Source: an uncultured Fidelibacterota bacterium (lineage in GTDB: Bacteria > Fidelibacterota > Marinisomatia > Marinisomatales > UBA1611). Taken from it: a stretch of 64,000 bases of DNA. The stretch lies in contig CACEUX010000001.1 in NCBI GenBank assembly GCA_902562835.1, positions 10,568-74,567 of the forward strand, read 5' to 3'. The position numbers and the translations under genes were made by a program. Position 1 is the first letter of the stretch, and every line of letters begins with the position of its first letter. Below, one piece after another: positions 1 through 64,000 of this stretch. Under the pieces are notes generated by a model that did not search any database, had not been told where the DNA came from, and saw nothing but the letters and a program-made list of their open reading frames with translations.

Positions 1-1
1 T

Positions 2-721
2 AGCGTTTATTGGAAAGAGTACCAGAAATACGATGATTCTGGTAATCGTATAAAGCGAATACGGTATAACCCCCTTCACGCTATTAATACCGACATGATG
101 ACCAAAAAGGGTGACTCTGGCAAAATGATTTGGGGTGAAAGCTATAGTTATGACTCTACTGGTACTGTTTTAGAAAGAAAAGAATTATACAACAATTATG
201 TTTTAGTTATTTCTACCTATGACCTTGACCCTTTTAAAAAGCCTATAAAAAGAGGAGAATATTTTGACCCTTCAGTAATATTTCAAACTGTTTATTTTCA
301 CAATGAATTCAACCAATTAACTCAAGAGGTATCCGTTGGTAGACTTGGCCAAGCGTTTGGATCCAGGACCTACGAATATGACATACTAGGTCGTCGTGTT
401 GGCACAACCTCATACAATGAATATGGAACAATTGAAGAAAGGCTAAGCACAGTGTTCGATGATGATAATTTTAAAACATACGACTATCGCTCAGATTCCC
501 TTTTAACACTAAGTGCTTTAAGAGAAGTGCTATTAGATAATGAAGGGCGTTTGTATATCGAGGCAATCCTAGATGGAAAAGAAAAAGTGTTAGAAAAAAA
601 TGTATATTACTATGATGGTAAAGGTAGAGTTTCAGAGATAAGACAGTATGATATGGTAAGACGCGGAAGGACTGGAGACCGAGAAATTCCTATTAGGGTT
701 AATACCTATGAATATGATTAA
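2..721 (+). CDS. YD/RHS-like beta-hairpin repeat protein, 5'-truncated by the window edge
   Basis: Frame is open from base 2 (SVYWKEYQKYDDSGNRIK...); repeated YxYD-xxG motifs (YSYDSTG, YEYDILG, YYYDGKG), ending TYEYD. Confidence 0.6.
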   Translation, partial: SVYWKEYQKYDDSGNRIKRIRYNPLHAINTDMMTKKGDSGKMIWGESYSYDSTGTVLERKELYNNYVLVISTYDLDPFKKPIKRGEYFDPSVIFQTVYFHNEFNQLTQEVSVGRLGQAFGSRTYEYDILGRRVGTTSYNEYGTIEERLSTVFDDDNFKTYDYRSDSLLTLSALREVLLDNEGRLYIEAILDGKEKVLEKNVYYYDGKGRVSEIRQYDMVRRGRTGDREIPIRVNTYEYD

Positions 722-766
722 ATTAGCCAGTGGACAATCAATTGCAATTAATCACCGGAGATAATT

Positions 767-1588
767 ATGAAAGTCATTGATCCAAAAAGTATGTTAATTG
801 GTGCTTTAGCAATACTTCTCATATATACTACTTTAGGATTAAGACCGAAAACTGACGAATTAGGTCATTTAGTTGTGCGCAGTCTTACAATAGAGGATGA
901 CCGTGGCGTAATTATGGGTTATTTAGGTAATGGATATATGCAAACCTATAATCAATACGGAGAGCCAACATTATTTATTGGTACAGGAAAAGATGGCGGT
1001 GGCTATATGAGGGCATATAATGGAAATGGGGATGAGTCAGCATATGTTGGCACAGGCCGTATGGGTGGTGGATATATCCGGACCTATAACAATTCTCAGA
1101 AAGAAACCTCTTATTTAGGTACTGGATCAGATCATGCTGGGCAGCTTCGAATATACAATAAAGATGGTGAAACATCATCCTATCTTGGAGAAGGATATTA
1201 TCAGGCTTACAACCAATTTGGAGAAAGAACCCTTTTTCTAGGAACAGGAACAAGTGGTGGTGGTTATTTACGTACTTATAATTTTAATGGCCAAGAAACT
1301 GTTTATTTAGGCACTAGTGCAGATAGCTCTGGTCAATTACGTGTTTATGATGCGGCAGGAGAAACTGGCACATTCCTTGGTAGTGGTTATTTTAGAACAT
1401 ACAACCAGTTTGGTAAGATGACTACCTATCTAGGCAATGGCCGTGATGGAGGCGGTTATCTAAGAACAAATAATAAGTTTGAGACAGAGACTGCCTTTTT
1501 GGGAACAAATAATTCAAATGAGGGACTTATAAATTTGAATGACAAGTTTGGTCAAAGCTTCTGGATACGCTTAAATAAGGGTGATTGA
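767..1588 (+). CDS. Membrane-anchored or secreted Gly-rich beta-repeat protein (ten 18/23-aa units)
   Basis: N-terminal hydrophobic segment; repeats of (Y/F)LGTGxxGGGYLRTYNxxGxET; GGAG RBS upstream. Confidence 0.6.
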   Translation: MKVIDPKSMLIGALAILLIYTTLGLRPKTDELGHLVVRSLTIEDDRGVIMGYLGNGYMQTYNQYGEPTLFIGTGKDGGGYMRAYNGNGDESAYVGTGRMGGGYIRTYNNSQKETSYLGTGSDHAGQLRIYNKDGETSSYLGEGYYQAYNQFGERTLFLGTGTSGGGYLRTYNFNGQETVYLGTSADSSGQLRVYDAAGETGTFLGSGYFRTYNQFGKMTTYLGNGRDGGGYLRTNNKFETETAFLGTNNSNEGLINLNDKFGQSFWIRLNKGD

Positions 1589-1604
1589 TTTTTTATAAAT
1601 TTTT

Positions 1605-1633
1605 TTGACTTTAATGTCTCTTAGTCTTAATAT
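1605..1633 (+). promoter_or_regulatory. Sigma70-type promoter for the MORN-repeat gene
   Basis: TTGACT (1605-1610), 17-bp spacer, TAATAT (1628-1633). Confidence 0.55.
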
Positions 1634-1713
1634 TGGGAACAAAAGGTATCCGAGAGGGGGATAAATCATCCTCAAACCCTTTTTTTACATACTCAGATAA
1701 TGAGGATTTGACC

Positions 1714-4700
1714 ATGCGGAAAATACTGGTTAGTTCGTTCATTCTATCGTCAATGGCTCTTGCCCAGAACGATGGATTAGTAAAGACATATTACCCTAGT
1801 GGGGCACTCGAAACAGAAGGCAATTACACCAATGGTGTTCGGGATGGCCTCTGGACATTTTGGTATGAGGGTGAAGTATATGAAGACTATGGCGAAGATG
1901 GAGAACCCAACACGCAAGATGAAGGGGAAAACAATGGCCAATGGGACTCCACAGAGACTGTTATCCGCGACTTAGATGGTGATACCTTTTACGACCCCCC
2001 TGAAAAACAAATGGAAGGCTCTTACGCATTAGGAAATAGAGAGGGTCTATGGACAAACTGGTATATCAATGGTATGCGTAAAGAAGAATCAAATTATCTT
2101 TCTGGAAAACTCAATGGTACCATAATTCGATGGCATGAGAACGGCAACAAATCTGAAGAAGGCGTGTATGAAACTGGCAAGCAAAATGGGACCTGGGTCT
2201 GGTATTACGAAACCGGGATTAAAAAAGAGCAAACGCGATTCTTAGATGGACAACAAGACGGTTTATGGATCCAGTGGTTTAGCGATGGAGCAAAAAAATC
2301 AGAAAGAAAGTTTTCTAGTGGCGAGCGAGATAGTGTGTGGACTTCCTGGTTCGACAATGGAAACAAAAAATTTCAAGCTACTTATAAAAATGGAAAACTT
2401 AATGGTGAATGGACATCTTGGTATGAGGGTGGAATAGTTAAAGAAAAAAGTGGTGCCTACTTAAATAATAAGTTAGATAATAAGTGGACATACTGGGAGG
2501 ATGATGGAAGAAAAACAGAAGAAATAACATATAGTAATGGGATTAAAAACGGGTCATATGTATTTTGGAATTTTGATAATTATAAGACCCTTGCAGGGGA
2601 GTATTTAAATGGCGTAAAACATGGACTTTGGACACTATGGTATGATGATGGAATTATAAAAGCTGAGGAAAATTATGCCAATGGCGAAATGGATGGTCTG
2701 TGGAGCTGGTGGAGGCCTGACGGCGTAAAAGATAAAGAAGGCAACTATAAAAACGGTGTTAAACATGGATTGTGGATATCTTGGAGTACAGCTGACCGTA
2801 AAAAAGGAGAAGAAACTTATGTAAATGGAATTCTTGATGGCTTAGTAACTGTTTGGCATGAGAATGGAAATAAAGACCGAGAGGGAATAATCCGTGGTAA
2901 TGAACCAGAGGGAAGCTGGACATATTACTTCGCTGATGGAAAAGAAGATTTTAGATTTGATTATGGTTCTGGACTCGATCGAGTCCGTATTGCAGAATTA
3001 GAGGAGCGTGATGGTACTTTTTATAAGATAGGTAAACATAAACCCTATACTGGAATAGTTGTCGAATCAGGAGGTCTTAAAGATTATTTATTACTGGGTC
3101 GTTTTCAAGCAGGCCGGAGAGATGGACAATGGGTTCAATGGTATCGAAACGGACAAAAGGAAGTAGAAGGAATTTATTATAGAGGTAAAAAACATGGGGA
3201 TTGGACTCTCTGGTACGAGGATGGCACCCTTAAGGAAAAGGGGGCATTCGATATGGGTGTTGCTGATGGAAATTATCAATATTGGTACCCTAATGGTCAC
3301 CTACATATGGAGCAATCTTATAACAAAGGAGAACCACAAGGAAGATGGACCTGGTGGTTCGAGCACGACCACAACCTAAATTTCACAGATGGTACATGGT
3401 CCTATAATGGAGTAACATACAAAGCAGAAAATGATGAGGAACTATGGAACTGGTGGTGGTATCTCAATGACAATAAAGAAATGGAAGGGTATTATGTGGA
3501 TGGCCGAAAAAATGGCGTCTGGACCTGGTGGTTTGATACTGGCGTGAAACAATCAGAGGGCAACTACCTTGATGATGAGCAGAATGGCTTATGGGAATAT
3601 TTCGCACCTGATGGCTCGGTTGCAGAAGAAATAACTTTTTCAGGTGGTAAAAGAGATGGACGGTCTACCTTATGGCTTACACCTGAAGAAAAACAAGAAG
3701 AGAAATTTTATAAAAATGGAAAACTTGATGGGCCAAGTACATTTTGGGAAAATGGATATCGCAGTACTATGACAACTTATAAATCGAATACCCCAGAAGG
3801 GCCATGGGTTATTTGGTATTCAAATCTTGACCAAATCAAGGAACAGGGTTTCCATCAAAACGGGGTCAGAGAAGGCCTTACAACCTATTACTATGATGAT
3901 GGGAAAATGCAACGTGAAGGATTCTTCCAAGAAGGTCTTCCAGAGGGGGTTTGGACGTATTGGAATAAAGAGGGTGATAAAGATTTTGACTTTGATTTTG
4001 GGTCTGGATTAGAACATATCTCCTTAGAAGACCTAGTAGAAAGAGAGTCTATGTTTTATAAATTAGGCGAGGATAACCCCTTTACAGGAATTATTACCCA
4101 AGAAAACCCTGAGGCTGACTATCTGTTTTTAGGCAGAACCAAAGATGGTAAAAAAGATGGACAGTGGGTGAAGTGGTTTCCAAGTGGAAAAGATGTGCCT
4201 GAAATTATTTTAGTTGATGTGCCTAAGCCTGAGCCAACTATTCCGTGGAGTGGTGGCAAACAAGAGCAGGGTGGCTTCAAAGGCGGAGAGAAGCACGGAA
4301 AGTGGACCGAGTGGTATGACAATGAACACATTAAGTCTCATGGGACATATAACGAAGGCATCATGGACGGGGCCTGGACATTTTATCATCAAAATGGCGT
4401 GAAAGAAAAAGAGGGGTCGCTCATAAATGGAAATGCAGATGGTTTATGGATATTTTGGAATGATGAAGCAAATAAGGTACAAGAGGGTACTTTCTCTAAT
4501 GGTATAAAAGAGGGACAATGGACAGCCTGGTTTGAAGATGGTCGTCTTACAGAAGGATATTATGCTGGTGGTAAAAAAGATGCAACCTGGACAAGCTGGT
4601 GGGATTTTGATAGGGCAAGAAAAGAGATGCAAGGAGCATACAAAAAAGGTAAGATGGTTGATAAGTGGTTCTTTTATGATAAAAGCGGAAACCTTAAAGA

Positions 4701-4728
4701 GATAAGATACTTTTCTCCCGACTTCTAA
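1714..4728 (+). CDS. Large secreted MORN-variant repeat protein (YwqK-like family)
   Basis: Dozens of GxWxxWYxNGxKxxEGxYxxG repeats; ATG at 1714 after GAGGA gives signal peptide MRKILVSSFILSSMALA. Confidence 0.8.
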   Translation: MRKILVSSFILSSMALAQNDGLVKTYYPSGALETEGNYTNGVRDGLWTFWYEGEVYEDYGEDGEPNTQDEGENNGQWDSTETVIRDLDGDTFYDPPEKQMEGSYALGNREGLWTNWYINGMRKEESNYLSGKLNGTIIRWHENGNKSEEGVYETGKQNGTWVWYYETGIKKEQTRFLDGQQDGLWIQWFSDGAKKSERKFSSGERDSVWTSWFDNGNKKFQATYKNGKLNGEWTSWYEGGIVKEKSGAYLNNKLDNKWTYWEDDGRKTEEITYSNGIKNGSYVFWNFDNYKTLAGEYLNGVKHGLWTLWYDDGIIKAEENYANGEMDGLWSWWRPDGVKDKEGNYKNGVKHGLWISWSTADRKKGEETYVNGILDGLVTVWHENGNKDREGIIRGNEPEGSWTYYFADGKEDFRFDYGSGLDRVRIAELEERDGTFYKIGKHKPYTGIVVESGGLKDYLLLGRFQAGRRDGQWVQWYRNGQKEVEGIYYRGKKHGDWTLWYEDGTLKEKGAFDMGVADGNYQYWYPNGHLHMEQSYNKGEPQGRWTWWFEHDHNLNFTDGTWSYNGVTYKAENDEELWNWWWYLNDNKEMEGYYVDGRKNGVWTWWFDTGVKQSEGNYLDDEQNGLWEYFAPDGSVAEEITFSGGKRDGRSTLWLTPEEKQEEKFYKNGKLDGPSTFWENGYRSTMTTYKSNTPEGPWVIWYSNLDQIKEQGFHQNGVREGLTTYYYDDGKMQREGFFQEGLPEGVWTYWNKEGDKDFDFDFGSGLEHISLEDLVERESMFYKLGEDNPFTGIITQENPEADYLFLGRTKDGKKDGQWVKWFPSGKDVPEIILVDVPKPEPTIPWSGGKQEQGGFKGGEKHGKWTEWYDNEHIKSHGTYNEGIMDGAWTFYHQNGVKEKEGSLINGNADGLWIFWNDEANKVQEGTFSNGIKEGQWTAWFEDGRLTEGYYAGGKKDATWTSWWDFDRARKEMQGAYKKGKMVDKWFFYDKSGNLKEIRYFSPDF

Positions 4729-4775
4729 AAACAAAACATATAAAAACTCTAATTTTTAACATAAGGATGAAATAA

Positions 4776-7478
4776 GTGAAATACGTATATCTATTTGGTA
4801 ATGAATCAGCAGATGGAACTGCTGAAATGAAGAATACTTTAGGCGGTAAAGGAGCAAACCTTGCTGAAATGAATCATCTTGGAATCCCGGTTCCTCCTGG
4901 ATTTACGCTGTCTACTGATGTCTGTGGCTATTATTATGATAATAATATGACATTTCCTGAAGAATTAAATGACCAGCTTAAGAATGCTCTTGTTGCAACT
5001 GAAAATATAATGGGCTCAAACTTTGGTGACCCTGGAGACCCACTCTTACTGTCAATAAGGTCAGGCGCTAGACAATCTATGCCGGGGATGATGGAGACTG
5101 TTTTAAACGTTGGCCTAACCTCCAAAACAATTCCTGGTCTAATCTCAAAAACCGGAAATGCGCGCTTTGTATACGATGCTTACAGAAGGTTAATTATGAT
5201 GTATGCCGATGTGGTTATGGAAAAAGCAGCTGGTGTTGAGCCTGAAAACAGTAAGGGTATAAGACACAAATTAGAATCCTTAATAGAAGACCACAAACGA
5301 AGTAAACAATACAGTAATGATACTGACCTTTCCGGTGATGACTGGAAAGAATTGTCAGAGATGTTTAAAGATGAAATTGAAAGAACTCTGGGAAGCAAGT
5401 TCCCAGATGATCCAATGGAACAATTATGGGGTGGTATAAAAGCTGTATTTGCAAGTTGGAATGGAGAAAGAGCGATCAATTACAGACGTATTGAAAACAT
5501 ACCCCATGAATGGGGGACTGCTGTCAATGTCCAAACTATGGTTTTTGGCAATATGGGCGAAGATTCTGCTACTGGCGTTGCATTTACTCGTAATCCCGCC
5601 ACTGGAGAAAATATTTTTTTTGGAGAATGGCTTGTAAATGCACAAGGTGAAGATGTAGTTGCTGGACTTCGCACACCGAATCCTTTGAATGAGGATACAA
5701 AAACTGAAGAAACAAAAAATTTGACCTCCCTTGAATCGAGCATGCCAGATATCTATGCTCAGTTAAATAAAATTCGTAAAGATCTTGAAAAGCATTACTC
5801 TGATATGCAGGATATAGAATTTACCATTCAGGAAGGCAAACTTTGGATGTTGCAAACCAGGGTTGGAAAACGAAATGGCTCAGCGGCTATAAAAATGGCT
5901 GTTGAAATGAAACATGAGGGAATGCTTGATAAAGAAACTGCTTTAGCAAGGGTAAAGCCTGAACAATTAGATGAACTTCTGCACCCAATGCTTAATACAG
6001 AATCAGAAAAAAAAGCAACATTGCTTGCTAAGGGACTACCCGCAGGACCCGGGGGTGCTACCGGTCGTGTGGTTTTTACTGCTGACGATGCAGAAGAATG
6101 GCACAAGAGAGGAGAAAAGGTTATTCTAATTCGAGATGAGACATCTCCTGAAGATGTTCATGGGATGCATGCCGCAGAAGCCATCCTAACAGCCAAGGGG
6201 GGTATGACCTCCCACGCTGCACTAGTAGCTAGAGGTTGGGGAAAGTGCTGTATCGTAGGTTGCAGCGCAATTCAAATCAACACTCAAGATAGGGAGGTGA
6301 AGATTGGTGATACCAAACTAGAGGAAGGAGACTGGATCACGATGAATGGCACATCTGGTAACATATACAATGACCAGCTTGACCTTATTCCTGCAGACCC
6401 CGATACACATCCTGAATATAAGGAGTTAATGGTTTGGGCTGATGAAATAAGAAAAATGAAAATTCGTACTAATGCTGAAAGTCCTGAAGATGCTGCCCAA
6501 GCAATAAAGTTTGGAGCAGAAGGGATTGGGCTTTGTAGAACAGAACATATGTTCTTTGATGAGTCACGTATTCTGGCAATTCGAAAAATGATTTTTGCGG
6601 ATAATGAGACAAGTCGACGTGATGCGGTTATGGAGCTACTCCCATTTCAAAAAGAAGATTTTAAAGGCATATTAGAAGCCATGGAAGGGAAACCTGTAAC
6701 AATAAGACTTTTGGACCCTCCACTACATGAATTCATGACTCTCACAGAAGAACAACAAAATGAACTTGCAAAAAGTCTTAATGTTGAAATAAATACTGTA
6801 AAAAGTAGAATATCAGCTTTACATGAACTTAATCCAATGCTTGGACATCGGGGATGTAGGCTGGGTATCGCATATCCTGAAATAACAGAGATGCAGGTTA
6901 CTGCAATTCTAGAGGCCACCGCCGAGTTAACACAAGCAGGAAAATCTGTACTGCCTGAAGTCATGATTCCGCTTGTAGGAACGGTTTCAGAATACACAGA
7001 CCAAGAAAAAATTGTCCGCAAGGTTGCAGATAAAATAAATAACGAGTATAAAATAGAGCTTAAATATTTAGTGGGTACAATGATTGAATTACCACGAGCT
7101 TGCCTAACTGCAGATGAGATTGCAGAACATGCAGAGTTTTTCAGCTTTGGAACCAATGACCTTACACAGACTACATTTGGTTTTAGTCGTGATGATATAG
7201 GCTCATTTCTTCCTGATTATTTAGAGCGAAATATTCTTCCGGAAGATCCATTTCAAAGCTTAGATACAAATGGAGTTGGTAAATTAGTAACAATGGCTGT
7301 TAAATATGGGCGCGGTGTTAATGATAATCTAAAAATTGGTATCTGTGGTGAGCATGGTGGAGACCCAGCATCAATCCTCTTTTGTAAAGAGAATGGACTA
7401 GACTATGTTAGTTGCTCACCATATAGGGTGCCAATTGCTCGTCTAGCTGCAGCTCAAGCTGAATTAAATAATAACTAA
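4776..7478 (+). CDS. ppdK: Pyruvate, phosphate dikinase
   Basis: LGGKGANLAEM, SIRSGARQSMPGMM, phospho-His motif GGMTSHAA, GIGLCRTEHMF, FSFGTNDLTQ, GICGEHGG. Confidence 0.97.
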   Translation: MKYVYLFGNESADGTAEMKNTLGGKGANLAEMNHLGIPVPPGFTLSTDVCGYYYDNNMTFPEELNDQLKNALVATENIMGSNFGDPGDPLLLSIRSGARQSMPGMMETVLNVGLTSKTIPGLISKTGNARFVYDAYRRLIMMYADVVMEKAAGVEPENSKGIRHKLESLIEDHKRSKQYSNDTDLSGDDWKELSEMFKDEIERTLGSKFPDDPMEQLWGGIKAVFASWNGERAINYRRIENIPHEWGTAVNVQTMVFGNMGEDSATGVAFTRNPATGENIFFGEWLVNAQGEDVVAGLRTPNPLNEDTKTEETKNLTSLESSMPDIYAQLNKIRKDLEKHYSDMQDIEFTIQEGKLWMLQTRVGKRNGSAAIKMAVEMKHEGMLDKETALARVKPEQLDELLHPMLNTESEKKATLLAKGLPAGPGGATGRVVFTADDAEEWHKRGEKVILIRDETSPEDVHGMHAAEAILTAKGGMTSHAALVARGWGKCCIVGCSAIQINTQDREVKIGDTKLEEGDWITMNGTSGNIYNDQLDLIPADPDTHPEYKELMVWADEIRKMKIRTNAESPEDAAQAIKFGAEGIGLCRTEHMFFDESRILAIRKMIFADNETSRRDAVMELLPFQKEDFKGILEAMEGKPVTIRLLDPPLHEFMTLTEEQQNELAKSLNVEINTVKSRISALHELNPMLGHRGCRLGIAYPEITEMQVTAILEATAELTQAGKSVLPEVMIPLVGTVSEYTDQEKIVRKVADKINNEYKIELKYLVGTMIELPRACLTADEIAEHAEFFSFGTNDLTQTTFGFSRDDIGSFLPDYLERNILPEDPFQSLDTNGVGKLVTMAVKYGRGVNDNLKIGICGEHGGDPASILFCKENGLDYVSCSPYRVPIARLAAAQAELNNN

Positions 7479-7491
7479 TTATAAACCATGA

Positions 7492-7523
7492 ATAAAAAGC
7501 CCCTGCTTGGAGGGGCTTTTTAT
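7492..7523. terminator. Bidirectional intrinsic terminator between ppdK and the fliG-like gene
   Basis: ATAAAAAGCCCCT-gcttgg-AGGGGCTTTTTAT, with T-tracts on both strands, between convergent genes. Confidence 0.85.
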
Positions 7524-7555
7524 ATACAGCTAGTTAATTTTGTATTGAATAAATC

Positions 7556-8491
7556 TTATTCTATCATTTCTCCACCAGAAAGAATATCCTCTAGGTTTAT
7601 AGCGCCGTCTTTTTCCATCTGTTTCACAGCATCAACAAATAATTTCCTGGCATTATCAACCTCTCTTTTTGGTTGAGGTTTTGAAGCTAAATCTTCATTA
7701 TACATTGCCTGTTTTTTCTGAGGAAGCATGTCTTTTAATTCATTTATCTTTTCTTCTTCCAAACCTTTAAAAGCAATTGGAAGGGTGTCTAGTTCAATTG
7801 AATTTAAAAGAGTTCGAACTTGATCTTCTGGGAATTTTTCCATGATATCTTCAAATGTAAGAAATAAGACCTTTACAGCAGCGTAAAGCTCAGGATCCTC
7901 ATTTTGAAGGGTCTGCATATATCTTTCTTGGTCATTTGATGACATATCACTCAACATATCGGCTATTTCTTTAGCACCGCCTCTTGAAAAGTCAGCAGTG
8001 CGTGGAAGATAGGTTGATTTTTCTTTTAATCTTGCTCCAACCTCTATAATTCCCTCAAGCGGAATATCATCCAAAGAGCCTAATTCAATTAGGACCTGAC
8101 CTTTTAATTCTGGTTCTAGTTTGTTTAACACGGTCATTTTTTTATCAGCTTCTAACTGAGCAAGTATCATGGCAATAACTGGAGGCTCTTCTTTATCAAG
8201 GAGAGCAAACATTTGCTCATCATTGAGATCTTCTAAAAAATCAAATGGCTGAATGGGACCATCTTCTTTCGTCTCATCCTGTTCTGCTAAGAACCCAAAA
8301 TAGAATTCTTCCATCACACGTTTTTTTACAAGAAAGGATACCGTCCCCATTGATCTTACTGTAGAGCGTATTTTTCTAACTTCTGTTTTAGACAAACCTT
8401 TAATTAATGACATTGCTAAACTTTCTCCAACAACAGAGAAAAGAATTGCAACTTTTTGAAGGCCTGAAAGCATATGATAATCGTTAATCAT
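7556..8491 (-). CDS. fliG: FliG-like rotor protein (divergent)
   Basis: LSGLQKVAIL N-terminus, PFDFL, EEPPVIAMIL (EHPQ position), GG linker, FLTFEDI (MFxFEDL position), torque-helix-like KKQAMYNEDL. Confidence 0.85.
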   Translation of the reverse strand: MINDYHMLSGLQKVAILFSVVGESLAMSLIKGLSKTEVRKIRSTVRSMGTVSFLVKKRVMEEFYFGFLAEQDETKEDGPIQPFDFLEDLNDEQMFALLDKEEPPVIAMILAQLEADKKMTVLNKLEPELKGQVLIELGSLDDIPLEGIIEVGARLKEKSTYLPRTADFSRGGAKEIADMLSDMSSNDQERYMQTLQNEDPELYAAVKVLFLTFEDIMEKFPEDQVRTLLNSIELDTLPIAFKGLEEEKINELKDMLPQKKQAMYNEDLASKPQPKREVDNARKLFVDAVKQMEKDGAINLEDILSGGEMIE

Positions 8492-8511
8492 GGTCTATTT
8501 CCTTAACTTTT

Positions 8512-10320
8512 TTATTCGCTACTTTCTTCTTCATCTCCGCCGCTATCGCCACCTGATGACTCTTCGGGTTCGGGAGAGGGCGCTTCAGGAGCGGGTTGCT
8601 CAAGCCACTCTTTAACAATAGTAGATGTCCTTGTAGGCTGGCCAACACTCATAGAAACGACAGATTTTCGTATATCATCTATTTCACTTTTTAAAACATT
8701 TGGATCATCTTCAAGCGAATGCTGCTCGCCATCATTTTCCTCTGATGATACGATATCTTCAGAAGTAGTTTCAGCAGCGACCTCTTCTTCTTTTACTTCT
8801 GGCTTCTCTGATGGCTCCTTTGGTTTTTGTTCCTCCTCTTTCTTTTCTTCCTTCTGCTCTTGTTGAGCAGCAGGTTTTTTCTTTTTTCTTCTCTTTCTGG
8901 GCCTAGGAGGAGGATAAGGAGGATAGGGCATTGGCGGATAGGCTTGCTGTGGCCCTGACCTACGTTGTAGAACCATCATTGCAATAAGCGCAGCTATCAC
9001 GGCACCAAATGCAAATAACATAATTGTCTTAGTATCCAATCCTGAAGAAGTTTCAGCTTCGAGAGCATCTAAGTCAGCTTGGACCGCATCTAGAGCTGCA
9101 ATTTTTTCTGCTATTAACGAGTCCCTTTCTGCTTTCTCTTTTTCACGTTCTTGTAGTTCTGCTTCTATCTGAGCCTGCGCTTGATTTTGCGCTTCTAGAG
9201 AATCCTGCAACATTGCTTGGAGTAACATCTTTCTTAGGCTTTGCAATTCATTATCAAGCATTGCAAATCGAGTGGAGTCTAATGCGGTTGCTTTTGCTTT
9301 TTCTGTAGACTGGTTTACTGCTAGCATATCTTTTAAGGCATTAATTTCTGATTCCAGTTTAGAATTTCTAATCGAGTCTTTCCTGGATAGTTCTCTTTTC
9401 TCATATTCAGCAGCTTCTTGTAAACGCTTTTTATCTAGTTCTTCAAGCTGGGTCTCTAAAAGGGCAAGGTCTTCTTCTCTTCGCACAGATATCTCTTCTT
9501 TATAATTTTCAATATCTTCTCTCCAGTTTGTGGATTCAGATGCTCTTTTTTGTTCTAGAAGATCTATCTTTTCAGCAATATTCTTTAGCATTATTTGTTC
9601 TGCCGATCTTTGGTCTCTGCGCTCTTTAAAACTCGCTGTCATGATTGTTAGCTTATCACCACGGTCTCTATCAAATTTTGAAGCGGCCATTGTGAGCTGT
9701 CTAATATTTTCTATTAATTCGGGTGCTGCCCCCTCTTGAAGTATCAGAGATAGCTCCATACGCTTCACAATTGCTCGAGAAGGTCGCTTTCTTGAGAGAA
9801 CCTTGTCTACAACATCTCTATCTTCTTCAGCAGAATCTTGTGATGGACTATCCATCGGGTCCATAGTTTTTGGAGAAATTGGATTGCTTTCAGTCAAGGG
9901 CCTTGAACTAGGTGTTTTTGGACGAACCACATCTACTTCAAAACCTGGAATAGGCAATCCAATAGAAAAACTTTCCTGCTCAGTTTGATTATCTTGAACC
10001 ATTTTATTTTGAATCTTTACAAGAGCCTCTGCTGTTCTTTCTGCTGGAGAACTTTCTACCGGTTGGCTACGACCTGATTCTCGTGGTGCAAAAACTGTTA
10101 TCTGCTCATTAACCTCATCAAGGATCTCCAAGTCAACATCTACATTGATCACATACTTGTGAGAGTCGATTACTTTTGAAAGAGCCTCTTTAACTCGATC
10201 TCTGATATCATTTTCGACCATTAGTTTTTGAGAGAGATATCCGCTCGCCTGCGCAGAAAGCAAGGCTACACCAATAACCACTCCAATAATGGCTTTAATA
10301 TGTTTTTTACCCTTGTTCAT
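8512..10320 (-). CDS. FliF-like ring protein (RBM3/C-terminal part only) with long coiled coil, TM helix and FliG-binding-like tail
   Basis: ENDIRDRVKEALSKV...VINVDVDL, IVKRMELSLIL, IRQLTMAASKFDRDRGDKLTIMTASF, then a TM helix and PTRTSTIVKEWL; adjacent to fliG. Confidence 0.7.
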   Translation of the reverse strand: MNKGKKHIKAIIGVVIGVALLSAQASGYLSQKLMVENDIRDRVKEALSKVIDSHKYVINVDVDLEILDEVNEQITVFAPRESGRSQPVESSPAERTAEALVKIQNKMVQDNQTEQESFSIGLPIPGFEVDVVRPKTPSSRPLTESNPISPKTMDPMDSPSQDSAEEDRDVVDKVLSRKRPSRAIVKRMELSLILQEGAAPELIENIRQLTMAASKFDRDRGDKLTIMTASFKERRDQRSAEQIMLKNIAEKIDLLEQKRASESTNWREDIENYKEEISVRREEDLALLETQLEELDKKRLQEAAEYEKRELSRKDSIRNSKLESEINALKDMLAVNQSTEKAKATALDSTRFAMLDNELQSLRKMLLQAMLQDSLEAQNQAQAQIEAELQEREKEKAERDSLIAEKIAALDAVQADLDALEAETSSGLDTKTIMLFAFGAVIAALIAMMVLQRRSGPQQAYPPMPYPPYPPPRPRKRRKKKKPAAQQEQKEEKKEEEQKPKEPSEKPEVKEEEVAAETTSEDIVSSEENDGEQHSLEDDPNVLKSEIDDIRKSVVSMSVGQPTRTSTIVKEWLEQPAPEAPSPEPEESSGGDSGGDEEESSE

Positions 10321-10364
10321 GTGAAACTCCTTGGTATGTGTTTACACTCCGCATTGTAAAGTCT

Positions 10365-11309
10365 TTAATCATCCATATAACTTGTGGCAGAACGATCTCT
10401 AAGTTCCGCATCCTTAGCCGCCTTGCCTTTTAGGCCTTTCTTTTTACCATGGTGTGGTGGATTAATAAATGTAATCTGAATTCTTCTATTTGCTGATTTT
10501 TGCTTTTTTGTAGAGTTTAATGATAAAACTGTTGGCATAATTGTTTCATTACCTTGCTTGTCTACCCTAACTATTGGATCTTCCCATGTCAATGTTAACG
10601 GATTATACATCGGGTTTGCTTTTTTTACACTATCAATGCCCCTTGGATACCAATCGCCATATCCTGCCGCTAAAAGCCTTGGAGCTGGAACACCTTTTTC
10701 AATCATATACCTTACCACGGTTGCACCACGAGCCGCAGAAAGCTCCCAGTTACTCTTGTAGAATTTTTGCCATTTTTTTGGCATTGGGTCACTATCGGAG
10801 TGCCCAGCTACTTCAACCTGAAATGGGCTGGCTTGAATCCTTGGAATAATTTCTGTATCTAATAATTCTTCAAGCTCTTTCTTCATATCTGCCTTCCCAG
10901 ATGGAAAAGCAAAATCTCCTTTGATATTCACGATGAGACCCTTTGCACTAGTTTCAATATCAATAGGCGGGTCTCCAGCGGGATTTTCTTTTTTCATTTC
11001 TTCGATGGCTTCTTTCATCTCTTTTTTCATAGCTGCAAGATTTTTTATTGGCTCAAACTCTCCTTCTTCTTCTGCTTTCCCCTGAGCCTTTATTTTACTA
11101 CCTAATGATTTCCCCTGTGAGTTTGCCATCTCCTGCAGTTTTACAGGATCCATAGTAGATATAGCCGCTAGAAGCACAAAAAAAGCAAAGAGAAGCGTCA
11201 TCATATCAGCGAAAGTTCCAAACCATCCTGGAAGTCCTTCTTCAACAGAATTTACTCCTTCTTCAAAGCCTTTATTCCAGGCCTTCTTTTCTCCAGCTGT
11301 CATTCCCAT
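10365..11309 (-). CDS. motB: MotB/PomB-type stator subunit with OmpA-like peptidoglycan-binding domain
   Basis: WFGTFADMMTLLFAFFVLL TM with the conserved Asp; VAGHSD, SNWELSAARGATV, GYG, NRRIQI. Confidence 0.9.
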   Translation of the reverse strand: MGMTAGEKKAWNKGFEEGVNSVEEGLPGWFGTFADMMTLLFAFFVLLAAISTMDPVKLQEMANSQGKSLGSKIKAQGKAEEEGEFEPIKNLAAMKKEMKEAIEEMKKENPAGDPPIDIETSAKGLIVNIKGDFAFPSGKADMKKELEELLDTEIIPRIQASPFQVEVAGHSDSDPMPKKWQKFYKSNWELSAARGATVVRYMIEKGVPAPRLLAAGYGDWYPRGIDSVKKANPMYNPLTLTWEDPIVRVDKQGNETIMPTVLSLNSTKKQKSANRRIQITFINPPHHGKKKGLKGKAAKDAELRDRSATSYMDD

Positions 11310-11314
11310 TTAGA

Positions 11315-12100
11315 CTAATCTCGTTTCCACTCCGCAGGTGGGATAAAAGAATTTAGTTTTTCTCGTACAATAATTGGATGTTTTTTCTGGTGAATGAGAC
11401 GTGCTGCTTCCACAAGTAAGTTTGCAGACATGGAGGTCTGTGTGGTTTTATTTCCCATCTTTTGGGCCATAGGTAAGAAGAATAGGTTTGCAGCAACAGC
11501 ACCATAAAGAGTAGTTATCAACGCTGCAGCCATACCACCACCAAGGTTATCAGCACCACCCTCTCCGCCAAATCCAGCCAACATAAGGACAAGACCAATA
11601 AGGGTCCCAACCATACCCCAAGCAGGAGAGAGATCACCCATCGCTTTTAGCATATCTGTTTGAACCTTCTCACGCTTTTCGCGATATTCAATTCTTGTTT
11701 CCAAAATATCTGTTACTTCATCTAAAGAGTACCCATCTACTACCATTTGTACCCCATCTTTAAAGAAATAGGTTTTTATTGTATCAACAGATTTTTCCAA
11801 ATCAGCTGGCCCTTTTCTTGCATACTCAGCAACATCACAAGCCTCATCTACCAATGGACCCATTTTATCATCTGCTGGTTTCAGTACAGCACCAATCGCC
11901 TTACCAAGCGCAGCTACATGATACATAGGAAAAGCTACCATGACTGAAGCTATCATTCCTCCGATTACAATGCCAAAACTTGGGATAGAAACAAAATTTC
12001 CAAAGCCACCTGCTGCACCCTCAACAAATAACGCATAGGCAATACTGCCTATCATAAAGACCATTCCTAAAACAACACCTATAATGAGAGCAATATCCAT
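11315..12100 (-). CDS. motA: MotA/PomA-type stator subunit
   Basis: PSFGIVIGG, ARKGPADLE, GVQMVVDG, PAWGMVGTLIGLVLML, ALITTLYGA. Confidence 0.9.
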   Translation of the reverse strand: MDIALIIGVVLGMVFMIGSIAYALFVEGAAGGFGNFVSIPSFGIVIGGMIASVMVAFPMYHVAALGKAIGAVLKPADDKMGPLVDEACDVAEYARKGPADLEKSVDTIKTYFFKDGVQMVVDGYSLDEVTDILETRIEYREKREKVQTDMLKAMGDLSPAWGMVGTLIGLVLMLAGFGGEGGADNLGGGMAAALITTLYGAVAANLFFLPMAQKMGNKTTQTSMSANLLVEAARLIHQKKHPIIVREKLNSFIPPAEWKRD

Positions 12101-12104
12101 AAGG

Positions 12105-13520
12105 TCACTCCTCCATAATGCTTGTAGATTTTAATTTATTTTCGTTCAGAGCTTTCAGAATATTACGAACATCTGTATACTCTGGATCGAGGCGCAACGC
12201 CAGATTCCAGTTTATAGTAGCTCTCTGTACATCTCCTAATTTATAGTAGATTGACCCTCTTCTGGCATATGCTAATGCTAAATCAGGATTTAATTCTAAG
12301 GCGAGGTCTACCTCTTTTAAGGCCTCTCTATAGTCCCCAGCATAGAAGAACCTTAATGATCGAGATAAGAATCTCATCGCTTCATTCATGTTTTTTTCAG
12401 AAACATTAGTTTCCAATTTAAGGGATGTTAATGAATCAGATAAAAACTTACTATTTTGTTCCATTGCATTAAGACGAACAAGTAGGTTCCTCATTTCATT
12501 ATTCATTAGGGCCATAGAATCCCTAAGTGTTGATACTGCTACATTTGCCATAGCAACAGTGGAATCTCTATGTATTGGTATGCTATCATCAAATCTTTTA
12601 TTAATACCACCACTAGGCCCATATATATTGGTAGGACTAGAAGGTCCACTTTGAACTCGCTGCCTAGGGTCTCTAGGTACAGCCATATCAAGTCCCAAGG
12701 TAAAGCCTGGATGGCCAGACCAATAGCGATTGCCCCATTCTGGTAATTTTTCCATGTGGGTGAACCCTAGGTTCAGGCGGTAATCCGAGGTAAGGGGGAT
12801 GCGGAGTCCCACATTGACACCTGTCCCGTCGAATTCACCCACAATATCCATTCCACCCCGCCTTGCAAAGTACGGGGTTTTCATTAAAAAGCCTACAAAT
12901 ACGCCCGCATTATTTTCAGTGGAGTCAGTAATGACAGCTCCATTAGCATCTAATAATGCTGGAAGAGTATCTGCAGCAACTGGTGCTAATCCACCAGTTC
13001 CAAAACCAAAATATGTATCAAACTTATACTCGCCCAAGTCTTTTTGACTTGATAATACAACAAAGGCAGAAAGAAGAGAGGTGTTCAAGCTAAGCATTTC
13101 TTCTGAGGTCTGTTCGCTTTGGAAAACCACATCTTGAAGACCGACTGAAACAGAGATATCATTATACTTATAAACTCGCTGTTGAAAATGAAAACCAAAT
13201 TCAGCAGGAGCGTCATACTGAGACTCTTCTAGGTTACTTAACCTTGTTGTGTCTCCAGGTATAACAGCGGAAAAACCAGCACTAAACCCTTTACCAACCT
13301 CCATTTCAAAGAACGCACCTTTTGCAGTATTAAAAGGATTAAGGTTGTGATATTCAACCGATACTCCTGTTCTAAATAGATATGGGGTCTTTTTATTGCT
13401 TGATGTAGGAATGCGCATCATCAATCCTGGGCGTGTATATGCAACTCGGGTTCCTCCTATTAATAAACAAGAAAGAACCAGGGCTGAAATAATAGCAATG
13501 TGTCTGCGATTAAAATCCAT
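12105..13520 (-). CDS. Putative outer-membrane beta-barrel (YjbH-like) + coiled coil + C-terminal TPR protein
   Basis: Signal peptide, GLMMRIPT start, alternating aromatic/hydrophobic strands, heptad region, TPRs (ALELNPDLALAYARRG, ALRLDPEY). Confidence 0.55.
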   Translation of the reverse strand: MDFNRRHIAIISALVLSCLLIGGTRVAYTRPGLMMRIPTSSNKKTPYLFRTGVSVEYHNLNPFNTAKGAFFEMEVGKGFSAGFSAVIPGDTTRLSNLEESQYDAPAEFGFHFQQRVYKYNDISVSVGLQDVVFQSEQTSEEMLSLNTSLLSAFVVLSSQKDLGEYKFDTYFGFGTGGLAPVAADTLPALLDANGAVITDSTENNAGVFVGFLMKTPYFARRGGMDIVGEFDGTGVNVGLRIPLTSDYRLNLGFTHMEKLPEWGNRYWSGHPGFTLGLDMAVPRDPRQRVQSGPSSPTNIYGPSGGINKRFDDSIPIHRDSTVAMANVAVSTLRDSMALMNNEMRNLLVRLNAMEQNSKFLSDSLTSLKLETNVSEKNMNEAMRFLSRSLRFFYAGDYREALKEVDLALELNPDLALAYARRGSIYYKLGDVQRATINWNLALRLDPEYTDVRNILKALNENKLKSTSIMEE

Positions 13521-13562
13521 TAAGCGATATATAATTTTATTTTCATCTACATTAGAGAGGTA

Positions 13563-14735
13563 TTATTGATATTCTTCCCAATCTATTACATAAGAATATC
13601 CAATGAACGCTCCAAAATCCTGGGGAACATAAAGATCAAATTTACCTACGGCTCCAGGAAGAAGGCTCGCATCTGAAACAATCCCTGTGTCAAAAGTGTT
13701 ATATGAACCCTTAACAAAAGTGGTCAGAGTTTTTGTTTCACCACTCCAGTTCTTCCTAAAAACAAAGTCTACTTTTACAAAATCTGCTCTACGTCCACCT
13801 ATGTTTTTAATTTCACCATCAAATATTATGTTTCCCTGCCCATCCTTTTTTTCTGAAATATTACCAACCAAGACACAATTGCCAGAAAATTTTGCGCTAG
13901 CATTGCTTGCAGAGTTATTTGAAGATGTATATCGTGGTTGTGCTAGCTTAGGCATCGGTGGCGGAGTATAGCTTTCGCGTATCTGCTCTGGTACATACTC
14001 TTGCGTGTCTTCTGTAATGACATTATCGACAATTCGCACAACCTGCGCCCTATCGACAATTAAATATCCAACCAGGGTCTCTACTTTGAGCGATTTATCA
14101 TCCTGGTAAATAATCTTACCAAAAACAGTACTACCGTTTTTTAGAATTATTTCTTTTGAATAAATAGTAAGAGGGTTAACCCACATCTTACTTAAAGCCT
14201 TTAAATCATCCATTTCCTGAGAAAGGTGTTTGAATTCTGCAGAAAGCTTTTTTATTTCAAAGTTTAGCTCATTCAGAATGAAATCCTTACTTGGACTCCC
14301 CATTGCCTCCATGGTTTGTGGAACCGTCACTGAGATGCGCTCTGGCTGTCCGCTTGGCGCTGCCTTAACCTGAGATTCCGCAACTGGGGCACTAGGTTTT
14401 TTAGTTGAGAGCGCTATGTCTCCTATGTTTTCTTTTCCAGTTAGTGTGACAATTTTTTCTGCTGATCCCAAATTATCATGTGATGCCTGCAGCACATAAT
14501 CACCCTCTTCTAACTTTTTGAATTTAAACTTCCCATTGCCGCCCGTTTTTTCTTCATCAACAACTTCGCCCCCTGAAAGCAATGTGACTATGGCCTTTTT
14601 AACCTTCTTGCCATCTGAATCAACTATCCTTCCTGATAGGGTGAGTTTTCCTTTAGCATATAGAGTGGACCCTATAAGCGTAAGGACGACTGTAGCGAGC
14701 AGTGCTCGCTTTTGTAGGCTATTAATTAGTGTCAT
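13563..14735 (-). CDS. Secreted protein: carboxypeptidase-regulatory-like Ig domain + coiled coil + small beta-barrel + FxLYD-like domain
   Basis: SGRIVDSDGKKVKKAIVTL...TGGNGKFKFKKLEEGDYVL; IILKNGSTVFGKI; GEIKNIGG...LLPGAVGKF; GAGGT RBS. Confidence 0.55.
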   Translation of the reverse strand: MTLINSLQKRALLATVVLTLIGSTLYAKGKLTLSGRIVDSDGKKVKKAIVTLLSGGEVVDEEKTGGNGKFKFKKLEEGDYVLQASHDNLGSAEKIVTLTGKENIGDIALSTKKPSAPVAESQVKAAPSGQPERISVTVPQTMEAMGSPSKDFILNELNFEIKKLSAEFKHLSQEMDDLKALSKMWVNPLTIYSKEIILKNGSTVFGKIIYQDDKSLKVETLVGYLIVDRAQVVRIVDNVITEDTQEYVPEQIRESYTPPPMPKLAQPRYTSSNNSASNASAKFSGNCVLVGNISEKKDGQGNIIFDGEIKNIGGRRADFVKVDFVFRKNWSGETKTLTTFVKGSYNTFDTGIVSDASLLPGAVGKFDLYVPQDFGAFIGYSYVIDWEEYQ

Positions 14736-14789
14736 GTTTTACCTCGGATTATGAACACTTTTAGCAACAAAATGCGCTAAAGCTAGAGG

Positions 14790-14818
14790 ATTTTAATGCA
14801 AAATGGGCAATGTGTCAA
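14790..14818 (-). promoter_or_regulatory. Sigma70-type promoter of the motor-like operon
   Basis: On the minus strand TTGACA (14818-14813), 17 bp, TAAAAT (14795-14790). Confidence 0.65.
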
Positions 14819-14865
14819 GAATTTATAGAATGTATTGAATTTGATAGAAAACTATATAAAAGTGA

Positions 14866-15450
14866 TTATTTCCAAAAATCTTTTAGACGTTTTTCTCGTT
14901 CTAACGCTAGCGATAATTCCTCTTTAGTTTTTTGCATTATCTCTGGCCTCAATGAAAGGCCCAGGGCCTTTTCATATGATTCTATAATCAGATCAAAATC
15001 AGTATCTCCGATCTTATGATAAGAAAGACCAATATAATAATGAGCCTCCCCTAGCCGAGGTTTAAGCTGAGCGGCTTTATTATATTTTTGGATAGCATCC
15101 CAAAGCCCATTTTTATTGCCTTTTTTATAAAGAGAGTGTCCTTCTGCCAATAATAAATTGTATTGTGATAAAGTATCTCCATCAGAAAGTTTTAACGCAT
15201 GTGAAAAATGAACAATAGCTGCTTCATAGTTGTTTGTCTCCAGTTCCTTACTCCCAAGTCTATTGTGTGCAAATGCCAATGACCTTGTGATCGATGGTGA
15301 TAACCCATATATAGACAAAGAATCTTCTAAGGCAACTAGAGCAGCCGGGTTATTGTGAGCCATATTTTGATATTTATTACCGGCACAACTAAAAAAAGCC
15401 ATAGCTAATGGAAAAAGGAGTGGCAAATAACTAATTGATCTAACCCTCAA
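14866..15450 (-). CDS. TPR-repeat lipoprotein
   Basis: Lipobox-like FFSC; TPR helices (YEAAIVHFSHAL, AHYYIGLSY, SYEKAL); start uncertain, TTG at 15450 chosen to avoid a long overlap. Confidence 0.6.
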   Translation of the reverse strand: MRVRSISYLPLLFPLAMAFFSCAGNKYQNMAHNNPAALVALEDSLSIYGLSPSITRSLAFAHNRLGSKELETNNYEAAIVHFSHALKLSDGDTLSQYNLLLAEGHSLYKKGNKNGLWDAIQKYNKAAQLKPRLGEAHYYIGLSYHKIGDTDFDLIIESYEKALGLSLRPEIMQKTKEELSLALEREKRLKDFWK

Positions 15451-16387
15451 ATAAAAAAATCTCTTTATTTTCTCTAAATGACCGGTATAGCTCTTCCATT
15501 GACTCAATCACATAATAGCGGTCTTGTATGTTGCTATAATCAAAACAGGTCATCACTATCTCTTCAATATCATAAGGTAAAAATATAGACCGACCAGATT
15601 TCCCTTTTGCACATTCAACCACATTTGTTACCTCATCAAAAGAGGATATAATTCCCGCACCATATATCTCATATTGGATGTCATTGTGTACTCTTCTAAA
15701 ATTATCAGATGCTCCATTATTTTTTAACAGGCCATATTCATAGGTCCACCATGCAAAGTTTTGTAGTCGCTTGAGGTTATGAGTAACAAGATCGGAACCT
15801 AGCTTACGATGGTCTTTTATTATCTCATCTCCCAAAATACCAATTTCCCACATGAACTTTGCATACTCTTTGTTCATTAGAAATGGCACATGGGCTTGTA
15901 TATCATGGAAAATATCTGGCTCCGGAGTATAGCCTTTATTATTTTTAATATCTGCACCAGAATATTTCTCATCAAACCTAGGTGACTTCCTAATTATCTC
16001 TGTTACAGGGAATTGTCTTTTCTTATTTATCTCAAAAAACAACTCTTCATCTAAAAATCCCGCAACCGATAATAGCGTCCACCCTGTTGAGTTTTCAAGC
16101 AATGGGGATATTGCGCTAAAATCAGGGAACATATTATTAGGTATGGGAAGAGCTCTTAGGCCTAGTAGGTATTCACTGGAAGCGTATTGATCAAGAAGTA
16201 ATTCAAGATTTTGATAGAGCTCCGCCCAGATTCTATTCTCTAGGTTGTTTACAGCATCGTAGTCTTGAGGCTTAACATACTGGTCTTCAACCCCAAATAT
16301 CTTAATACCATCGATGCTGTTAGGAATCAGGTTTTGAAATAAATGGTCGTATCCTTGGGGCTTAGAAATCATATGATATTTTAACAA
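15440..16387 (-). CDS. Biopterin-dependent aromatic amino acid hydroxylase (PhhA-like, divergent)
   Basis: TGWTL, FPVTEIIR, YTPEPDIFHDIQAHVPFL, WWTYEYGL, YGAGIISSFDE: His/His/Glu iron ligands present. Confidence 0.8.
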   Translation of the reverse strand: MLKYHMISKPQGYDHLFQNLIPNSIDGIKIFGVEDQYVKPQDYDAVNNLENRIWAELYQNLELLLDQYASSEYLLGLRALPIPNNMFPDFSAISPLLENSTGWTLLSVAGFLDEELFFEINKKRQFPVTEIIRKSPRFDEKYSGADIKNNKGYTPEPDIFHDIQAHVPFLMNKEYAKFMWEIGILGDEIIKDHRKLGSDLVTHNLKRLQNFAWWTYEYGLLKNNGASDNFRRVHNDIQYEIYGAGIISSFDEVTNVVECAKGKSGRSIFLPYDIEEIVMTCFDYSNIQDRYYVIESMEELYRSFRENKEIFLFEG

Positions 16388-16414
16388 AGTTTTTCGGAAT
16401 AAAGATCATATATC

Positions 16415-16750
16415 CTACCAAAGCCATATATAGGTCACTGCCCTGTTATTGCGGCCAAAGTCTGAATCTTTAGATATGTTACAATCCGCCCTCATATCTG
16501 AGGCATTCTTATTGAAAATGTTATAGTCTTCACCATAAATAACTGCTTGAAAGCGACCGTCTTGGTCAATGCACCATTGACGGATCAGCTCTCGCAATTT
16601 CCCAGTACCATGACCTGTAATAACTTTTATAGCGCGAACTTGGCCCTCAAAGGATGTTTGGCTTATCGTCGTTTCAAGAAGAGATTGTGCATCTTCAATA
16701 CTTAGACCCGAATGGCCAATATCAAGAATTTTTAGTTTGCTACTGCTCAT
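16415..16750 (-). CDS. Stand-alone Smr/MutS2-domain protein
   Basis: LDIGHSGLSIEDA, KVITGHGTGKLR, terminal AVTYIWL. Confidence 0.75.
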   Translation of the reverse strand: MSSSKLKILDIGHSGLSIEDAQSLLETTISQTSFEGQVRAIKVITGHGTGKLRELIRQWCIDQDGRFQAVIYGEDYNIFNKNASDMRADCNISKDSDFGRNNRAVTYIWLW

Positions 16751-16809
16751 AATCTTGCAGGAAGTTACTTGGCTTTTTAATAATTTTGTAATTCAATAAA
16801 TAGGTTGTT

Positions 16810-17772
16810 ATGAGAAAAATTGTTTTAGGACGCACCAATGAATCAGTTTCAGCTATTAGCCTGGGGACCTGGGCTTTTGGAGGAGCCAATATGTCCGGCA
16901 AGGTTTCGGTTGGCTGGGCAAACCAAAATGATAATGACTCTAAGTCCGTTCTAATAAAGGCATGGGAAAGCGGCATAAACCACTGGGATACTGCTGATGT
17001 ATATGGAGAGGGTAAGTCTGAACAATTAATTGGAGGGGTTTGGGAAACCGTCCCCAGGGAAGAAATCTTTATTGCAACAAAAGTTGGGTGGGATAAAGGC
17101 CCCCATTCTCACTGGTACAATCCCAAACATATGCTTAAGAATATGGAGAGATCACTTATCAACCTTAGGACGGACTATGTTGACCTGATTTACTTTCACC
17201 ACTGCAACTTTGGAAATCAGGGGGAGTATTTCCAGGATGCTCTGAATATAATAAAGAAGTTTCAAAATGATGGGTATGCCCGCTATATAGGCTTATCGGA
17301 CTGGTCCTGTAATAAAATATTAAACTATATTGAGGCGTGTGACCCTGATGTTGTTCAGCCATATAGAAATGTTATGGATGATATGTACCAATCATCAGGG
17401 CTAAAGGACTATGTAGACAGTAAAAACATCGGTGTATGTTTCTTTTCGCCTATTAAGCATGGCCTACTTACAGGGAAATATAATAAGCCGGCAACTTTTG
17501 AAACTGGAGATCATCGCTCTGGGCTTAAGCAATTTGTAAATGAGTCCGTTATAGAAAAAATGAAACAAAATAAAGAAAGGTTAGAGCATAGATATAAAAA
17601 TCAAGAGTCCCCGGTTATGTATGGTGTGGTTAACGCCCTTTTTAATGACGCCCCAACAGGATGTGTTTTGCTAGGGCAAAGAAATGAAGAACAGGTCAAG
17701 GTTGCCGCATCTCTTGGAGATGTTTTATCGGAAGAAGAGAGCGAATGGATCAAAGCTCTATATTCTTCATAG
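16810..17772 (+). CDS. Aldo/keto reductase
   Basis: SAISLGTWAFGG, GINHWDTADVYG, IATKVG, DYVDLIYFH, GLLTGKY. Confidence 0.9.
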   Translation: MRKIVLGRTNESVSAISLGTWAFGGANMSGKVSVGWANQNDNDSKSVLIKAWESGINHWDTADVYGEGKSEQLIGGVWETVPREEIFIATKVGWDKGPHSHWYNPKHMLKNMERSLINLRTDYVDLIYFHHCNFGNQGEYFQDALNIIKKFQNDGYARYIGLSDWSCNKILNYIEACDPDVVQPYRNVMDDMYQSSGLKDYVDSKNIGVCFFSPIKHGLLTGKYNKPATFETGDHRSGLKQFVNESVIEKMKQNKERLEHRYKNQESPVMYGVVNALFNDAPTGCVLLGQRNEEQVKVAASLGDVLSEEESEWIKALYSS

Positions 17773-17789
17773 ATCGATTTAAACAATAA

Positions 17790-17988
17790 TGCCCACATAC
17801 CAGTCAGGCCAATTAAGAGCCATCCAGATTCTCCCGTTAATCAAGCTGAGAGGGCAACTATCCAATAACTCAGCTACTTACCGCCAACATATTAATCAGA
17901 AATATTAGAAACTTTTTTTAATGCGAAATAGCCTATTAATAAGGAGGGTACTGAAATAAAAAGCAAGAGCAACAAGTTTTACTATCAC
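17790..17988 (-). pseudogene. Degraded N-terminal remnant of a sodium:solute (PutP-like) symporter
   Basis: Manual translation MIVKLVALAFYFSTLL/fs/LIGYFALKKVSNISD*YVGGK*LSYWIVALSA*LTGESGWLLIGLTGM resembles SSF TM1-TM2; three stops, one frameshift, truncated. Confidence 0.75.
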
Positions 17989-19052
17989 AGATTACTTTCT
18001 GATTCGCCTGGCATTAAAACATTCATTGTTGGAAAAGGAATCGAAATATTCTGCTCTTCAAAGGTTTTATAAATCTCTGTATTAACAGAATCAACTGTTC
18101 TTCCCCTTATCTCTGGCTTGTGTATCCAAAATAATAACTGTAGCCTTAAACCATGGTCCGCAAATTCACGAAATCGAACTCTAGGTTCTGGCGAGCTCAG
18201 GACATTTTCATTTTTCTTTGCTATATCAACTAAAATTGCTTTCACCTTTACTATGTCAGTTTTATAGGAAATTTGTATATTGACCCTAACCCGCTCTGTC
18301 TCTCCTGGCCCACCACTTTCATTTACAATCTTCGATGCTGCTATCACTGAGTTGGGTATTGTTATTTCAATATCATCCCGAGTCATGAACCTTGTTGACC
18401 TTAAGCCCATTTTCTTTACATATCCCCTTTCGCCTGTATCCAGAAGGATATAGTCTCCCTCCTTAAATGGGGCATCAGCCATAAGGAAGATTCCTGCAAA
18501 AAAATTGGAAACTGTATCTTTTGCTGCTAAACCCAAAACCACACCCAAGACACCAGCAGATGCCAAAATACCATTAATGTTAATATCCCAACTAAGGAAG
18601 ATGAAGTAAGCGCCAAAAAGTCCTATACCTATTTTCCCTAGGTTGTTAAACAATGGCAGTGTGTTTTTTTGTAATACATTACTGGATGCTGTCTGCCTTG
18701 ATGCCCAGTCCATCGACATAACTAGGATTTTTGAAATAACAAACAACCAAATAATGGTTGTAACGGTTTTAAAACATCCAACCATAACAAATTCAACATA
18801 TTCTGGAAGCGCTATTGTTTTTATCGATAAAATAAATCCAACAAATAGAATGGAATAAAAAATTGGTTTATGCAAAAGCTGGAGTATTTTATCGTCCAGT
18901 GTTGTTTTTGTTGTTTTTACTACACGTTTAAAAATTAAAGAGAAAATTATATCGACAAGTTTCGCGCTGACGATTGACATCGCTATAAGAGCCAGTCCTT
19001 TTAGGGCTGTGTTGGATAGGATAAGGTTATAATATTCTTTGAAATCAAACAT
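17985..19052 (-). CDS. Small-conductance mechanosensitive channel (MscS family)
   Basis: LASAGVLGVVLGLAAKDTVSNFFAG, PFKEGDYI, MGLRST, IPNS, ISIPFP. Confidence 0.92.
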   Translation of the reverse strand: MFDFKEYYNLILSNTALKGLALIAMSIVSAKLVDIIFSLIFKRVVKTTKTTLDDKILQLLHKPIFYSILFVGFILSIKTIALPEYVEFVMVGCFKTVTTIIWLFVISKILVMSMDWASRQTASSNVLQKNTLPLFNNLGKIGIGLFGAYFIFLSWDININGILASAGVLGVVLGLAAKDTVSNFFAGIFLMADAPFKEGDYILLDTGERGYVKKMGLRSTRFMTRDDIEITIPNSVIAASKIVNESGGPGETERVRVNIQISYKTDIVKVKAILVDIAKKNENVLSSPEPRVRFREFADHGLRLQLLFWIHKPEIRGRTVDSVNTEIYKTFEEQNISIPFPTMNVLMPGESESNL

Positions 19053-19090
19053 ATATGCAGCCTTTTTCTTTTACTAAAAAATTCAATTTA

Positions 19091-19903
19091 TTAATCCTCA
19101 TTGCGATAAACAGAGAATAATTGTGTGTTTTGAAAAAAATCTTTTAGGGGGTTTGTTACTCCTGCGATTCCCCTCTCTCTTATAAGACGTACTCTATCAA
19201 AGTCAATTATAGCGGTTTGCAGATATGGCCCCTCACCCGACTCTTGGAGCGTAGCCCCTTCAGGGTCAACAATAATAGAACCTCCTACACCCCCAAATCC
19301 AACGCCATTACAAGAAACGACATAGCACTGTTGCGTTATGGCCGTTGCTTTTGCAATAATCTGTTCTTGAGGTCTGTCTCCCGTAGTTGTCATGGTCGGA
19401 ACAATGATAAGCTCTGCCCCTTGATTAACCAAATCCCTTGCAACTTCCGGAAACCAAATGTCATAACATATCATAATTCCAACGCAACCAACCCCCTCAA
19501 TATTGAACACAAATGGCTCTTTCCCCGGTGTTGATTTCTCATATGGGTACCATGGATACCTCTTGCGGTACCGGCCTACCATTTTTCCATCCGGTGAGAA
19601 TATCGGAGTTGTGTTGAACACATCCTTTTTAGAACTTTCATAAATGCTCCCAGGAATTAACCAAAGCCCATGATTTTTAGCCAAATTGGAAAAGGCGGTG
19701 GTTAACTCTCCAGGAATCTCTACTGATGCCTTGACGCTGTCTTCAACAATACCATGGACTGCCAGTTCAGGAAAAACAACCATAGAGATATCGGGAAATA
19801 TGTTCTTAATATGTTTTAAGTGTTTTTCAATTTGAATAAGATTCTTTTTTTGCTCTTGGTGGACATACATCTGAACTGATGCGATTGTAATTTGATTTGC
19901 CAT
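19091..19903 (-). CDS. Carbon-nitrogen hydrolase (nitrilase superfamily)
   Basis: Catalytic E-K-C triad: FPEL, YRKRYP, ICYDIWFPE. Confidence 0.88.
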   Translation of the reverse strand: MANQITIASVQMYVHQEQKKNLIQIEKHLKHIKNIFPDISMVVFPELAVHGIVEDSVKASVEIPGELTTAFSNLAKNHGLWLIPGSIYESSKKDVFNTTPIFSPDGKMVGRYRKRYPWYPYEKSTPGKEPFVFNIEGVGCVGIMICYDIWFPEVARDLVNQGAELIIVPTMTTTGDRPQEQIIAKATAITQQCYVVSCNGVGFGGVGGSIIVDPEGATLQESGEGPYLQTAIIDFDRVRLIRERGIAGVTNPLKDFFQNTQLFSVYRNED

Positions 19904-19922
19904 TGAAGAATTTTCCTATCAA

Positions 19923-21497
19923 TTATTTAATATTCTGTTTCCACATTGAAGACGCAATCAAGTTTTTTGTATAATCCTGCTGTGGATTATTTAAAACTTC
20001 TGCAACATTTCCCGTTTCAATTATTTCACCCCTGAATAACACTGCGATCATATCTGCCATTTTTGATATAACAGCTAGGTCATGTGATATGAAAAGATAT
20101 GATAATTTTTTGTGCTTTTGTAGTGATTTGAGCAAAGCCAGTATTCTATGCTGAATGTGGATATCAAGGGCAGATGTTGGCTCATCTAGAATCAGAATCT
20201 TTGGATCTAACATCATTGCGCGAGCAATAGAGACCCTCTGCCTTTCACCCCCTGATAGAGAATGCGGATAACGTGATAACAAATCAAGGTCAAGGTCTAT
20301 ATCTGCCATTATTTGATTAATTTTTCTTTCAGTTGATTCCGAATCTCTAACACCAACTAGCCACAGGGGCTCTAATAAAATTTGAGAAATTGTCATTCTG
20401 GGATTGAATGAGGCCATATTGTCTTGAAAAACAGCCCCAATCTTTTTAGTCGACCGATACAGATTTTTTGGAGAATCCTTATCAGTTTTTATCTCCATTG
20501 TTCCAGAGTCGCGATCTAATATGTTCAATATCATTCTAGCCAGTGTTGTTTTGCCACTCCCAGACTCCCCCACAAGGCCTAGGGTGGTTGATTGATACAA
20601 ATCTACTGAAACGTTATTTATGGCTGTGTTTATTAACCCGTTATTAAAATAGCTTTTTTTAAAATTGTTTATTGATAGTATCAGCTCCTTTTTATTTTTA
20701 CCTCTAGGCGCATTTAACCTACTATTTGTTTTATCATAAGCTTTAATTATTGAGCTTGAATAGCCATTTTTTTGATCAGAAAAAACGTTATTGGTCCTAC
20801 CTTCTGTGACAATACTTCCAGAGCGCATCACAGCAACCCTTTTGCAATAGTGCTTAACAGTTCCAAGGTCGTGAGTTATTAACAATATTCCAATATCAAG
20901 CTCGCTTTGAATTTCAAACAATAAGTCCATAATCTCTATTTTATTATTTGCATCGAGACCTGTTGTTATTTCATCTGCAATGATGAATTCAGGAACTACT
21001 GATAATGCGAAAGCAATCATTACCCTTTGCATTTGTCCACCAGAAAGTTGATGTGGAAAACGATCTAGGATATCATTCACACTATCAAGGCGAACCCTTT
21101 TTAGCCATTTTTCTATATTGGATTCAGCATCTTTGTGTGTATAACCACTTTTCCTTTTAGCAATAATGGTAAATTGTTTACCAATGGTTTGAATGGGGTT
21201 TAAAGATTGCATCGGATCTTGAAAAATCATTGCTGTATGCTCGCCTCTTGAGGAGGATAGGTCTGTTTCTGTTTTCCCATCTCTAGTTATGTTTCCACTT
21301 GTAATTTTACACCCCACTGGTAACAAGTCGATTAATGACCAGGCGAGCATGCTTTTACCAGATCCCGTAGGGCCTACCAGCCCCAGTGTTTCTCCTTTGT
21401 TAATTGTTAGGTCAACATTTTTCAAGATATTTATGGGGCCACCAGGTGAATGAGACTCCACACTAAGACCACAAATCTTATAAAGATTCTTTTTCAC
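19923..21497 (-). CDS. Peptide/nickel ABC transporter, fused double ATP-binding subunit
   Basis: GPTGSGKS and GESGSGKT Walker A motifs; LSGGQMQR and LSGGERQR. Confidence 0.92.
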   Translation of the reverse strand: MKKNLYKICGLSVESHSPGGPINILKNVDLTINKGETLGLVGPTGSGKSMLAWSLIDLLPVGCKITSGNITRDGKTETDLSSSRGEHTAMIFQDPMQSLNPIQTIGKQFTIIAKRKSGYTHKDAESNIEKWLKRVRLDSVNDILDRFPHQLSGGQMQRVMIAFALSVVPEFIIADEITTGLDANNKIEIMDLLFEIQSELDIGILLITHDLGTVKHYCKRVAVMRSGSIVTEGRTNNVFSDQKNGYSSSIIKAYDKTNSRLNAPRGKNKKELILSINNFKKSYFNNGLINTAINNVSVDLYQSTTLGLVGESGSGKTTLARMILNILDRDSGTMEIKTDKDSPKNLYRSTKKIGAVFQDNMASFNPRMTISQILLEPLWLVGVRDSESTERKINQIMADIDLDLDLLSRYPHSLSGGERQRVSIARAMMLDPKILILDEPTSALDIHIQHRILALLKSLQKHKKLSYLFISHDLAVISKMADMIAVLFRGEIIETGNVAEVLNNPQQDYTKNLIASSMWKQNIK

Positions 21498-22336
21498 CTG
21501 GGGGTTGTCTCTTTAGGGTTTAAATAGGACCTTAATTCATCACCAATGATATTGAAAGAAATGACAGTAAGCACTATGAACAGGCCCGGGAAAAAACCTT
21601 CCCACCAATGATTAATGAATTGTGCACGTGATTGTGTTAAAAGGAGACCCCATTCTGTTTCAGGGTGTTGTGCCCCTAGACCAATGAATGATAGACCAGC
21701 AGCTGCTAAGATCGCATAGCCCGCATCTAATGTTCCCTGGATAATTACTGGTACAGCGCTATTGGGGAAAATATGTTTTCGTATGATATGAAATCTCCCT
21801 GCTCCCATACTCTTAGAGATAGAAACATAATCAGTGTTTTTGATAATCAATGCCTGTGCTCGAGCAATACGAACATACCAAGGAAACCAAGATACAGAAA
21901 TCCCAATAATAACATTATTTAAAGATGGGCCAAGAGCTGCAGTTATTATCAGTGGCAATATCAAAGGAGGAAAAGATAAAAAGGCATCTGTAATTCGCAT
22001 AATTATCTCATCTGTTCGTCGGCTTGAAACGCCTGACAACATACCTATAGGAACCCCAATTAAAATGGACAAAAAAACAACTCCAAAAGCTACTTTTAAA
22101 GAAGACAACCCCGCTCGAATTGTAAGGGTAAACATATCGCGTCCAGCAGAGTCAGTTCCAAACCAGTGTCGAGAGGAAGGCGGTTGCCCACCTCTTTCAA
22201 AATGAACAGCGCCATATATATCTTCTGCGTATTGACTAACAAAGGGAATCAATAGTGAAAAGACAATAAGAGCAAAAAGAAATACAACAGCTAATGGCGC
22301 TATTGTTTTTTTCAATGATATGAAGTGCGAAATCAT
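21494..22336 (-). CDS. Peptide ABC transporter permease (DppC/OppC family)
   Basis: HWFGTDSAGRD, GLSFIGLG, EWG, FNIIGDELR. Confidence 0.9.
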   Translation of the reverse strand: MISHFISLKKTIAPLAVVFLFALIVFSLLIPFVSQYAEDIYGAVHFERGGQPPSSRHWFGTDSAGRDMFTLTIRAGLSSLKVAFGVVFLSILIGVPIGMLSGVSSRRTDEIIMRITDAFLSFPPLILPLIITAALGPSLNNVIIGISVSWFPWYVRIARAQALIIKNTDYVSISKSMGAGRFHIIRKHIFPNSAVPVIIQGTLDAGYAILAAAGLSFIGLGAQHPETEWGLLLTQSRAQFINHWWEGFFPGLFIVLTVISFNIIGDELRSYLNPKETTPR

Positions 22337-22340
22337 TTAT

Positions 22341-23354
22341 CTACCTTTGAATCCTTGGGTCGATCAATGGATAAATAATATCTAATATTAGATTAATCAG
22401 TATATACACAAAGGTATAAAAAAGGGTTACACCTATTATTGCCGGAAAGTCGTTTGTTAAAAGCGACAAGACACTAAACTGGCCCAAGCCGGGCCAATCA
22501 AAAATCGACTCAACCAAGAATGTGCCACCAAGCATTAAACCAAAGCTTAATCCTGCAACTGTAGAAACTGGGATAAGGGTATTTTTATATGCCGAGCTCA
22601 TTGCAATCTCATTGGGCGAAAGTCCGTATGCGAGATAAGTCTTAAAAAATGGCTCACTCATGGTTTCTATTAATGCCGAACGAGATGTCCTTATTATAAT
22701 ACCCAACACACCAAAAGCCATCGTTAGCGCTGGAAGAAAGATATGCCTTATGCCGTCCAGCATTAGTGCCCACTCTGCAGATAAAAAAGCATCTAGTAAG
22801 AACAAGCCGCTATTGTACGGCAAATCAATATTCAAAAGATCAAAACCTGAATATCTACCTTGAAGCGGCAACCACTGCAATACCCCAAAAAATATAAGTT
22901 GTAAGATCATCCCCAACCAAAACACAGGAATGGATATCCCAAGATAAGCAAAACCCCTTATTAGATAATCATGCTTTGTATTTGAGTATAGCGCTGCTTT
23001 TATTCCTAGAAACAACCCAAGTAGAGTCGCAAGGAACATTGATATAAATACCAATTCAAATGTTGCAGCTGACCTGTGAAATATTTCTGCGGTCACGGGT
23101 TGTCTGGTTCTTAAGGATACTCCCAAATCAAGGGTGAGGGTTTTTTTTAGAAAAGAAACATATTGCTTATAGATGGGCCTATCAAGGCCGAGCTCTTTTT
23201 TTGCGATCTCTAACTGCTCTTTGGTCGGGTGGTCCCCCACCCACAGTGCGGCAGGATCGCCAGGTAACCAATGGGCTATTAAAAATGTAATGGAACTAAC
23301 AATTATTAAAATTAAAAAGGTGTAGGTGACCCGCTTTAACAAGTATCTGGTCAT
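22341..23354 (-). CDS. Peptide ABC transporter permease (DppB/OppB family)
   Basis: LPGDPA, GLDRPIYKQY, SIPVFWLG, VESIFDWPGLG, IDPRI. Confidence 0.9.
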   Translation of the reverse strand: MTRYLLKRVTYTFLILIIVSSITFLIAHWLPGDPAALWVGDHPTKEQLEIAKKELGLDRPIYKQYVSFLKKTLTLDLGVSLRTRQPVTAEIFHRSAATFELVFISMFLATLLGLFLGIKAALYSNTKHDYLIRGFAYLGISIPVFWLGMILQLIFFGVLQWLPLQGRYSGFDLLNIDLPYNSGLFLLDAFLSAEWALMLDGIRHIFLPALTMAFGVLGIIIRTSRSALIETMSEPFFKTYLAYGLSPNEIAMSSAYKNTLIPVSTVAGLSFGLMLGGTFLVESIFDWPGLGQFSVLSLLTNDFPAIIGVTLFYTFVYILINLILDIIYPLIDPRIQR

Positions 23355-24940
23355 GACGGTCGCCCAAGAAAATAAATCAACAATGTTGAATATGCCGGAT
23401 TACTCCTTAAGCCAGTTATATTACTTTTGTATACTGACTGAACATTAATATCAACAACTGGAACCGCCACGCAATCCTTTATAAGTATATTCTGAATTGT
23501 TTTATATAGTTTTTTTGAGCTATCTGAACTGAAGGACTCTTGGTGCCAAGCCTCAGAAAGTAAAGAGTCTACAGACGAGTTACTATAGTGCGATAAATTA
23601 AAAAGAGGGGTTTCTTCAGTGCTATATAGACCAAAAAACCAATCAGATGGTGAAGAAAGAGTTGGCCACCATGCCATAGAAATAATATTTGGAGCCGTGT
23701 CTAGGTTTTTAGCCCTCTCCCAGTTTGAAGACCACAGCCCTGGCTTTAGATCAAGATCAAGGCCGATCTTTTTTAAATTATCCATCCAAAGAAAAGATGT
23801 AAGTCGATATTCTTCAGAAGTGGAAATATATGACAAATCCAGTTTCAGATCATTTAAACCAACCCTAGATCTACTTATAAACTTTTTACCCATCTCTTGG
23901 TCATAGGATACCAGGCTATCAGGGGCTTCAAATAATGGCATGTTTGCAGGAATTAATCCTTTAGCCTCATCGCCTGAATCACCATAAATATATCTAGATA
24001 CCGTTTCTCGATCCATACCAGCTGCAATAGCCCGACGTACCCAGATGTTGTTCGTGGGGGCTTTTTTTGTGTTAAGTAAATAAAAATGGTTGATCCATGA
24101 AGGATGATATGAAACACTAATGGACGGGTTCTTCTTTAGCCTATCTAATAACTGGACGGGTATTAGAAAAGAATAGTCTGCAAGCCCGCTCTCAATCATT
24201 TGTAAACGTGTTGATGCCTCTGAAACAACTTTTATCAAAACAGATCTAAAGTGGTCATCTCTATTCCACCCCCCCCAATATTCCTTATAATCTTCCAACA
24301 AAATGTATTTGTTCTTAGACCATTTTTTAAGTTTATAGGGACCCGTTCCTGACGCATAACCCTGGCGCAAAGAATCAGCGGAAACCCCTTGAATGCCGGG
24401 GGAATAAATCCAGGCTCCATATTGTGAGCTAACGACCTTATCAAGCGGGACCGGCTTTGACAAGTTAAATATTACTTTGTGGGGTCCATTTGTAGAAACA
24501 CTGTCAACAGCCGACCATATAAAACTGGCTCCGCCATATAATCTTTTATTTCTATCTACAACGAACTTCACAGCCTTGGAATCAAACGCGATACCATCAT
24601 GAAACCAAACTCCTTCTCTAAGATAAAACTCCCACGTTAACCCATCAGCAGATTTTGAATATGAAGTTGCTAGCGCTGGCAAAAGTTTTGGGGGTACCGA
24701 TCCAGCATCATACCACAGAAGGGGTTCGTAAATGTTTGACATAGGCAACACCTCTAGCGAAAATGCAGTTCCCGGGTCCCAGTCCTTAACATCATCGTAC
24801 GTAGCTATTACAAAAACATCTTCTGGTTTTTTTTGATGATAGCATGAGATTGACATTAAAACAGTTAGTGAGATGACACCCATGACAACGATTTCATTGC
24901 AAACTTTGGTCATTGCATATAGGAAGAGTTGGAAGCTCAA
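23351..24940 (-). CDS. ABC transporter substrate-binding lipoprotein, family 5 (DppA/OppA)
   Basis: LPALATSY, WEFYLREGVWFHDG, GTGPYKL, VRRAI; lipobox-like MSISC; start uncertain. Confidence 0.88.
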   Translation of the reverse strand: MSFQLFLYAMTKVCNEIVVMGVISLTVLMSISCYHQKKPEDVFVIATYDDVKDWDPGTAFSLEVLPMSNIYEPLLWYDAGSVPPKLLPALATSYSKSADGLTWEFYLREGVWFHDGIAFDSKAVKFVVDRNKRLYGGASFIWSAVDSVSTNGPHKVIFNLSKPVPLDKVVSSQYGAWIYSPGIQGVSADSLRQGYASGTGPYKLKKWSKNKYILLEDYKEYWGGWNRDDHFRSVLIKVVSEASTRLQMIESGLADYSFLIPVQLLDRLKKNPSISVSYHPSWINHFYLLNTKKAPTNNIWVRRAIAAGMDRETVSRYIYGDSGDEAKGLIPANMPLFEAPDSLVSYDQEMGKKFISRSRVGLNDLKLDLSYISTSEEYRLTSFLWMDNLKKIGLDLDLKPGLWSSNWERAKNLDTAPNIISMAWWPTLSSPSDWFFGLYSTEETPLFNLSHYSNSSVDSLLSEAWHQESFSSDSSKKLYKTIQNILIKDCVAVPVVDINVQSVYKSNITGLRSNPAYSTLLIYFLGRPS

Positions 24941-24954
24941 TCCTTAGGTGTTGG

Positions 24955-26634
24955 TTATTTGTTTAATAATAGTTTTTTTGTTATACTATTATCGCCAGAG
25001 ACCAACTGATAAAAGTATATACCACTTGCAGCCGGCTTGTTGTTATTATTAACCCCTCTCCATGTTGCCCGATATGAGCCTGGTGTTCTTGTGCCATTAT
25101 AAACCGTGTATATTTCATTACCCAAGATATCATAAATTTTCAAAGACACATCATTCGTATGATAGATGGTATAATCAAACTTTGTATCTGGATTAAATGG
25201 GTTTGGATAATTCTGACCAATGGTAAATACTAGAGGTAATTGAAGCTCAGTATTATCATTGGTCAATAAGCCATCATTTTCTATCATGAATAAGTGTGGT
25301 TTGTCCGCCGCAAAACTTGCTGACGAAAAAATGATGTCCCCAAGCCCATCATTATCAACATCACCAGTAAATAGCTTTGCAACTCTTACTTTACCCTGGT
25401 CATTGCCTGGGGTATAGTTATCTGTTGTGTCATCCATAAAGATTGCTCGCTCTGTATAGCTTGCTGCTGTTAATGGGTCCCCGCCGTTAAACTCCCAATC
25501 GTATACCGCTTCGTCATAGTGTGCGGCCAGGTAAAGATTTGGGCTACCGTCTCCATCTGCATCGCCAATATTTATTTGTCTTAGACCACCGGTATAGCTC
25601 TTAAAAAAATTAAAATTAGCATACGATAAGTTGCTAACATCATCTATCCCTTCAACAACAAATAATGAACCAGGCGTTATTAAGTCTCCTGTCAGTGAAT
25701 TCACACCAGATGTTGCACAGAATAATTCATTGGTTCCATTATTATCTATGTCCGCAACGACTATTCCCTGATTTGCTCTTTGGTATTGTTCTGAACAAAC
25801 ATAAAAGTCTGTTTGGTATTCATAGGTGTCTTCTCCGCTGTTTTCATGAATGATGAGATGAAAATAATTATAACCAACGGTGTAAATCTCTTTTAACCCA
25901 TCATTGTCAAGGTCTCCCGTTGAAATATTATACCCACTCCAATTGCTCCATGCGTTATCTTCATATTCAATGTGAAATATTGCAGAATCATTGATAATTG
26001 TATCTAATTCAAATATCATTAAACGGCTACTACCACCCGTACCTAACTCGGCCCATGGGCCATCCATTATAGAAACGATTATTTCTTGTTGTGGGTCACC
26101 ATCAAGCTCGTCTACATATATTTGTGCGGCCTCCCAAACACTATCTAGCCCCATATCCCAAGTATAGGTTGGTGTGGATAAAAAGGACATTGAATCTGTG
26201 TTCCATTCAAATATCTGTAAACCTTTTTGTCCGGGCGCCCCTGGGCTTGTGTCCACCAGTGATAAAATCTCATGATTTTGATCTCCGTCAATGTCTCCAA
26301 CAGCAACGCTTGAATAAGCATCATAAGTGCAACTTAGATCATAAAAGGTATACACCCATTGTAGCTCAATGGAATCGTTGCTTGTTGCTTCGTAATGGTA
26401 AACCCCATTGCAAAACTCCCCTGCGTATGAGCTCGAGACAACAAAGTCCCCAAAACCATCTCCATCAAAATCGTAAGGACCAATCATATTCCAAGGAGGA
26501 CCAGCAGGAATCAAACCACCAGAACCCCAAGGCTCATTGTTCCACTTAAGTGAAAATGAGCTATCGATTTCTGTTGCAGGTAGTTGAATAAACGCGAAAA
26601 AACAAACACTAAAAAACAAAGCCTTTGATCTCAT
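24955..26634 (-). CDS. Secreted FG-GAP/VCBS repeat protein with C-terminal T9SS-type-A/FlgD-Ig-like domain
   Basis: Repeated GDxDGDG motifs; QNYPNPFNP...KIYDILG...WRG...ASGIYFYQL...KKLLLNK. Confidence 0.78.
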   Translation of the reverse strand: MRSKALFFSVCFFAFIQLPATEIDSSFSLKWNNEPWGSGGLIPAGPPWNMIGPYDFDGDGFGDFVVSSSYAGEFCNGVYHYEATSNDSIELQWVYTFYDLSCTYDAYSSVAVGDIDGDQNHEILSLVDTSPGAPGQKGLQIFEWNTDSMSFLSTPTYTWDMGLDSVWEAAQIYVDELDGDPQQEIIVSIMDGPWAELGTGGSSRLMIFELDTIINDSAIFHIEYEDNAWSNWSGYNISTGDLDNDGLKEIYTVGYNYFHLIIHENSGEDTYEYQTDFYVCSEQYQRANQGIVVADIDNNGTNELFCATSGVNSLTGDLITPGSLFVVEGIDDVSNLSYANFNFFKSYTGGLRQINIGDADGDGSPNLYLAAHYDEAVYDWEFNGGDPLTAASYTERAIFMDDTTDNYTPGNDQGKVRVAKLFTGDVDNDGLGDIIFSSASFAADKPHLFMIENDGLLTNDNTELQLPLVFTIGQNYPNPFNPDTKFDYTIYHTNDVSLKIYDILGNEIYTVYNGTRTPGSYRATWRGVNNNNKPAASGIYFYQLVSGDNSITKKLLLNK

Positions 26635-26703
26635 TTTTTGACCTCTAATAAGTTTCAATTCTTGAAGATGTTGATAGTATATTCAAATAGAAGTTAGAGC
26701 TCA

Positions 26704-28137
26704 ATGAAAAATTTATCCATTATATCATACTTATTTTTATTTTTACATAGTGCAGTATTTTTATTCTCCCAAAATCCCTTCTTAGAGATAAGACCATTTG
26801 CCCTTCCAAGCTTTGAACAGTATCCCGCATCACAGTACGTAGACCATCACCATCCATACTCTAACCAAACTGACAATTTGTTCTTGAGGTTTGATGGAAG
26901 AGAATTTAGTGATGATGTTATTTACCCAAGTTGTTTATCTGGCTCTTCATGCTACGATGGTCATGCGGGGGTTGATTATTTTATGCCGTATGGAACACCT
27001 CTTTTAGCCCCGGCTAGTGGCTATGTTTTGTGGGCATCTTTTTCTGAGGCTGCAGATCCCTGCCCTGGGGGAATTACTCCAAACGGTGAACAGGGTACGA
27101 TAATCATAGCACATGGGAATGATTATTTTACAGTTTATCTACATATGAGCCCTCCTCTGAATGTTGCTGTGGGACAGAACGTAGAAACGGGAGACACATT
27201 AGGTTTTGCCGGAAATAGTGGATGCGCTATCAACACACACTTACATTTTGAAATTAGAAAAGGAAATTGGTTTTTTGATACAGTCGAACCATACGCTGTC
27301 GACCCCTTTGGCTGGTGGCATACCAGCTTTGACCCCATCGAGAATTTCCGCGGTAACAGAAGTGAGTGGCTCTGGGTATCCAACGACCTAATAGATGATG
27401 GGGACAATGGTTTTCAAAGATTTCAGGGTCCCGACTGGAGCTATTTGAACACCGGTTTCAACAATGATTCGTGGTCCGCACCTACCGCAAACAACATGGA
27501 AGAGAGTAGGCACTATGCTATCTGGGTTCCTTTTTTGGAGGACTCTGGAGAACACAATATTGATATATATATCCCTGAAGGCATTGAGGTTTCAACAGAA
27601 GCTATTTATGAGATAAGGATAAAAAGCTCATATGGTACAAGCACAAAAACAGATATAGTTGTTGACCAAAGCCTAAACCAGGGGAGTTTCCAAACAATAT
27701 CAACCCTGAGTCTACCTGCTGGTTCACAATCTAGCATTGTACTTCGAGACGTTGTTGGCGAATCATCAGAGGGGTCACGTGTGGTTTTTGACGCGATTCG
27801 ATTTTCTCCAAACTTTACCACATCTACGCTCGAAGAGCCTAATAGCGGAGCCCAAAAAGGTAATGCGCTTGTTAAATCAGTTTTCCCCAACCCCTTTAAC
27901 TCTATAGCTATAATTAATTATGAAACCACCATTGGAGGAAACATCATAATTAACATAGTAGATGCCCTTGGACGCAGAGTTTACAATGAACAAATATTTT
28001 ATAGCAAACCTGGAAAACATTCCTTTATTTGGAACGGTAAAACTGAATTTGGTAAAGAACTACCATCTGGGGTTTATTTAATTTCTTTTAGATCGAATGA
28101 GGCATTCTCAGCGGAAAAAGTATTATACCTAAAATAG
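26704..28137 (+). CDS. M23 family metallopeptidase with C-terminal T9SS-type-A/FlgD-Ig-like domain
   Basis: HAGVD, YLHM, HLHFE zinc motifs; FPNPFN...WNG...LPSGVYLI...KVLYLK. Confidence 0.8.
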   Translation: MKNLSIISYLFLFLHSAVFLFSQNPFLEIRPFALPSFEQYPASQYVDHHHPYSNQTDNLFLRFDGREFSDDVIYPSCLSGSSCYDGHAGVDYFMPYGTPLLAPASGYVLWASFSEAADPCPGGITPNGEQGTIIIAHGNDYFTVYLHMSPPLNVAVGQNVETGDTLGFAGNSGCAINTHLHFEIRKGNWFFDTVEPYAVDPFGWWHTSFDPIENFRGNRSEWLWVSNDLIDDGDNGFQRFQGPDWSYLNTGFNNDSWSAPTANNMEESRHYAIWVPFLEDSGEHNIDIYIPEGIEVSTEAIYEIRIKSSYGTSTKTDIVVDQSLNQGSFQTISTLSLPAGSQSSIVLRDVVGESSEGSRVVFDAIRFSPNFTTSTLEEPNSGAQKGNALVKSVFPNPFNSIAIINYETTIGGNIIINIVDALGRRVYNEQIFYSKPGKHSFIWNGKTEFGKELPSGVYLISFRSNEAFSAEKVLYLK

Positions 28138-28152
28138 GTTAAATTTGTTCAA

Positions 28153-30516
28153 ATGAAGACTGCTGTTTTGTTAGCTCCCTCACTGTTTATTTTAGCTTGT
28201 AGCCTGGGCTACATTTCTAATGTATCTGAAAACAATAACCTAAATACGCATATGAAAGACATTAATATAGTTCCAAAGCCCACATCCATTAAGGCCAAAG
28301 GTGACTATATAGACATTAATAAAGTGGAAATAATCATTGTTGAGAATAATTCGATCGAAGAAATAAATATTGCTGAATTGTTTCAATCCTTCTTAAACCC
28401 TATTAAAGGCTTAGGGATTTCTTCCATAAATAAAAGCAAGAAAAGAATACTGGTTTCTTTAAATACTCGTTACAATATACCAGAAGAAGGTTACACTCTG
28501 TCAATCAATGGCGATCAAAAAGTTGATTTAAAAGCATCTTCTGTCTCTGGTCTGTTTTATGGTTTTCAATCTTTTCGACAGCTTTGTGATCCAGAATTAG
28601 AAACAGGGTCAAGACCTACAAGCACAAAGGTTCCAATGTGCATAATTGAAGACTCCCCAAATTTCGGATATCGAGGCATGCACCTTGATGTATCAAGGCA
28701 CTTTTTTGATGTACAGTTTGTAAAAACGTATATAGACATGATAGCCCTTCATAAAATGAATGTATTCCATTGGCACTTGACAGATGATAACGGTTGGCGA
28801 ATCGAAATAGATAAATACCCACTGTTAACCGAAAAATCAGCTTGGCGGGTTGATAGAAGACATGAACCATGGAAAAAACAGTCCCCTCCTTTAGAAAATG
28901 AGATCGCCACATATGGTGGGTATTATACCAAGGATCAAATACGCGAGGTTGTTGAGTATGCATCCAAAAGAAATATTGCAGTTATTCCAGAGATTGAAAT
29001 GCCAGGGCATACCTCTGAGGTGTTTTCCGCATATCCAGAGCTTTCATGCAAAGGAGACTATATCCCTGTAAAGCCCGGTTCATACTGGCCCAACACTGAT
29101 ATTTTTTGCGCTGGAAACGACAAGGTCTTTACATTTCTTGAAAATGTATTAGAAGAAGTAATTGACCTTTTTCCTGGGCGATATATTCATATTGGCGGTG
29201 ATGAGGCAGATAAAATTAATTGGGAAAAGTGTCCCAAATGTCAAGATCGAATAGCGTCTGAAGGCCTAAAGAACGAAAACGAACTACAAAGTTGGTTCAT
29301 CAAGAGAATTGAAAAATTTATTCTATCAAAAGATAGAAAGCTTGTTGGCTGGGATGAAATTCTCGAGGGGGGCCTTGCAAAAACCGCCACCGTTATGAGC
29401 TGGAGAGGAATGGATGGCGGAATAGAGTCTGCTAAAAAAGGACATGATGTTATAATGTGCCCAACTTCACATTGCTACTTTGACTATTATCAGGCTAACC
29501 CTGAAACATCTCCGGAAGCTTTCGGCGGATACACCACACTCAAAAAAGTTTACTCCTTTAATCCTGTTCCACCAGAACTTTCAAACGAAGAGGCTAAATT
29601 TATCTTAGGTGGCCAAGGCAATCTCTGGACCGAGTATGTTCAGACTCCAGACAGGGCCCAATATCAAGTTCTCCCGAGATTGTCAGCACTTTCAGAGGTG
29701 CTTTGGTCAGGACCGGGTTCTAATTCTTATGAAGATTTTTATTCTAGATTGAAAAAGCTGCTATTGAGGTTTGATATGATGGGGTGGGTATACGCTCCTG
29801 GGTCGTTTTTCGTAAACATTCTTTCCGAACAGACAGAAGATAGCGGTTCCTATGCTATAAAACTGATTTCTGAAAAACCCGGAGAAGAAATAAGGTATAC
29901 AACTGATGGGTCACCCCCGGCTAGCAATTCAGCTTTATATAAAAATCCAATTTTGTTAAACCAGAAAACAACAATAAAGGCTGCTTTGTTTATTGATCAA
30001 TCGATAGCCGGAAAAGTTTCTGAAAAAACAATATTCTTTAGCAAAGCAATCGGCAAAAAAATTAAATATCTTACATCCCATAGCAATAGATATACTGGAA
30101 CCGGGATGCGAACACTTGTAAACGGTTTAACTGGAACCATTGCCCACAATGATGGATATTGGCAGGGTTGGCTTGAACAAGATTTAGAAGTGGTTATAGA
30201 CCTTGAAGAAAGAGAAAGAATCATGGGTATTTCAATTGGTTTTTTAGAGTCGCACGGTGTTTGGATCTTCCTTCCAGTGGGTATCGAAATTTCATTTTCT
30301 AAGGATGGGGAATCTTATAAAAACCCTTTAATGATTGAAGTAAAAGACGGTAAAAGAAATGGCTCAGCAAACCGTACTACGGTTCAAAGCCCAAAAATAA
30401 ACCTGTCTGCGCGGTATATAAAGATCAAGGCTTTAAACAGGGGAACCTGTCCTGACTGGCATCATGGAGCAGGTAAAAAGTCATGGGTTTTTGCAGATGA
30501 GATATTTATTGAATAG
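28153..30516 (+). CDS. GH20 beta-N-acetylhexosaminidase with Fn3-associated and C-terminal beta-sandwich domains
   Basis: YRGMHLDVSRHF, FHWHLTDDNGWR, PEIEMPGH, HIGGDEA, GGQGNLWTE, IRYTTDGS. Confidence 0.93.
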   Translation: MKTAVLLAPSLFILACSLGYISNVSENNNLNTHMKDINIVPKPTSIKAKGDYIDINKVEIIIVENNSIEEINIAELFQSFLNPIKGLGISSINKSKKRILVSLNTRYNIPEEGYTLSINGDQKVDLKASSVSGLFYGFQSFRQLCDPELETGSRPTSTKVPMCIIEDSPNFGYRGMHLDVSRHFFDVQFVKTYIDMIALHKMNVFHWHLTDDNGWRIEIDKYPLLTEKSAWRVDRRHEPWKKQSPPLENEIATYGGYYTKDQIREVVEYASKRNIAVIPEIEMPGHTSEVFSAYPELSCKGDYIPVKPGSYWPNTDIFCAGNDKVFTFLENVLEEVIDLFPGRYIHIGGDEADKINWEKCPKCQDRIASEGLKNENELQSWFIKRIEKFILSKDRKLVGWDEILEGGLAKTATVMSWRGMDGGIESAKKGHDVIMCPTSHCYFDYYQANPETSPEAFGGYTTLKKVYSFNPVPPELSNEEAKFILGGQGNLWTEYVQTPDRAQYQVLPRLSALSEVLWSGPGSNSYEDFYSRLKKLLLRFDMMGWVYAPGSFFVNILSEQTEDSGSYAIKLISEKPGEEIRYTTDGSPPASNSALYKNPILLNQKTTIKAALFIDQSIAGKVSEKTIFFSKAIGKKIKYLTSHSNRYTGTGMRTLVNGLTGTIAHNDGYWQGWLEQDLEVVIDLEERERIMGISIGFLESHGVWIFLPVGIEISFSKDGESYKNPLMIEVKDGKRNGSANRTTVQSPKINLSARYIKIKALNRGTCPDWHHGAGKKSWVFADEIFIE

Positions 30517-30528
30517 CACTATGTGTTC

Positions 30529-31179
30529 CTAGGTGGGTTTAATTTCATCTGACTCTATTATATGAACACCATCTTGGAGTTTATCTAAATGATATATCAT
30601 CCCCCTTGCAATGTTTTCAGCGTGAATTCCCCTGTATTTTTTTGCTACACCAATCATTAGTGGATTTAATATCGAAAAAACTACTTTCCACACTATTTCT
30701 CCAAGTCGAAATTCTTTGCGCTTACCCATAATTAGAGAAGGTCTAAATATATTTATTCTTGGAATCGAATATTCCTGAATCTGTTGCTCGACCTCCCCTT
30801 TTACTCTATTATAAAAGATGCTGGATGATGAATCAGCTCCCATCGATGTTACAATTGAAAACGACTCTGCTTTATTCGATTCGGCCCACTTAGCAAGCTT
30901 AACCGGTAATTCAAAGTCAACAAAACGAAAGGCTTCCCTAGAGCCAGCTTTTTTAATAGTTGTGCCAAGGCAGCAAAACACGTGTTTACAGTGATCAAGT
31001 TTGGGGAAAGATTCTTCGTTTTTAAAATCGAAAACAACCTCGGTCATCTTTTCTGAAGTTGGCAAGCCCTTTTTTCTCACTAGTGCTGTAACAGATGAAT
31101 AGTCATCAGAGCTAAGAAGCTGGTCAACTAGATGACCACCAACCAGGCCTGTTCCCCCAATAACTAAAGCATTCCGCAT
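30529..31179 (-). CDS. NAD(P)H-binding oxidoreductase (TIP30/YraR-like)
   Basis: GGTGLVG, FCCLGTTIKKAGS, FYNRVKGEVE, FRPSLIMG. Confidence 0.85.
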   Translation of the reverse strand: MRNALVIGGTGLVGGHLVDQLLSSDDYSSVTALVRKKGLPTSEKMTEVVFDFKNEESFPKLDHCKHVFCCLGTTIKKAGSREAFRFVDFELPVKLAKWAESNKAESFSIVTSMGADSSSSIFYNRVKGEVEQQIQEYSIPRINIFRPSLIMGKRKEFRLGEIVWKVVFSILNPLMIGVAKKYRGIHAENIARGMIYHLDKLQDGVHIIESDEIKPT

Positions 31180-31282
31180 TAATTTGGAAACCACAAAGGG
31201 TAAGCCCTAAATATTAAAGAGGTCTGGTTTTTGTTAATCATCATAATGGTGCTTAGATTTTAATAAATAAATTGAGCACATA

Positions 31283-31822
31283 ATGAATAGAATTTTCTTT
31301 TTATTATTTTTAATAATAGTTGGGTGTTCATCAAAGACACCTGTGGATATGGAAGACGTATTATATGACCGATCCGGTCAGTACATTACCGATGACAATT
31401 ACGACCCTTCCTTTCTTGGATTCATCTATAACCAAAAAGTATATAATGGCCCAGGTTTTCTTCGCTACAGAACAGGAGAAAAAAGAGAACAGGGAACACT
31501 AAAAAATGGGTTTAAGTCTGGCGCTTGGACGGGTTATGATAAAGAAGGAAATAAAAAATTCATTGGTGATTATAAACAGGGCAAGGCGCATGGGAAGTGG
31601 ACCGGGTATCACGCGAATGGAGAAAAAAAATATGAAGGCATGTATGAACTTGGCTTTCAAACGGGAAAGTGGTCTTATTACAACTCTGCTGGAAATAAAA
31701 ATTTAGAAGAAGCTTATTTTGTTTGTACTGATGAGTGTAAAGATGAGCACCCCCCAGATCGCAGAGGCACTAAATATATCTGTGAAAAACTTGGAAGACT
31801 AAAAGAGAGTAAAAAGATTTAA
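31283..31822 (+). CDS. Small MORN-variant repeat lipoprotein
   Basis: Lipobox IVGC; GAWTGY, GKWTGY and GKWSYY repeats. Confidence 0.7.
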   Translation: MNRIFFLLFLIIVGCSSKTPVDMEDVLYDRSGQYITDDNYDPSFLGFIYNQKVYNGPGFLRYRTGEKREQGTLKNGFKSGAWTGYDKEGNKKFIGDYKQGKAHGKWTGYHANGEKKYEGMYELGFQTGKWSYYNSAGNKNLEEAYFVCTDECKDEHPPDRRGTKYICEKLGRLKESKKI

Positions 31823-33225
31823 TTTAGTTTTAGTACCGACAGGTAGTTTGTTGTCCCAGGAACCCCTACTGGAACACCACCAGTTATAACAAACTTTTCC
31901 CCCTCCTTCAAAAGACCATTATCTTTAAGAACTTTATTTGCGACTATAGGAATCTCGTCAGCCGATTCATATTCGTCAACCAATATAGGACTCACGCCCC
32001 ATACAATTGAAAGCTGGCGACATATTTTTTTAGAGGGAGTCATAGCTATAATTCTAGAAGCCGACCTATACCGTGCGGCCATTCGAGCAGTGCTGCCACT
32101 GTGGGTCATGGTTACCAAAACATCAATATTTTGATGAGTCGCAACCGAACATGCTGCTTGGCTTATTGCCATTGCAGTGTTGGTTGTTTTGTTTGTTGGC
32201 ATCTCAATATTTCTCTGATAATTGATCGCAGATTCTGTTTCTTTTATTACCCCCCTTAATACCCTTATAACCTTTTTAGGATGGTTCCCGATTGCAGTTT
32301 CACCAGTAACCATCAAAGCATCTGCTCCATCAAGAATTGAATTCGCAATATCACTAACCTCAGCTCGGGTCGGTACTGGGCGATTGGTCATAGAGTCGAG
32401 TATCTGTGTTGCGATAACAACAGGCTTACCAAGCTGATGTGCTTTTTCAACAACCTCCATTTGAACTAAGGGCACCTTTGAAACAGGAAGCTCTACCCCC
32501 AAGTCCCCTCTTGCAACCATGACAGCATCGAAGGACTCTATAATGCTGTTTAAGTTTTGCACTGCTTCCCACTTTTCTATTTTTGCCATGACGGGCGTGT
32601 TGTATCCAGCTTCTTTAATTTTGGAACTTATAAGAGAATAGTCAGATGGAGACCTAACAAAAGACAATGCTATCCAGTCTGCCTCTTTTTGCAGGGAAAG
32701 CAACAGGTCTTTTTCGTCTTGGTCAGTTAAAACCGGTACATCTAGTGCTATTTCTGGGAAATTGACACCTTTTCCATTTTCTATAGCACCATCTTCTAAG
32801 GCTTCACATACCAGGGTCTGGTCTGTAATGTGCTCTAGGACCTTTAAGCTTACCCGACCATCATCAATTAATATTTGTGCTCCTGGGTTTACTTTTTGAA
32901 ATCGCACTCTACTAGATACAGGTATTGTCCCATTTTCAAATTTTTCATTGCTGAGTGCTATTTTATCCCCTTTTGTAATCAAAATTGGATATTCCAAATC
33001 TTTTACTCTTATTTTATGACCTGCAAGGTCAGCAAGAATAGTTGGCCGCAATCCAGAAGGCATTTCTAGGGACCTGATCAAATCAAAATAGCTTGCTTTA
33101 TCGCGGGCTGAACCATGTGATAGATTAATACGAAAACAGGAAACACCATGGGAAATTAGTTTTTGCAATGTTTTTTTGTTTGCGCATGCGGGGCCCACAG
33201 TTGCAATGATCTTTGTTCGGTTCAT
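31819..33225 (-). CDS. pyk: Pyruvate kinase
   Basis: TKIIATVGPA, RINLSHG, ALSFVR, AKIEK, MVARGDLGVE, PTRAEVSDIAN, GTTN. Confidence 0.96.
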   Translation of the reverse strand: MNRTKIIATVGPACANKKTLQKLISHGVSCFRINLSHGSARDKASYFDLIRSLEMPSGLRPTILADLAGHKIRVKDLEYPILITKGDKIALSNEKFENGTIPVSSRVRFQKVNPGAQILIDDGRVSLKVLEHITDQTLVCEALEDGAIENGKGVNFPEIALDVPVLTDQDEKDLLLSLQKEADWIALSFVRSPSDYSLISSKIKEAGYNTPVMAKIEKWEAVQNLNSIIESFDAVMVARGDLGVELPVSKVPLVQMEVVEKAHQLGKPVVIATQILDSMTNRPVPTRAEVSDIANSILDGADALMVTGETAIGNHPKKVIRVLRGVIKETESAINYQRNIEMPTNKTTNTAMAISQAACSVATHQNIDVLVTMTHSGSTARMAARYRSASRIIAMTPSKKICRQLSIVWGVSPILVDEYESADEIPIVANKVLKDNGLLKEGEKFVITGGVPVGVPGTTNYLSVLKLN

Positions 33226-33260
33226 GCTTTTAGGCTATACCAACTGGGCTTTTGTTGAAT

Positions 33261-33632
33261 TCAATTTAATACCTGAGGAGCAACAAGCTGGAACCGCTCA
33301 ATGGGAACATCAAATTCTTTGCCTGACTCATCCAGCATTCTAAAAGAACCTTCCATAAACCCTAAAGGTGTTGGCAAGGGGCAAAAGCTGGTATATGTAA
33401 AAAGATCATTGGGCTTAAGGATTGGTGTCTTTCCTACGACCCCTGGACCATAAATATCCTCTGCCCTACCCTGCCCATCCACAATGTGCCAATAGCGACT
33501 TAGAAGCTGTATAGTTTCTACAGACCGGTTAACTATCTTAATTTGGTATGAGAAAAAGAAGTAGGATTTAATCGGGTCGGACCGCTCTGGCAAGTAATCA
33601 GGGTGAGTGAATATTTCAATGTTGTTTTTCAT
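33261..33632 (-). CDS. apaG: ApaG protein
   Basis: QLLSRYWHI, GPGVVG, YTSFCPLPTPLGFMEG. Confidence 0.92.
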   Translation of the reverse strand: MKNNIEIFTHPDYLPERSDPIKSYFFFSYQIKIVNRSVETIQLLSRYWHIVDGQGRAEDIYGPGVVGKTPILKPNDLFTYTSFCPLPTPLGFMEGSFRMLDESGKEFDVPIERFQLVAPQVLN

Positions 33633-33694
33633 ATAATAAAATTAGTTCCTTTATCTTTGTGATACGATTTATTCCATATAAATTTTAATTCCAT

Positions 33695-35488
33695 ATGAAT
33701 GAAAACAGACAATCTCTTTATCTCTTTATTTTTATAGCGTGTCTCGGATTTTTTTTAATTCAAGGCAATAAAACCGACTCATCTTTGGATATCACCCAAA
33801 ATGAAATCATGGGACATATACGCTATTTATCTCATGAGAACCGCGGTGGAAGGTATCCAGGCACACGAGGATCTAAAGATGTTATTTCATATATTATTAA
33901 ACAGTTTAAATCGTATGGGTTAAAACCGGGGTCTAATGGATCATTTATACAACCCTTTGACATCACAACCGGCATAGAACTAGGTGAGGGAAACTATGCT
34001 GTTGCCAATGGCGACACACTCATTATAAATAGGGATTATATACCCCTAGCCTTTTCGGGCAGCTCTGAAACCTCAGGCTCTTTAGTTTTTGCTGGTTATG
34101 GTTTTAAAATCAACCAAGAAGACCTCCAGTGGAATGATTACAAAGGCCTCGATGTTGATGGAAAATGGGTAGTAATAATGCGGCATAGCCCAGAGCGTCA
34201 CACCCAACATTCTGTATATGCATCCCATTCCTCGCTTCACAAGAAAATGCTTGTTGCAAGAGACGAGGGCGCTGCTGGTGTTATATTTGTATCTCAAATA
34301 GAAGATGAAAACCTATATCCACTAACATATAACCGTGGTTATAAAAACGCGGGTATTCCAGTTGTGCACTTATCCAATAAAGTTGCAGACAATTTATTTA
34401 AACCTTTCGGCTGGTCCAGGCAATCTATTCAGGAAACGATGAATCGCTCTTTGACATCAATTAATTTCAATTTGGGCAGCCTCACATTTTTTGCAAACGT
34501 TAAACTAACACACAAGACAACACGAGCGGCTAATGTTGTGGGAACAATTAAGAGCGGAAATAGAAAATATAGAGATGAGTATATTGTTGTTGGTGCTCAT
34601 TTTGACCATTTGGGAATGGGGGGCGCTGGGTCTGGGTCTAGAGATCCAGAGACACGATCCACTCACCCCGGAGCAGACGATAATGCATCTGGTGTTTCTG
34701 GTCTATTAGAGTTGGCACAAAAATTATCAGCTCAAAAAAGTAGGCTAAAACGTAGTATTGTTTTCATAGGTTTTGATGCTGAAGAAAAAGGATTGCTCGG
34801 GTCAAAACACTTTATAAAAAACTCCACAATCGATATAAATAAAATAACCACAATGATCAACATGGATATGATTGGTAGAATGGTTGATTCCTCTCTTACT
34901 GTGGGCGGTGTGGGCACTTCGCCAGTATTTAAACCACTGCTTGACAGTCTAAAGGCTGAAAGAACGTTTACCCTAGGGATGTCGAACGCTGGTTATGGAC
35001 CGAGTGACCATGCTTCTTTTTATATAGAGGATGTTCCTGTCCTATTCTTTTTCACCGGTATTCATAATGACTATCACACACCCAGGGATACGTGGAAACA
35101 GATTAACCTTAGTGGAACAAAAACACTGCTTGACCTTGTCTATGATGTTGTATTTCATCTATCAAGGGCAAAGAACCGGCCCGTTTTTTCTGAGGCTGGA
35201 CCGAAGCAACGTCAAATGAAAAGCACATCTCTTAAGGTTACTCTTGGGGTCATGCCTTCTTATGTTGGAACAGAAATCGGGTTGAAAATAGATGGTCTTT
35301 CAGACCCTGATGGACCAGCAGCAAAAGCTGGAATAAGAAAGGGGGATATTATTAAGGCGATTAATGGTAAGTCAATTAAAGATATATATGAGTACATGGA
35401 AAGGCTTGGAGAGCTTCGAGAAGGAATGACCGTGCCAGTAATGATTGATAGAGGCGATGAAGAAATAAAACTAAACGTAACTTTCTAA
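33695..35488 (+). CDS. M28 family peptidase with PA and PDZ domains
   Basis: GAHFDHLG, GADDNASG, AEEKGLLGS, NMDMIG, SDH, DYH; C-terminal PDZ (PAAKAGIRKGDII). Confidence 0.9.
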   Translation: MNENRQSLYLFIFIACLGFFLIQGNKTDSSLDITQNEIMGHIRYLSHENRGGRYPGTRGSKDVISYIIKQFKSYGLKPGSNGSFIQPFDITTGIELGEGNYAVANGDTLIINRDYIPLAFSGSSETSGSLVFAGYGFKINQEDLQWNDYKGLDVDGKWVVIMRHSPERHTQHSVYASHSSLHKKMLVARDEGAAGVIFVSQIEDENLYPLTYNRGYKNAGIPVVHLSNKVADNLFKPFGWSRQSIQETMNRSLTSINFNLGSLTFFANVKLTHKTTRAANVVGTIKSGNRKYRDEYIVVGAHFDHLGMGGAGSGSRDPETRSTHPGADDNASGVSGLLELAQKLSAQKSRLKRSIVFIGFDAEEKGLLGSKHFIKNSTIDINKITTMINMDMIGRMVDSSLTVGGVGTSPVFKPLLDSLKAERTFTLGMSNAGYGPSDHASFYIEDVPVLFFFTGIHNDYHTPRDTWKQINLSGTKTLLDLVYDVVFHLSRAKNRPVFSEAGPKQRQMKSTSLKVTLGVMPSYVGTEIGLKIDGLSDPDGPAAKAGIRKGDIIKAINGKSIKDIYEYMERLGELREGMTVPVMIDRGDEEIKLNVTF

Positions 35489-35494
35489 AATATA

Positions 35495-36289
35495 TTATTC
35501 AGCGCTAACTCTTTCTCGAATTTTTTCTGTTAATTCTAAAACAGCCATTACATAATTGTCCGCATGGTTGTATGCATAGACCGCCTTATAAATGTCACCT
35601 TTTTTACCATAGTCCGCACTATTCGCCTTATAACCATTCATCCTTAGATAGTTTGCTATGCTTCCCAAAACATCAGGCCAGCTGTATGGCTCTCGGACAC
35701 CGTTTTCATTAAAATCTACAGAGTAATATGTGAAGCTTGATGGTATGAACTGACCAAATCCAAAGGCTCCTGCATAAGACCCACCTATTTCTTGAGTATC
35801 CAGGTTGTCATTATAGCAGTACTTTAAAAACTCTGCTAGTTCTTTAGTTGCCCACTTAGACCTTCTTGGCATTTCATGAATCTGGGAATACAGCGCATTA
35901 AACACAGAGTATTGAGAGTGATGAACACCATAGTTACTTTCAACGCCGGCTATTGTAACGATTATAAATGGGTCAACCAGATACTTTTTTGAAACGGACT
36001 GAATAAGGGTCTTGTTATCTTTGTAAAACTTCGCACCGGCCTTTATCCTTGATTCTTTTACAAAGATTTTTCTGTAATCTGACCATGATTTTTTCTCATA
36101 TGGTTTAGCAAACCGCTCTGCAATTACTTTGTGTATTTCTACTTTATTGTGGGAGAATGCGTCTCTAACAAACTCTTCTGGGATTTCTCCGTTGAGTTTC
36201 TCAAGGACTAGGCGGTATGCTAGATCATCATCTGGCGACTTCGAAAAGGAAACTGCAATGATTAATAATAAATACTTTATGTTTTTCAA
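35495..36289 (-). CDS. Lytic murein transglycosylase (MltB/SLT_2 family)
   Basis: IAGVESNYG, GSYAGAFGFGQFIPSS, SIANYL, YAYNH. Confidence 0.88.
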   Translation of the reverse strand: MKNIKYLLLIIAVSFSKSPDDDLAYRLVLEKLNGEIPEEFVRDAFSHNKVEIHKVIAERFAKPYEKKSWSDYRKIFVKESRIKAGAKFYKDNKTLIQSVSKKYLVDPFIIVTIAGVESNYGVHHSQYSVFNALYSQIHEMPRRSKWATKELAEFLKYCYNDNLDTQEIGGSYAGAFGFGQFIPSSFTYYSVDFNENGVREPYSWPDVLGSIANYLRMNGYKANSADYGKKGDIYKAVYAYNHADNYVMAVLELTEKIRERVSAE

Positions 36290-37362
36290 TTATACTTCCA
36301 CTCTGCAACAAATAGGTTAGTGTCTCCTGCTTTCCTTTGGTTTCGGTTTGAAGCAAAGACCAAGAATTTGCCATCCGGGCTAAACATTGGGAACCCATCG
36401 AAACCGTCAAAGTAGGTGATTCGTTCTAGGTTTGAACCATCTACGCTTACAGCATAAAGGTCAAAATCCCTGCCCTTAGGGTCATGCAAATTTGAGGAAA
36501 AAATAATTCTATTACCATCAGGAAAAAAGTATGGTCCAAAGTTTGCAGCATCATTATCTGTTACTTGTTTCTTGTCTGACCCGTCTGCATTCATGGTCCA
36601 TATTTGAAGAGCCATTGGGCGAATTGAGTTTTGTGATAATAAGAATTTGTAGTCCTTGATCTCTTTTTCTGTTTTTGGGTGGTAAACACGCCAGACAATT
36701 CTTGTCGCATCCATATTAAAAAAAGCTCCCCCGTCATAACCTAGGCGATTGGTGAGTTGTTTCTTATTTGTTCCTTCTAGGTCCATACTCCAAACCTCTA
36801 GGTCTCCACTAATTATTGATGTGTAAAGAATCCTACTTCCATTAAAAGCAACTGTTGCTTCAGCATCATAGCCTTCGGTTTTTGTCAGTCTTTTAAGATT
36901 GCCACCGCTTACATCGGCTGAAAAAATGTCATAGCCCGGATATAGCTTCCACACATAGCCCATACTATAATCAGGCTTTTCAGGGCAGTCCCTATCAGCA
37001 AGGTGTGTCGAGGCGTAAATAATTTTATCGCAGTCTGGGTATTGAAAATAACTACAAGTAGTGACCCCAAACCCAGTTGAGACCATTTCTGATTTACCAG
37101 AGGCTAGATCCATAATGTATATTTGATCACAAAGTGAGTCTCCATCATGGGCTTGAAAGATTAGCTGCTCACCGGTTGCGGAAAAATAAGCTTCCGCATT
37201 CTCACCCGTGAAGGTTAATTGTCTGATATTCAGTAAGCGATTCTCATTTTTTACATGAAGAGAGTTATGGGTGTTTGGTTCTGGTTTGTTTGGTCGAAAA
37301 AACAGAACACTCACAAACAAAGCTATCAAAAGAAAGAATTGTGTTTTGGACAAGGCTTCCAC
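36286..37362 (-). CDS. PD40/TolB-like beta-propeller protein
   Basis: GENAEAYFS, GYDAEAT, GYDGGAFF, FDGFPMFSPDG repeats. Confidence 0.85.
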   Translation of the reverse strand: MEALSKTQFFLLIALFVSVLFFRPNKPEPNTHNSLHVKNENRLLNIRQLTFTGENAEAYFSATGEQLIFQAHDGDSLCDQIYIMDLASGKSEMVSTGFGVTTCSYFQYPDCDKIIYASTHLADRDCPEKPDYSMGYVWKLYPGYDIFSADVSGGNLKRLTKTEGYDAEATVAFNGSRILYTSIISGDLEVWSMDLEGTNKKQLTNRLGYDGGAFFNMDATRIVWRVYHPKTEKEIKDYKFLLSQNSIRPMALQIWTMNADGSDKKQVTDNDAANFGPYFFPDGNRIIFSSNLHDPKGRDFDLYAVSVDGSNLERITYFDGFDGFPMFSPDGKFLVFASNRNQRKAGDTNLFVAEWKYN

Positions 37363-37402
37363 TTAATTAAAGAAATGGGTTAGTAAAAACAATTACTAAA
37401 GT

Positions 37403-37957
37403 TTAAAACCAATCAATAAAACCTGGATAGTGAGGACCATTATTTTCACTAAAAGATTTTGAGCTGTACAACCTTTTAATAGGTATTCCTAACAGTGTAA
37501 GATAGACAGACTGCCCACTCCAGGCCGGTCGGTGGTAGGTCCTGGCGTTAATATCAAACAATCCGTTGTTCATTGGGGAATATTTAAGACCAGCATCCAT
37601 GGCCATGTGTGGTTTCAGGTACATTTCGGACACCCAGAGATCTTGATATGCAGGATTGATCATTACTCCGTGTACTTTTAAATCTGCTCGGAGGTCTTCG
37701 CGTATCTTGTATTCAAATATATTTGAGTATGCGTATGATGATATAGGGACTCCTTTATAAAAAGAAAAGCTTGCAGATAGTCGCTGTTGATGGCTAAACC
37801 GGCTATCTTCTATGTCTTCTTGGCCAAACGAATCTATACCTTCAAAGGAGTCATCGCCAACTGGGTCTGGGTAAACATTCGGTCTAAACTGTGCTGTAAC
37901 CATGGTTGCTACAAAAAAGACCGTGGTTATCACATATGTTTTTAGTGCTTTTTTCAT
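37403..37957 (-). CDS. Hypothetical secreted protein
   Basis: Signal peptide ending ATMVTA-Q, beta-strand-rich; no family recognised. Confidence 0.5.
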   Translation of the reverse strand: MKKALKTYVITTVFFVATMVTAQFRPNVYPDPVGDDSFEGIDSFGQEDIEDSRFSHQQRLSASFSFYKGVPISSYAYSNIFEYKIREDLRADLKVHGVMINPAYQDLWVSEMYLKPHMAMDAGLKYSPMNNGLFDINARTYHRPAWSGQSVYLTLLGIPIKRLYSSKSFSENNGPHYPGFIDWF

Positions 37958-38215
37958 ATGCCCTTTTAGGAATATAATATTTTCTATGTATCTCTAGCAC
38001 TTTATTTTTTTAATTGTTTTTCTGAAAAATTTTTTCAGGTTAACAAATTTTTTGTAAAGTGGTTATTTTTATACAAAATACTAATGTTCTGTTTTTACTG
38101 GAACCGTCTTGTTACTCCTTGTATATTCATATGATGTGCTCATATTGCATAGATTATAAAGTGCGCTCAAAGAGACACTTCATTTAATAATTCACACTAT
38201 ATATACAGAGAAAAA

Positions 38216-39376
38216 ATGGCTGAAGAAAACAACGGGAAGAACTCGTCAATTCCACGTGGTTATTTAACCGAGGATACTAAAGCTCGCCTTGAGTGGGTAA
38301 AAAAATATTCAGGTATTGAACTTGATGATAGCATCAGTGACAAAGCAGAAGATCTACAGGGGATCATTGAAAATCACGTGGGTTTCATGAAGGTACCAAT
38401 GGCTGTTGTGGGCCCTATGTCCTTGCAGGGAAATTATGCAAAAGGTGATTTTTGTGTTCCCATTTGTACGCTTGAGGGCACGCTTGCGATGTCCATGAAT
38501 CGAGGGATGTATGCTTCCTCACTATGCGGAGGAACACAGGTTAAACATTTTAGGCAAGAACTTTCACGCGCTCCTGTGTTTATTTTTAACAATTTAGAAG
38601 AGAGCGCACAGTTTCAAACCTGGTTAAAGCAAAACAAAGAGAAAGTTTCAGCTGCTGCTGAAAGCACAACCAACCACGGGAAAGTATTGAGGATAGACCA
38701 ATACACCGTTCAGAACTATATTGTTCTTGATATAGTAATGGACACAAAAAATGCTGCAGGTCAGAATATGGTCACATTGGCAGCAAAGGTTGCCTGTGAG
38801 CTTATTCGCAAAGAAACCGGATATAATTATTTTTTAGAATCAAATATAAACAGTGATAAAAAGGCATCCGTTAGAAACATGCTCCTTGGTAGAGGACACG
38901 GAGTTACTGCAGAAACAACAATCAAAAACAACGTAATGAAAAAAGTTCTGAAGGTAGACCCCGATGTTCTTTATGAAAACTGGGCATATTATCCGGTTTT
39001 TTCTAGTATGGTTGGTACGCATGGGGTTGCTATTCATGAATCTAATGCGCTTACTGCCATATATTTGGCTACGGGCCAAGATACTGCCTGTGTGGCAGAA
39101 AACAGTATTGCACATTTTGACCTGGAAAAAAGAGGAGACGCTTTGAAGTTCAAACTAACCCTTCCTTCTCTTACGGTTGGAACTGTTGGCGGAGGAACAC
39201 GTCTAAAGATGCAGAGAAACAACTTGGAACTACTAGGATGTGCGGATGGTGAAAACTCTTCTAAAAAACTAGCTGAAATCATAGCTGGTGCAACTCTAGC
39301 GCTAGACATATCTCTTGTTTGTGCAATTGGCTCTCATACTTTTACAGATGCTCACATGAAATATGGTAGAAAGTAA
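38216..39376 (+). CDS. HMG-CoA reductase-like protein (class I type)
   Basis: IENHVG, TLEGTL, NAAGQNMV, SDKK, ATGQD, GTVGGGT, C-terminal His in AHMKY. Confidence 0.88.
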   Translation: MAEENNGKNSSIPRGYLTEDTKARLEWVKKYSGIELDDSISDKAEDLQGIIENHVGFMKVPMAVVGPMSLQGNYAKGDFCVPICTLEGTLAMSMNRGMYASSLCGGTQVKHFRQELSRAPVFIFNNLEESAQFQTWLKQNKEKVSAAAESTTNHGKVLRIDQYTVQNYIVLDIVMDTKNAAGQNMVTLAAKVACELIRKETGYNYFLESNINSDKKASVRNMLLGRGHGVTAETTIKNNVMKKVLKVDPDVLYENWAYYPVFSSMVGTHGVAIHESNALTAIYLATGQDTACVAENSIAHFDLEKRGDALKFKLTLPSLTVGTVGGGTRLKMQRNNLELLGCADGENSSKKLAEIIAGATLALDISLVCAIGSHTFTDAHMKYGRK

Positions 39377-39384
39377 TAATACGT

Positions 39385-40116
39385 ATGGATGTGCTTCAAA
39401 ACCCCAGGTATTCTTATCTTGTGGGCAAGCAGGCCTTTTACTATAAAATATTCAAAGTTTTATTCTATTATTATTCCAAAATTGTATTTACCCTTTATGC
39501 CCCTCTCAAAGTTTTTGGTAGAGAAAACTTACCAGAGGGGTCATTTATTTTTTGCAGTAACCACAACAGCCATATGGACGTTGCGGTTCTTGCAGCATCC
39601 GCAAGGAAAAACTTTAATCACTTTGGAATGTTAGCAGCAAGAGACTACTGGTTTGATAGTTGGATAAAAAGAATGTTAGTAAACACTGTAATGAATTTGG
39701 TCCCCGTAGAACGCAAATCAAGTAAGATACGGAAACTTTCAACAGATGACACCATAAGCCTGTGCAGTTCTTTTATGGATTATGGTCAGCGTTCTTTAAT
39801 AATGTTCCCAGAAGGGACACGAGGTGATCCGGGAAAGGTCCTACCGTTTAAAAAGGGTGCAGCAACTTTTTCAATAAAATTAGACAAGCCTATTCTTCCA
39901 GCTGTGATTTACGGCTCCCATAAAATCTGGCCAAGAGGAAAAATATTTTTTGGTTGGCCTACCAAAATTCATGTTTACATTCTTAATCCAATATACCCAG
40001 GTTCGTTTCTTGAAAGAGCCAACCCCTCTGAAGAAGAAGTTGGTGAAGCAATTGAGAAAATCACTATTCAGCTTGAGAAACAGATAAAGGAAAAGGCGAG
40101 TTTCTTATATGAATAA
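39385..40116 (+). CDS. PlsC-family acyltransferase (candidate DHAP or lysophospholipid acyltransferase)
   Basis: NHNSHMD (HX4D), FPEGTR, PILP. Confidence 0.88.
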   Translation: MDVLQNPRYSYLVGKQAFYYKIFKVLFYYYSKIVFTLYAPLKVFGRENLPEGSFIFCSNHNSHMDVAVLAASARKNFNHFGMLAARDYWFDSWIKRMLVNTVMNLVPVERKSSKIRKLSTDDTISLCSSFMDYGQRSLIMFPEGTRGDPGKVLPFKKGAATFSIKLDKPILPAVIYGSHKIWPRGKIFFGWPTKIHVYILNPIYPGSFLERANPSEEEVGEAIEKITIQLEKQIKEKASFLYE

Positions 40117-41866
40117 AAAGGGGAAATTCTTTGGTGTAAACAACACCAATTGGGGTCACAAGTGGGGTTTTAGGGACTCCGGCTTTATTGTCAATGAAGA
40201 CAGGTCTGTTACTTTTGCAGGAAACCGGTATCCTATCTGTGGGAAAAAACTTTCAAAGTTCATCCCATTTGTTGAGGAGGTGTTAGGTATTGAATTCAAG
40301 ATAAAACCCAAGGTTGAAGAGCTAGACAAAAAACACGTTGATAAAGCTTTTGTAAACCATGATTTTATTAGTGAGCTTCGTTCAAAGTTTGACGAGGATC
40401 GCTTTACTGAAGAAGAGAATGAAAGGTTATTACATAGCCATGGTCAACACTCTACGGACGAGGTGTATAAGGTCTTATATGGCAAGCTTAAAAAGTTCAC
40501 CGACCTTGTCTTTTACATTGAAAGCGAAGAAGAAGCCATTGAATTAATAGAACTAGCAAAGAAACATGATGTTTGCCTTATACCATATGGTGGAGGTACA
40601 AATGTGACAAATGCCTTACGGCCCCCAGAAGATGAGCATAGAATGATTGTCACAGTTGACACAAGAAGGTTAAACAAAATTGAGTCCCTGGACAAAGAGA
40701 ACCTAATGGTCACTGTTCAATCTGGTATAACAGGTAAAGACCTTGAGGAGGCTTTAAACAAGGAGGGGTTTACTGTTGGGCATGAACCTGATAGCTATGA
40801 ATTTTCAACTGTTGGCGGATGGATATCTACTAATGCAGCTGGTACGAAAAAGCACCGTTATGGAAACATAGAAGACATTGTACAAAATCTTACAATGGTC
40901 ACGCCCTCTGGAACAATTAACCAGATCAAACCACTCACAAGGTCATCTATTGGTATAAAAGCCCAAAACATCCTTTTTGGATCCGAAGGAAACTTGGGCA
41001 TCATAACCAAGGCTACTTTAAAAATGCATCGCTTACCAGAAAAGTCTTCTTATGAATCAATTGTACTTAGTGATTGGCAAACTGGTGTTCAGTTCATGCA
41101 AGACCTATCTCGCTCTAACATGGTTCCAGCCAGTTCTCGATTGGCGGACAACCTACAAATACGCCTTGGCCAGGCGCTGAAAGAAGAAAAAAGCGGGCTT
41201 CCTAAGCTTCTTGATAAGTTTAAACAGTTTGTTCTTTTTAAAGTGAAGGGATTTGACCCAGAAAAATTTACCGTGGCAGTATTTAAGATAGAAGGTTCTG
41301 AGGTAGAGGTAAAAACTCAAAGACAAAACCTTGAAAATCTAGCGAAAAAGCATCGTGGTGTCCTTGCCGGTGAAAGCACTGGAAAAAGTGGGTATTTGGC
41401 AACAATGGTAATTGCCTACATAAGGGAGTTGATCTTTACGCAAAACATTCTTGGCGAAACAATGGAAACTGCTGTCCCTTGGTCAAAAATCAACCAGGTA
41501 AAAGAAGAAGCTTCAAAGCTAATTGTAAAACTACACAAGGAGCACAACCTCCCAGGAAAACCTTTTTTTACATCAAGAATTTCAAAGGTATATCACACGG
41601 GTGTTTGTATGTACAACACAATAGCAATGTGTTATGATGGAGTAGAAAACCCTGAAGATGTTTTTACAGAAATCGAACATATTATGAGAGAAAACTTTAT
41701 AGAGAATGGTGGGTCAATATCACACCATCATGGAGTCGGAAAGCTAAGAAAAGACTTTATGTCAAACACAATATCTGAGGGTAGTGTTGAAATGATAAAG
41801 GGCATAAAAAAAAATCAAGACCCTCACAATATTTTTGGAGTAAACAACAACATTGTAATGGACTAG
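40109..41866 (+). CDS. Alkyl-dihydroxyacetonephosphate synthase (AGPS-like FAD oxidase)
   Basis: WGFRDS, HSHG, PYGGGTNV, GHEPDSYEFSTVGGWIST, YGNIED, GSEG, VIAYIR, GGSISHHHGVG. Confidence 0.9.
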   Translation: MNKKGKFFGVNNTNWGHKWGFRDSGFIVNEDRSVTFAGNRYPICGKKLSKFIPFVEEVLGIEFKIKPKVEELDKKHVDKAFVNHDFISELRSKFDEDRFTEEENERLLHSHGQHSTDEVYKVLYGKLKKFTDLVFYIESEEEAIELIELAKKHDVCLIPYGGGTNVTNALRPPEDEHRMIVTVDTRRLNKIESLDKENLMVTVQSGITGKDLEEALNKEGFTVGHEPDSYEFSTVGGWISTNAAGTKKHRYGNIEDIVQNLTMVTPSGTINQIKPLTRSSIGIKAQNILFGSEGNLGIITKATLKMHRLPEKSSYESIVLSDWQTGVQFMQDLSRSNMVPASSRLADNLQIRLGQALKEEKSGLPKLLDKFKQFVLFKVKGFDPEKFTVAVFKIEGSEVEVKTQRQNLENLAKKHRGVLAGESTGKSGYLATMVIAYIRELIFTQNILGETMETAVPWSKINQVKEEASKLIVKLHKEHNLPGKPFFTSRISKVYHTGVCMYNTIAMCYDGVENPEDVFTEIEHIMRENFIENGGSISHHHGVGKLRKDFMSNTISEGSVEMIKGIKKNQDPHNIFGVNNNIVMD

Positions 41867-41888
41867 GTGAAATGTTGAGACCTGTATT

Positions 41889-42698
41889 ATGTTATTAAAA
41901 GAAAAAGTATTCATCGTAACCGGAGCGTCTTCAGGAATTGGAGAAGAGCTTTGTAAGCAACTTTCTGCTAGTGGCTCAACCGTTGTTTGTGCCGCAAGAA
42001 GGCTAGATGAGCTTGAACGCGTCTCTGATATAATAAATTCATCTGGGGGCAAATCAATTGCTGTTCAAACGGACATAACCATAATTGAGCAGTGTAATAG
42101 AATGATAGAGAAAACAATTGAAACATTTGGCCAAATTGATGGACTTGTTCTAAACGCGGGCGTCAGCATGTGGGCAAGATTTGAAGATATCGCAGATATT
42201 AGTTTTTTTAAAGATCTGATTAACACAAATTATCTTGGCGCTGTAAACTGCGTGCATGCAGCTCTTCCTTATTTAAAAAAATCAAATGGAAAAATAATAA
42301 GCTGCTCAACAGGTCAGGCGCTCATGGGGTTTCCTAGTCATTCTGGCTATGCAGCATCAAAACATGCTCTTCATGGGTTTTTGTCAACCTTAGCTATAGA
42401 AAACAAAAACGAAATAACAATTTTAGAAGCTATCCTTGGCTGGATACGAGATACTAATCTTCGTGGCAATGCGTTTGGGGCAGATGGGAAAAAACATTCA
42501 AGACCACCAAAGAAACATACAAAAGAATCTGTGGGACTCAATAATTGTGTTGAAAGAATTCTAACTGCGATGAAGAATGATTGGCGAACTGTGTATATCC
42601 CTCGCAAGTTACGCTTAATACCTTTTTACAAGGCCTTTTGGAGGTGGTATTTAGAATACCGGGCAGATCGAGTTGTTAAGAAACCAGCTAAGGGCTAG
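41889..42698 (+). CDS. Short-chain dehydrogenase/reductase (DHRS7B-like)
   Basis: TGASSGIG, ARR, NAG, YAASK. Confidence 0.88.
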   Translation: MLLKEKVFIVTGASSGIGEELCKQLSASGSTVVCAARRLDELERVSDIINSSGGKSIAVQTDITIIEQCNRMIEKTIETFGQIDGLVLNAGVSMWARFEDIADISFFKDLINTNYLGAVNCVHAALPYLKKSNGKIISCSTGQALMGFPSHSGYAASKHALHGFLSTLAIENKNEITILEAILGWIRDTNLRGNAFGADGKKHSRPPKKHTKESVGLNNCVERILTAMKNDWRTVYIPRKLRLIPFYKAFWRWYLEYRADRVVKKPAKG

Positions 42699-42735
42699 TC
42701 GTGTCAGAGGCCTTACCTCTTAATAAGGGTTAAAC

Positions 42736-43542
42736 ATGATTCAAAAAGTCCTTGTTTGGTTTATACAGTTTGGGCCATCAACAAAACGATGGTTTTGGCG
42801 AAAATGGTATAACGCATTTGCTAACAAATCAAAAGACCATTCATTCCGATTTATGAACTATGGGTATGCAGAGGATGGATTTAATCCAGAAATACCAGAA
42901 GAGGACAAAGCGGAACGTTATCCTCTTCAATTATACCACCACACCTCAACACAAATTGAACTGTCGGGTAAAAAACTACTAGAAGTTGGTTGCGGGCGTG
43001 GGGGTGGAGCCTCCTATGTCCAACGTCAACTTAAAACAGAGTCTGTTGTTGGGATGGACATCTCTGAGAGCGCAATTAGACTTTGTAAATCTTCACACGA
43101 AATAGATCGGTTAGAGTTTATTGTTGGCGACTCAGAAAATATTCCCTTTGAAAAAGAAACATTCGACGCTGTTTTGAATGTTGAATCCTCTCATTGCTAT
43201 GGAAACCTTACTGCCTTTCTTTCTGAGGTTCAGAGAGTTTTAAACCCAGGGGGGTTTTTGTTGTGGTGTGATTTTAGATCTCACAATGAAATGAAAAAGT
43301 TTTTTAAACTTGCTGATGATGTGGGCCTAACCCTGATTAACCAAACAGACATTACTAAAAACATATTAGACGCCCTTGATCTTTTGACACCAGGACGTAA
43401 AAAGCAAATTGACACTCACGTCCCTAAAATAATTCGAAACGTGTTTAAGTCTTACGCGGGATTGCGGGGAAGCAGTGTTCATAATGCGTTTTTAGCTGGA
43501 GAGCTTGTTTATAAAAGCTCAGTGTTTCAAAAGGAGACATAG
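42736..43542 (+). CDS. SAM-dependent methyltransferase resembling mycobacterial lipid O-methyltransferases
   Basis: FMNYGY, YPLQLYH, LEVGCGRGGGASY, FDAVLNVESSHCY. Confidence 0.8.
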   Translation: MIQKVLVWFIQFGPSTKRWFWRKWYNAFANKSKDHSFRFMNYGYAEDGFNPEIPEEDKAERYPLQLYHHTSTQIELSGKKLLEVGCGRGGGASYVQRQLKTESVVGMDISESAIRLCKSSHEIDRLEFIVGDSENIPFEKETFDAVLNVESSHCYGNLTAFLSEVQRVLNPGGFLLWCDFRSHNEMKKFFKLADDVGLTLINQTDITKNILDALDLLTPGRKKQIDTHVPKIIRNVFKSYAGLRGSSVHNAFLAGELVYKSSVFQKET

Positions 43543-43544
43543 GA

Positions 43545-44822
43545 TTGAGAACTTTTTGTGGTTTAATATTTTTTATATCCACGCTTCAAGCTCAATTAAC
43601 CATCTTGCATTGTGGGGTATTAATAGATGGGTATTCTAGTAAACCAAAAAAAGTGGTCTCTATCATAATTCAGGAATCTACTATCATTGACATAGCAGAT
43701 GGATATGTGGACCCCGGTGATGGAGATGTTTTTTTTGACCTTAATCAATACACTGTTCTTCCTGGGCTGATGGATATGCACGTGCACCTTTCTGGTGAAT
43801 CGAATCCAAAAAGGTATATGGAACGATTCACAATGGACCTTGATGACTATGCTTACAGGTCAATTAAATACGCTGAACGCACACTAATGGCTGGCTTTAC
43901 CACAGTAAGAGACCTTGGTGGACCAGTAAACACCTCTTTAAGGGATGCAATTAATAACGACTTTTTGATTGGTCCAAGGATCTACAGCGCGGGAAAGTCA
44001 ATAGCAACAACTGGGGGTCACTCAGACCCCACCAACGGTATGAGTTTTGAACTAATGGGAGACCCGGGTCCTAATAAAGGGGTCGTAAATGGTGTTCCAG
44101 AATCAAGGAAGGCTGTTAGGCAGCGATATAAAAACGGTGCAGACCTCATAAAGATAACAGCAACTGGTGGCGTGTTGAGCGTAGCGAAAAGCGGAGAGAA
44201 CCCTCAATTTAAAGAAGATGAGATCCGAGCTATTGTTGAGACAGCTGCTGATTATGATATGCATGTAGCAGCACATGCTCATGGAGCAGAGGGAATGAAG
44301 CGGGCAGTTCGAGCTGGTGTCCGCTCAATCGAGCACGGTACACTCATGGATGAAGAAACTATAGAACTAATGAAAAATAGGGGCACATATTATGTTCCTA
44401 CAATATCTGCTGGCGAATTTGTAGCGGAGAAGGCACTTATAGATGGCTACTATCCTGAGGTAGTTCGGCCTAAGGCAAAAAAGATTGGCCCCAAAATAAA
44501 AGAAACATTTAAGAAGGCTTATGATGCTGGTATACCTATTGCTTTTGGGACAGATTCTGGAGTTTCTTACCATGGTGAAAATGCGAGAGAATTTACCTAT
44601 ATGGTAGAAGCCGGAATGTTGCCAATGGAAGCAATTCAATCCGCTACAAAAACAGCGTCTGAGCTCTTGGAGATAAATGAGTTTTTAGGGCTAATAAAAA
44701 TCAACATGTTAGCAGACATCATTGCTGTAGGCGGTGAGCCTCTAAAAGATATATCAGCCTTAGAGAATGTAGTGTTTGTAATGAAAAATGGTGTTGTATA
44801 TAAAGGTGTGGGAGAAAAATGA
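43545..44822 (+). CDS. Secreted amidohydrolase (Xaa-Pro dipeptidase-like)
   Basis: PGLMDMHVH, GFTTVRDLG, IKITATGG, AHAHG, SIEHG, FGTDSG. Confidence 0.88.
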   Translation: MRTFCGLIFFISTLQAQLTILHCGVLIDGYSSKPKKVVSIIIQESTIIDIADGYVDPGDGDVFFDLNQYTVLPGLMDMHVHLSGESNPKRYMERFTMDLDDYAYRSIKYAERTLMAGFTTVRDLGGPVNTSLRDAINNDFLIGPRIYSAGKSIATTGGHSDPTNGMSFELMGDPGPNKGVVNGVPESRKAVRQRYKNGADLIKITATGGVLSVAKSGENPQFKEDEIRAIVETAADYDMHVAAHAHGAEGMKRAVRAGVRSIEHGTLMDEETIELMKNRGTYYVPTISAGEFVAEKALIDGYYPEVVRPKAKKIGPKIKETFKKAYDAGIPIAFGTDSGVSYHGENAREFTYMVEAGMLPMEAIQSATKTASELLEINEFLGLIKINMLADIIAVGGEPLKDISALENVVFVMKNGVVYKGVGEK

Positions 44823-46228
44823 ACCTTAATAAAAAAGAACTAGAAACCTCAATTAATAAGTTTTGGGATGACAGTATCGTCCCAACGCTTATCGAATACA
44901 TTAAAATTCCAAACAAGTCACCATCTTTTGATCCAGATTGGAAAAGAAATGGGCACATGGATAAGGTTCTTGTAATGGCAGTGGAGTGGGCAAAAAAACA
45001 CATGCCGGAGGAGGCTGAATTAACAACGAAAGAAAGCCCGGGCAGAACACCAATTATTTTAATTGATGTCCCAGGTGAAACGGATGGAAACATCCTTATG
45101 TATGGTCATTTAGATAAGCAGCCTGAAATGGACGGTTGGGATGGCGACTTGGGTCCATGGACCCCCGTTATTAAAGAAAACAAATTATTTGGTCGAGGTG
45201 GTGCTGATGATGGGTATGCCTTGTTTGCATCCTTATCTGCAATAAGATCTCTTAAGGAGCAAGGGGCAAAAACTCCTCGAATATTAATTTTAATAGAGTT
45301 TTGTGAAGAAAGCGGCTCTCCTGACCTACCCCACTATATAGAAAGTTGTGAAAACCTAATTGGAGCCCCCGATTTAGTGATCTGTTTGGATTCAGGTGCG
45401 GGAGACTATAATCGTTTTTGGACAACAACCTCACTTAGGGGGTTGATTGGTTGCTCTCTAAAAGTTGAGGTCTTAAAAGAGGGCGTCCATTCTGGTGGCG
45501 CCAGTGGGCATGTTCCATCATCTTTTAGGGTTGCCAGACAACTTCTCTCTAGGCTAGAAAATGAAAAAACAGGTGAAATAAGTCTCGCAGAGCTGAACAC
45601 CAATATCCCAGAACACAGAATAGTAGAAACAGAAAAACTTGTTAGCATCCTTGGAGACGAAGTTGTAAATGAATTTCCCTGGAGGGGCGACATGCAGCCA
45701 TCTACGGACAACAATGTTGAGGGGGTACTACGAAGAACATGGTTACCAAGCCTTTCGGTTGTTGGTGCCGGTGGATTACCACCTTCAAACAATGCTGGGA
45801 ATGTATTGCGACCTTATACACAATTACAGCTTTCCATAAGGATTCCTCCTTTAGTAAACCACCTCAAGGCTCAAGAGGCAATTGGGGAAGCGTTGACAAA
45901 AAACCCACCTTACAATGCAAAAGTGACTGTTTCTTTTGATGAGCCTGCATCTGGTTGGAACGCTCCAGAAACGGTTGCATGGTTGGCCTCATCAATAAAA
46001 AGTGCATCCAGGAGTTATTATGGCGAAGATGCATGCTCAATAAGTGAGGGTGGAACAATACCTTTCATGGCAATGCTGGGTGAACGATTTCCCAAGGCGC
46101 AGTTTGTTATCACTGGGGTTTTGGGTCCGGGCTCAAACGCACATGGACCAAATGAGTTTCTACATATTCCATATGCTAAAAAACTAACAGCCTGTATAGC
46201 ATCAATCATCAACGACTTCCCAAGCTGA
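44819..46228 (+). CDS. M20 family metallopeptidase
   Basis: YGHLDKQP, GRGGADDG, EESGS, HSG, NAHGPNE. Confidence 0.9.
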   Translation: MNLNKKELETSINKFWDDSIVPTLIEYIKIPNKSPSFDPDWKRNGHMDKVLVMAVEWAKKHMPEEAELTTKESPGRTPIILIDVPGETDGNILMYGHLDKQPEMDGWDGDLGPWTPVIKENKLFGRGGADDGYALFASLSAIRSLKEQGAKTPRILILIEFCEESGSPDLPHYIESCENLIGAPDLVICLDSGAGDYNRFWTTTSLRGLIGCSLKVEVLKEGVHSGGASGHVPSSFRVARQLLSRLENEKTGEISLAELNTNIPEHRIVETEKLVSILGDEVVNEFPWRGDMQPSTDNNVEGVLRRTWLPSLSVVGAGGLPPSNNAGNVLRPYTQLQLSIRIPPLVNHLKAQEAIGEALTKNPPYNAKVTVSFDEPASGWNAPETVAWLASSIKSASRSYYGEDACSISEGGTIPFMAMLGERFPKAQFVITGVLGPGSNAHGPNEFLHIPYAKKLTACIASIINDFPS

Positions 46229-46235
46229 ATCTGTT

Positions 46236-47087
46236 TTGATCAGAACCTACTTGATTCTCCTGTTGGCTCTGGTCTCTGTTAGCTCATCATCTCTAGTTGT
46301 AAGATATGCTGCTTCTGTTCCCGCTGTTACATTGGCCTTTTGGAGAATGTTTTTAGCAAGCGGAATGCTGTGGGTTTATAGCATAAAAAAAACTGAGTCT
46401 CTTTCAAAGAAAAACAGAACTAGAGTTGTATTCGCAGGTCTGTTCTTGGGTCTTCATTTTATATTCTTTTTTATTGGTGTTCGGGAGGTTTCTGTTGCAA
46501 ATGCTACGCTATTAGCCAATACGGGTCCATTTTTTACCGCTCTTTTTTCTATTGCTGTTAGAAAACCTATTCATAGATATGCCTTTTTAGGTCTTGTTTG
46601 TGCAATGGTTGGAATTTTGGTTGTACAGGGCTCTGAGCTAGACACGATTATGCAAAACTTTTACGGAAATTTCTTTTCTTTATTAAGTGGGGTGTGTATT
46701 GCCATTACATATGTTTTTGCTTCTAAAATACGGAAAAATACAAGCAATGTTATATATGGTCGTTCGTTATTTTTGGTCGCTGCTTTAACCATTGCACTTG
46801 TCGCAATTATTTTTGCTGTTCCTTTATTTGGTTTCAGCCTTGAACACTTCTGTTGGTTTCTGTTCTTGGGCCTTGTTCCAACAGTTTTGGGACACAACGT
46901 ATTAAACTATGTAATTAAGTATTTGACACCCACAGCCGTTGCCTCTGTGCCCCTTGGGGAGCCAGTTATCGCTTCTGTTTTTGCTTATTTTCTTTTTTCA
47001 GAGCTTATTCCCGTGAATGCATATTTTGGTGCACCATTTATTTTTATAGGCATATATTTGATTTTAAAGAACTCGTCTAGCAGGTAA
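46236..47087 (+). CDS. DMT/EamA family transporter
   Basis: About 10 TM helices, LAFWR, SVANATLL, GHN, LGEPV. Confidence 0.85.
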   Translation: MIRTYLILLLALVSVSSSSLVVRYAASVPAVTLAFWRMFLASGMLWVYSIKKTESLSKKNRTRVVFAGLFLGLHFIFFFIGVREVSVANATLLANTGPFFTALFSIAVRKPIHRYAFLGLVCAMVGILVVQGSELDTIMQNFYGNFFSLLSGVCIAITYVFASKIRKNTSNVIYGRSLFLVAALTIALVAIIFAVPLFGFSLEHFCWFLFLGLVPTVLGHNVLNYVIKYLTPTAVASVPLGEPVIASVFAYFLFSELIPVNAYFGAPFIFIGIYLILKNSSSR

Positions 47088-47090
47088 GGC

Positions 47091-47852
47091 TTACTCTTCG
47101 CTTAAGGCTTTAAAATATGGTTGAGGTTTTGGCGTTATAAGGTTTTCTTTTTGGTATTTAAAAACTTCCGCGCTTTCACTAAATGGGCCCTGCCTGCCTG
47201 GAGGCAATAGCGCAGCTATCCGACACATCATTTCATTACCAACCGCATTTAAGGCCTTAACTTTTTGTCCCTTATTGCCTTTTATATTAAATGGCCCAAA
47301 CGGCTTTCCAATATTAATACAAATACGAGAGCGGATACCCTTAAACATTCCCTCCCATGCCCTTTCAGCCCCATAAATGCCAATTGGAACTATGGGTGCT
47401 TTTCCAAGCGTTGAGAGATAAACTGCGCCATTTTTTGGTTGGCTTAGCAGGTTATAACTAACCCCACCATCTGGAAAAATTCCCAACAGCCCCCCCCTTC
47501 TTAAAACCTCAAGGGATCTTTTAATTGTGGATGGAGAGAGATTTTGCCTATTAACTGGTATCCAGCCGTATATAATGGGAGCCCATACAAGCCACCAATC
47601 AAGTTCTTGGTCACTTGCTGCTATAAAATTGATAGGTTTTTGGATTCCGTAACTAAAAAATAAGGGGTCATAGTCACTAAAGTGATTACTGGCTATAACA
47701 TAGGGACCTTTTTTTGGTAGGTGGTATTTACCCCTTACAGAAACACGAGCAATTCCTGAGCCTAAAAATAATGCGACATAAGTTAACAGGTATCTAATTA
47801 TATGTGGTTTGGGGGAAAGCGATGATAAAAATTCAGGTCCAAACTTTTTCAT
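47091..47852 (-). CDS. 1-acyl-sn-glycerol-3-phosphate acyltransferase (PlsC family)
   Basis: NHFSDYD, IFPDGG, PIVPIGIYG; ATG at 47852 preferred because it avoids overlap with ssb. Confidence 0.82.
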   Translation of the reverse strand: MKKFGPEFLSSLSPKPHIIRYLLTYVALFLGSGIARVSVRGKYHLPKKGPYVIASNHFSDYDPLFFSYGIQKPINFIAASDQELDWWLVWAPIIYGWIPVNRQNLSPSTIKRSLEVLRRGGLLGIFPDGGVSYNLLSQPKNGAVYLSTLGKAPIVPIGIYGAERAWEGMFKGIRSRICINIGKPFGPFNIKGNKGQKVKALNAVGNEMMCRIAALLPPGRQGPFSESAEVFKYQKENLITPKPQPYFKALSEE

Positions 47853-47868
47853 TAAGACTGTCTGTTTT

Positions 47869-48255
47869 TTAAAAAGGAAGGTCGTCGTCGTCACTTACCG
47901 CGGGCTGGTTAGGTTGCGCCCCAGCTTGTTGTCCCCCACCCTGTTGGGAACCTCCCATCAATTCAACGTTGTTTACAAAAACTCTTAAGCTTGCACCGCC
48001 AGTACCATCTTTTTTTTCATATTGATTAAGGGATATTTCTCCTTCAACCACTACTTGCTGCCCTTTTACCATGTAATCTTTAAGCCCACCCTCGGCTCTT
48101 TTGCCGAATAGGGAGCACTCAAAATAGTGTGTTTTTTGATTGTCACCAAAACCAGTATTGTTTGCAACACTAAAAGACATAACCGGAGTACCGCTAGGAA
48201 TAAAGCGCACCTCAGCATCTCGGGTTAACCTACCACTAATAATTAATTTGTTCAT
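47869..48255 (-). CDS. ssb: Single-stranded DNA-binding protein
   Basis: MNKLIISGRLTRD, KGQQVVVEG, acidic tail DDDDLPF. Confidence 0.95.
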   Translation of the reverse strand: MNKLIISGRLTRDAEVRFIPSGTPVMSFSVANNTGFGDNQKTHYFECSLFGKRAEGGLKDYMVKGQQVVVEGEISLNQYEKKDGTGGASLRVFVNNVELMGGSQQGGGQQAGAQPNQPAVSDDDDLPF

Positions 48256-48325
48256 GTTAATACCTTTTCGTTAATAAAGTTTGTTTTTTTCTAAAGAGTG
48301 TTGAAATAGAGTTTTCTAGTGCAGG

Positions 48326-49663
48326 CTAAAAAGAGTATCCCAGTTCTTGTTTGACCACACTAAGCATATTTTTTATTCTTGTGTCACTTTCTATTTTATT
48401 GGTAATGGTGTTTACGGCGTGTATCACTGTTGTATGGTCTCTGCCACCAAAAAACAAACCAATATTATTTAAAGACGTGCCTATGATCTCTCTGCTCAAA
48501 TACATTGAAACCTGCCGAGCATCAGAGATTTCACTTTTACGGCTTTTTCCAACGATTTCGTCTTCAGATATAGAAGAGATATTAGACACTTTTTGTATAA
48601 TATCCTCCATGGATATATCACTGTTTAAGCGACCCCCGGTTCTTTCTTGCACGACCTCTCTGACGAGGCTGTGGTCAATTTCTTTGTTCATCAGGGAAGA
48701 CTTAGCCAGAATCCTGATTATTGTGCCCTCGAGGTCTCTTACATTGTTTTTGACGTGCCTTGCTATAAACTCGATAATATCATAATCTAGCGTCAGTCCA
48801 TTTTGTTCAGCTTTTTCTAGGAGTATAGCAACCCTGACCTCAAAGTTTGGGGGCTGTACGTCAACGGACAAACCAGACTCAAAGCGGGAAAGAAGCCTGT
48901 CTTGCAACCCTTTCATTTCACCTGGATATTTATCTGCAGTCATTACAATTTGTTTTCCAGCTTGATGTAGAGCGTTAAAGGTGTGAAAAAACTGTTCTTG
49001 AGTCTGTTCTTTACCTCTAAAAAACTGAATATCATCAATCAGAAGAACGTCTGCCTTTCTGTATTTCTGAGCAAACTCAATGGTCTTGTTTTTTCTTAGG
49101 CCGTTCACAAAGTCGAGTGTGAATTTTTCGCTTGTAACTATTACAACATTAAGACTGTTATTAAGCTCAACCGCTCGGTTTCCAATGGCATGCATTATGT
49201 GGGTTTTACCCAGGCCGACACCGCCATATATAATCAAAGGATTAAATCCGTTTTCTCCTGGATTGTTTGCAACCGACAGGGCAGCGTTTTTTGCAAACTC
49301 ATTGTTTCCGCCCTCAATAAAGTTGTCGAACCTGTATAGTTTGTTAATGTTGTTTTGGTGAAGCGCCTTTGGTCGTTGTTGTGGTGTTGTGGCACTATCT
49401 GTGGCTATCTTCGAGGGGTTGCTATTTATAACGAACTTGAAGCCATAGTCCATGCCGCCAATTGAATTAAGCGAGGATTCGAGCTCCTTTTCATAGTGCG
49501 ATTCTATCCACTCTGCGAAAAACTGATTCGGTACCTCTAATAATATTTTATTATCAGAGAGGCCTATTGGCTCCACTGGCTCAAACCATGCGCTGAGGGC
49601 GTGCCCAGGCAGCTGGGCCTTAAGATACGATAGCGCCTCAGTCCATATCTGATTATGGCTCAT
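48326..49663 (-). CDS. dnaA: Chromosomal replication initiator DnaA
   Basis: FNPLIIYGGVGLGKTH, LLIDDIQF, QEQFFHTFN, GGRDHTTVIHA. Confidence 0.98.
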   Translation of the reverse strand: MSHNQIWTEALSYLKAQLPGHALSAWFEPVEPIGLSDNKILLEVPNQFFAEWIESHYEKELESSLNSIGGMDYGFKFVINSNPSKIATDSATTPQQRPKALHQNNINKLYRFDNFIEGGNNEFAKNAALSVANNPGENGFNPLIIYGGVGLGKTHIMHAIGNRAVELNNSLNVVIVTSEKFTLDFVNGLRKNKTIEFAQKYRKADVLLIDDIQFFRGKEQTQEQFFHTFNALHQAGKQIVMTADKYPGEMKGLQDRLLSRFESGLSVDVQPPNFEVRVAILLEKAEQNGLTLDYDIIEFIARHVKNNVRDLEGTIIRILAKSSLMNKEIDHSLVREVVQERTGGRLNSDISMEDIIQKVSNISSISEDEIVGKSRKSEISDARQVSMYLSREIIGTSLNNIGLFFGGRDHTTVIHAVNTITNKIESDTRIKNMLSVVKQELGYSF

Positions 49664-49670
49664 TTAAAAG

Positions 49671-49690
49671 TTATCCACATGTTATCCACA
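49671..49690. promoter_or_regulatory. Two tandem perfect DnaA boxes upstream of dnaA
   Basis: TTATCCACA at 49671-49679 and 49682-49690. Confidence 0.88.
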
Positions 49691-49841
49691 CACTAAATCT
49701 GTCATAAATTACAAAAATGGGGGCCATTTAGTAAACAATATTTTAGACCCGCTGTGGTTTTTTAATCACTTATTGATTGATTAAATTTTTTGTGATGGGG
49801 CCATTGCGTTTGTAATTTTGACGTCAATACTTTAACTCATA

Positions 49842-49976
49842 ATGAAAAGAACATATCAACCCAGTAAAAGAAAAAGACGAAACAAGCATGGCTTCAGGTC
49901 TCGAAGGTCTTCTGTTGGTGGGCGATCAGTACTTCGAAGAAGAAGAAAGAAGGGGCGAAAACGCCTAGCCCTCTAA
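49842..49976 (+). CDS. rpmH: 50S ribosomal protein L34 (not in the ORF track)
   Basis: Manual translation [44 protein letters not shown]; divergent from dnaA. Confidence 0.95.
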
Positions 49977-49982
49977 AACCTC

Positions 49983-50222
49983 GTGTTTCTAATTAGGTCA
50001 ATTGACCACCTACTTAAAGCTTTTATTATATTTTTTGTAAAAACATACCAGCTAGTATTGTCTCCCATGATAGGTCCGCAGTGTAGGTTTACCCCTACTT
50101 GCTCCAATTATGCACTGGAGGCCCTAAGAGCTCGGTCCTTTTTTATGGCCATGTATCTCATATCAAAAAGAATTATAAAGTGTAACCCCCTTTTCAAGGG
50201 CGGGCACGACCCGCTTGCCTAG
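49983..50222 (+). CDS. yidD: Membrane protein insertion efficiency factor YidD
   Basis: YQLVLSP, CRFTPTCSNYA, RIIKCNP, GGHDP. Confidence 0.93.
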   Translation: MFLIRSIDHLLKAFIIFFVKTYQLVLSPMIGPQCRFTPTCSNYALEALRARSFFMAMYLISKRIIKCNPLFKGGHDPLA

Positions 50223-50224
50223 GC

Positions 50225-51883
50225 ATGGACAGAAATACCCTATTAGCCTTCTTTTTAATATCTCTGATATTGATTTTTACCCCAAAATACATGGAGCTGG
50301 TTTCACCTGCACCTGAAGCGCCGGAACAAAACACAGAAGAGACCATAGAGGCGCCGGAACGGCAATACACAACTGAACCTGAAATCGTTTCTCAAACACC
50401 ACAGCAAGCGACAACACCTGCTACCAAAACAAGCCTTAACGAAACAATTATAGAAATTGAGTCTGCTCTCTATATAGCAAAAGTTTCTTCTATGGCCGGT
50501 GGCACGATCACTGAGTTCAGCACAAAAGGCTATTTAACGGCTGATAGCCAGCTTGTGAACCTGATACTTCCAAACCAAAGCCCTAACCTTTTGCTACAAG
50601 CAAAAGACCTTGACGGCAATAACCTAGACCTAGAATCGCCCTGGGAGTTCATTTCGTCGCAGCCGCCTAACATTATTAAAGAACCCTTTGTTCTAGAATT
50701 TAAAAAGGAAGTTTATAAGTCTCGATATATATATAAAACCTTGCTGTTTGACCCATACAACTACACCGCCACTGTTGATATAGACCTCTCAGGTATAAGA
50801 AATGATATTTTTAGAGATGTGATGTTTGGCTGGCAGGGGGGTCTCGCATCTACAGAGAATAATAGCGTCGATGATAGGTCTTATTTTAAAGCGTATGCTT
50901 ATATGGGTGGTGAGCTCGAGGAGCTCAAGGGAAAATCCGGAAAGGTCGAAGAGAAAAAGTTTTCTGGTGAAACAGAGTGGCTTTCAATAAGGACAAAATA
51001 TTTCACCTCATCGCTAATACCACATTCTCCGGGAGACGTTAGAAAGTCTGCCCTTGTCTCCCCTGGTGACTCACTAGAAACATATGGTGCATATTTTATT
51101 CTAGACGCTAACGCTATACCCTCCTTCACACTGTTTCTTGGCCCGCTTGAATATGAACGCATTAAAAACCTTGGTGTTAACCTTGATTCAATAATGGACT
51201 TTGGCTGGGCGTTTATTAGGCCTATTTCAAAAGGTGTTTTATACTCGCTTAAGCTTATGCATAACCACATACCCAACTATGGCTTTGTTCTGATTGTTTT
51301 TGCCTTCCTAGTTAAGCTCCTGGTATACCCTTTGACCAAAAAAAGCTATCAGTCTACATCGGCAATGCAGGCGGTACAGCCAGAGGTAAACGCCCTAAGA
51401 GAAAAATACAAATCGAACCCAACCAAGCTTAACCAGGCAACGATGGAGCTTTATAAGAAAAGAGGTGTAAACCCGCTTGGTGGGTGCCTGCCAATGCTTT
51501 TACAAATGCCCCTACTCTTTGCTCTATTTATCGTGTTTAGAACTACAATTGAACTTAGGGCTGAGCCATTTATTTGGTGGGTTAGGGACCTTTCGTCTCC
51601 AGACATAATAGTCAACCTCCCGTTCCACATACCGATATACGGGTCTCACATAGCAGCCCTGCCAATCTTTATGGTTGTATCTATGTTTGTCCAGCAAAAA
51701 ATGATGATGACCGGTGGAGCACAGGCTGCTCAGCAAAAAACCATGCAATATTTTATGACTGCATTTTTTTTCCTGATATTTAACAGCTTTCCAGCTGGTT
51801 TAAATCTATACTACACGCTTTTTAATGTCTTAACAATTGCTCAGCAGAAACTGGTTCCGACAGAAACCACCAAGACAGAGTGA
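50225..51883 (+). CDS. yidC: Membrane protein insertase YidC
   Basis: MDRNTLLA, DFGW, NYG, NPLGGCLPMLLQMP, GLNLYY. Confidence 0.95.
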   Translation: MDRNTLLAFFLISLILIFTPKYMELVSPAPEAPEQNTEETIEAPERQYTTEPEIVSQTPQQATTPATKTSLNETIIEIESALYIAKVSSMAGGTITEFSTKGYLTADSQLVNLILPNQSPNLLLQAKDLDGNNLDLESPWEFISSQPPNIIKEPFVLEFKKEVYKSRYIYKTLLFDPYNYTATVDIDLSGIRNDIFRDVMFGWQGGLASTENNSVDDRSYFKAYAYMGGELEELKGKSGKVEEKKFSGETEWLSIRTKYFTSSLIPHSPGDVRKSALVSPGDSLETYGAYFILDANAIPSFTLFLGPLEYERIKNLGVNLDSIMDFGWAFIRPISKGVLYSLKLMHNHIPNYGFVLIVFAFLVKLLVYPLTKKSYQSTSAMQAVQPEVNALREKYKSNPTKLNQATMELYKKRGVNPLGGCLPMLLQMPLLFALFIVFRTTIELRAEPFIWWVRDLSSPDIIVNLPFHIPIYGSHIAALPIFMVVSMFVQQKMMMTGGAQAAQQKTMQYFMTAFFFLIFNSFPAGLNLYYTLFNVLTIAQQKLVPTETTKTE

Positions 51884-51890
51884 TTACAAA

Positions 51891-53213
51891 ATGGAACACC
51901 AGACAATTGTTGCTCAAACAACCCCAGTAGGGCAGTCAGGGGTTGCCTGTATAAGGCTCAGTGGCCCAAGGGCTTTTTACCTGGCTAGAAAAATTTCCAA
52001 CCTTAATAAAAAAACGCCACACCGAAGCGCTTGCTTTTCTCCAATCTATGATGAACACATGAACAAGGTAGACGATGGTGTCTTTGTTTTTTTTAAATCC
52101 CCCCTCTCTTACACAGGAGAAGATGTTGTAGAAATATCATGTCATGGTAACCCATATATTTCTGATAGAATAATTCAAGCAACCACAGCGCTTGGAGCTA
52201 GGGTTGCGGAACCGGGTGAATATACTAAGCGCGCTTTTTTAAATGGTAAGCTGGATTTAGCCCAGGCAGAGTCTGTTGGCCTACTAATCTCTTCAAGGTC
52301 AAGAGAAGCCGCAGAACACCAAACAAAGAACTTAAGTGGGGCCGCATCAAACAGGATCAAAAAAATGCAGGAGGGGTTGGTGGCTCTATTGTCTCGTCTA
52401 GAGTTTGAGTTCGATATTTCAGAAGAGGAGGCAAACCTTAGTTCTCTTTCTAAAGGTTTACTTAGATCATTAAAAAACAATTACTTAGAAATCAACAAAC
52501 TAATAGAAACCTTTGCGCTTGGACACGCATACACAAGCGGTTTGAGGGTTGTTATTGTAGGTGAACCCAACGTTGGGAAGTCAACCCTTATGAACTCTAT
52601 TTTGGGTAGCAACAGAAGCATAACAGACTTTGCGGCTGGAACAACTCGCGACACCATTACTGCAGAAATCATTATTGGTGGTATCCCAACAACCCTTATT
52701 GATACAGCAGGTATACACCCTACCAAAGACCGTGTAGAGCTTGCTGGTGTGGATAGGGCGTTGTCTGAACTAGGCCGATCCGACCTTGTTTTATCAGTGT
52801 TTAGCTTTGATGCTCAAGAGATTGAAAATATTGATGATACACTAAAAATATCTGTTTACAATAAGTCCGATAGAAAAAAATATTCTGGGAACAAACGCTC
52901 TGTCGTTTCGGTCTCCGCCCTTAAAAACAAAGGAATTAATAACCTAATAAAAACCATTGAAAAGACCCTTAAGGACGCCCGGCCATACAGCGAAGACATA
53001 TTAATAAACACGGAGCGCCAAAAGAGCGCACTCCAGCTCTGTTCTTCTAATTTAGAAAAAGCCATCGACAACCTTGACAGAACCCCCCCATCCCTGGAGC
53101 TTGTGGCGGCTGATCTTCGGGCTGCCATAGATAGCCTTGGGTCTTTTTTGGGGAAAACCACAACTGACGATATCTTAGATCAGGTTTTTTCAACTTTTTG
53201 TGTTGGAAAATAG
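51891..53213 (+). CDS. mnmE: tRNA modification GTPase MnmE
   Basis: SYTGEDVVEISCHG, GEYTKRAFLNGKLDL, GEPNVGKST, GTTRD, DTAG, FCVGK; ATG at 51891. Confidence 0.95.
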   Translation: MEHQTIVAQTTPVGQSGVACIRLSGPRAFYLARKISNLNKKTPHRSACFSPIYDEHMNKVDDGVFVFFKSPLSYTGEDVVEISCHGNPYISDRIIQATTALGARVAEPGEYTKRAFLNGKLDLAQAESVGLLISSRSREAAEHQTKNLSGAASNRIKKMQEGLVALLSRLEFEFDISEEEANLSSLSKGLLRSLKNNYLEINKLIETFALGHAYTSGLRVVIVGEPNVGKSTLMNSILGSNRSITDFAAGTTRDTITAEIIIGGIPTTLIDTAGIHPTKDRVELAGVDRALSELGRSDLVLSVFSFDAQEIENIDDTLKISVYNKSDRKKYSGNKRSVVSVSALKNKGINNLIKTIEKTLKDARPYSEDILINTERQKSALQLCSSNLEKAIDNLDRTPPSLELVAADLRAAIDSLGSFLGKTTTDDILDQVFSTFCVGK

Positions 53214-53227
53214 TTTCACGTGAAACA
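53212..53227. other. parS centromere-like site
   Basis: AGTTTCACGTGAAACA, 15/16 match to the consensus TGTTTCACGTGAAACA. Confidence 0.85.
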
Positions 53228-55070
53228 AAGCCTTTACGATATTATTGTAGTAGGCGGTGGACACGCCGGCATAGAGGCTGCCCTTATTGCATCTAAAATG
53301 AACTGCTCCGTTCTCCTCGTGACAATGGACACAAACGCAATAGGAAGAATGTCCTGTAACCCCGCTATTGGCGGACTTGCGAAAGGCCAAATGGTTCGAG
53401 AAATCGATGTGTTAGGCGGCGCCATGGGCCTTTTTGCCGACAAGGCAGGGATTCAATTCAAGGTGTTGAACAAAAAGAAGGGGCGAGCGGTTTGGTCTCC
53501 AAGGGCACAGGTTGACAAAAGAGTATATGAGTCTCTTGTAAGAAAGAGCGTTAAGAACAGCAACATAGAGCTATGCCAAGGAGAGGTTGTCGCGATTGTT
53601 GAGTCTGGAGGAAGGGTTAAGGCTGTGGTGCTAAGAGACGAGACAAAAATCAAAACTAATTCTGTGATAATAACGGCAGGAACTTTTCTTTCGGGCACAA
53701 TTCATATTGGTGAGAGGAAAATTAAAGCAGGGCGAATGGGGGAAGAGCGATCAGAGGGCCTCACAGAAAATCTCGAGATGATGGGTTTTAATTCTTCTAG
53801 GCTTAAAACTGGAACCCCACCGCGACTGGACAAAAACACTATTAACTGGGACAAAGCTGTCTTGGCAAGCGGAGACAGAGACCCCGTTCCCTTTTCTTAT
53901 TCAACCAAAACCTTTAATCCCCCCAACATTCCGTGCCACACGCTCAAAACAAACAGAGAGGCCCACGATATTGTTCAAAAAAACCAGGATAGGTCTCCTA
54001 TGTTTTTAGGAGATATTGGTGGGGTGGGACCAAGGTATTGCCCATCAATTGAAGACAAGGTTAGTCGATTTAAAGACAGGGACTCACACCTCTTGTTTTT
54101 AGAGCCTGAGTGGGCCAACTCAGATCAAATTTACCTCAATGGGTTTTCTACAAGCCTCCCAGAAGATACACAGATAGCCGCACTTAGAGAAATTGAAGGT
54201 CTAGAAGAAGTCGAGTTTTTTAGGCCTGGCTATGCAATAGAGTATGATTACTTCCCCCCCTCACAACTCAGGACAACCCTAGAAACAAAAGACCTTAAGG
54301 GGTTGTACTTTGCAGGACAGATGAATGGCACATCCGGTTATGAGGAGGCAGCCGCCCAAGGGTTGGTCTGTGGTATAAACGCTGCTATTTCGGTGAACAA
54401 TGGAGAACCCCTGGTTTTAACAAGAGATTCATCATATATCGGTGTTATGATTGATGACCTAATAACAAAGGATACGCTAGAGCCATATCGTATGTTTACC
54501 TCAAGGGCTGAATACAGACTCCTATTGAGGTTTTATAACTCTTGCGATAGGCTTTTAAGCATAGCAAAAACAAAGTCATCTCTGGGAAAAAACCGGCTTG
54601 AGACCATGGAAAATATTTTAAGACAAAAAGAAGGACTCTCCCTGTCTTTGAAAAACCTATCTTTGCAACCCAAAGACCTCCTTGGTATTTCTGACCTCAA
54701 GCAGCAAACACCTGCCCGCGAAGTTTTAAAAAGGCCAGAGGTTTCTATTTTTGACCTCCCCGAAAAAACAACTCTTTTAGAGGGGCGCCTTGAACCTTGG
54801 CAAAAGAAGGAGGTTTTGTTTGATGTTGAGTCAAAGATTAAATACAGGGGTTATATTGACAGGCACATAAAAGAGATCCAATCCATGAAAAAGAACCAAT
54901 CTGTTTCAATATCTAAAGACGTAGATTATTTTTCTATCCCCGGTTTATCAAAAGAAGCAATCGAAAAGCTTTCTTGTGTCCGCCCAGAAAACATGAGTCA
55001 GGCAATGAGGGTTTCTGGAATCACCCCCACAGATATGTCTGTCTTGGGAATACACCTTTCAAAGACCTAG
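53220..55070 (+). CDS. mnmG: tRNA uridine-5-carboxymethylaminomethyl(34) synthesis enzyme MnmG (GidA)
   Basis: VVGGGHAGIEAA, MSCNPAIGG, LKTGTPPR, GPRYCPSIEDK, GYEEAAAQG, YRMFTSRAEYRL. Confidence 0.97.
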   Translation: MKQSLYDIIVVGGGHAGIEAALIASKMNCSVLLVTMDTNAIGRMSCNPAIGGLAKGQMVREIDVLGGAMGLFADKAGIQFKVLNKKKGRAVWSPRAQVDKRVYESLVRKSVKNSNIELCQGEVVAIVESGGRVKAVVLRDETKIKTNSVIITAGTFLSGTIHIGERKIKAGRMGEERSEGLTENLEMMGFNSSRLKTGTPPRLDKNTINWDKAVLASGDRDPVPFSYSTKTFNPPNIPCHTLKTNREAHDIVQKNQDRSPMFLGDIGGVGPRYCPSIEDKVSRFKDRDSHLLFLEPEWANSDQIYLNGFSTSLPEDTQIAALREIEGLEEVEFFRPGYAIEYDYFPPSQLRTTLETKDLKGLYFAGQMNGTSGYEEAAAQGLVCGINAAISVNNGEPLVLTRDSSYIGVMIDDLITKDTLEPYRMFTSRAEYRLLLRFYNSCDRLLSIAKTKSSLGKNRLETMENILRQKEGLSLSLKNLSLQPKDLLGISDLKQQTPAREVLKRPEVSIFDLPEKTTLLEGRLEPWQKKEVLFDVESKIKYRGYIDRHIKEIQSMKKNQSVSISKDVDYFSIPGLSKEAIEKLSCVRPENMSQAMRVSGITPTDMSVLGIHLSKT

Positions 55071-55086
55071 GGTTTCACGTGAAACA
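55071..55086. other. parS centromere-like site
   Basis: GGTTTCACGTGAAACA, 15/16 match to the consensus. Confidence 0.85.
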
Positions 55087-55089
55087 CTA

Positions 55090-58000
55090 ATGGTTTTCCC
55101 AAAACAAGTACTGAACAACCTTTCTGGGGGTGTTAGAATTTCCGGGCTTACGAAACCCTCTGTTGGCCTGTTTCTTTATGAGTATTTAAACTCAATTAGT
55201 AATGCCGTTTTGGTTGAGATGCCCTCAGAGGATGAGGCTTTTGCTCTTTATAGTTTGTGTTTAGATAGCGAACTGGGTTGTTTTGTTTATTTTCCGACAG
55301 AGGCGCCTCTTGAGCGGGTGCCGGGATTTGGTACAGACACACTTCGGTTCAGAAAAGAAGCAATTATAGAGCTGTCCTCAGGCAGACCCACGTGTTGTAT
55401 CGGTACAAAAAGTTCATTTATAGACAAGTGTCTTGAGAATGGTTTGTCAAAGAAAATAAAGCGCTTTGCGATTCACACAGGCGAGGAGATTGACAGAGAA
55501 GCCCTAATTGATAAGCTTGTTACCATTGGATACAAACGAACACCAATTGTATTAGAGGCGGGCACGTTTACAGCTCGCGGTGATATTATAGACGTGTTTC
55601 CAATGCACTTTAAAACACCTTTTCGATTGTCTTTTGACTACAGCGTGGTTGGCCAAATCTCCCTCTTTGACCCAGAGTCCCAACTACCAAAAAAGAAGCA
55701 AAAAAAAATAATTTTTGAAGACCTGAGTGTTTCACAAGTAGTTAATAATAATAATCTTATGGGTGTTTTTCCAAAAGCAGAGCGCCTTTTGGTATCAAAA
55801 GATGATGGGATTATTTCAATACACAAAGAAGGGGCGGCGGAAACAGAGAACCTTCAGATGGGTGTCGTAAAACCAAAACAACAAACAGAAGAACTTCGGG
55901 TAAAGGAGGTCTTGAGGTCTAGTGCGCGATTTGCCAAGCGCTATTATATTGGGAGTGGCGATAAGGTGGGGGATGTCATTCAGCGCAGCCTTGGTGGGTT
56001 CGAATTTTTAGAAGGAAAAGTTCAAGCTGGCTTTTTTTCAACAAGTCTAGGGTTGTTTGTTTTGTCCGAAAACGACCTTTACTTCACACACACCCACAAA
56101 ACAAGGTGGGACAACGCCCGCTCCCAGCAGTACCAGGATTTAAACAGGGGGTCCGTATCTAAAATGGTTGTTGGGGAACACCTGGTTCACAGGAGGTTTG
56201 GCGTCGGTATTTACCGAGGGGTTGTTTCTAAAAAAGAAGACGGTAGGGAGGCTGTAGAAATTGAATACAAAAACAATACACGCGTTTTTGTTTCTCTAGA
56301 CCAGCTGTCTTTGGTCCACAAATATATTGGCTCTGGAAAGAAACCGTCGCTTTCACAGATTGGTTCTAAAAAGTGGCAAAGAGAGGTTGTAAGGACCAGA
56401 AAGGCCGTCGCAGAAATCGCACAAGAACTAATAACTCTTTACTCCAATAAGAATGCGGACCGAGGATTTTCTTATACACCAGAGAACGAGCTTGATGGTG
56501 AACCGTCAAGATCTTTTAGTTTTGTCGAAACAGTGGATCAAAAAAGAGCCATTAAAGAGGTTCTTTCTGACCTCGATAGAAAAGAACCAATGGACAGACT
56601 TGTTTGTGGTGACGTTGGTTTTGGAAAAACAGAGGTTGCAATTCGTGCAATTTTTAAAGTTTTTTTATCAGATAGGGTTTCAATTGTTTTATGCCCAACA
56701 ACAATTCTTGCCGACCAGCACTACATAACCTGCCAGGAGAGACTTGGTTCGCTGGGAATAAAAATTGCTCTCTTGTCTCGCTTTAAATCAAAAAAAGAAC
56801 AGACCCAAACAATTAAAAAGTTAAGGTCTGGCGATATTGATGTTTTAATTGGAACGCACCGAATTCTATCAAAAGATGTTGAAGTGCCAAAACTTGGGTT
56901 GTTAATAGTTGATGAGGAGCACCGTTTTGGTGTAAAAAACAAAGAGCAGGTTCGGCTAATAAAGGAGAGAACCGACGTTCTTTCCCTTACCGCAACCCCA
57001 ATACCAAGAACCCTACAACAGTCTTTGGTTGGGCTTAAAAACATTAGCACAATAAAAACCCCCCCTCGCTCTAGGCGACCAATTTTTACATCAGTTAAGT
57101 ACTTCAACTGGTCTACTATTTTTACAAGAATTGAAACTGAACTTGCTCGACAAGGCCAAGTTTATTTTTTAAACAATGACATTGGCTCAATTCCTTCTGT
57201 TGTGGATAAAATAGGGACAAGGTTTAATAATCACGTTGTTGCTGGGGCGAGTGGAAAGATGCCCCCGAGAGAGCTGGAAAAAACTGTTTTAGGGTTTTTT
57301 AATGCTGAGGTAGATATTTTAGTTTGCACAACAATTATAGAGTCTGGATTAGATGTTACAAACGCAAACACAATCATAGTAAAAGACGCACAGAACTTTG
57401 GTCTTGCGCAGCTATACCAAATTCGTGGTCGCGTTGGAAGGGGTGGGCGCCAAGCTAGCTGCCTACTTTTGGTCCCAAAAAAGAAACTAGACAAACCAGC
57501 TCAAGAAAGGCTGCGAACACTAGAAAAAAACACAGCTCTTGGATCTGGTTATAACATATCAATGAGCGACCTAGAAATTCGGGGGGCCGGAAGTCTTTTT
57601 GGACACAGACAAAGTGGACATATTTCTACTATTGGTTTTAATATGTATTGTGATCTTCTGAGCTTAGAGGTTGAAAAATCCCAGGGCTCAAACCCAAAAA
57701 TAAAATCACCGCCTATTATCAAAACAAATAAAAACCTGGAAATCCCCGAGGACTATATTGAAGACCCCTCTTTTAGGATAGATTACTATTATAGAATTTC
57801 TTGTGCAAAAGACCTGGAGGAACTAGACAAAATTGAAAAAGAAGTTTTGGAAATATTTGGGCCCTTGCCGAAAAAAACAAAAGAACTTCTTGGTGTTGCT
57901 CGCTTGAGAATTTTGTTTTCGCCAACGCCTGTTGATAAAATTTATTCCAACAATGGTAAGGTAGAAGTTTTTATAGACTCTCTTGAGGGTTTAGAAAGCA

Positions 58001-58176
58001 CCGATAGCTTTTTTAAGGAGGTGGCTTGTTTCACCCATGAAGATGTTGACAGGGTCCAGTTTCAAAAGCGTTCAAAAACTGAGTTTGTGGTTATTTTATA
58101 CCTGGAAAACGACAGCCTGGGCCTAGAGGCGCTTTTTTTCTTTGTTAAATTGTTTGATGGCCTGGTAGTAGATTAA
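55090..58176 (+). CDS. mfd: Transcription-repair coupling factor Mfd
   Basis: RGDIIDVFP, VHRRFGVG, CGDVGFGKTEVA, DEEHRFGV, TATPIPRTL, QIRGRVGR, DLEIRGAG. Confidence 0.93.
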   Translation: MVFPKQVLNNLSGGVRISGLTKPSVGLFLYEYLNSISNAVLVEMPSEDEAFALYSLCLDSELGCFVYFPTEAPLERVPGFGTDTLRFRKEAIIELSSGRPTCCIGTKSSFIDKCLENGLSKKIKRFAIHTGEEIDREALIDKLVTIGYKRTPIVLEAGTFTARGDIIDVFPMHFKTPFRLSFDYSVVGQISLFDPESQLPKKKQKKIIFEDLSVSQVVNNNNLMGVFPKAERLLVSKDDGIISIHKEGAAETENLQMGVVKPKQQTEELRVKEVLRSSARFAKRYYIGSGDKVGDVIQRSLGGFEFLEGKVQAGFFSTSLGLFVLSENDLYFTHTHKTRWDNARSQQYQDLNRGSVSKMVVGEHLVHRRFGVGIYRGVVSKKEDGREAVEIEYKNNTRVFVSLDQLSLVHKYIGSGKKPSLSQIGSKKWQREVVRTRKAVAEIAQELITLYSNKNADRGFSYTPENELDGEPSRSFSFVETVDQKRAIKEVLSDLDRKEPMDRLVCGDVGFGKTEVAIRAIFKVFLSDRVSIVLCPTTILADQHYITCQERLGSLGIKIALLSRFKSKKEQTQTIKKLRSGDIDVLIGTHRILSKDVEVPKLGLLIVDEEHRFGVKNKEQVRLIKERTDVLSLTATPIPRTLQQSLVGLKNISTIKTPPRSRRPIFTSVKYFNWSTIFTRIETELARQGQVYFLNNDIGSIPSVVDKIGTRFNNHVVAGASGKMPPRELEKTVLGFFNAEVDILVCTTIIESGLDVTNANTIIVKDAQNFGLAQLYQIRGRVGRGGRQASCLLLVPKKKLDKPAQERLRTLEKNTALGSGYNISMSDLEIRGAGSLFGHRQSGHISTIGFNMYCDLLSLEVEKSQGSNPKIKSPPIIKTNKNLEIPEDYIEDPSFRIDYYYRISCAKDLEELDKIEKEVLEIFGPLPKKTKELLGVARLRILFSPTPVDKIYSNNGKVEVFIDSLEGLESTDSFFKEVACFTHEDVDRVQFQKRSKTEFVVILYLENDSLGLEALFFFVKLFDGLVVD

Positions 58177-58189
58177 ATTAATTATCGTT

Positions 58190-58969
58190 TTGATATACTC
58201 TTTTCTTCTATTTTGCGCCCTGTTTATTTTTTCCTGTGGCGGCGGGCAAACCACAGAGGGTACGGTTATTGCGCGAGTTGATGATCGAAAATTAACATCG
58301 CAAAACATAGATTCTATTTTCTCTTTTTTTAGCCTTGATAACAACACCCTACCCGTTCTTATAGAGGCCTGGGTTGACAACACCGTTCTTTACGAAGCTG
58401 CTGTAGGTGCTGGCTTTAATAACGACAAATCTCTTATAAAAAAACGAGATGATTTTTACAGGGCCCTGGTCATTTCTTCTTTTTTAAGCAGCGAGTCCGA
58501 AAGAACCATTCAAATAACAAAGGAGGCTGTTCGATCTTACTACAAAGCTAACAAGAGTTCTTTTATTAGAAACGAAGAGGAGGTATCTGTCGATCACTAT
58601 ACCACGCTTATTAAGGAGGTTGGAAAAATATTAAGAAGGGAAGTTTCACAAGGTAAAAACCTTTCTCCAGACACATCAAACTTTACAAGAACTTTGGAAA
58701 GTATTAAGAAAGGGCGACTTGTTAAAGAATTAGAAACACCTCTTTTTTCATCCCGCGATCGCATCGTGGGGCCAATTAAGGCAGCGGACCGTTTTCATCT
58801 CTTTAAAATAATCAACCGTTATAAAAAGGGCTCACAAAAAACACTATCCCAGTCTTATGACGAAATATATCAAAGGCTTTATAAACAGAAAGCTTTTCAA
58901 GTTTCTGAGTTAATTTTAGATAGCCTTAAACAAGCTTTGAACATTTATATAAATCCGGAGTACCAATAA
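58190..58969 (+). CDS. PrsA/SurA-like peptidyl-prolyl isomerase-related lipoprotein
   Basis: Lipobox IFSC, VIARVDD, YYKANK, GPIKA...FHLFK; directly upstream of surA. Confidence 0.65.
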   Translation: MIYSFLLFCALFIFSCGGGQTTEGTVIARVDDRKLTSQNIDSIFSFFSLDNNTLPVLIEAWVDNTVLYEAAVGAGFNNDKSLIKKRDDFYRALVISSFLSSESERTIQITKEAVRSYYKANKSSFIRNEEEVSVDHYTTLIKEVGKILRREVSQGKNLSPDTSNFTRTLESIKKGRLVKELETPLFSSRDRIVGPIKAADRFHLFKIINRYKKGSQKTLSQSYDEIYQRLYKQKAFQVSELILDSLKQALNIYINPEYQ

Positions 58970-58971
58970 TT

Positions 58972-60246
58972 ATGCGGTTTTTAATACCAGCAGCAACCTT
59001 GTGTTTTCTTTTTTCACAACCACCACAATATATAGATGGGGTTGCTGCAATTGTAGAGGACCATATTGTTTTGAAAAGCGACCTGATGCAAATGGTGAAT
59101 ATGGCAGCAATACAAAACCGGATTGATCCACAAAAAAACCCTGAGGGCTTTGCCGCTTTACAACAGTCCGTTGTTGAGTCTATGATAAACCAAAAAATAA
59201 TGCTTGAAATGGCAGAAATAGACTCAATAACCGTTGATGAAAAGGAAGTAAACCAGGCGCTTGACCAGCAGATAGAGATGCTTGTTGCTCAAGCCGGGGG
59301 AGAAGAAAGGGCTGAAGAAGCGCTTGGCCAATCTTTAAATGATTTTAGGAGAGAGTTTTGGTATGATATGCAAGACAGGTTGGTATCTGAGAGATACCAG
59401 CAGGGGTTGATTGGCTCTATAACTGTAACCCGAAATGAAATCGAAGAGTTTTTTACAACATACAAAGACAGTCTTCCTGTTTTGCCAACACAAACCAAAT
59501 TGAGACACCTTCTTATTACTATTAGCCCAAGTGAAAAAGCCAAAGAAGAAGCTCTTTCTTTTCAAGATAGCTTAATGCAAAAAATTCTTTCTGGTACACC
59601 TTTTGAAACAATTGCAAAAGACCACTCTCAAGACCCTGGGTCAAGAAACAACGGAGGGTCTTTAGGGTGGTCAAAAAGGGGTTCTTTTGTCAAGGCTTTC
59701 GAAGAGGCTGCTTTTACATCTGAGATAAATAAACTAGTCGGACCCGTAGAGACAGATTTTGGATTTCACTTAATTGAAACACTTGAAAGAAAGGGTGATA
59801 AAATACGTGTTAGACATATATTAACAACACCCAAACTAACAAAGAACGATACTGAAAGGGCTTTTAACTTCGCAACATCATTACAAACTGACTCAATTAA
59901 GACGCTTGAAGACTTTAATATTGCGGTAGCAAATCATACAGCTGACGAATCAACTAAAAAAATTGGGGGAAGCCTTGGTTGGATAGACCCCCTCAATTAT
60001 ATTATTCCAGAAATAGGACAGGCTATAAAATATATAGACATAGGGTCTTGTAGTCCGCCAATAAACTCTTCTATGGGGTTTCACCTATTGTGGATTGAAG
60101 ATGTAAAAGTTGGTGGCAGACCAAACCTAAAGGACCATTGGTCAGAAATTGAAGGGATGGCTCTAAATAAGAAGAAAATGGACTGGTATGAGGGTTGGAT
60201 AACATCTGTTCGTAAGAATTTCTTTGTAGAAATTTTAGGGGGCTAA
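58972..60246 (+). CDS. surA: SurA-like periplasmic chaperone/PPIase (two parvulin domains)
   Basis: IDGVAAIV, RHLLI, SQDPGS...GGSLGW, PVETDFGFHLI, VRHIL. Confidence 0.85.
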   Translation: MRFLIPAATLCFLFSQPPQYIDGVAAIVEDHIVLKSDLMQMVNMAAIQNRIDPQKNPEGFAALQQSVVESMINQKIMLEMAEIDSITVDEKEVNQALDQQIEMLVAQAGGEERAEEALGQSLNDFRREFWYDMQDRLVSERYQQGLIGSITVTRNEIEEFFTTYKDSLPVLPTQTKLRHLLITISPSEKAKEEALSFQDSLMQKILSGTPFETIAKDHSQDPGSRNNGGSLGWSKRGSFVKAFEEAAFTSEINKLVGPVETDFGFHLIETLERKGDKIRVRHILTTPKLTKNDTERAFNFATSLQTDSIKTLEDFNIAVANHTADESTKKIGGSLGWIDPLNYIIPEIGQAIKYIDIGSCSPPINSSMGFHLLWIEDVKVGGRPNLKDHWSEIEGMALNKKKMDWYEGWITSVRKNFFVEILGG

Positions 60247-60677
60247 AAGTTTTCCCCATAGCCTTCTACCACCCCGGTTTTAAGATAAGCAAAACCAAAA
60301 GAATATTTTAATCTTAATATTTTCGCAGTTATCAACAAACATATATATTTATCCACATAAAGCAAAAGATTAGATGGTTTGTTTATTTGCAATAAAAAAA
60401 GAGTTTGGTCTTCTATTTTGTTGTTGTTTTAAACATATAAACAGGTTATATAATAAATACTATTTTAAATAAACTATATAATATATTATTACAGGTTAAT
60501 CGGTGATAAATAGAACCAGGGCCTTCTTGACATTGGTTCTCCTTGGTTTGGTGAACTTCAGAACCAATACGATATAACAATTGTAGAGGTTAAAAAAAGT
60601 AACCCTTTGGAATAAAAATTCAGATCTTTAACTTTACTGCTAACCAACTTCAAGAACTATAAAAAACGAGCCAAGTT
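60247..60677. other. Candidate oriC region (DnaA boxes and AT-rich tract)
   Basis: 430-bp non-coding gap; TTATCAACA 60329-60337, TTATCCACA 60349-60357; very AT-rich tract around 60430-60495. Confidence 0.5.
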
Positions 60678-61103
60678 ATGAGTGCTAAAAAAATAACACC
60701 AAAAGTAGAGCTTACCATACCTATTATACCTGATATGGAGCTTGCGGCAACCAAAACGTCAGAGGTTGTTGCTAAACATATGGGTTTAAGCGAGGAAAAA
60801 TCTGCAGAAATAAGCATGGCTCTTATTGAAGCGACAATTAATGCGTTTGAACATAGCGAAAGTAAGTCTGCAAACGTTGAAATTCACTTTGTAATCCAAG
60901 GTGACACTCTTGAAATAAAAGTAACAGACCATGGGAAGGGGTTCGATAAATCTCAGGTTGCTATACCAAACATAGAAGAAAAACTCGAATCAGACCATAA
61001 AAGAGGTTGGGGTCTTCAGCTAATCCAAGAACTAATGGACACTGTAGAATTTGCATCAACAGAAGATGGGACTACGGTAACAATGACAAAGAAGAAAATA
61101 TAA
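60678..61103 (+). CDS. RsbW-like anti-sigma factor / Ser kinase (HATPase_c_2)
   Basis: ALIEATINAFEH, VTDHGKGFD, RGWGLQLIQELMD, GTTVTM. Confidence 0.88.
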   Translation: MSAKKITPKVELTIPIIPDMELAATKTSEVVAKHMGLSEEKSAEISMALIEATINAFEHSESKSANVEIHFVIQGDTLEIKVTDHGKGFDKSQVAIPNIEEKLESDHKRGWGLQLIQELMDTVEFASTEDGTTVTMTKKKI

Positions 61104-61115
61104 ATAGGAAATAAA

Positions 61116-61460
61116 ATGTCAGATTTTAATACAGAAACAAGAACCGAGGGTGACATTGTAATAATTAAAACTTCAGGGTACTTAAATAACGTTGGTGGAG
61201 AACAGGTGTCTGAAGTTTGTTATAAAGAGATGGACGCGGGTAAAAAGCTCTTTCTATTAGACCTTGAAGATTCAAAGGTTGTTAATAGCATTGGGGTTTC
61301 AATTTTAATTGAAATAATAGAAAAACTACAAGACGTTGATGGTCGTCTAGGTTATTATAATCTTGCCCCAATTGTTGAAAAAACATTTAATATAATGGGC
61401 CTTACAAAATACTCAACAGTTTTTCAGTCAGAAGAAGAAGCCCTTGAGGGCATGTCCTAG
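61116..61460 (+). CDS. STAS-domain anti-sigma-factor antagonist (RsbV-like)
   Basis: GYLN, LDL...VVNSIGVSIL with the phosphoacceptor Ser, FNIMGL, SEEEAL. Confidence 0.88.
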   Translation: MSDFNTETRTEGDIVIIKTSGYLNNVGGEQVSEVCYKEMDAGKKLFLLDLEDSKVVNSIGVSILIEIIEKLQDVDGRLGYYNLAPIVEKTFNIMGLTKYSTVFQSEEEALEGMS

Positions 61461-61474
61461 GTTAATGTCAAACC

Positions 61475-63490
61475 TTGCATCAGGGCCAAACAGACCAGCT
61501 TGAGTATTACCTCTCGTCTCTTGATGAGTTAGGTGAGGTTTTAATTAATGCTGACCGAGCTCGGTCAGTCGGGTCAGGAATTTTAAGATTGACCCTTGGA
61601 ACAATCATGGCGTCGAAAGGCGCTATTTTTTTATATAACAACAATGAAAACAAACTATCCTTTTTATCTACAAAGGGTGTAGAAACAGAAGAACCAATTA
61701 CTCCATCAAAAGTTCTTTTAAGTTCTTTTAAGAAATATAAACATGACCATGCCCTTTTGGTTGGTGATGAAAAATGGATTACTGGTCGTTTTAAAAAATA
61801 TTCAACGAAGTTAAAGACAAAAGCTATCCTACCTCTTTACCACAAAGAAAACCTACTAGGTCTTCTCTGTGTAGGTGAAAAATTTATGGGAGAAACCTAT
61901 ACAAAAGTTGATCTGAAAATATTAGAGATTATTGCCAACCACCTAACAAAGGCTCTTTATAATTACCAATTAATTGATGATGTAGAAGAGAAAAAAACTG
62001 AATTAAACCTAAAGCTTCTTGAGCTTGAAACCCTTTTTGATATAAGCATCGCAATTAGCTCAGTTTTAGATGTGGACGAATTAGGAGAAGAGGTACTGTG
62101 GAGGTCTGTTGGAATCTTAAATGCTTCTAAGGGTTTAATGCTTATTCAGAAAGAGAGCAGCCCTATTCTTGAGCCTGGTGCAAATTTTAACTGGGGTGGG
62201 GATATGCCACTGCTTTCAAAAAAGCTTGCAACGTTTAAACAAATACAAGAAACAAACAAGGGGGTTATTTTCTCAAGCGACACTCAAAGCACAATCCAAA
62301 AGAAACTCAAAGAGAAAAACCTTATTCTTGCGCCGCTTAAGGCAAAAGAAAAAACGCAAGGCTATATGATGTTGTGCGACAAGGAAACAAGAAAGGGGGT
62401 TCAACCATTCACCGATATGGACCTTGATCTTTTAACGGCCCTTTGTAACCAGGCTGCTGTTGCAATGGATAACGCCAAGCTTTTTAGGGAAATAACAAAA
62501 GAGAAACAGTTTAATGAAAGTATCTTGGGAAGCATCGCGACGGGGGTTATAACACTAGACACCCTTGGTGAGATTGATTCAATTAATACAGCGGGGCTAA
62601 ACATTTTAAAAACAGATAAAGAAAAAGTAGTGGGAAATCACTACATGTATCTTTTTGAAAAAGATGAAGAAATATTAGAACTAATAATGCTTTCTGAAGC
62701 AGAAAACGAAACCAAATCTGAACAGAACATATCCCTGCGAACAGTCTCCGAAGATACGATTATAAATATTTCTGTCGCTCCACGCATAGACCCAGAGGGA
62801 AACAAGCAGGGGCTGGTTCTGGCAGTCGAAGATATTTCAGACGTTAGCAAAGTTAAAAACACATTTAAAAGATATGTTTCAAAACAGGTTGTCGATGAGT
62901 TGTTGGATGACGATGCAAAACTAAACCTGGGCGGCGAACAACGCGAGGTTACGATTCTATTTACAGATATAAGAGGTTTTACATCAATGTCTGAAAACAT
63001 GAAGCCAGAAAGAGTTGTAACAACGCTCAATGAATATTTTTCTGATATGATTGATATTGTTTTTAAAAACAACGGGACTCTTGATAAAATAATTGGAGAT
63101 GAGTTAATGGTGTTATATGGCGCGCCACTATCGGGAAGCGATGATACAAACAGGGCGGTTCAGACAGCAATTGAAATGCAGGAAAGAATTAAACAGCTAA
63201 ACCTTGAAAGAAAGAAAAGAAAAGAGCTCCCGATTTTGGTGGGGGCCGGTATTAATAATGGTTTAGTGGTTTCGGGCAATATAGGATCTCGGGACATGAT
63301 GGACTATACAGTAATTGGGGACACTGTAAATGTCGCATCAAGGTTATGTGCTGCTGCAGGACCAGGGGAAATACTTGTATCTAAAACGGTCTACGAGGAG
63401 GCAAGTGCAACATATTCCTTTTCAACTCTTGACCCCATAAGGGTTAAGGGCAAAGCGAAAAAGGTCCCAGTTTTTCTTGTAAAAGACTAA
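61475..63490 (+). CDS. GAF-GAF-PAS class III adenylate cyclase
   Basis: Two GAF-like domains, PAS (ILGSIATGVITLD), TILFTDIRGFT, DKIIGD, YTVIGDTVNVASR. Confidence 0.88.
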   Translation: MHQGQTDQLEYYLSSLDELGEVLINADRARSVGSGILRLTLGTIMASKGAIFLYNNNENKLSFLSTKGVETEEPITPSKVLLSSFKKYKHDHALLVGDEKWITGRFKKYSTKLKTKAILPLYHKENLLGLLCVGEKFMGETYTKVDLKILEIIANHLTKALYNYQLIDDVEEKKTELNLKLLELETLFDISIAISSVLDVDELGEEVLWRSVGILNASKGLMLIQKESSPILEPGANFNWGGDMPLLSKKLATFKQIQETNKGVIFSSDTQSTIQKKLKEKNLILAPLKAKEKTQGYMMLCDKETRKGVQPFTDMDLDLLTALCNQAAVAMDNAKLFREITKEKQFNESILGSIATGVITLDTLGEIDSINTAGLNILKTDKEKVVGNHYMYLFEKDEEILELIMLSEAENETKSEQNISLRTVSEDTIINISVAPRIDPEGNKQGLVLAVEDISDVSKVKNTFKRYVSKQVVDELLDDDAKLNLGGEQREVTILFTDIRGFTSMSENMKPERVVTTLNEYFSDMIDIVFKNNGTLDKIIGDELMVLYGAPLSGSDDTNRAVQTAIEMQERIKQLNLERKKRKELPILVGAGINNGLVVSGNIGSRDMMDYTVIGDTVNVASRLCAAAGPGEILVSKTVYEEASATYSFSTLDPIRVKGKAKKVPVFLVKD

Positions 63491-63634
63491 GGCATCCTTT
63501 CTAACAAACTATATTTTTAAATCAAAATAGGACTTAAAAACCTTTTTAATAAAAGTACCAATTTGGTATTTTTGATATGACCAGTAGCATAAAAAAAGTT
63601 AGCGTTGAAGACTGGTCTTATAGTTATTTCTTAC

Positions 63635-64000
63635 ATGAGATTTTCTACATCCAAAACCGAACTTCAGCAGGCCTTACAAAAGTTATCAAAGGCCTCCCCA
63701 ACAAGATCCACCCTACCGATACTTGGTTGTGTTTTAATTGAGTCAAAAGAGGAAAAGACAACACTAAGAGCAACTGACTTGGAACTAACCATTGAGGTTG
63801 AAATACCTTCTAGCCTTGAAGAAGGTGGCATTACAGCGCTTCCTTTAAAAACGCTCTTAGACATAACCAGTGAGTTGCCAGAGGCCAGGCTAACCATAAC
63901 CGTTGATGAAAAAAACAAGACAACCATTGAAACAGACCTTGGTAAATATGACCTAATGGCCAAGTCGCCAGAAGAGTTTCCGGCTACACCAAGTCAAAAA
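63635..64000 (+). CDS. dnaN: DNA polymerase III beta clamp, N-terminal part (runs off the window; not in the ORF track)
   Basis: Manual translation MRFSTSKTELQQALQKLSKASPTRSTLPILGCVLI...LRATDLE...EEFP. Confidence 0.93.
   Translation, partial: MRFSTSKTELQQALQKLSKASPTRSTLPILGCVLIESKEEKTTLRATDLELTIEVEIPSSLEEGGITALPLKTLLDITSELPEARLTITVDEKNKTTIETDLGKYDLMAKSPEEFPATPSQK

Follow-up and report, generated by a model that had tools for sequence, protein, structure and literature searches.

Organization of the locus

The window, that is, the whole stretch of 64,000 nucleotides that was analysed, carries at 38216-43542 five plus-strand genes, which the list of open reading frames places in the same orientation and almost abutting. 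In order, they encode an HMG-CoA reductase (HMGR)-like protein that we assign below to the FcrA type (38216-39376, +, 386 amino acids; Pfam HMG-CoA_red), a PlsC-family acyltransferase with an HX4D box (39385-40116, +, 243 amino acids; Pfam Acyltransferase, PF01553), an AGPS (40109-41866, +, 585 amino acids; Pfam FAD_binding_4 and FAD-oxidase_C), a classical SDR (41889-42698, +, 269 amino acids; Pfam adh_short) and a SAM-dependent methyltransferase (42736-43542, +, 268 amino acids; Pfam Methyltransf_11). The successive spacings are +8 nt, an 8-nt overlap at 40109-40116, +22 nt and +37 nt. These coordinates and the Pfam matches bear out the compact five-gene layout described in an earlier, sequence-only reading of this DNA, including the overlap between acyltransferase and AGPS and the HX4D box itself (H60..D65). 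The base composition of the operon is that of its flanks.

The tight plus-strand run goes on for three genes past the methyltransferase, with an amidohydrolase (43545-44822, +) as the third-last gene, followed by an M20 peptidase (44819-46228, +) and EamA (46236-47087, +). Convergent with this run, a second PlsC-family acyltransferase (PF01553) lies on the minus strand at 47091-47894. On the other side, a 258-nt intergenic region between the flanking ORFs (37958-38215, +) is common to the operon and the divergent gene 37403-37957 and, judged by position alone, is likely to be the operon's promoter region. The top sigma-70-like match of a promoter scan falls at 37951-37978 (10/12 positions); because such sites were no commoner than in shuffled sequence (24 found, 26.3 expected), this match marks a position and does not serve as evidence.

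The oxidase is an AGPS orthologue

The product of the third gene matches FAD_binding_4 (126.6 bits) and FAD-oxidase_C (104.8 bits), and aligns through its residues 15-580, the AGPS-specific N-terminal part included, with guinea-pig AGPS (4bby; E 1.4e-132, 446.6 bits); Dictyostelium AGPS (2uuu) scores 285.9 bits, and the next enzyme class is LctD, at 89.9 bits. Residues R344, Y502 and H539-H541, invariant in 18/18 aligned sequences, align to Arg419, Tyr578 and the His615-617 loop of the guinea-pig enzyme, which we take to be catalytic, and every AGPS motif named in the sequence-only reading is visible in this alignment. A deposited variant, 4bca, departs from wild type at the Tyr. Judged by its sequence family, the oxidase is a true AGPS orthologue (EC 2.5.1.26), as had been proposed; a grouping with D-lactate or glycolate dehydrogenases, which had been named as one outcome that would speak against the proposal, is ruled out by the similarity scores (446.6 bits to AGPS versus 89.9 to LctD).

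The HMGR-like reductase has an FcrA-type pocket

FcrA is a fatty acyl-CoA reductase related to HMGR (Grossi et al. 2025, ISME J, PMC11948995); its pocket, as set out in section 19 of that report, has an acidic residue in place of Ser684 and a bulky one in place of Leu862, and has lost the HMG-binding Lys. All three of these published substitutions are present in the operon reductase, the sole PF00368 gene of the genome: relative to human HMGR, S684 becomes Glu208, K735 becomes Tyr258/259 and L862 becomes Phe376, with the catalytic residues E87, D214, K215, D289 and H380 intact, of which E87, K215, D289 and H380 correspond to human Glu559, Lys691, Asp767 and His866. The signature is common to all 29 locus homologues (the incomplete L048 ends before the L862 and H866 positions) and to 120/120 longer relatives among the matches listed, 47 of which are fusions with an AMP-binding fatty-acid-activating domain. 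Most Marinimicrobia carry a Tyr or a Phe at the position of human K735, bulkier than the residues that the FcrA report describes there, which are generally small; we count this departure against our preferred explanation.

Against TIGR00533, the NCBI equivalog model for HMGR, the reductase scores 271.9, under the cut-off of 441.8, and this score, together with the changes at Ser684, Lys735 and Leu862, sets it apart from bona fide HMG-CoA reductases (EC 1.1.1.34). The MEP genes IspG and IspH are present in the genome, whereas HMG-CoA synthase (PF08540) was not found in it at 77.7% completeness. Classed by its pocket residues, the protein is most plausibly a fatty acyl-CoA reductase of FcrA type, which would form fatty alcohol, and we predict that it is no mevalonate enzyme. 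FcrA requires acyl-CoA, and only two AMP-binding candidates were seen, a scarcity that we count against our preferred explanation.

A conserved four-gene unit with an exchangeable reductase

Among 401 Marinimicrobia (SAR406) species genomes, with AGPS counted at no less than 46% identity, AGPS occurs in 72, the HMGR-like gene in 71 and both in 70, counts that overstate independence because the sampled genomes are kin. In 67 of the 70 two-gene genomes, the HMGR-like gene and AGPS share a contig with the acyltransferase alone between them, and the remaining three (G167, G263 and G279) are contig-end cases. The operon arrangement was found again in 27 of 30 related loci with at least 2 kb of sequence 5' of AGPS and, given this recurrence, is non-random. 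The conserved unit comprises four genes (38216-42698), namely reductase, acyltransferase, AGPS and SDR; synteny of the five-gene cluster thus holds for its first four members and fails for the methyltransferase.

Only one AGPS genome, G196, is without the HMGR-like gene away from a contig edge, and its gene order is that of the operon, with a FAR (PF07993, 219 bits, plus PF03015) followed by acyltransferase, AGPS and SDR. A FAR of this type was seen in 1 of the 401 genomes. Canonical FAR and HMGR-like reductase are therefore equivalent occupants of one operon slot. Elsewhere, the same functions occur fused, as AGPS+FAR+AT, AGPS+AT and, in one protein (P0147), a natural AGPS-SDR fusion.

Proposed acylation and ketone reduction

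The operon acyltransferase matches PF01553 at 73.6 bits, and its H60, D65 and FPEG-R block are invariant in 16/16 aligned homologues. Its closest longer relatives are ElbD-type multidomain enzymes of ether-lipid synthesis (95-105 bits and 29-34% identity for the top five BLASTP matches). Its position between reductase and AGPS suggests a DHAP acyltransferase that would give 1-acyl-DHAP, a specificity we infer from context because the protein's likeness is to ElbD-type and PlsC domains rather than to GNPAT. BLASTP against 95 AGPS fusion proteins, most of them with PF01553, returned zero matches at E <= 1e-3. Among the longer relatives, the sole GPAT_C-containing match was P0023 (E 2e-4), and GNPAT-type similarity beyond the PF01553 HX4D core was not found. 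The earlier idea of a GNPAT counterpart is not supported, as the comparison picked up no likeness to the GNPAT-type domains that eukaryotic AGPS fusions carry.

The same lack of GNPAT-type similarity, together with the PlsC likeness, means that the enzyme may act on 1-alkyl-G3P instead of DHAP, as a dedicated sn-2 acyltransferase forming 1-alkyl-2-acyl-phosphatidate, with 1-acyl-DHAP made elsewhere and the pathway otherwise unchanged. Its best solved relative is Thermotoga maritima PlsC (5kym, 62.8 bits), its top NCBIfam match is a 1-acylglycerol-3-phosphate acyltransferase domain model, and the genome has four further PF01553 genes. We nevertheless consider this alternative unlikely: the gene shares 8 nt with AGPS and lies between reductase and AGPS, in a slot recalling the FAR-AT fusions found alongside myxobacterial AGPS (bioRxiv 10.1101/2025.10.10.681575), it is kept beside AGPS in 27/30 loci, and no alternative candidate source of acyl-DHAP was identified. 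The acyltransferase at 47091-47894 (PF01553, 69.3 bits; 27% identical to the operon enzyme), syntenic in only part of the related loci, is a possible candidate for the sn-2 step, with nothing specific that singles it out; as one among five PF01553 genes in the genome, it gives no foundation for the housekeeping acylation once suggested for it.

The SDR matches adh_short at 150.3 bits and lies above the cut-off of NF004825 (222.6 versus 215). Its translation shows a glycine-rich NAD(P) motif, NAG, YxxxK and an Arg-Arg following the second strand, and the cofactor motif together with the catalytic Ser/Tyr/Lys makes it a classical SDR. It stands 3' of AGPS in 27/30 loci, and this gene context suggests that it reduces 1-alkyl-DHAP (or acyl-DHAP), giving 1-O-alkyl-sn-glycerol-3-phosphate, a function like that of DHRS7B and Ayr1 (EC 1.1.1.101).

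The methyltransferase as a lineage-specific neighbour

The fifth gene product matches Methyltransf_11 at 75.5 bits, and scores below the cut-offs of both NF045823 (phthiotriol dimycocerosate methyltransferase; 231.3 versus 300) and NF045825 (the fatty-acid O-methyltransferase Mtf2; 216.6 versus 400). The sequence-only reading had made it an integral step, in which case the pathway would end in an ether lipid bearing an O-methyl group or in a related methylated lipid. This has some appeal, with a start 37 nt past the SDR on the same strand, lipid O-methyltransferases as best, if sub-threshold, family matches and a family found in 47/72 AGPS genomes against 39/329 without AGPS, an enrichment that is confounded by common descent. 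However, the gene adjoins the cluster in just 10 of 26 cluster loci, 39 of the 86 sampled genomes (among 401) that have the family are without AGPS, and in operon-bearing genomes the homologue is mostly on a separate contig or distant (for example in G047, G209, G241, G240 and G207). An integral fifth step therefore appears improbable, and the protein is better described as a lineage-specific neighbour, apparently related to lipid O-methyltransferases, with a doubtful role in the pathway.

Proposed pathway and product

We put a probability of about 0.75 on the reading that the four-gene operon (38216-42698) encodes a DHAP route to 1-O-alkyl glycerolipids, the one that animal peroxisomes and the Myxococcus xanthus operon MXAN_1674-1676 also use, with an FcrA-type reductase providing the alcohol. 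The reductase would convert fatty acyl-CoA and 2 NADPH to a fatty alcohol in a four-electron reduction, the small PlsC-type acyltransferase would form 1-acyl-DHAP, AGPS would exchange the acyl group for the alcohol to create the ether bond, and the SDR would reduce the ketone to 1-O-alkyl-sn-glycerol-3-phosphate, which could then join ordinary phospholipid synthesis. Computation establishes the AGPS and FcrA-like family assignments, the conservation of the operon and the equivalence of the reductase and FAR slots; we infer which substrates the acyltransferase and the SDR use, what donates the acyl group and which lipid results. Of the complete ether-lipid route that the sequence-only reading saw in the cluster, alcohol supply, acylation, alkyl exchange and ketone reduction thus remain plausible and the methyltransferase step is not supported.

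A plasmalogen desaturase (CarF/PEDS1) was not found in the genome (77.7% complete), nor did the control genomes give a match; the expected product would therefore be a plasmanyl (alkyl) and not a vinyl ether lipid. This evidence is weak, as are the absences of HMG-CoA synthase and WS/DGAT, because the genome is only 77.7% complete. The fatty alcohol and alkyl-DHAP could instead be channelled into neutral ether lipids, wax esters or a signalling lipid and not into bulk membrane phospholipids; FcrA was discovered through wax-ester synthesis, as the part of PMC11948995 available to us relates, and the operon is without head-group enzymes. Such a non-membrane product seems decidedly improbable, since AGPS products are phospholipid precursors in every system that our sources describe and WS/DGAT (PF03007) was not found in the genome (77.7% complete; control genomes were likewise silent). 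Close to refuted is the notion that the reductase is a genuine HMG-CoA reductase lying beside lipid genes by chance: its strong Pfam match (326.1 bits) and its 225.4 bits to the archaeal HMGR structure 6hr7 are outweighed by the sub-threshold equivalog score, the replacement of each of the HMG-binding Ser, Lys and Leu, the MEP genes of a genome in which HMG-CoA synthase was not found, the near-perfect co-occurrence with AGPS (70/71 genomes) and the FAR that stands in its place in G196.

Comparison with known systems

The animal peroxisomal ether-lipid pathway comprises FAR1, GNPAT, AGPS and DHRS7B. The route proposed here would follow the same four chemical steps. Orthology to the animal enzymes is clear for AGPS (446.6 bits to that of guinea-pig) and is shown for it alone: the reductase shares no homology with FAR, and the acyltransferase is unlike GNPAT. 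There is no organelle, and PEDS1 was not found (genome 77.7% complete; controls silent).

Similar in organization is the Myxococcus xanthus operon MXAN_1674-1676, whose AGPS is experimentally implicated in ether lipid synthesis and stands there together with a reductase that forms the alcohol, an acyltransferase and a protein resembling NAD(P)-dependent reductases (bioRxiv 10.1101/2025.10.10.681575). In the window, by contrast, an HMGR homologue of FcrA type takes the place of the FAR, the acyltransferase stands alone as a 243-residue protein whose sequence is not GNPAT-like, the fourth gene encodes a classical SDR and not an epimerase-family protein, and CarF/PEDS1 was not found (genome 77.7% complete; controls silent). 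ElbD of the myxobacterial elbB-elbE cluster is a single protein with FadD, ACP, FAR and acyltransferase domains, exactly the architecture of the closest longer relatives of the operon acyltransferase; the Elb route, according to the same preprint, is without AGPS, whereas in the window AGPS is present and the domains are separate genes.

With FcrA, as presented in the available sections of PMC11948995, the reductase shares the class-I HMGR fold with its catalytic Glu/Lys/Asp/His, the acidic replacement of human Ser684, the loss of the conserved Lys and an aromatic residue at Leu862, and its genome, in which HMG-CoA synthase was not found at 77.7% completeness, may likewise be without a mevalonate pathway. 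The authors of that paper also raise ether lipid synthesis as the process that some FcrA supply: the assayed Pb-FcrA has an AGPS gene nine genes away, and in Coxiella a PlsC-like gene adjoins fcrA. Unlike the proteins described there, that of the window is a bare 386-residue catalytic domain without an N-terminal Lad or ACP domain, and it opens a tight AGPS operon, whereas AGPS lies there at a distance. With a Chloroflexota Lad-type homologue (in L047) it shares about 40% identity.

Implications

Bacterial AGPS operons, FcrA, the suggested link between FcrA and ether lipids, and Agps matches in Marinisomatota are already published; our literature search did not find the Marinimicrobia four-gene operon or the exchange of FAR and FcrA in print. 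Non-isoprenoid alkyl glycerol ethers serve as biomarkers whose marine producers are poorly constrained, and Marinimicrobia (SAR406) abound in the dark ocean, with virtually none of them in culture. We tentatively propose, as a more speculative extension, that operon-bearing pelagic Marinimicrobia (72/401) build a substantial share of their membranes from 1-O-alkyl glycerophospholipids, that the phylum is a main, hitherto unassigned source of marine non-isoprenoid monoalkyl glycerol ethers, and that stand-alone FcrA of marine bacteria naturally serves, above all, the synthesis of ether lipids and not of wax esters. If true, an abundant deep-ocean phylum would help to explain the monoalkyl glycerol ethers of marine water columns and sediments, and an O-methylated derivative could be a clade-specific biomarker where the O-methyltransferase joined the operon.

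As the operon is self-contained and its four genes can be moved into E. coli, ether-lipid production and type are directly testable. That FcrA should feed AGPS was raised merely as a possibility by Grossi et al. 2025, in the available part of PMC11948995; FcrA and FAR sharing one slot in related genomes is the cleanest comparative evidence yet that HMGR-derived FcrA does so. Bacteria would then have assembled the logic of the peroxisomal pathway out of non-homologous parts.

An AGPS within a compact run of lipid genes

The 585-aa flavoprotein encoded at 40109-41866 (+ strand; FAD_binding_4 and FAD-oxidase_C domains) matches guinea-pig AGPS (4bby) over residues 15-580 with an E value of 1.4e-132 and 446.6 bits, and Dictyostelium AGPS (2uuu) with 285.9 bits, whereas its best non-AGPS relative, LctD, reaches 89.9 bits. 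The oxidase is thus an AGPS and stands apart from lactate and glycolate dehydrogenases; grouping with these was an outcome that the sequence-only reading had named as refuting it. Its residues R344, Y502 and H539-541 align to Arg419, Tyr578 and His615-617 of the guinea-pig enzyme, which we take to be the catalytic residues, and none of the five varies among 18 aligned sequences; 4bca, a deposited variant AGPS sequence, departs from wild type at this Tyr.

Pfam assignments and ORF coordinates bear out the five co-oriented, near-abutting genes described for this stretch, all on the + strand: an HMG-CoA_red ORF (38216-39376), an acyltransferase ORF (PF01553; 39385-40116), the AGPS, an adh_short ORF encoding a short-chain dehydrogenase/reductase (SDR; 41889-42698) and a Methyltransf_11 ORF (42736-43542). 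The first two lie 8 nt apart, the acyltransferase and AGPS overlap by 8 nt, and gaps of 22 and 37 nt follow. Three further + strand genes extend the co-oriented run: one at 43545-44822 for an amidohydrolase (Xaa-Pro dipeptidase-like, scoring 391.7 bits where the cut-off is 500), one at 44819-46228 for an M20 peptidase and one at 46236-47087 for an EamA transporter, towards which a second PF01553 gene (47091-47894, -) converges. The three follow the methyltransferase at gaps of 2, -4 and 7 nt and may be co-transcribed; their synteny across 43545-47087 is kept in part of the related loci only.

Housekeeping genes flank the run: on the upstream side pyruvate kinase, ApaG, an M28 peptidase, an SLT transglycosylase and a PD40 protein, and on the downstream side SSB and DnaA. 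The GC content of the operon (0.38-0.40) equals that of its flanks. SSB (47869-48255) and DnaA (48326-49663), both on the - strand, lie just beyond the lipid genes, which places the operon a few kilobases from dnaA and possibly from a replication origin; cumulative GC skew has its minimum at about 26-34 kb of the window. A divergent 184-aa ORF (37403-37957, -) matches no Pfam or NCBIfam family, and only the closest relatives keep it here (L006, L008, L009, L016 and L035; 52-95% identity). Promoter-like and terminator-like sites were no commoner than in shuffled sequence (24 versus 26.3 and 8 versus 9.8, respectively), so the operon limits follow from spacing and synteny only.

Conserved linkage and reductase exchange

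We fetched 36 loci with an AGPS from public genomes, of which 30 extend for 2 kb or more upstream and 30 for 900 nt or more downstream. In 27 of the former, AGPS is directly preceded by the HMGR-like gene and the acyltransferase; in 27 of the latter, the SDR lies downstream (26 by script, plus L015 from a separate comparison). The exceptions are the same in both counts, namely L021, L033 (Anaerolineae) and L036 (Ardenticatenaceae), and there AGPS stands amid unrelated genes. The closest loci come from metagenome-assembled and single-cell genomes, labelled, where a taxon is given, Candidatus Neomarinimicrobiota, Marinimicrobia or Marinisomatales.

Across the phylum, an even sample of 401 genomes, in which kin genomes make the counts overstate independence, contained an AGPS match at E 1e-60 or better in 81 genomes, with at least 46% identity in 72 of them, and an HMGR-like gene in 71. 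Tallying the two tables gives 70 genomes with both, and in 67 of these the two genes share a contig with the acyltransferase alone between them. Two others (G167 and G263) are interrupted by contig ends, and in G279 the HMGR-like gene stops 19 nt short of a contig end while the acyltransferase opens at the end of another contig. One genome (G188) has AGPS without an HMGR-like gene, its AGPS beginning 650 nt from a contig end. The remaining nine of the 81 genomes (G018, G238, G169, G277, G110, G338, G166, G002 and G242) carry only AGPS paralogues of 28-32% identity, one of them in a 1126-aa open frame, and have no HMGR-like gene.

A further genome of the same class, G196, is 94% complete and has an AGPS but no HMGR-like gene. 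Its operon keeps the gene order, with overlaps, and runs from a fatty acyl-CoA reductase (FAR) through acyltransferase and AGPS to SDR, the last three sharing 40%, 47% and 43% identity, respectively, with the window proteins. The FAR is a canonical 563-aa enzyme (PF07993, 219 bits, plus PF03015 Sterile) that occurs in this one genome of the 401 sampled. A known alcohol-forming reductase, non-homologous to the HMGR-like protein, thus occupies the exact slot of the HMGR-like gene, which we regard as the strongest single argument that the HMGR-like enzyme would supply the fatty alcohol. PF07993 also has five weak matches in the window's own genome (best 37.4 bits), a non-discriminating result, as the family matches in all 14 control genomes too.

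The HMGR-like gene as a probable FcrA

The HMGR-like protein scores 271.9 bits on the NCBI HMGR equivalog model, against a cut-off of 441.8, and is the only PF00368 protein in its genome. The MEP pathway genes IspH and IspG were found there and the HMG-CoA synthase C-domain was not, within an assembly that is 77.7% complete. According to Grossi et al. 2025 (PMC11948995), FcrA, an HMGR-related fatty acyl-CoA reductase, keeps the catalytic Glu559, Lys691, Asp767 and His866 and departs from HMGR at three pocket positions, where Glu replaces Ser684, a universally conserved Lys gives way mostly to small residues and a bulky residue replaces Leu862. In alignments to human HMGR, the window protein retains the catalytic residues and has Glu, Tyr and Phe, respectively, at these three positions. 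An acidic, non-Lys and Trp-or-Phe pattern recurs in all 27 aligned homologues from Marinimicrobia loci and in two from Chloroflexota (513-521 aa), with the reservation that L048 is truncated before the two C-terminal positions, and in 120 of 120 longer relatives among the matches listed, 47 of which are fused to an AMP-binding (fatty-acid-activating) domain. Pocket and catalytic residues together indicate that the gene is probably FcrA-like.

Many FcrA-signature homologues of about 780-920 aa (among P0046-P0144), from sources including Streptomyces, Rhodococcus, Nocardia and Moritella, carry fused APH or EcKL-type phosphotransferase domains, and a few others a DUF3419 or epimerase domain. The reductase-kinase fusion hints that an alcohol product is phosphorylated; the portions of the FcrA literature available to us held no discussion of it. 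Two divergent matches stand apart: a 39% identical HMGR-like ORF in a genome without AGPS (G136:C243:110-1237), whose 514-aa open frame resembles in length the N-terminally extended forms of Chloroflexota loci L047 and L048, and a match in two pieces (G278:C14:27321-28788; query residues 5-249 and 269-385), which may reflect a frameshift or assembly error.

Acyltransferase, SDR and methyltransferase

All 16 aligned homologues of the operon acyltransferase keep its HX4D box (H60..D65) and FPEG-R block unchanged. Among longer proteins, it is closest to multidomain ones that combine AMP-binding, ACP, FAR and acyltransferase domains, the same architecture as ElbD of myxobacterial ether lipid synthesis. 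Its top five BLASTP matches in this set reach 95-105 bits, with identities of 29-34%, as against 34-62 bits for the 47-kb acyltransferase, a biased comparison in that the set was chosen with the operon protein as query. Across 95 AGPS fusion proteins BLASTP gave no match to their acyltransferase domains, ESM Atlas searches returned only generic acyltransferase clusters, and among solved structures T. maritima PlsC (5kym, 62.8 bits) comes closest. From position only, we infer a DHAP acyltransferase; possibly the enzyme instead performs sn-2 acylation of 1-alkyl-G3P. A modelled complex of AGPS with the putative DHAP acyltransferase (score 0.03, mark 0.32) gave no verdict and is uninformative on binding. 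The 47-kb gene, proposed earlier as the housekeeping PlsC, need not have that role, as the genome holds five PF01553 genes; PlsY was not found in this 77.7% complete assembly, from which we conclude nothing.

The SDR is of the classical type: it has NAG and YxxxK besides the cofactor motif, and its second strand is followed by Arg-Arg. It exceeds the cut-off of NF004825, an uninformative model, and finds only generic SDR clusters in the ESM Atlas; PDB searches with it and with the methyltransferase gave only generic relatives. Its tie to AGPS comes from conserved adjacency and from one natural AGPS-SDR fusion (P0147, 1027 aa), residues 774-997 of which are 30% identical to the window SDR.

Other fusions tie the same three predicted activities together: diatoms, other stramenopiles and dinoflagellates have proteins of 2000-2700 aa that unite AGPS, FAR and acyltransferase, and several shorter proteins combine AGPS and acyltransferase only. 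In P0148-P0239, from the same groups, ACBP is joined to AGPS, FAR and acyltransferase in 2000-2900 aa, often with an added DegT-type aminotransferase and epimerase domain.

The methyltransferase had been counted as a fifth step of the cluster, a place that its distribution does not support, as it follows the SDR in only 10 of the 26 cluster loci with enough downstream sequence and lies elsewhere in most operon-bearing genomes. Its best family matches, mycobacterial lipid O-methyltransferases, both fall below cut-offs, and by tally its family occurs in 86 of 401 genomes (47 of 72 with AGPS and 39 of 329 without). We take it to be a lineage-specific neighbour whose relevance is uncertain.

Host genome and RNA libraries

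The window's own assembly spans 1.84 Mb in 97 contigs and contains two AMP-binding candidates for acyl-CoA formation. WS/DGAT and CarF/PEDS1 domains were not found in it, weak negatives both, as the control genomes were also silent. A 1535-aa ORF (L050:2186-6793, - strand, equivalent to contig C19 of the same genome) was considered as an ElbD and rejected, having neither a reductase nor a PF01553 domain; it carries AMP-binding at residues 98-632 and GNAT at 1422-1523, with about 800 residues between them that match no Pfam family.

Of four marine RNA libraries, drawn from two studies, three yielded contigs. These contigs (151-260 nt, 90 to >99% identity) cover portions of all four genes from the reductase to the SDR, DNA carry-over being possible, and none among the matches listed bridges a gene junction; they are not evidence for transcription or co-transcription of the operon.

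Discussion

On these comparisons, the core interpretation of the sequence-only reading, a putative bacterial alkyl-ether lipid route, holds, and we judge the finding to be real. Related arrangements have been reported. In Myxococcus xanthus, AGPS shares an operon with a FAR-GNPAT fusion and an NAD-dependent protein (bioRxiv 10.1101/2025.10.10.681575), and agps homologues are described from Acidobacteriota, Poribacteria and Latescibacterota (bioRxiv 10.64898/2026.06.23.733905). Within the phylum, Agps homologues were counted in 49 of 134 Black Sea Marinisomatota MAGs by blastp at ≥30% identity (PMC11868695), a threshold that would also count AGPS paralogues of 28-32% identity. Grossi et al. suggest that some FcrA may supply alcohols for ether lipids, and note an AGPS gene nine genes away from Pb-FcrA (PMC11948995). 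We found no published description of the tight reductase, acyltransferase, AGPS and SDR operon in Marinimicrobia, nor of the exchange of FAR and FcrA, supplementary tables aside, which may list these genes.

Fidelibacter multiformis is a cultured member of the phylum, the only one we came across. We class the finding as a variant of a pathway already known from bacteria and eukaryotes, and not as a new kind of system; its value lies in the non-homologous reductase, in the ecological weight of the host phylum and in how easily it can be tested.
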